Made by a program: the position numbers and the translations under genes. This document shows, in pieces, positions 1 to 24,566 of a stretch of 24,566 bases of DNA. A model generated the notes under the pieces. The model worked only from the letters and a program-made list of their open reading frames with translations, had not been told where the DNA came from and ran no database searches. Each line of letters opens with the position of its first letter. Positions within the stretch are counted from its first letter, which is position 1. Origin of the DNA: Candidatus Hermodarchaeota archaeon (lineage in GTDB: Archaea > Asgardarchaeota > Hermodarchaeia > Hermodarchaeales > Hermodarchaeaceae); contig JAEOUH010000046.1 in the NCBI GenBank assembly GCA_016839365.1, positions 1 through 24,566 on the forward strand, in the 5' to 3' direction.

Positions 1-101
1 GCATTGAGAAAGTCCTTCTTGCGTTCGTAGCGTCTGGCCTGGAATTTGACCGCAGGAACATCCAAATGAGAATCTGAGGTATGCAGGATTTTGATTGACA
101 C
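1..101 (-). CDS. mre11: Mre11 DNA double-strand break repair nuclease, N-terminal fragment (runs off the window)
   Basis: Manual translation from GTG at 101 gives MSIKILHTSDSHLDVPAVKFQARRYERKKDFLNA. It carries metallophosphoesterase motif I (HxSDxHL) and the Mre11-like 'ER..DF' segment, and starts 6 nt after the herA stop. Confidence 0.85.
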   Translation of the reverse strand, partial: MSIKILHTSDSHLDVPAVKFQARRYERKKDFLN

Positions 102-107
102 AGATAT

Positions 108-1736
108 TCAGACCTCGGAGAAGGATCCGTCGAGTTTCTTCTCTTCTTTGCGTTGTTTCATAAGCTTTTGATCAATCCCAACAGCTTTTCGTGCTTTTTT
201 AAGGCGGTCAACCACATCAATATCTGCTCCGCCTTCTTTTGTCATCCGGGAACGGATTTTCACCATCACAGGGGTTCGGGTAATGTCACCAACAACTACT
301 GCTTCACCAACGTTCAGACCAGGAAGGTCATTAATGAGGTCAGCACTCAAGCGCTCTGAGGATTGTTCGATAGCAGTTTGATCCTGAGGATTTGTAATCT
401 TAAGTACTATTTGACTATTGCATTGGCTGAGGCTGTCAGGATGGATTCGACCTGGGCGTTGACTAATTAGAATCAAAAAGACTCCAAACTTACGGCCTTC
501 TTGAGCAATCCGTCGGATAATATTAGCGGAGTATGTGAAGTCTTTTGGCGGAACAAAATTATGAGCTTCCTCCACTACAACAAAAACGGGATAGTTGAAC
601 TCGTCTGTGCTTACAGCCTCGAAGACATCGCGCAAGAGTCTGCTGACAATATAGTCGATGCTTACGTTACTTAGTCCAGATAAATCCATAATCGCTGCGT
701 GGTAAGGCTTGATGATCTTAGTTAGGGGAACTCCACTTCTTGAGAAAACGCGAAGTCGTCGGAGGCTTTGAATATATTTGATTGCATTACGTGCACCAGT
801 GCGAATTTCTCTGTCGATCTCCTCATCATCTGCCACTGCGGTTAATTCTTTCACGATATCTTCCCTAAGATAGACGACTCTTCGTTCCTTGAGTCGATTT
901 AGGGCAGTCTCTAAACCCGAACGAATGTTTGTAAAACCCGTTCCTATTCTACAGATGCTGCAGAGTTCATCGAAGTCCAAATCAGCCAACTGGACAGTGT
1001 ATTCTTCGACCTGTCCGATATCTTTCTTGCTATAACGACCGGTGCTTTCAGGGTTTTGAAACACAGTGACATAATCAGAAAATCCGTGTTTTCCACCCTT
1101 CTCCGTCTGACTCAGAAAAACATAGTCAGCATGGGGATCGATGATAACGACGGTTGCGCCTTTTTCCATTAATTCCTCAATAAGAACACCAGTGAGATAG
1201 CTTTTCCCAGCTCCAGTTTGGGCTAAAATCGCAACATGTCGGCGAAAGCCGTTAATTCTAATGTTGACTGGGATTTTGGGGCGTGAAATGAGGTTACCAA
1301 TGTAAAGACTCGCCTCAGGGGGATAGGCGTAAAACTGGCTTAAGAGGTGGTCTGATGCGATGTAAATTGGGTTTCCTGGTGTAACTGCCCTCCTTGGAAG
1401 AAGGATACGTGGCGGATGGCCTTCCTTTGTAGGTACGAGGTAACCAAGTATACGGGCTACACCCCATGTTTTTATGTCATCAATTCGCGCTTCTTTGATG
1501 CGAGTGATAGCTTCGATATCCAAATCACGGCGTAAGGCAAGGCTTTGGGAGATAATACGTTCGACCTGTGCCAGCACTTGAACTTTTTGAAGCACTCCAT
1601 CGACTAGTTCTTCAGATTCCACCGTTAGATACTCGAATTTCGGTGGATACCTTTTCCGATCACTGGCAAAGTAGAAGTCGGTAGCCTTGGCTTCCTCAAC
1701 AATAAAGCCTACTGGGTCATTCTCAGATTTTGGCAA
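108..1736 (-). CDS. herA: HerA bipolar DNA helicase/translocase
   Basis: N-terminal HAS-barrel-like region, RHVAILAQTGAGKS Walker A, IIDPHADY, VVVEEAHNF Walker B, EGRKFG, SQRP and SQCNSQI. AGGAGG precedes the TTG start. Lies between nurA and mre11. Confidence 0.95.
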   Translation of the reverse strand: MPKSENDPVGFIVEEAKATDFYFASDRKRYPPKFEYLTVESEELVDGVLQKVQVLAQVERIISQSLALRRDLDIEAITRIKEARIDDIKTWGVARILGYLVPTKEGHPPRILLPRRAVTPGNPIYIASDHLLSQFYAYPPEASLYIGNLISRPKIPVNIRINGFRRHVAILAQTGAGKSYLTGVLIEELMEKGATVVIIDPHADYVFLSQTEKGGKHGFSDYVTVFQNPESTGRYSKKDIGQVEEYTVQLADLDFDELCSICRIGTGFTNIRSGLETALNRLKERRVVYLREDIVKELTAVADDEEIDREIRTGARNAIKYIQSLRRLRVFSRSGVPLTKIIKPYHAAIMDLSGLSNVSIDYIVSRLLRDVFEAVSTDEFNYPVFVVVEEAHNFVPPKDFTYSANIIRRIAQEGRKFGVFLILISQRPGRIHPDSLSQCNSQIVLKITNPQDQTAIEQSSERLSADLINDLPGLNVGEAVVVGDITRTPVMVKIRSRMTKEGGADIDVVDRLKKARKAVGIDQKLMKQRKEEKKLDGSFSEV

Positions 1737-3066
1737 GGCGAATCCTCCTGTCTCGACGCTTGGGTGTTAAGGGGATTTTCAACTCTTTCTCTATTAGGGG
1801 TTCATATAATGTTCTCACATCCTGCATGGGAAGGCGGGCTTGTTGGTCTGCTTTGACCAGATAGACATTATACAACTCTAATCCGCCATATTGACCCTGT
1901 AGGTTACCTAATACATCAGTGACGCGGGAAGGTGGGGGATCAAGCAGGCGTGAGGAGTTTATTTGTGATAATCGTGTTGGGAGTCCAATATTGAAGGCGG
2001 GCATGTCAATTCGGAGTGGGGTATCATTGTATCTCAGTTTCGTGCAAAATGTTACGAATGTGGGAATCTGGAAGAATTCTTTCATAACTGGGATTGCCCA
2101 TTTTTCGAAATCTTCTTCTCGTTCATAGTCGTTGTAGGCGCTCGCAAAGCGTCGTCGAACGTAAGCCGCAGGATCCTTGGACTCATATTTGAAGAGAGGA
2201 ACAGCTGGGTAAGGTTCGATTGGAGTTGTATAGCCAGCGGTTTCTGTCCACGCATGAATAAGAGAGAAGTCGGGTCTGGGTCGTCGCAGCTCAGATAACA
2301 AGTCCCAAACCAGGTCATATTGGTCACTGCTAATTGGTAGGGCTTTGAGGATGCTTCGAGCAGAAAGAGACTGTTTCTTCTCGGTATCCAGTAATTGCGT
2401 TAGTTGATCTAACTCGTGGTTTGAAAGTGCCGGGCTGAGGTCTGTGAGAATTTCAGTCTTGAGTGAATCAAGAAGGAGCCTCGTCATGTGGCGCGCTACA
2501 GAGTCTTTGCTAATGCCCAGCAGCAGGATCTTGCGTTTACGGCATTCTTCAAGGAGTTGCATAAAAGTCTCCAAATAACGCAAGTAAAGATCGCGTTCTC
2601 CTGGATAGTTGAATCCAATAGGGACGTGGGTGATGCGACCATATAACGAGCCGTCTATAAGCAGCATGTCTACCTCAGATGCCTCTCGTACGGCTTCGAG
2701 AGCTACCTTATGTTCGATGTGTTCTGATCGTATGCTGGCTAGGTCGATGAGTTGTTCTCGGGGAGAAGAAATCATGTGAACGTTCGATGAAATCTGCCGG
2801 TGTGTGGTGCCCCATGAGGTAATGGCGCTTGCCCGGCAAATATACATGAAGGAGCCGGGTGCATACTCTTGGGTTGATCGACCACTATCCACTGCAATGA
2901 CTTGGATATCTGGTTTCGTTTCGGCAGGAAGGTCGTGCCATTCTTTCTGAAAAACATTCTTTAGAAGTCCATCTAAGCTCGTGGATTCTTCACCAGTGAG
3001 CCGACGACGAAGCGTATCTCTATTTTCCTGTATCTCGTGGAGGAATAAATCTAGAAAATGTGGCAT
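1723..3066 (-). CDS. nurA: NurA 5'-3' nuclease
   Basis: AVDSG and LLIDGSL acidic motifs, LLGISKDS, and a C-terminal YLVKADQQARL motif. Overlaps the herA start by 14 nt. Confidence 0.9.
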   Translation of the reverse strand: MPHFLDLFLHEIQENRDTLRRRLTGEESTSLDGLLKNVFQKEWHDLPAETKPDIQVIAVDSGRSTQEYAPGSFMYICRASAITSWGTTHRQISSNVHMISSPREQLIDLASIRSEHIEHKVALEAVREASEVDMLLIDGSLYGRITHVPIGFNYPGERDLYLRYLETFMQLLEECRKRKILLLGISKDSVARHMTRLLLDSLKTEILTDLSPALSNHELDQLTQLLDTEKKQSLSARSILKALPISSDQYDLVWDLLSELRRPRPDFSLIHAWTETAGYTTPIEPYPAVPLFKYESKDPAAYVRRRFASAYNDYEREEDFEKWAIPVMKEFFQIPTFVTFCTKLRYNDTPLRIDMPAFNIGLPTRLSQINSSRLLDPPPSRVTDVLGNLQGQYGGLELYNVYLVKADQQARLPMQDVRTLYEPLIEKELKIPLTPKRRDRRIRLAKI

Positions 3067-3244
3067 AGCACCATCGCCCTACTGTATGACTCAAGGAAGC
3101 CAGATTTACGCCTTTAAACATAACCCCCACACTCTGATAAGTTAACTAGACCGAGTACCACGTCCTCTATATAAAACATCAATTTTCTTTGCCAAAGCTT
3201 TATGGGATACAACAACTAAAGGCGGGTATAATCAGAAAAAATCG

Positions 3245-3646
3245 GTGACCAGTGTATTGCAAATTGAGATATTGTTACTACTTATCGGACTATTCGCTCT
3301 ATTGTTCATTTTAAGAGTCGGAGCATTATTTGTCGCCTTATACTTTGCGAGCCGTATCGTTACCGACCAAAAAATGACTCCAAAAGCAGCTTTACTCGGA
3401 GCCCTAATCATATCAATTGTATATGAAATATGTGCGGATATTTTCTACTTTATCAACCCGGCCTTTTCTGATTGGGTTGCCCTAATCCTTTCATCAGTAG
3501 TACTCCTAGGTTTACTCCTTAGGTACTATGATTTAGGGCTTTTCAGCAGCATTGCATTGGTTATGCTCTTCATCAGCATAGTGTTTACGATCATCGCATT
3601 TCGAACGGCGATTGAGTATCTTTTCTTTGTTCCCCTTCCAGGTTAA
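3245..3646 (+). CDS. Small multi-pass membrane protein of unknown function (paralog of the next gene)
   Basis: 133-aa ORF with about 4 hydrophobic helices, divergent from nurA. Its pattern is shared with 3734-4153. Confidence 0.8.
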   Translation: MTSVLQIEILLLLIGLFALLFILRVGALFVALYFASRIVTDQKMTPKAALLGALIISIVYEICADIFYFINPAFSDWVALILSSVVLLGLLLRYYDLGLFSSIALVMLFISIVFTIIAFRTAIEYLFFVPLPG

Positions 3647-3733
3647 TTTGTTTCTCAAATCAAATTACAACTAAACTATAAATGGTAGAAGCGAATATCA
3701 CAGTATACCCACTAAAATTGGTGAGTCGAATTT

Positions 3734-4153
3734 ATGCAATTAGTAGAATTGATCGTTGAAGTGATTATCTTCCTTATCCTTTGGCTCTTTGGTTCACTAA
3801 TCCTTTGGCTAGCAGGAAAAGTTGTGTCTGGGTACAATGCCAAATTCACAGATGCACTGATAATTTCACTACTTGGAGCTCTCATTACTCGGGGCCTAAA
3901 CTGGGTTATGGTAACATTTGTAACTCCATTGCTTCTTCCTCTAGGATTTACAGGCTTTATCATAGCGCTTCTTGTTCCGCTAATCATTGTGCTCATAATA
4001 TACATCGTACTTATCATGCACTTCTTTGACACAGGATTTCTCGGCGCTTTAGCAGTAGGGATACTCTACGTCATCTTCATGATCATCATTTTAATCATTC
4101 TTGGCCTCATCATTGGAATCTTGATATTGCTTTTGCTAGCAATATTCCCTTAG
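3734..4153 (+). CDS. Small multi-pass membrane protein of unknown function
   Basis: 139-aa, very hydrophobic ORF with an ATG start preceded by GGTGAG. TATAAA lies about 55 nt upstream. Confidence 0.85.
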   Translation: MQLVELIVEVIIFLILWLFGSLILWLAGKVVSGYNAKFTDALIISLLGALITRGLNWVMVTFVTPLLLPLGFTGFIIALLVPLIIVLIIYIVLIMHFFDTGFLGALAVGILYVIFMIIILIILGLIIGILILLLLAIFP

Positions 4154-4159
4154 GAATAA

Positions 4160-4204
4160 AGGAGGGAACCTGATCCATGGGCTTCCCTTCTCCCTCTTCT
4201 TTTT
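4160..4204 (+). terminator. Hairpin plus pyrimidine/T tract between convergent genes
   Basis: AGGAGGGAA (4160-4168) pairs with TTCCCTTCT (4183-4191), followed by CCCTCTTCTTTTT. Confidence 0.55.
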
Positions 4205-4220
4205 AGGTTTAAAATTACAT

Positions 4221-4943
4221 TCACTCTTTATGAAATTTCCTTGCATATATCCAAAATATCGGAGTATAAATGACCGCTGGCAGGTTCCACTCTAGCCCTT
4301 TTTCTTGAAGTAATTGGGCCTCAGATTGAATCTCCGTTTTCATAGCTTCAGCGTCATATGTCCAAGAGAGGATTCCATACTGGATTTGATCGAACGGTAG
4401 CTGCCTCAATTCTCTTGGGAGGTGACCTCCGGTAAAGGGGTCTGCGCCAAGTCGAATTAGTGCAGTGACAATCGGAAATGGGGGTTTGGGAGACAGAATT
4501 GTGGTTTTATTAAAGAGCTCTATTCTTCCAGCGTAATCAGGTTCAATACATGCTAGAATTCCATGAGAGTGAAGGGTTTCCGTGATTTCTTTAAGGGCTT
4601 GCATTCTATTAGGTATCCAGAGCAAAGTGAAGTGGTCGAGAGCAAAATCTATTATGCCAGCTCGGAGGGGAAGAGATGTGGCATCGGCAAGTAGGAAATG
4701 TAGTGCATGGTTATTTTGCGAATCATGGGCTCCTTGTGTCACTAGTTCGTGGTCGATATCGAAACCTACGGCTGTGCTTTGAGGTATCTTTTGCGTCATT
4801 TCCGGTGTAATAGCACCTGCTCCGCAACCGATGTCCAAACATATGGGAGCATCGTGCCAAACTGTTTGTTGGTAAAAAAAGTAGCGAGTTGGTGCGGTGC
4901 GTTTAGCCTGGTCGTGAAGGTATTGGGGGGTATAGGGTTGCAC
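4221..4943 (-). CDS. Class I SAM-dependent methyltransferase
   Basis: LDIGCGAG motif I, VGFDID, ADATSLP, HFTLLWI and EPDY. Likely start is GTG at 4943, with GGGAGG 7 nt upstream; the ORF-track extension to 5150 overlaps the radical SAM gene. Confidence 0.88.
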   Translation of the reverse strand: MQPYTPQYLHDQAKRTAPTRYFFYQQTVWHDAPICLDIGCGAGAITPEMTQKIPQSTAVGFDIDHELVTQGAHDSQNNHALHFLLADATSLPLRAGIIDFALDHFTLLWIPNRMQALKEITETLHSHGILACIEPDYAGRIELFNKTTILSPKPPFPIVTALIRLGADPFTGGHLPRELRQLPFDQIQYGILSWTYDAEAMKTEIQSEAQLLQEKGLEWNLPAVIYTPIFWIYARKFHKE

Positions 4944-4992
4944 ATTCTGTGCCTCCCGCTTTTTGTCGAGGGGGAATTTATGGCATTTGGAT

Positions 4993-6321
4993 TCAGCCAC
5001 CAACGTTGTGATGGCAGCAAACCTCTTTATATTCGGTGAAGAGTGGGCACCCACCACCGCAGGCTTTGAGGAGGTCACACGACAAGCATTTGTCGGCAAG
5101 ATTGGTGTGTCCTCGAAGAGCCTTCGCTGTGGTGTGATTCCAAATGGCATCCCAAGAATCGGTTAGGATGTTCCCTAAGGGTTCAAAGTAGCTTTGGCAG
5201 GGGAGGACAGCGCCGTTGGGTTCTATTGCAAGGCTCGAATAAGCTGCACTACATCGCCGTGGACCTAGCCCGTATTCAGTTGGATCAAAGTGGCAGTACA
5301 TTGTAGGACTGTACCAGATCAGGCGAATGTCGTGCTCAGCGGCTTCCGCCAAGATGTCGGTGATGATCTCGTCAAGGTCCTCTTCGGGAATAGCAAGATC
5401 ATCTGCTACAGCTTTTCCACTTCCCGAATATATGAGCCCGTTCATGGCAAATTGCTTCTGCCCTAACTTCGCAAGGAAGGTGACGGTTTCTGTGATTGTG
5501 GAACGATTTAGCTGGGTCAAGGTGGTATTAGTCAAGGTATAGATGTCAGTGTCAATAAAGCGTTTGAGTCCTGCAAGAGTGTCTTTCCAGGCACCCTTTA
5601 CTCCAACCATTTGATCATGGATTTCGGGAAGATGTGACTCGAACGTAATCTGAACATAATCTAATCCTGCCTTGACCAAATCATTAACCAGAGTTTTTGT
5701 TAATCGACGTCCATTTGTGACTAGACCGGCGATGATGCCGATATCTTCTGCATATTGTACCAGATCGACTAAATCATTTCGAAGCGTGGGTTCACCCCCA
5801 GTAAAGGTCACATGGGGAATAGCCTGGTCCAAAAGGGTATCAAGGACTTTCTTCCATTTCGCCGTTTCCATTTCGCGGGTTGCATCCCAGCTTCGTCGCT
5901 CAGGAGGAACGTAGCAGTGAGAGCAGGCATTGTTGCAGCGATAGGTGAGTGCCAAGTCGACGCGATAAGGTGCAGGTGGTGCGTGTGAAAAGGGTTCCAC
6001 CTCACCAAAGTCGAAAGTTTCGATGGGAGATACGTCAGGTTGAGCGATGAAAGAAAGGATCTTTTCTTTCAATTCGCTGTAGTCTGCCCGAATCGTGTCC
6101 GGTTTAGCCCCGCGATATTTCTTGCGAATGAATTCGATGACTTCATCCTCAGAATGCCCTTCAACTGCTGCAATTGCATAATCGTATCCACTTTCATTCA
6201 GAAAGAGCAGTCTAGATGCATCGATGACGATAGTTCCACCTTTGGGGTCCTTTCGGAGGTGGAATCGGTGGCCTTCTAAGTCTCCCTTCCCAAAGAGGAT
6301 TTTGCGTGTTTTGGTTTCCAT
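4993..6321 (-). CDS. Radical SAM/SPASM protein with an N-terminal PqqD/RRE-like domain
   Basis: CNNACSHC (CxxxCxxC), FTGGEPTLR and TNG. SPASM cysteines CSAA...LPC...CLSCDLLKACGGGCP. The N-terminal 'LFLNESG...EDEVIEFIRKKY...IRADYSEL' is PqqD-like. Start is probably ATG 6321 (AGGAG upstream). Confidence 0.9.
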   Translation of the reverse strand: METKTRKILFGKGDLEGHRFHLRKDPKGGTIVIDASRLLFLNESGYDYAIAAVEGHSEDEVIEFIRKKYRGAKPDTIRADYSELKEKILSFIAQPDVSPIETFDFGEVEPFSHAPPAPYRVDLALTYRCNNACSHCYVPPERRSWDATREMETAKWKKVLDTLLDQAIPHVTFTGGEPTLRNDLVDLVQYAEDIGIIAGLVTNGRRLTKTLVNDLVKAGLDYVQITFESHLPEIHDQMVGVKGAWKDTLAGLKRFIDTDIYTLTNTTLTQLNRSTITETVTFLAKLGQKQFAMNGLIYSGSGKAVADDLAIPEEDLDEIITDILAEAAEHDIRLIWYSPTMYCHFDPTEYGLGPRRCSAAYSSLAIEPNGAVLPCQSYFEPLGNILTDSWDAIWNHTTAKALRGHTNLADKCLSCDLLKACGGGCPLFTEYKEVCCHHNVGG

Positions 6322-6451
6322 TAATGTTGCTCCTGATATGCGTTGTGAGTTCTTCATCAGACCATCAACAAAAGTCTATCGAACGGAAGCCCTTTCACCT
6401 TTTTACGGGATTGAGTGTTTGGTTCTGAAATGTCGTAAGGTTTTAGGGGGA

Positions 6452-6461
6452 TTATATTTAA
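6452..6461 (+). promoter_or_regulatory. Putative TATA box for the VIT1-like gene (likely leaderless)
   Basis: TTATATTTAA about 29 nt upstream of ATG 6490. Confidence 0.45.
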
Positions 6462-6489
6462 CAAGATATGACGGAAGTCGGTTACTGTC

Positions 6490-7083
6490 ATGTCAAAAAT
6501 TGATGAAATGGAGCAATTAGCTCGAATTTCGAAAGTGGGACCAATTGCTCGACGTTACTTCGCTATGAACGCTTTTGATGGCACCCTTACCATCCTGGGA
6601 ATTGTCCTCGCTTCCCATTTTGCCTCACATTTTGATGCCCGAGCAGTGGTGGCAGCGGGTATTGGTGCTTGTCTAGCTATGATGTTTTCAGGGCTTGCTG
6701 GGACATATCTTGCAGAGAAAGCGGAACGCGAGCGTGAATTGCGCGAAATGGAAAACGCATTGCTTCGGAACCTGGATTCGACGATATACAAAAGGGCGTC
6801 GCGATTCGCCATCATAATCTCTTCGATTGTCGATGGATTTGCCCCTTTTATCACAGGTCTAATGCTGCTAGTTCCCTTCTTCTTTGTGCTCTTCAATCCA
6901 ACCATCTGGGGCATTGGAGTGATTGTGTCAGTGGCCACAGGATTCATCCTTCTATTCCTGTTAGGGATTTTCCTGGGTCGAGTGTCTGAACAGAACCAGT
7001 GGCTTTATGGACTACAGACCCTTGCGGCAGGTCTTGGAACCGCAGCAGCAATCATCCTCCTTGAAATCTTCCTAACCTTCTAA
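6490..7083 (+). CDS. VIT1/CCC1-family (TIGR00267-like) membrane protein
   Basis: RRYFAMNAFDGTLTILG and SGLAGTYLAEKAERERELREME (Glu-rich cytosolic segment), with about 5 TM helices. Confidence 0.85.
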   Translation: MSKIDEMEQLARISKVGPIARRYFAMNAFDGTLTILGIVLASHFASHFDARAVVAAGIGACLAMMFSGLAGTYLAEKAERERELREMENALLRNLDSTIYKRASRFAIIISSIVDGFAPFITGLMLLVPFFFVLFNPTIWGIGVIVSVATGFILLFLLGIFLGRVSEQNQWLYGLQTLAAGLGTAAAIILLEIFLTF

Positions 7084-7893
7084 TAATTCCCTTAATGATC
7101 CTGGGAGCCCAAATCCCCCCCATTCTCGTAGGAACTGATGCACTTGCCTAAGTTTGGGTGCAGCTTCTTCAAAATCACTAAGGGAGTGGCTATCCGAGCC
7201 AACGTAGAAGTGAGCACCAGCCTGAACTAATTCTTTAATTAGTGATTGTGATGGGTGCATTTTTCCCCATGGATGATTCAATCCGCGTAGATTAACTTCG
7301 ATTAGGATGCCTGTTCGTTGACTTAATTTGCCAAGTTCAAGGGTTCGTCGTTGCCAGATTTCATTGACTGTTGGATTAGCAGGAAATAATGGTATAAACC
7401 GCATAACACCATCGATGTGGGCGATTCCGTCAAATAGCTTTGATTGAATTGCACCTTCAACCTCATCGAAATACCGTTCAATAATCGGGGGTAATCCGAT
7501 TCGTGATACAAGAACATTCAACTCTTCGAGGGTTGTAACAGCTAGACCATCAATAACATGCACTGTACCTATAAGATAGTTGAAGTCGGTTCGAATGTCA
7601 TCACAAAATTCTGCAACACCAGATGCATTATTTGAATAGTAATCTACCTCTAATCCCAATGACACATTCGGATAGGTAGCCTTGGTTCGGTCAAAAGCGT
7701 CAAGGAGACGAGGTAAAGTCTCATAATTGAGATGGTGTGGACGATTAACAAAAGCCAATTCGAAATGATCTAGGAACCCTACATGAATTTCTAACTTCTC
7801 AGCCAATTGCGCATAGGCTTCTAAAGAAATAGTGGAATCGGGGCTAAATTCAGTGTGCAAATGTAAATCAAAGAATGATGGTTTTGCAGACAT
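7072..7893 (-). CDS. PHP-domain phosphatase (HisJ/histidinol-phosphatase-like)
   Basis: DLHLHT, LDH, GLEVDY, GTVH, AHID, EVN and GSDSH metal-binding motifs. Confidence 0.88.
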   Translation of the reverse strand: MSAKPSFFDLHLHTEFSPDSTISLEAYAQLAEKLEIHVGFLDHFELAFVNRPHHLNYETLPRLLDAFDRTKATYPNVSLGLEVDYYSNNASGVAEFCDDIRTDFNYLIGTVHVIDGLAVTTLEELNVLVSRIGLPPIIERYFDEVEGAIQSKLFDGIAHIDGVMRFIPLFPANPTVNEIWQRRTLELGKLSQRTGILIEVNLRGLNHPWGKMHPSQSLIKELVQAGAHFYVGSDSHSLSDFEEAAPKLRQVHQFLREWGGFGLPGSLRELLEG

Positions 7894-7937
7894 TAGGGGG
7901 GCAACACGGGCATAGTGGATTGCTGGTGTGGATGTTG

Positions 7938-8678
7938 TTAGTCTTTGATATAGTATTCGAACCCTTTGCGTTCGTATGTGTGGACTTGTTCATCGAATGA
8001 AAAGCCACGATTTTTGACGATTTGAATCTGGCGGATGGGTATTTCATCTGGCGGAGCAGGTAGTGCTGTGAACCGGATGATACTATCGCTTAATCTTTCA
8101 ATGCTTTCTGTGAACTGAGGGGTATGCATTTCGGGATAGAGTGTAGCAATTACGGTTAGTTTTCGATGCTGGATTAATGGTAAAAGTGCTAACCAGAACT
8201 GCCACGCAGCACGATCTGACTCCATGGAATGGAGTAGAACGCTTAACGAATCAATATACATTCGAGCAATGTCGAAGCGCTTGACAGTTGTTCGTAATTC
8301 TTCATAGAATTTCGCTGCGTATCGGACGTTAGAACATCGAATCACACCTTCTTTAGGTGGAAGCGATGGCACACCATAGGCAAGGGATGATAACCCGTCC
8401 ATTAATAATATTTGATTTGGTTTCGCTTTTGCATAGAGAGTTTCAACGGGTGGAAGAAGATCGTACTCTCCAACAGTATGTTCTGAGAGGAGGATAATGG
8501 CACCTTCTCCATGTTTTATGCCCTCATAAAGAAACGAGACACCTAAAAGCCCGGATATTCCTCGAGATTCACCTCTCAGCTCTTCAACGAGGCATGTGCT
8601 TCCGCGTCTTAAGCCGCCGCCAAGAAGACGATTAATTGCGTCCCATTCACATTTAATCAATTCTTCTTCTGTTGACAT
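7938..8678 (-). CDS. KaiC/RAD55-like RecA-superfamily protein with a degenerate Walker A (copy 1)
   Basis: INRLLGGGLRRGSTCLV, IDSLS, ERLSDSII and IQIVKNRG. The P-loop reads EELRGESRGIS, with no GK[ST]. Confidence 0.85.
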   Translation of the reverse strand: MSTEEELIKCEWDAINRLLGGGLRRGSTCLVEELRGESRGISGLLGVSFLYEGIKHGEGAIILLSEHTVGEYDLLPPVETLYAKAKPNQILLMDGLSSLAYGVPSLPPKEGVIRCSNVRYAAKFYEELRTTVKRFDIARMYIDSLSVLLHSMESDRAAWQFWLALLPLIQHRKLTVIATLYPEMHTPQFTESIERLSDSIIRFTALPAPPDEIPIRQIQIVKNRGFSFDEQVHTYERKGFEYYIKD

Positions 8679-8776
8679 GAAACAGAGTATCCTCCTAGGT
8701 CTTTGGGCTTAAATCGGTAATTAATAAATCTTAGCCGTTTTCAAAAGACCGCTCACGTTATGAGTGCCTTTGATTA

Positions 8777-8784
8777 TTTATATA
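8777..8784 (+). promoter_or_regulatory. Putative TATA box for the SDR/dehydrogenase pair
   Basis: TTTATATA about 35 nt upstream of the 8819 start, followed by a GAGGTGAGG SD-like sequence. Confidence 0.55.
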
Positions 8785-8818
8785 GGGGGAAAGTTGAGGT
8801 GAGGAAGGGTGTTATCGT

Positions 8819-9823
8819 TTGACTGCCCAACCAACTCCTGATCAACCTGTGTTAGTAACCGGTGGAACTGGGTTCATAGGATCCCATCTGGCTAAACGCC
8901 TGGTGGCAGACGGTTACCGGGTAATATTATTCGAGGCTAGACCGAATCTAGCCCGAATTGAGGGTATTGCAGATCAGGTAACAGTTGTAAAAGGGGATGT
9001 GGCAGATTTAGATAGCATCCTCACTACCCTAAAAGAGTATGACATCCAACACATCTTCCACACTGCAGCGGCCCTTTCCGTTGAAGCGGAACGGGATTGC
9101 GACACGGCTTTTTCCTGCAACGTATCGGGAATCTATAACGTGTTGGAGGCAGCACGTGCTTTTGGCGTGCAACGCTTCATATTTCTTAGTAGCCTAGCGG
9201 TGTTCGGAGCAAACACTCCATTTCCCTTTCACGAGACGAGTTATCGCGACCCTGGGAGCTTTTACGGTGTAAGCAAAGCCTTTGGAGAAATGTTAGGTAA
9301 CTACTACCATCTGCGGCATGGATTCGATTTCAGGGGAGTACGATTTGCAGTGGTCATCGGTCCCGGGCGCCGTGGCGCAGGAGCCACAGTAACATACTCT
9401 AACTTCATCGAAAGCGCCGCCCTTGGAAAAACTGGCGTTATCGACATTCCTGACACAACTATTCTACCAATCATTTACGTTGAAGATGCAGCTGATTTTC
9501 TAATGGCCCTATGGAAGGCGCCCAAGCTCTCACGCCGCGTTTACATTGCGGGAGGAGTACCAATTCCGATTAAGGATCTCATTGCTGAGGTGAAGACTAT
9601 TATTCCCGAGGCGCAAGTGATGTTTCAGTTGGACCCAAATGCCGAAAGGGTAGCTCAGACTTGGTCATTTCTTACCACCCTTCTAGTGCAGCAGGGCAAA
9701 GAAACCCTGTATCGTGACATCGAAGATTTAGGATGGAAGCTGCAATTTGACTCGATACCAGAGATTGTAAAACATTTCATCGAATATGTACAAGCAAGAA
9801 AGGAAATTTATTCGAGATTTTAG
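8819..9823 (+). CDS. Extended SDR, NAD-dependent epimerase/dehydratase family; L-threonine 3-dehydrogenase-like
   Basis: TGGTGFIG, HTAAALS, SSLAVFG, YGVSK (YxxxK) and GNYYHLRHGFDFRGVRF, resembling SDR-type threonine dehydrogenases. Confidence 0.85.
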   Translation: MTAQPTPDQPVLVTGGTGFIGSHLAKRLVADGYRVILFEARPNLARIEGIADQVTVVKGDVADLDSILTTLKEYDIQHIFHTAAALSVEAERDCDTAFSCNVSGIYNVLEAARAFGVQRFIFLSSLAVFGANTPFPFHETSYRDPGSFYGVSKAFGEMLGNYYHLRHGFDFRGVRFAVVIGPGRRGAGATVTYSNFIESAALGKTGVIDIPDTTILPIIYVEDAADFLMALWKAPKLSRRVYIAGGVPIPIKDLIAEVKTIIPEAQVMFQLDPNAERVAQTWSFLTTLLVQQGKETLYRDIEDLGWKLQFDSIPEIVKHFIEYVQARKEIYSRF

Positions 9824-9837
9824 TGGAGTTGGAATAC

Positions 9838-10794
9838 ATGAGTAAGATATCACGAACCACGGTTCTTGGTGCAGGAGCGATGGGCCACGGAATCGCCCAA
9901 GTATTTGCTCAAGCTGGATGCGATGTTGAACTATACGACATAGATGCTGATGCGCTCAGCCATGCAAAAGATCATATTAACGCTAACCTGCTTCAGCTGA
10001 TGGCCCACAGTGCTATTGCCAGGGAAACTATTCCCTTCACTTTATCGCGAATTCATATAGAACCAGATTTTAATAAGGCGGTATCGAAGGCTGACTTGAT
10101 TGTTGAAGCAGTACCCGAACGATTGGATCTCAAACAGGAAGTATTCACAAAGGCTGAAAAAGCATGCTCGAAGAAGGCGATTCTGACTTCAACTACATCA
10201 GTGATTCGGGCTGGAGATATTGCAAAAGTGCTGGAAATGCCCCAGCGCCTAGTGGGTACACATTGGATGAATCCACCCTTTATCCTTCCTCTGGTTGAAA
10301 TCATTCGTGCCCCGAAAACCTCTGACGCAGTAGTAAATCAGATCAAGACCTTTTTAGAAGAAGAATGTGGCAAACGTACAATTATCTGCAATGATACGCC
10401 TGGGTTTGTTGTCAACCGATTGGCAGGGGCTGTTCTAAAGGAGGCAGCTAACCTCATTGAAGAGGACGTGGCTACTCATATTGAAATCGACAGGGCTTGG
10501 AAAGAGCATCTTGGACCAGTATTCCTACAATATGGACCTTTTGGGAACCTTGACTATATCGGGCTCGATGTTGTGGTTCTTGCGGCCAAATATCTGGCTT
10601 GGGCACTCAATGATGAAGGATACAAATTACCTCAATGGCTAGAAAACACCGTTCTCAAAGGAAATTTAGGAATCAGGACTGGCAAGGGCATTTACGAATA
10701 TCCTGATCAGACTCCTGAAGACCTACGGCGTAAACGAGCAGAAGAGCTCTTAGTATTACTCCAAAAGGTAGGATTAGCGACGGTGCATAAGTAG
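9838..10794 (+). CDS. 3-hydroxyacyl-CoA dehydrogenase family protein
   Basis: GAGAMGHGIA, EAVPERLDLK, HWMNPP..PLVE, PGFVVNRL, GPF..LDYIGLD and GKGIYEY. Likely start is ATG 9838. Confidence 0.9.
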   Translation: MSKISRTTVLGAGAMGHGIAQVFAQAGCDVELYDIDADALSHAKDHINANLLQLMAHSAIARETIPFTLSRIHIEPDFNKAVSKADLIVEAVPERLDLKQEVFTKAEKACSKKAILTSTTSVIRAGDIAKVLEMPQRLVGTHWMNPPFILPLVEIIRAPKTSDAVVNQIKTFLEEECGKRTIICNDTPGFVVNRLAGAVLKEAANLIEEDVATHIEIDRAWKEHLGPVFLQYGPFGNLDYIGLDVVVLAAKYLAWALNDEGYKLPQWLENTVLKGNLGIRTGKGIYEYPDQTPEDLRRKRAEELLVLLQKVGLATVHK

Positions 10795-10797
10795 TGT

Positions 10798-12486
10798 TTA
10801 ATAGTCCCGTTTAGTGGAGAAAATTTGGGATAGTAGTGTCATGTATTTTCGAGAGACACGGACATCAAGCACATAAGGTTGACCTGATTCCGTAGCTCGT
10901 TTGAGTGCAGGTCGGATTTCGTCCGGTTTTGTAACCAGTTCGCCTCGAGCTCCCAATCCTTCAGCAAGCTTGTCTAAGCGGGCGCGTTCGTTTAGTAGAG
11001 TGCCACAGGAAGCCCGTTCTTCTGAGCGAGTTTTGAGTAGACGGGTGTGGTAAACGAGTCCCCAGGCACAATCATTGTTGACTATAGCGACAACAGGGAT
11101 GTTATGCCGTACAGCAGTGTCTAATTCACTGACATTGAACATGAAACTACCATCCCCTGAAATGAGATACACAGGGGTTTCAGGACGTGCAAGCTTAGCA
11201 GCCAGACTAATTGGCAATCCAGCACCTAGGTGTCCGAGAGGTCCTTGTGATCCAATGATTTGTCCCGGATGGTTGGCACGAAGGTAAAGATAAGCCCATG
11301 CAGTTGTATCACCCCCGTCTAACACGAACAGGCTATTCGATGAGGCGAATTCTCGGATTTCCTTCATCAAACGCTGTGGTTTAATTGGCACTTCATCAGA
11401 ATCCGCGTCTTTTTCAAGTACTTCGAAAAGCTGCTCCCAGGCTACCCGTGATTGTTTTGCAAAATTACTGGCTTTGCGCTTTTTTGTCAATTCCTTTGCT
11501 GTTTGAAGCATTTGCATCAATACTGCTTTAGCATCACCAAGAATCCCCACAGAAACTGGCCGATTCTTAGCGATTGCATCAGGTTCAATATCAACGTGAA
11601 TGAAGTGTGTATCCTCCGAGTAGAAGCTTGGATCACGCCCAAATCCAAGGAATTCGTCAAGTCGTGCACCTACAACCAAAATCATGTCTGCTTGTCGTGT
11701 GAAAGGATTAGCAATAGCATTTCCGATTGAGAGGGGGTGGTTTTGAGGAAAACACCCGGTTGCCAAATACTCTGCGGCGACGGGAATCCCGAGGTATTCG
11801 GCGAATTTCACAAGTTCCTTGCATGCTCGTGACCAGTATACACCGCTTCCTGCAATGATGACTGGACGTTCGGCTTTTAGAAGCAATATAACTGCCTTTT
11901 TGACCAATATTGGGTCACCAAGGAGGCGCCCCATCGGGCGGTATTGGGTAGGTTTCAGGAAGCGTTGTTCAGCTTCTTCGCTGGGAGCGGCGATGATATC
12001 TTTGGGGATATCTAAGAGTACTGGCGCCATTCGTCCAGTTAGCGAAGCTTTGAAAGCTTTTTGCAGGTATTCGCTGATGCGGTGAGGAAACACGCATCGC
12101 CGTGTCCATTTGGTAACGGATGATACAAGAGCCTTCAAGTCTAAGTCTTCAAAGGCATCCATTTCTACTAACTTATGAGAAATACTCGAAGTAATGGCGA
12201 CGACTGGGCTGCCCATCTGATAAGCCTGTGCAAGCGCGGGGACAGCATTGACGATTCCAGGTCCCATTGGAAGAAGGCAAACGCCTGGAGTCCGTGTAAC
12301 TCGAGCCCATCCATCAGCGGCGTTACCTGCAGCCTGTTCGTGACGTGTCGTAATGATTTGAATCCCTTCGGCTTCAAGGGCATCATATATGGGAAGGATT
12401 TCTCCGCCTGGGAGGGAGAAGACATGGGTAATGCCTTCAGCTTTTAGAACTCCAACTACTGCTTTACCACTATCAGTTTGAGGCAT
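10798..12486 (-). CDS. ThDP-dependent enzyme, acetolactate synthase-like / 2-hydroxyacyl-CoA lyase-like
   Basis: RHEQAAGNAADG (catalytic Glu) and the ThDP-binding motif GDGSF...NNDCAWG. ATG 12486 follows AGGTGAGG. Confidence 0.9.
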   Translation of the reverse strand: MPQTDSGKAVVGVLKAEGITHVFSLPGGEILPIYDALEAEGIQIITTRHEQAAGNAADGWARVTRTPGVCLLPMGPGIVNAVPALAQAYQMGSPVVAITSSISHKLVEMDAFEDLDLKALVSSVTKWTRRCVFPHRISEYLQKAFKASLTGRMAPVLLDIPKDIIAAPSEEAEQRFLKPTQYRPMGRLLGDPILVKKAVILLLKAERPVIIAGSGVYWSRACKELVKFAEYLGIPVAAEYLATGCFPQNHPLSIGNAIANPFTRQADMILVVGARLDEFLGFGRDPSFYSEDTHFIHVDIEPDAIAKNRPVSVGILGDAKAVLMQMLQTAKELTKKRKASNFAKQSRVAWEQLFEVLEKDADSDEVPIKPQRLMKEIREFASSNSLFVLDGGDTTAWAYLYLRANHPGQIIGSQGPLGHLGAGLPISLAAKLARPETPVYLISGDGSFMFNVSELDTAVRHNIPVVAIVNNDCAWGLVYHTRLLKTRSEERASCGTLLNERARLDKLAEGLGARGELVTKPDEIRPALKRATESGQPYVLDVRVSRKYMTLLSQIFSTKRDY

Positions 12487-12518
12487 TGACAACCTCACCT
12501 ATGCACCATATAGGCATG

Positions 12519-13769
12519 CTATATTGGTTCTAATTCTTTGCCCTTGGTCTCGGGTAAAAGCCATGGCAGGATCAGCATTAGGACAAACCCAAAGCTTCCC
12601 AGCATCATAGCTTGTGCCATCGGCCAACCGAAGAAGTCCACTAGAATTCCAACGATTACAGCTCCCAGTGCAAAGGCACGTGCCGTGCTGAAGATGAACG
12701 AAGCAGCCGCGGCTCGAGAACTTGTTGGAAAGATTTCGCTAGTCCACACTCCAAAAAGTCCATGAGAACTGAATCCCAGTGCCAAGATAAATAGCCCTCC
12801 GACGGCTACGAAGGGGTTGATCAGAATAAACATCGCTATGGCGAATATCACTGAGCCAATAAGCCCGAAGAACGTTGGTACCATGAAGCCTTTTCGTCGT
12901 CCAATCCTATCGCCAATATAACCTACCAGAGGAAAGACGAAGAACAATATTGTGGCTATCAGAAGGAAGATTAGTAATGCTAGTGTGTTACCGAATCCAA
13001 GTTCAACATTGATGAAGTACACTCCCAAATCGACATAGGCATGATAGACGAATTCTGCAGCCCAAAAGAGGAGAATGCAGATTAATATGAGCTTGAGATA
13101 GCCCGAACTGACCAGCTTCTTAATCTGGTCCACCATTGGAATCGATTCTGAAGATTCAAGTTCATGGTATTTGAGCCATAGTTTAGATTCGGGAAGGACA
13201 AAATAGAGGATGGCAATGAAGGGCAGGGGAATAAGGGCAATTAGAAACACAGGTCGCCACCAATTAACGCTAAAGATTGGAAGAAGGATTGGTTCGAGAA
13301 GTAGGGTAGTGATTAGTACACCGACAAAGCCGATGATGAACATCGCGTGGACAAAGCCACCCCAGGTTGCTCGTCGTTTTGGAGCATAGACTTCACCCAG
13401 AAGAGCGAATGCAATCCCCCATGAAACGCCAAGTCCAGATAAGATTCGTAATATTGCAAAGACTATGAAATTAGGAGCAAACGCAGATAATCCTGTTAAA
13501 ATCGCATCCCAGGCGATGGTTAAGAGCAGGATGTTCTTTCGTCCCATTCTATCAGCTAACATACCAAAGATGATTGCACCAGGAACTGTGGCGATGAATT
13601 GGGCAGACATCACAAAGCCCAGTGCTGAAATTGGTACTCCGAATGACAGTTGAATTGGTTCTGCGAGAGCTGTGATGAGCGTTAGGCCAATAGCGTCATG
13701 GGCCCATCCAAGCGCACAGGCAAAGAAAACTATGAGTTTCTCAGTTCGTGTAAAGGGTGTTATCTCCAT
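12519..13769 (-). CDS. MFS transporter (organic/aromatic acid:H+ symporter-like)
   Basis: About 12 TM helices, GMLADRMGRK and GYIGDRIGRR motif A, SEIFPTSSRA, and PETKG. Confidence 0.9.
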   Translation of the reverse strand: MEITPFTRTEKLIVFFACALGWAHDAIGLTLITALAEPIQLSFGVPISALGFVMSAQFIATVPGAIIFGMLADRMGRKNILLLTIAWDAILTGLSAFAPNFIVFAILRILSGLGVSWGIAFALLGEVYAPKRRATWGGFVHAMFIIGFVGVLITTLLLEPILLPIFSVNWWRPVFLIALIPLPFIAILYFVLPESKLWLKYHELESSESIPMVDQIKKLVSSGYLKLILICILLFWAAEFVYHAYVDLGVYFINVELGFGNTLALLIFLLIATILFFVFPLVGYIGDRIGRRKGFMVPTFFGLIGSVIFAIAMFILINPFVAVGGLFILALGFSSHGLFGVWTSEIFPTSSRAAAASFIFSTARAFALGAVIVGILVDFFGWPMAQAMMLGSFGFVLMLILPWLLPETKGKELEPI

Positions 13770-13906
13770 ACAGAGACCTCCTATTGAAGAGATGAGAACT
13801 TAATCTAGCGTTTTCCCTTCTATGCCTAGCATCTACCTAAAGGGTTTTTGATGAGTAATGATGGTAGAAAGAAAAATCATAAGATACGGGTTAATGGGAG
13901 ACTTCG

Positions 13907-14653
13907 CTATTTCAAGAGTTCAAATTCGTTATCTTTCAAAGAGTAGCTATGCCTTCGGTCATCGAAGGTGAATCCTCGGTTCTTTATCACTTGGATCACA
14001 CGCATAGGTTGACCATTCGATTTGGGCTCACTGGTGAATTGAATGATAGAGTCACAAATCCGTTCAACGCTTTCAACAAAAGCGGGAGAATGCATTTCAG
14101 GATAGAAGGAGGCCACCACCGTAAGCTGGCGGGATCTAATTAGTGGGAGTAAACTGAGCCAAAAGCGCCACGCAACTTTATCCGATTCCATGGCATGTAA
14201 CAGGACGCTTAAAGAATCAATGAACATGAGCGGATGGTCAAACCGACTCACTGTGATTCGCCACTCTTCATAGAATTTGGCTGCGTACCGGACGTTGGAA
14301 CAGCGAATTATACCATTCTCACTAACAATGGGGATTTGAGCGGGTTCCCCGTAGGTCATTGAGGAGAGGGCGTCCATGAAGATGAACTGATCTGATTTAG
14401 CCGTTGACAGGATTTTATGACTGCCTGGAAGGTCTTGAAATTCTTTCACGGTGTGTTCGGAAAGTAACAGGACTGCACCTTCTCCACGTTGCACACCACT
14501 AGAGATGAAATCCATTCCAACAATTCCGGTTAACCCACTGGATTCGCCGAGTAATTCTTCCAAAAGGCAGGTGGTTCCTCGCCGTATTCCTCCACCTAAA
14601 AGTGTGTCAATGGCAGGAATTCCTATCGATATGATGTTCTCATCCTTGGACAT
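13907..14653 (-). CDS. KaiC/RAD55-like RecA-superfamily protein with a degenerate Walker A (copy 2)
   Basis: SIGIPAIDTLLGGGIRRGTTCLL, IDSLS and IQVIKNRG. The P-loop reads EELLGESSGLT. Clear paralog of 7938-8678. Confidence 0.87.
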   Translation of the reverse strand: MSKDENIISIGIPAIDTLLGGGIRRGTTCLLEELLGESSGLTGIVGMDFISSGVQRGEGAVLLLSEHTVKEFQDLPGSHKILSTAKSDQFIFMDALSSMTYGEPAQIPIVSENGIIRCSNVRYAAKFYEEWRITVSRFDHPLMFIDSLSVLLHAMESDKVAWRFWLSLLPLIRSRQLTVVASFYPEMHSPAFVESVERICDSIIQFTSEPKSNGQPMRVIQVIKNRGFTFDDRRHSYSLKDNEFELLK

Positions 14654-14767
14654 GATCGGTGATCCACCTAGGTACTCGTCCCACTAATTATTATGGATTC
14701 GTTTCTTAACGATTTTTCCCTTCCTCAATTCTCATCGAACTCAGATTGAGAAATTATGGGGGGAGGA

Positions 14768-15670
14768 CTAATAAATCGTACGGGCGATGTCTTCGATGAA
14801 ATCGGTCCGATGCTCTATCAGAAGCTGGGGATTTTCAACGAAGATAGTGATAGCATAGGTAAGCGATACGGAGCTGATTGAAACCAAGGAAAAGACAGGT
14901 TCAAATCCAAATTTCTGTTCCCATCTCTTACATATGTCACTAAGGAACTTTGCGTAGTCTTCTTCTTTCACTTCAATGGGAAATTCCAGTTCTAGGGTGT
15001 ATTGGATAAGATCAGAAGGATCAATGACTTTACTAATGCTTTGCCAGATACGTGAAGGCATCGAGGTCCCTTCTGCTGGCTCCATTTTTTTCTTTTTTCT
15101 CCGTTTTCGGTCAAATTTGAAGTTCGTCACCGAGGAGCTCATAACAGTGTTGTTGGGTATCAGTGTCACAGAGCCATCGATTTGTCGTAGTTTAGTATAG
15201 TTCATACTTACTTCAAGAACGATGCCTTCGTTTCCTCCAATGCGGACATAATCACCTACATCAAAAGGATCCGTAAAGAGCACATAGATTCCAGCAACGA
15301 AGTTACGCATTGCGGCACTAATAGCAATACCCACTGCAAGACCAATGATTACGGAAGCGTCTCCCACTATCAAGCTTACCCAAAGTAAGAACTGAGGAGG
15401 AAGAAAAGCGGTCAAGACGACAATCGCAATCCAAATGAAAATGAGGCGTATCCCGAGGATAAGCCCGTTGATTGCATCAGCGGACATGCCTCCGTGCACT
15501 GCTCTTTTTCTGAGAAATCGGGTGATGAAGGATGAAATGATCAAGAGAATGATCCAAATGCAGATTACTACAATAATATTCAGGAGAAATGGGCTCCAAA
15601 ATTGCAACCATTCTATTAAATTTTCAATGATTATTCCGATGGGGTCTGTAGCTTGTAGCATAGATTTCAC
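14768..15670 (-). CDS. MscS-family mechanosensitive channel
   Basis: N-terminal TM helices, then NFVAGIYVLFTDPFDVGDYVRIGGNEGIVLEVSMNYTKLRQIDGSVTLIPNN. The start may instead be ATG 15661. Confidence 0.88.
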   Translation of the reverse strand: MKSMLQATDPIGIIIENLIEWLQFWSPFLLNIIVVICIWIILLIISSFITRFLRKRAVHGGMSADAINGLILGIRLIFIWIAIVVLTAFLPPQFLLWVSLIVGDASVIIGLAVGIAISAAMRNFVAGIYVLFTDPFDVGDYVRIGGNEGIVLEVSMNYTKLRQIDGSVTLIPNNTVMSSSVTNFKFDRKRRKKKKMEPAEGTSMPSRIWQSISKVIDPSDLIQYTLELEFPIEVKEEDYAKFLSDICKRWEQKFGFEPVFSLVSISSVSLTYAITIFVENPQLLIEHRTDFIEDIARTIY

Positions 15671-16007
15671 GGGCTTTGATGAAATTGGTCAGGTAGTTAG
15701 GGTATTCTGAGATTCAGAACTCCGGCCTCGCGGATGGATGGTTCAAATCCGGATGCCCCGATGGTGGCCAATAGCCATTGCAGTAGTTCCAGCACTTAAT
15801 CAATTCCTTTGGCTGAGGTATTATGCATTTGTGAACCGGGTTTATTTCAGCCTTTGGCTCATGATGCTTTTTAAAGAACTAGAATTGCTAGTCGGCAAGT
15901 TTATTCAGCCCCAAGTTTTTTCAATTTGCTAGGGTAACGTTACAGCATAGTTAAGGATGGTTTAAATGATGCAGGAGCACAGTAAACGGCGATTAGACAA
16001 AAGCGGG

Positions 16008-16173
16008 TCCACCATTTTCATCCTTCTGACTTTGATTGTGGGCATTTATGGCATGAACCTCCTTAATATGCCTGAATATGCCTGCCCCTTACACTTACCC
16101 CATCTTGTTGATCGCAATGCTCTGTATCGGCGTAGGATTAGTAGCGTATTTCCGGAAAAAGCGATGGTTCTAA
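16008..16173 (+). pseudogene. corA: CorA Mg2+/Co2+ transporter C-terminal remnant (truncated, one frameshift)
   Basis: STIFILLTLIVGIYGMNLLNMPEY contains the GMN and MPE motifs. After a +1 shift near 16085-16090 the reading continues YTYPILLIAMLCIGVGLVAYFRKKRWF* (TAA 16171-16173). No N-terminal CorA domain upstream. Confidence 0.85.
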
Positions 16174-16242
16174 AAGTAAGAACTTTCTGTTGACCGGAGT
16201 ATCCGATTGTATCGTTATCCCAAATGAAGGGTGTTGAACTGA

Positions 16243-18033
16243 GTGGCTGAGGTCAAATACAAGAGCGCAACTGGCTACCAATTGGCGGCTTTAAGACGAT
16301 ATCCAGGTGTCACCATTGTAGCTACAGCTCTAGCTCTCTTTGCCTCTTATCTGCTAACCCTTCCTGCCATCCTGATTGGAAATGCCATCAACATCCTCGA
16401 CACTGAAGGATTGGGCTTCGCCTTTATCATGCAGGTGTGGACCATTCTGGGAATTGCCCTTACCCTCTTCCTCACTATCTTGCTTGCGGGTTACGCATTC
16501 GCCATCATTACTTTACGATGGGAACGCGATGCACGTCAAGAGTTCTTTGAACTTATCCAAGATAATAGTATGACCTTCCATGACCAAGTAGACAGCAATC
16601 AGCTACTTGCGGTCGCCATGCAGGACGTACGTTGGGTAAGATTCTCGCTTAATCCTGCCCTACGCAACATCATTTCAGCGATTGGCACACTGATTATCGC
16701 CTCCATCTTCCTTGCCTTGATGGATGTGTGGCTGGGTATCATTGTAGTGATTGGTGCACCCTTGTACCTCTACTTGGCATACCGGTATGCTGTGAAAATT
16801 GAACCGGTCCGTCGTAAACGATCAGAGCAGAACGAGAGTATCACTTCAATCAGCCAAGAGGTATTCCGCGGCATCGAAGTTGTACGAGCCTTTGGATCCG
16901 AAGAGCGAGAACAAGAAAAGTTCAATGACGCCGCGGGAGTCTACGAGGAACTAACCGCGCGTGAAGGGAAACTTGGAGCTTTTTACCTACCAACCTTGAT
17001 TCTTATCGCCATAACAACGATTGCTTTTGTATACGGGGCGTATCTGGTCTTAGTAGGGACTTGGTCTGTTGGTATGCTTGTCTCTGCCCTTGGGCTGTTT
17101 GCGGCCATTGAAGGGTTTAGTTTCATGCTCCCCCGCTTCCTACTTGTTATTCGGGGTGGGCATGTTAACGCCCAACGAATCATTAAGGTGCTTAATTGGC
17201 AGGACCCCCTTGAAGAACCTGAACTCGGAGTGACGGAGGTCGATTGGACGGGCGATATTGTATTTGATAACGTCAGTTTTCAATATGCCACTGATAACGG
17301 TCACAACAATTCCTATGCTCTGAAAAACGTTAATCTCACAATCCCAAGTGGCTCTCGGGTAGCACTAATTGGAGGACCCGGAGGAGGCAAGAGCACAATT
17401 CTTAAACTGCTTTTGCGGCTCTACGACCCCACTGAGGGGCGCGTTCTTGTTGGAGGGATTGATCTTCGTAACGTATTGACGCGAGACGTACGTGCGGCAG
17501 TCGGGCTTGTTGAGCAAGATATCTTCCTGTTTCGGATGAGTGTCCGTGATAATATCGGATTCGGTTGTGTTGAAGCGTGTGAAGAGGAAATCTTCGATGC
17601 AGCACAAAAAGCGCAAGCACACGAATTCATCATGAAATTACCCAAAGGGTATGACACAATTATTGGCGAGCGTGGGATGACATTGAGTGGGGGACAACGT
17701 CAGCGTTTAGCTATCGCACGCACCTTAGTCCAAAATCCGAAAATTCTGCTTTTGGATGATTCGGTGAGCGCAATTGATGCCCAAACCGAATATTCACTGC
17801 GAAAAGCCCTCGACGAAGTGATGAAAAACCGAACAAGCATTACTGTCACTCAGCGTCTTCGAACCCTTCTTGAATCTGACTTAATTATAATCATTGATAA
17901 GGGCGTCATTATCGCAACAGGAACCCATGACTCATTAATAGAAAACTCCGAACATTATCAGCGAATTTTCAAGCGACTTCCCGGTGCTTTGCCTTACGCT
18001 CAGAAAAAACCAGGTAAGGAGGCTGGCAACTAA
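16243..18033 (+). CDS. ABC exporter TMD-NBD half, subunit with degenerate Walker B and H-loop
   Basis: TM domain, GGPGGGKS, LSGGQ, LLLDDS (Asp for the catalytic Glu) and TQR (Gln for His). Confidence 0.93.
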   Translation: MAEVKYKSATGYQLAALRRYPGVTIVATALALFASYLLTLPAILIGNAINILDTEGLGFAFIMQVWTILGIALTLFLTILLAGYAFAIITLRWERDARQEFFELIQDNSMTFHDQVDSNQLLAVAMQDVRWVRFSLNPALRNIISAIGTLIIASIFLALMDVWLGIIVVIGAPLYLYLAYRYAVKIEPVRRKRSEQNESITSISQEVFRGIEVVRAFGSEEREQEKFNDAAGVYEELTAREGKLGAFYLPTLILIAITTIAFVYGAYLVLVGTWSVGMLVSALGLFAAIEGFSFMLPRFLLVIRGGHVNAQRIIKVLNWQDPLEEPELGVTEVDWTGDIVFDNVSFQYATDNGHNNSYALKNVNLTIPSGSRVALIGGPGGGKSTILKLLLRLYDPTEGRVLVGGIDLRNVLTRDVRAAVGLVEQDIFLFRMSVRDNIGFGCVEACEEEIFDAAQKAQAHEFIMKLPKGYDTIIGERGMTLSGGQRQRLAIARTLVQNPKILLLDDSVSAIDAQTEYSLRKALDEVMKNRTSITVTQRLRTLLESDLIIIIDKGVIIATGTHDSLIENSEHYQRIFKRLPGALPYAQKKPGKEAGN

Positions 18034-19940
18034 TGGCGATACGCCGGGGACCTACTGCATTGGCTGGAGAGAAATTCAAACGCAGTCGACCCCTCCGACG
18101 TCTCCTAGCTGCACAATTCGGTTATCTTGGACGGTTCAAAAAAACCATTGTAATTGCAACAATCTTTGCCATCATTGCCACCATATTTTCTGCAATCGAC
18201 CCCATATTCTTGGCGACTGGAATTAACCTCGTCCTCGTCCCAGGGGCCCCCTTGGGTGCGATTTTGTTCTTAGGAATAATCTACGTGGTTTTACGGGGTG
18301 CTAGCTGGCTTTTGAGTTCATCATATACGTGGCTACTATCGGGGGCGCAAGCAGGTTACATTCGTTCTCTGCAACAAGATATTTACAGAAAACTTGTTCA
18401 CACTGATTTGTCTTATTATCGCGCAAAACAGAGTGGGGAGATTACATCACGGGTGACAACAGATACGGATAATCTTGCTGTCGGAATTCAGATTATAATC
18501 GATTTCGCTAGTCAGATGCTCTTATTGGTTGCTACCTTTATGATCATGTGGTTGGTAAACCCGTTAATCGCACTTACTTCACTTGTCGTTGTTCCGGTTG
18601 TTATCATTATTGTTGTGCTTTTTGGTACCGTTGGACAGCGCACAATGCTTGCCTCGCAGAGGGCAATCGGCCTTGTCTCCGGGCAAGTTGCAGAAAATCT
18701 CAGCGGAATTCACATTGCAAAGGCCTTTAATCGAGAAGATGAAACCGCCGCGACTCTGAGTAAATTGAACCAAGAATCATATCGGTATGGGTTCAAGTTC
18801 ATGATGCTCATGACGCTCATGCAGCCCATGGTCCGAGCAACTGGCATTGCAGCGGTAGCGGCTGTGCTATTTGTTGGAGGAAGCCTCGCGATTGGTACGA
18901 CACCGCTCCTTACCCTTGGAGAGGTATTTCTGGGAGTGATTCTTGTTCAACGATTCTTGTGGCCCCTTCTTACTCTGAGTATGATGGCCACCCAATTCCA
19001 AGCCTCCCTTGCATCGATGGATCGGGTTCTTGACATTCTCGAAGCTAAGCCATCAATCCAAGACACCGAGACTGCCGTTCCACTGCAGGCAAGCAGCGAT
19101 GGAATCAGCTTTGATAATGTCACTTTTAGCTATATTCAAGGAGCTGAGGTATTGGAGGATGTCAATTTCACTGTTTACCCAGGTGAGTTGGTCGCTATTG
19201 TGGGGCATACTGGAGCAGGTAAGACCACGATTGCCGCCCTCATTAACCGGTTCTATGACCCTGAGAAAGGGAGCATCCGGATTGGTGAACAAGATCTGCG
19301 CTCAATTACCTTGGAATCGCTTCATGAGAATGTGGCTCTGATTGCCCAAGAGCCCTATCTGTTTGATGACACGGTGATGGAAAACATCCGGTATGGACGA
19401 CCTGAGGCCACCAACGAGGAGATCCTCGAACTATCTCGGCTAATTGGTGCACACGAATTCATAGAAGTTCTTCCTCAAGGATATGAGACTAAGCTCTCTG
19501 AGGGAGGGAAGAACCTGAGTGCCGGACAAGTTCAGATGATTTCCATTGCTCGGACCATGTTAGCAAATCCAAAAATTCTCATTTTAGATGAAGCTACCAG
19601 CCGATTAGACGCCTACTCGGAATCCTTAGTACAGACCGCCCAAGAACAGCTGTTTTCGAACAGAACCACTATCGTCATTGCCCATCGGCTAACCACAATT
19701 GCCAACGCCTCACGCCTACTCGTATTTGAAAATGGTAGAATCATTGAACAGGGTACTCATGAAGAGCTCCTTGCGATGAGAGGCCACTACAAGGCCCTCT
19801 ATGACACCTACTACGCCCACCAAACAGCAGAAGAAATCTCCGAAGAAGCCCTCAAAATTGCCCAAGAAGAATTAGCAAAAGAAGAACCACCCAAACCCCC
19901 GCTAGGACCCAGTATGAAGAAAGATAAGAATGGTGGATAG
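18033..19940 (+). CDS. ABC exporter TMD-NBD half, partner subunit
   Basis: GHTGAGKT, degenerate signature LSAGQ, LILDEA and AHR. TAATG stop/start overlap with the preceding gene. Confidence 0.93.
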   Translation: MAIRRGPTALAGEKFKRSRPLRRLLAAQFGYLGRFKKTIVIATIFAIIATIFSAIDPIFLATGINLVLVPGAPLGAILFLGIIYVVLRGASWLLSSSYTWLLSGAQAGYIRSLQQDIYRKLVHTDLSYYRAKQSGEITSRVTTDTDNLAVGIQIIIDFASQMLLLVATFMIMWLVNPLIALTSLVVVPVVIIIVVLFGTVGQRTMLASQRAIGLVSGQVAENLSGIHIAKAFNREDETAATLSKLNQESYRYGFKFMMLMTLMQPMVRATGIAAVAAVLFVGGSLAIGTTPLLTLGEVFLGVILVQRFLWPLLTLSMMATQFQASLASMDRVLDILEAKPSIQDTETAVPLQASSDGISFDNVTFSYIQGAEVLEDVNFTVYPGELVAIVGHTGAGKTTIAALINRFYDPEKGSIRIGEQDLRSITLESLHENVALIAQEPYLFDDTVMENIRYGRPEATNEEILELSRLIGAHEFIEVLPQGYETKLSEGGKNLSAGQVQMISIARTMLANPKILILDEATSRLDAYSESLVQTAQEQLFSNRTTIVIAHRLTTIANASRLLVFENGRIIEQGTHEELLAMRGHYKALYDTYYAHQTAEEISEEALKIAQEELAKEEPPKPPLGPSMKKDKNGG

Positions 19941-19984
19941 CAGGATACCATTTGGGCATTCTCAATAGGTGTGTCCACTTCTTT

Positions 19985-20016
19985 GAAAAGAGAGAAAGCC
20001 GACCCCGGTGGTCGGC
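19985..20016 (-). terminator. GC hairpin plus T-rich tail terminating the minus-strand genes
   Basis: GCCGACC (19998-20004) pairs with GGTCGGC (20010-20016); TTTCTCTCTTTTC follows on the minus strand. Confidence 0.6.
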
Positions 20017-20038
20017 ATTACTTCGTCGAAGCTTCTTT

Positions 20039-20521
20039 TTACATATAACTGCTGATCAGCCAATTACCGATACTGGTGACGATTACATTGATACCGATGA
20101 AGACGATGAGCCAACCGCAAAATGTTGCAAACGCCGTGACTGGGAGATAATTCAGGCTGTACGCGTATGCAGCCCAGGTAATACCAGCACTCGAAATGAT
20201 ACCGCCGATTGATTCGATTTGGCGTCGATATGAATCGCGAAAGACTACTCGAAGGACTAGTACGATGATGTTAATGATGATGGTTCCAAGGAAGAAGAGA
20301 TACATCGCATTGTAAACAATGATATGTGCTGCTGGTGTTGCTGGTGCCCACCACCAAATCCCAGGAGTTACCTGGGTCCACACCATATCGAAAAGGAAGT
20401 TAATGATCGACGGGAATAGCGTTGGAATGGCAACTATGAGCCCTGCCAGTAGGATGAGGATGAAACCAAAAGTAACTATGCCAAAAACATCTGGATCTTC
20501 ACGCTTTCTTCTACTCAACAC
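20039..20521 (-). CDS. Hypothetical membrane protein (about 4 TM)
   Basis: 160-aa hydrophobic ORF with an AGGAGGT SD, 12 nt after the zinc-ribbon gene. Confidence 0.82.
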   Translation of the reverse strand: MLSRRKREDPDVFGIVTFGFILILLAGLIVAIPTLFPSIINFLFDMVWTQVTPGIWWWAPATPAAHIIVYNAMYLFFLGTIIINIIVLVLRVVFRDSYRRQIESIGGIISSAGITWAAYAYSLNYLPVTAFATFCGWLIVFIGINVIVTSIGNWLISSYM

Positions 20522-20533
20522 AATTACCTCCTA

Positions 20534-20866
20534 CTATGCAACCTCCGTCCTTACACGACGTTTTCGTCGTATCGCGTTCAACGCGAAGAGTATGAGGATG
20601 ACTCCGACAGCAATAGCAACAATTGGGCCGATAACAAACCAAATGGGGATTTGGTAGACTAATGCTAATCCTAGAACGACAATGACGATGCCGAACAGGA
20701 TTCCAAAGATGGCGCCTCCACCGGTAACACCGAAGCACTCTTCTTCAGCTCGCGTACCGACACGCTCCCTCCAGTGACGTTTTAAGGGAGCTAAAGGAGT
20801 ACCGCACTTTTTGCAGAAGTCTGCCTCATCGGCGTTTTCGGTACCGCATTTCTGGCAATACACCAC
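20534..20866 (-). CDS. Zinc-ribbon (CxxC...CxxCG) protein with 2 TM helices (copy 1)
   Basis: YCQKCGTENADEADFCKKCG, EEECFGVTGGGAIFG, two TM helices and a basic tail. Likely start is GTG 20866 after GAGGTG. Confidence 0.87.
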   Translation of the reverse strand: MVYCQKCGTENADEADFCKKCGTPLAPLKRHWRERVGTRAEEECFGVTGGGAIFGILFGIVIVVLGLALVYQIPIWFVIGPIVAIAVGVILILFALNAIRRKRRVRTEVA

Positions 20867-20951
20867 GAGAAACACCTCACCCAGCAGTAGCAACCTTAAA
20901 CTTCTTAAGACTTTGGGGAACCCGCAATCTCTCTAAAAACGAAAAACCTGT

Positions 20952-20971
20952 GAAAGAGAAGTTTTTATTAA
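20952..20971 (+). promoter_or_regulatory. Putative BRE-TATA promoter for the intergenic RNA
   Basis: Purine-rich GAAAGAGAA followed by TTTTTATTAA, about 25 nt upstream of GGGGACC at 20996. Confidence 0.55.
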
Positions 20972-20995
20972 CCTAACCACTAGGACTAAATTGTT

Positions 20996-21131
20996 GGGGA
21001 CCGGAACAAAAATTCGGACCGGGGTGGCAAATATTCAGGCACCACTTACTCCCCTAGAAACCATTCCCTCTCCCCTCCAATTGTGTCCTTTTTGTGGGGC
21101 CTGGATTGCCATTACCCCGGTCTTCCCTTTT
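20996..21131 (+). ncRNA. Candidate structured small ncRNA of unknown family
   Basis: 21017-21045 pairs with 21094-21122 (25 bp, two 3-nt bulges, one mismatch, and a G-U pair that favours the + strand). 48-nt C/U-rich loop, upstream TATA, downstream TTCCCTTTT. Confidence 0.6.
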
Positions 21132-21212
21132 CCTTAGCATAGCGGTTGGACCAAAGGGTTTTATTTTCTGATTTGGGATAGCGGATGCACGATTCGTAGG
21201 GTTTGTGTTGTT

Positions 21213-22631
21213 GTGAGAATCCTGTTTGTTGAGCCTCCTAAGAAGCCATGGTTTGTGATGGGCGAATATTTGCCACCACCTTTGGGATTACTATGTTTAG
21301 CAGCTTACGTGGAAGCGAACCTACCTGGTGTTGAGATCCAAGTGATGGATTGTCAGGCAGAGCAAGCAGGGTGGGAGGAGGTCGAGCATCGGATTCGGGA
21401 GTATGGTCCAGATATTATAGCTCCCAGTACGGTGTCGACGTGTAATGCCAATATTGTCCTTCGCGTGGCAAGTCTTGCGAAGAAGGTGGATGAAGATATT
21501 GTGACGATTGCAGGGGGTCAGCATTTTTCGGTACTGGCTCAGACAGTGTTAGAGACATACCCCCAACTGGATTTCATTGTTCGAGGTGAAGGGGAGCAAA
21601 CCCTGTTCGAACTTGTGCGCGTAATAGATACCAGTAGAAGTTTTCAGGGGATTGATGGGATCTCTTTTCGGAAGAAGGGTCAGGTGATCCATACGCCAAA
21701 CCGGTCGATGATTCAGAATTTAGATAGCCTCCCATTTCCAGGATATCATTTTGTCCGAGAGCATATGGAGAAGTATCGGTTTCCAGCAGGCAAGGATTTG
21801 CCTTATGCGTTGGTGGAAGGGAGTCGGGGGTGTGCGCATGCGTGTTCGTTTTGTGGGCAGTGGCGATATTGGGGACGCTGTCGGCGTAAATCCCCTGAAC
21901 GAGTGGCAGATGAGTTCGAGTATTTGTATCGAGAGTTTGGGAGTCGGTTTCTGTGGCTAGTTGATGATTTCATTCAATTGGATGAGTGGATGGCTAGACT
22001 GTGTGATGAGCTGATTGATCGGGGAATTACTGAAGAGTTGATGTGGTTCTTTCAGACTCGTGCTGATGAGATCATTTCAGGGAAGGAGCTGCTTCCGAAG
22101 CTTCGAAAGACCGGGCTCAAATGGATTATGACAGGATTAGAGAGCCACAATGAGGAGGTACTTGTGCAGTATCACAAAGGCATTGATGTGGCCATGGGGA
22201 AGAACGCCATCGACCTATTACGGGAAAATGACATCCTCTCGCAGACAACGGCAATTATTGGACACCGTCAAGAATCATACGAATCGATTGAGATGTTTCG
22301 AGAGTGGATTGATGAAGTGGACCCGGATATCGCGGTGTTCATGACAATGACGCCATTTCCCGGGACTCCGTTGTATGAGGAGGCGCTGAAGAATGGGTGG
22401 ATGGCGGATCCGCGTTGGAGTCAATTTGATATGGTTCATGCTATTATGCCCACTGAGCATTTGACTCGGGAACAGGTGCAAAAGGAGCTTTACGCCACGT
22501 ACCGCAACTTCTACGGTTGGCGACGGCGGATTGGTGGGACATTATCGATTAATGAAGTAAAGCGTGCTTACTACCGGCACATGATGTGGAAAGGGTTTCT
22601 AGGCACGTTGAAGGGACTCAAACGATTATGA
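21213..22631 (+). CDS. Cobalamin-binding radical SAM protein (class B / BchE-like)
   Basis: B12-binding domain (PPLGLLCLAAY, GGQH, VRGEGE), SRGCAHACSFC, GLES and TPFPGTPLY. TTTTATTTT at 21159-21167 is a possible separate promoter. Confidence 0.92.
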   Translation: MRILFVEPPKKPWFVMGEYLPPPLGLLCLAAYVEANLPGVEIQVMDCQAEQAGWEEVEHRIREYGPDIIAPSTVSTCNANIVLRVASLAKKVDEDIVTIAGGQHFSVLAQTVLETYPQLDFIVRGEGEQTLFELVRVIDTSRSFQGIDGISFRKKGQVIHTPNRSMIQNLDSLPFPGYHFVREHMEKYRFPAGKDLPYALVEGSRGCAHACSFCGQWRYWGRCRRKSPERVADEFEYLYREFGSRFLWLVDDFIQLDEWMARLCDELIDRGITEELMWFFQTRADEIISGKELLPKLRKTGLKWIMTGLESHNEEVLVQYHKGIDVAMGKNAIDLLRENDILSQTTAIIGHRQESYESIEMFREWIDEVDPDIAVFMTMTPFPGTPLYEEALKNGWMADPRWSQFDMVHAIMPTEHLTREQVQKELYATYRNFYGWRRRIGGTLSINEVKRAYYRHMMWKGFLGTLKGLKRL

Positions 22632-23371
22632 CGGCACGTAGACAAGGGTCAAGTTATACGCTTATCTCTCTGGCGTTATCCTTAGTAGGATTAGGCTTGC
22701 TGCCATTTTTAGTGTTGACAGCGACTCCATCCCTCGGTATTCCTTGGCAAAATCAGCTTATTGGCATCAGCTTTGCTGTTATCTGTATACTGGGTATCAT
22801 TGCGGGAGTTTCACCGTCACACTGCTCATGTCGTTCGAAAGCGAAGGAACCTCCAGTAGTAAAAACAGCGAGTAGAGAGCTGTCCAAAGATTCTACTATT
22901 CAGATACGAAAAGAAGGACATCATCCCACATGCGACCAGTATCACGGTCATGTCCTACAAATTCGTAATCGTGTCTTATGTGCTGGATGCACAGGATTGG
23001 TTACAGGCGCTGTGCTTGCATTAATTGGCACTATTTTATTTTTCTTCATGAATTTTCGGTTCATATTGCCCGATATTGTTTTCGGTATTGGGTTTGTGCT
23101 GGTGACATTAGGGTTAATTCAACACTCAGTTTATCGTTTGGTATCGGTAGAGCGTGGAGAGGTTCGGATTCTAGTGAATGTATTATTCGTCTTTGGGGCA
23201 TTCCTGCTCCTCGCTAGTGTCGTGCAATTGACCAATAGCCTCGTTGTTAGCGGATACCTGCTAATTCTCACTCTCTATTGGATATTCACACGGATAGTCA
23301 TGTCTCGTTCGTCGCATCAACGCATATGTAGACGATGCAAGGTGGCAGATTGCCCTTTGTCAGATGGCTAG
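22628..23371 (+). CDS. Cys/His-rich multi-pass membrane protein
   Basis: ATG 22628 overlaps the radical SAM stop (ATGA). About 6 TM helices. Motifs SHCSC, GHHPTC..YHGH, LCAGCTG and HQRICRRC..DC. Confidence 0.82.
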   Translation: MTARRQGSSYTLISLALSLVGLGLLPFLVLTATPSLGIPWQNQLIGISFAVICILGIIAGVSPSHCSCRSKAKEPPVVKTASRELSKDSTIQIRKEGHHPTCDQYHGHVLQIRNRVLCAGCTGLVTGAVLALIGTILFFFMNFRFILPDIVFGIGFVLVTLGLIQHSVYRLVSVERGEVRILVNVLFVFGAFLLLASVVQLTNSLVVSGYLLILTLYWIFTRIVMSRSSHQRICRRCKVADCPLSDG

Positions 23372-23375
23372 TGGA

Positions 23376-23708
23376 TCATGAGGTTTGTCTTCGGCGGATT
23401 GAATAAACCGCACCAGCAACAATCAATACTCCAACAGTGACCAGGATAATGGGCCAGAAGTAGTCCCAGATATTCCATCCGAGAAGCGCTCCGACTGCCC
23501 AGAGGATAATGATAATCCCAATGAATAGACCACAGATTGCTCCGCCATATGGAAGCCCGAAGCATTCATCCTCTTCGGAGCCGTAGCAGTCTTTGTCTTC
23601 TGCAGGAGCTTTTGGTTTTACAGCTTTGCCAGCAAGGTGGACACCGCAGCGAGCACAAAACTCTGCATCACGTTCGTTTTCATAACCACAGGCATCACAG
23701 GTTTTCAT
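23376..23708 (-). CDS. Zinc-ribbon protein with 2 TM helices (copy 2)
   Basis: CDACGYENERDAEFCARCG, EEDECFGLPYGGAICG, two TM helices and an RRRQ tail. AGGAGG SD. Confidence 0.88.
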   Translation of the reverse strand: MKTCDACGYENERDAEFCARCGVHLAGKAVKPKAPAEDKDCYGSEEDECFGLPYGGAICGLFIGIIIILWAVGALLGWNIWDYFWPIILVTVGVLIVAGAVYSIRRRQTS

Positions 23709-23787
23709 GAGAAGCCTCCTTGCACTACAATCAGGGTTTAACCTCTTAAAATTTCAGGTCAGCCCGTTTCTTTCCGAAAAATAAAGG

Positions 23788-24303
23788 TTAGGCGTAAAAT
23801 CCGGGTTGCTGTGGTTGCTCAGTTGGCATTCCAAAATGGTGCCCAAAGGTCCAGATGACAAAAAGCATGCTTCGGAACACATCGTCGATGGCTTCGAGGA
23901 GCGTGGTTTTGGACAAATTGTCATCAAGTAAACGAACCTGAAACTGTACAGCATCCCAGACGCCCTCATTTTCCTTGACCGAAAAGCCCGGCCGTCGAGA
24001 CAGAAGCTGGAGTTTAAGATCGTGAGTGAGTGGCTTTCGTTTCTCCGGTGAAAGCTTCGAAAGAGCAGTCTTGTGGGAGGGGGCGACGCGTAAGATCGAG
24101 ACGATTAGAACGCCATCTTTCATATCACGGGGTTTAACTATTTCAATATGATAAGGGGAGCCGACTGGGTAGTTAATGCCGAAATGGAAACCGGCCTTGG
24201 GATCATCAACTTCCTTGCGAAACATACCTTCCTCAGCTAGCCAATCATAGATTTTTTGTTTCCATTTGGCTGCGTCGTTTGTTAGTTTCGCTGATTTTGA
24301 CAT
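23788..24303 (-). CDS. DUF2299-like archaeal protein
   Basis: KIYDWLAEEG...DDPKAGFHFGINYP...IVKP pattern recalled for DUF2299; 171 aa. GGAAGG upstream. Confidence 0.75.
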   Translation of the reverse strand: MSKSAKLTNDAAKWKQKIYDWLAEEGMFRKEVDDPKAGFHFGINYPVGSPYHIEIVKPRDMKDGVLIVSILRVAPSHKTALSKLSPEKRKPLTHDLKLQLLSRRPGFSVKENEGVWDAVQFQVRLLDDNLSKTTLLEAIDDVFRSMLFVIWTFGHHFGMPTEQPQQPGFYA

Positions 24304-24440
24304 GATTATCCCTTCCAGGCAGTGTTCGCTGAGTTCATCAAGTAAGAGTAAATAAGAACTTTCTTATCATTGGTTCGGTCCAATCTTTACTACCTAAAAA
24401 CTACTCTCCCTATCAAACAGACTTTGAAAAGAATGCAAGT

Positions 24441-24566
24441 TTAGACCAGGAGGCGGATTCGGGCTGGTCGATTTGGATTAATCTCGGCGACTTCAACGTA
24501 GGCTAGAACCGCAGCGAACTGGCTGGCGGAGCTAGCCCCGGTTGTATGTGGGCGTACTACAGCGGC
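24441..24566 (-). CDS. C-terminal fragment of an unidentified protein (enters from the right edge)
   Basis: Open frame AAVVRPHTTGASSASQFAAVLAYVEVAEINPNRPARIRLLV* ending at TAA 24441-24443. Confidence 0.5.
   Translation of the reverse strand, partial: AAVVRPHTTGASSASQFAAVLAYVEVAEINPNRPARIRLLV

Follow-up and report, generated by a model that had tools for sequence, protein, structure and literature searches.

Stand-alone RNA genes with a canonical bulge-helix-bulge motif in Hermodarchaeia, a candidate source of small circular RNAs

The window analyzed here is a stretch of 24,566 nucleotides from a Candidatus Hermodarchaeota archaeon, and at 20996-21135, on the plus strand only, it holds a long stem that closes a large loop. 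A sequence-only reading of this DNA had proposed an unannotated, stand-alone structured RNA on the plus strand with a promoter-like box of its own, and our analysis supports this. All of the helices quoted in that reading are present (P1, GGCA(A) 21026-21029(30) with (U)UGCC 21107-21110, UUCAGGC with GCCUGGA, and CCAC with GUGG), and so is the 48-nt loop with two copies of CTCCCCT (21049-21055 and 21070-21076) and one CCTCC (21074-21078). The BRE/TATA-like element placed about 25 nt before the GGGG was found as well. The features of the locus are listed below; type A, to which the copy in the window belongs, is one of four paralog types, and BHB stands for bulge-helix-bulge.

20963-20972, plus strand: TATA-like box TTTTTATTAA, read from the sequence, with a purine-rich, BRE-like stretch before it; about 24 nt separate the end of the box from the GGGG at 20996
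20996-21000, plus strand: GGGGA, which in type A makes up the 5′ strand of the outermost closing helix, partner UUCCC at 21123-21127
21001-21017, plus strand: P0, a putative small 5′ hairpin (CCGGA ... UUCGG), type A only
21017-21025, plus strand: 5′ strand of P1, GACCGGGGU, the outer helix h of the BHB on the "exon" side, partner 21114-21122
21026-21029, plus strand: 5′ strand of the central 4-bp helix H, GGCA, partner UGCC at 21107-21110
21030-21032, plus strand: 5′ bulge AAU, 3 nt, with the predicted 5′ cut after A21031
21033-21045, plus strand: 5′ strand of the inner helix h′ (P3), AUUCAGGC-A-CCAC, partner 21094-21106
21046-21093, plus strand: 48-nt pyrimidine-rich loop, with its invariant core at 21058-21093
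21094-21106, plus strand: 3′ strand of the inner helix h′ (P3), GUGG-G-GCCUGGAU, partner 21033-21045
21107-21110, plus strand: 3′ strand of the central helix H, UGCC, partner GGCA at 21026-21029
21111-21113, plus strand: 3′ bulge AUU, 3 nt, with the predicted 3′ cut after U21112
21114-21122, plus strand: 3′ strand of P1, ACCCCGGUC, partner 21017-21025
21123-21135, plus strand: pyrimidine tail UUCCCUUUUCCUU, read as the 3′ strand of the closing helix and a likely oligo-U terminator
21032-21112, plus strand: predicted excised and circularized product of 81 nt, from the BHB geometry, with its circular fold computed

Downstream, at 21213-23371, lies a gene for a B12-binding radical SAM protein (Pfam B12-binding and Radical_SAM), which has its own box, AAAGGGTTTTATTTT, at 21154-21168; the linkage of this gene with the type A copy is conserved across species.

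When the plus strand was folded with RNAfold, the stem appeared in both the minimum free energy and the centroid structure, at -51.9 kcal/mol; the z-score of -2.56 (4 of 200 shuffles as good) is only moderate for a single sequence, and it is comparison that establishes the structure. The minus strand of the element folded no better than shuffles (z = +0.26). We take the structure to be real because, in a MAFFT alignment that was not fitted to it, 89.1% of the cells pair, versus 34 to 51% when the partners are slid, and 19 of the 24 stem pairs have changed on both sides. None of 500 shuffles reached the observed covariation score, and G-U cells in the stem outnumber A-C cells (134 versus 48). 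The comparison with relatives that had been suggested as a check thus yielded both homologues and strong compensatory changes. Changes on both sides were seen for all nine pairs of P1, the most variable part of the molecule, with a mean column identity of 0.55 versus 0.76 to 0.85 for the columns between the bulges, on the side of the proposed ring. The sequence beside the bulges (GGCGAAAGAU and UAAUCCGCCA) is conserved beyond what pairing needs.

Some elements at the periphery are less firmly drawn. In most type A orthologues, GGGGA ... UCCCC appears to enclose the element, as judged by comparing the sequences rather than by a formal count, and P0 varies among orthologues as CCGG/CCGG, CGGG/CCCG, and CCUGG/CCGG. 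Within the loop, AGAAA at 21056-21060 might pair with UUUUU at 21089-21093 to form a further helix, P4; this tentative pairing costs 3 kcal/mol in the window. About 60% of the 71 family members have a run of at least four T's in the 40 nt that follow. Runs of five or six T's also occur within the genes of types A and B; these could act as an archaeal termination signal and count against reading the gene as the source of a ring.

The sequence-only reading had not noticed that the RNA belongs to a multi-copy paralogous family. With a covariance model made from 44 copies, we find four stand-alone genes in the organism's own genome (G000), as follows.

C18 (the window), plus strand: type A copy
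C45:54971-55105, minus strand: type B copy
C45:82887-82994, minus strand: type C copy
C89:3982-4092, plus strand: type D copy

Each of the 18 further Hermodarchaeia genomes searched with the same model has one to five copies. In seven genomes, types B and C share a contig, 25 to 37 kb from each other, and the copies are therefore syntenic paralogs, not mobile repeats. Each paralog has its own TATA-like box, and TTTAAATA-like boxes precede the start of the model at a fixed distance, 35 nt for type B and 67 to 68 nt for type C. The metabolic neighbors are unrelated from copy to copy; around the four genes they include a zinc-ribbon membrane protein, the B12-radical SAM protein, a MOFRL-family protein, a CoA-ligase-like protein, an H+-pyrophosphatase, and an acyl-CoA dehydrogenase. 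These neighborhoods gave no functional link, nor is any candidate partner gene linked to any copy. A 36-nt core of the loop, AAACCAUUCCCUCUCCCCUCCAAUUGUGUCCUUUUU, is 100% identical between type A and type B copies in both genera, at two to four loci per genome in 18 of 18 genomes of the same family. In some type B copies, the loop contains an additional hairpin.

Beyond Hermodarchaeia, BLAST of 42 genomes from other Asgard families gave no matches. The model, a different instrument, finds a single-copy relative in four of four genomes of a second Asgard family (f14 in the tool's numbering), and the range of the RNA family extends to it. This relative has an upstream box, AAAGATTTATA, a loop containing CCCUCUCCCCUCAAAUUG, and a perfect hBHBh′ motif (GGUG-AGA-GGCUCGA / UCGAGCC-CACC-AAA); its substitutions are non-periodic and indels are present. 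The hexamer CCUCUC is invariant across all paralog types and the f14 relative. There, a 5′ U-run pairs with a 3′ A-run, reversed relative to the AGAAAA ... UUUUU of the Hermodarchaeia, which hints at a further helix P4 under a terminal loop of about 27 nt.

Other matches fared less well. Those in a further family, f9 (33 of 61 genomes by BLAST), fall in a protein-coding gene on the opposite strand with 3-nt periodic variation. This coding gene (L205-L229; opposite strand, KDWKGEVLVLHEG) resembles the C-rich loop closely enough to score 22 bits with the RNA model, and it serves as a warning about weak covariance-model matches. A match in G034 lies inside a long open frame, and those in G143, G117, G131, G072, and G048 have poor structure. 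In a third Asgard family, G066 (L201, G066:C123:3097-3194) offers a BHB-like fold with the bulged helix ACCG-AAA / CGGU-AAC and a loop with CCUCUCCCCCCUAAU. It is a singleton, absent from the genus's two other genomes, and an open frame passes through it; we list it as a candidate only.

The sequence-only reading could match the RNA to no known class, and our searches agree. Rfam, applied to the window (20850-21260) and the paralogs at the gathering cutoff and at E values up to 10, returned no relevant family, only a chance lncRNA match of 18.8 bits. ARAGORN found no tRNA or tmRNA in the window, and 20996-21135 contains no C box (RUGAUGA), D box (CUGA), ACA box with a pseudouridylation pocket, or cloverleaf. 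The core sequence turned up in no paper that we found, nor did any description of such an RNA in Asgard archaea. We are highly confident that this is a real RNA gene family that had not been described.

The most telling feature of the molecule is the arrangement of its bulges. The 5′ strand runs from P1 through a 4-nt helix strand and a 3-nt bulge into the inner helix; the 3′ strand runs from the inner helix through a 4-nt strand and a 3-nt bulge back into P1. This is a canonical archaeal BHB motif, hBHBh′, which the splicing endonuclease of archaea recognizes (definition after bioRxiv 10.64898/2026.10.13.758758). In the window, the flanking helices are 9 to 10 bp outside and 8 bp inside, where at least 2 bp are needed for one. 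The sequence-only reading had correctly described 3-nt bulges on opposite strands. It had drawn the helix between them as the 5-bp GGCAA/TTGCC that RNAfold prints; that register (-38.9 kcal/mol) is equalled in stability by a 4-bp GGCA:UGCC (-39.1 kcal/mol), and most paralogs allow the 4-bp register only. What that reading missed is that these bulges form a canonical BHB, which points to excision and circularization.

Across the family, 63 of the 71 distinct members have a canonical BHB at the homologous site (31 hBHBh′, 18 HBh′, and 14 hBH), 5 have a relaxed form with three central pairs out of four, and 3 have none of these, in a census whose alignment was fitted to the model structure and is thus biased towards it. 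The site was fixed by homology; an unanchored search for BHB shapes easily yields spurious ones. All four central pairs form in 63 of the 71, the helix is always 4 bp, and it is built from six compensatory sets of pairs (GGCG:CGCC, AGCG:CGCU, GGCA:UGCC, GGUG:CACC, AACG:CGUU, and CGCG:CGCG). Among the 69 members that bear the module, the 5′ bulge is 3 nt long and begins with A in all, and the 3′ bulge is 3 nt long in 65 and begins with A in 67. This geometry is held while the lengths of P1, P3, and the loop vary. Half motifs also occur, with the 18 type B-like members having the inner half only, in strict register, and type C the outer half only. Two of the three members without a canonical or relaxed motif, the genus-2 copies L025 (G017:C185:8699-8800) and L172 (G016:C18:8979-9079), carry the invariant loop in a plain long stem without the BHB module, so that a linear hairpin may be another form in which the loop acts.

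Both enzymes that such processing would call for are encoded in the organism's own genome: two EndA paralogs (PF01974, 105 and 70 bits) and one RtcB (PF01139, 568 bits). The EndA genes are located at C43:37410-37664 and C19:55223-55483. EndA reads the geometry of the BHB and has no sequence requirement. Of the 25 tRNAs called by ARAGORN in this genome, 12 bear introns (on C7, C15, C19, C20, C41, C43, C54, C83, and C85). Several of these introns are at noncanonical positions, and one call has an intron of 287 nt. The RtcB gene (C19:38833-40143) adjoins an intron-bearing tRNA-Ser (C19:38023-38134). Elsewhere in Hermodarchaeia, 16S genes are interrupted (L185, G005:C71:619-4212; G003:C88; G015:C142; G017:C32); one of them stretches the SSU model of 1478 positions over 3.6 kb, and the others match in separate pieces. 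Their sequences suggest large rRNA introns, which would be further EndA substrates. The intron of the genome's own tRNA-Ala has a strand order identical to that of the RNA described here, and ARAGORN places its boundary after the second bulge nucleotide; the cut positions that we predict are taken from these boundaries.

We consider the following course of events the most likely. A long rod would be transcribed, consisting of the outer helix P1, the BHB, the inner helix P3, and the large, near-invariant pyrimidine-rich loop. EndA would cut within both bulges, and RtcB would close the inner piece of about 81 nt (21032-21112) to a ring, with U21112 joined to U21032 at the predicted junction GGAUUGCCAU/UAUUCAGGCAC. 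RtcB would also join the flanks, A21031 to U21113 (GGGGUGGCAA/UACCCCGGUC), leaving a small hairpin as a by-product. As computed, the 81-nt ring folds into a 12-bp stem between a 7-nt junction loop and the 48-nt loop. The ring would then be the functional product, a stable dumbbell displaying the invariant loop, with its core CCAUUCCCUCUCCCCUCCAAUUGUGUCC, as a binding surface, for which a protein seems a likelier partner than a short antisense pairing. The invariance of 36 nt, including positions that are not C-rich, would fit a surface read lengthwise by a protein or RNP better than it fits a short seed. We lean, with modest confidence, towards the view that EndA and RtcB process this RNA into a circular RNA of about 81 nt released from a dedicated gene.

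Metagenome contigs were also scanned for traces of a ring; the scan gave 48 contigs, all at least 1.1 kb, and the family members among them all stood in linear gene order. Both reading frames of the 81-nt ring are endlessly open, and a search of these for words shared with proteins gave no candidates; a full HMMER search with one of the open frames found only translated CRISPR arrays. We assign no function to the family. Observed are the gene, its strand and structure, the family itself, the geometry of the BHB, and the genes for the enzymes; cutting, ring closure, and the role of the loop are predictions.

How else might the locus be explained? The sequence-only reading had favored pairing with GGAGG ribosome-binding sites. 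In that case, the RNA would be a linear, trans-acting sRNA of the RsaE kind, with the C-rich loop (CUCCCCU and CCUCC) pairing with GGAGG-type sites or other G-rich targets and the bulges merely structural. The unpaired loop does hold several motifs resembling an anti-SD sequence (the 16S 3′ end of a relative reads GGAUCACCUCCU), the two family members without a BHB would suit a linear RNA, and four genomic sites, on C5, C39, and C44 (two), carry perfect loop complements of 14 to 15 nt, ACACAATTGGAGGG(G) or ACACAAUUGGAGGG. At the C5 site (minus strand, plus coordinate about 21361), ACACAATTGGAGGG is a 14-nt complement that covers a GGAGGG lying 7 nt ahead of the start codon (ATG) of a small ORF, MAKSYKHKKLEN..., and this is the only long complement located on a ribosome-binding site. 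On C44 (minus strand, around plus coordinate 16249), ACAATTGGAGGGGATTCTACTTCTCCCCTAAC is followed by a T run; there, a hairpin, GGAGGGGA/UCUCCCCU, has a 5′ arm that is a 14-nt perfect complement of the loop, and a terminator, a further sRNA, or a target are all conceivable. No common context links the four long complements, however, and the 312 10-mer complements fall within the range for shuffled loops (176 to 364). Over 2659 start windows (-35 to +12), from crude gene calls and with no conserved target among them, the duplexes (mean, -11.8 kcal/mol; 5th percentile, -20.2) barely differed from those of the reversed loop (-11.3 and -19.5) or of internal windows (-9.9 and -18.1). The loop against the 16S of the relative G016 likewise gave no signal (-41.0 kcal/mol versus a shuffled mean of -39.2); no rRNA was found in the organism's own assembly. 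A stretch of 36 invariant nt that takes in AAUUGUGU and GAAACCAUU goes beyond the needs of a seed, and the exact 3-4-3 geometry is left unexplained; we regard a linear sRNA as unlikely. Slightly less probable still, to our minds, is a linear RNP scaffold, in which the bulged helix and the loop bind one or more proteins and the likeness to a BHB is either due to chance or there for binding and not for cleavage. The conserved geometry of the bulges might just as well mark a site where a protein binds, and the overconserved sequence by the bulges, the A with which both bulges nearly always begin, and the invariance of the loop over its full length would all suit such a scaffold. Set against this, EndA needs no particular sequence for such a geometry, the organism splices many introns, GA pairs of a k-turn were not seen on reading the sequence, and a linked partner gene is missing from all paralogs.

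Two further explanations can be given far less weight. One is that the element acts in cis, as a 5′ leader or a BHB intron of the downstream B12-radical SAM operon, since every type A copy precedes a B12-binding radical SAM gene on the same strand and the tail is only a weak T run. That gene keeps a conserved AAAGG-TTAAAT box of its own between the RNA and its start, as the sequence-only reading had remarked, and paralogs B, C, and D lie between unrelated genes that are convergent or on the opposite strand. With a separate promoter box for the operon and only type A upstream of it, a leader function is unlikely, and we judge the cis explanation as a whole to be very improbable. The other is that the RNA is a Y RNA-like partner of Ro60 (TROVE), an analogy drawn in the earlier reading from the paired ends, bulged stem, and pyrimidine-rich loop, or else that this multi-copy inverted repeat is a MITE or some other repeat. 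No TROVE gene was found in the organism's own genome or in 18 relatives (0 of 19 Hermodarchaeia genomes, 72 to 91% complete), and control genomes were positive; the blank Rfam search at E values up to 10 had included the Y RNA models. A MITE would be expected to show many dispersed copies, nearly identical and bounded by inverted repeats and target-site duplications, and what we see instead are one to five syntenic copies per genome, with four in the organism's own, arms that differ by compensatory changes with a G-U bias, and no match to the family in the viral contigs searched. As far as the tools used allow, the Y RNA and MITE readings are refuted, and we give them hardly any credence. Processing into a ring remains the explanation that we prefer.

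To our knowledge, the RNA biology of Asgard archaea is almost unexplored. What would be new here is a BHB-dependent circular RNA, as predicted, from dedicated stand-alone genes. As a broader and more tentative proposal, to which we give somewhat less than even credence, Asgard archaea (at least Hermodarchaeia and the second family) may have dedicated multi-copy genes whose sole product is a BHB-excised ring of about 80 to 105 nt with the invariant CU-rich loop, the core of a lineage-specific RNP or regulator. If this is true, a gene family seemingly devoted to ring production alone would put the splicing machinery to a new use, the ring would represent a new class of abundant noncoding RNA in Asgard archaea, and a natural, stand-alone "circRNA gene" would exist in the prokaryotes most closely related to eukaryotes. 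Should the ring be real, its partner, whether protein or RNA, becomes an accessible question.

That leaves the comparison with known systems. Y RNAs bound by Ro60, including the bacterial YrlA, share with this RNA an end-paired stem that is bulged on either strand, a large loop rich in pyrimidines, and a U-rich tail; unlike them, the family described here comes without TROVE (19 genomes), without an Rfam match, and without sequence similarity. The RsaE/RoxS-type sRNAs of Firmicutes also expose unpaired C-rich motifs complementary to GGAGG or GGGG; here, in contrast, the RNA is archaeal, has no Rfam match and no excess of complementarity to start sites, and holds 36 nt invariant, against a motif of 4 to 6 nt.

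The closest likeness is to the BHB introns of archaea. In tRNA and rRNA introns and in the processing stems of rRNA, EndA cuts and RtcB circularizes, and a C/D box sRNA resides, for example, in the tRNA-Trp intron of Haloferax volcanii. The hBHBh′ with its 4-bp helix, a 3-nt bulge 3′ of each helix strand, and flanking helices is the same, the enzymes are encoded, and the excised piece, predicted in our case, is a stable ring bearing conserved sequence. The host, however, is not a tRNA, an rRNA, or an mRNA; the flanks form a hairpin only, and the gene seems made for the ring. The ring would also differ in lacking C/D or H/ACA boxes and in belonging to a paralogous family of 3 to 5 copies.

Circular RNAs made by the splicing machinery of archaea are familiar as intermediates or side products in the maturation of tRNA and rRNA, and among the circular or permuted RNAs made through a BHB are the permuted SRP RNA of Thermoproteus, circular pre-rRNAs, and circular 23S rRNA. 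In these and in engineered tRNA-intron circRNA cassettes, the endonuclease and ligase are used outside tRNA splicing, as we predict here, and the layout of the gene resembles the engineered cassette in which a ring lies between two BHB arms. Those, however, are known housekeeping RNAs or artificial constructs, whereas this is a new RNA, found so far in two Asgard families only.
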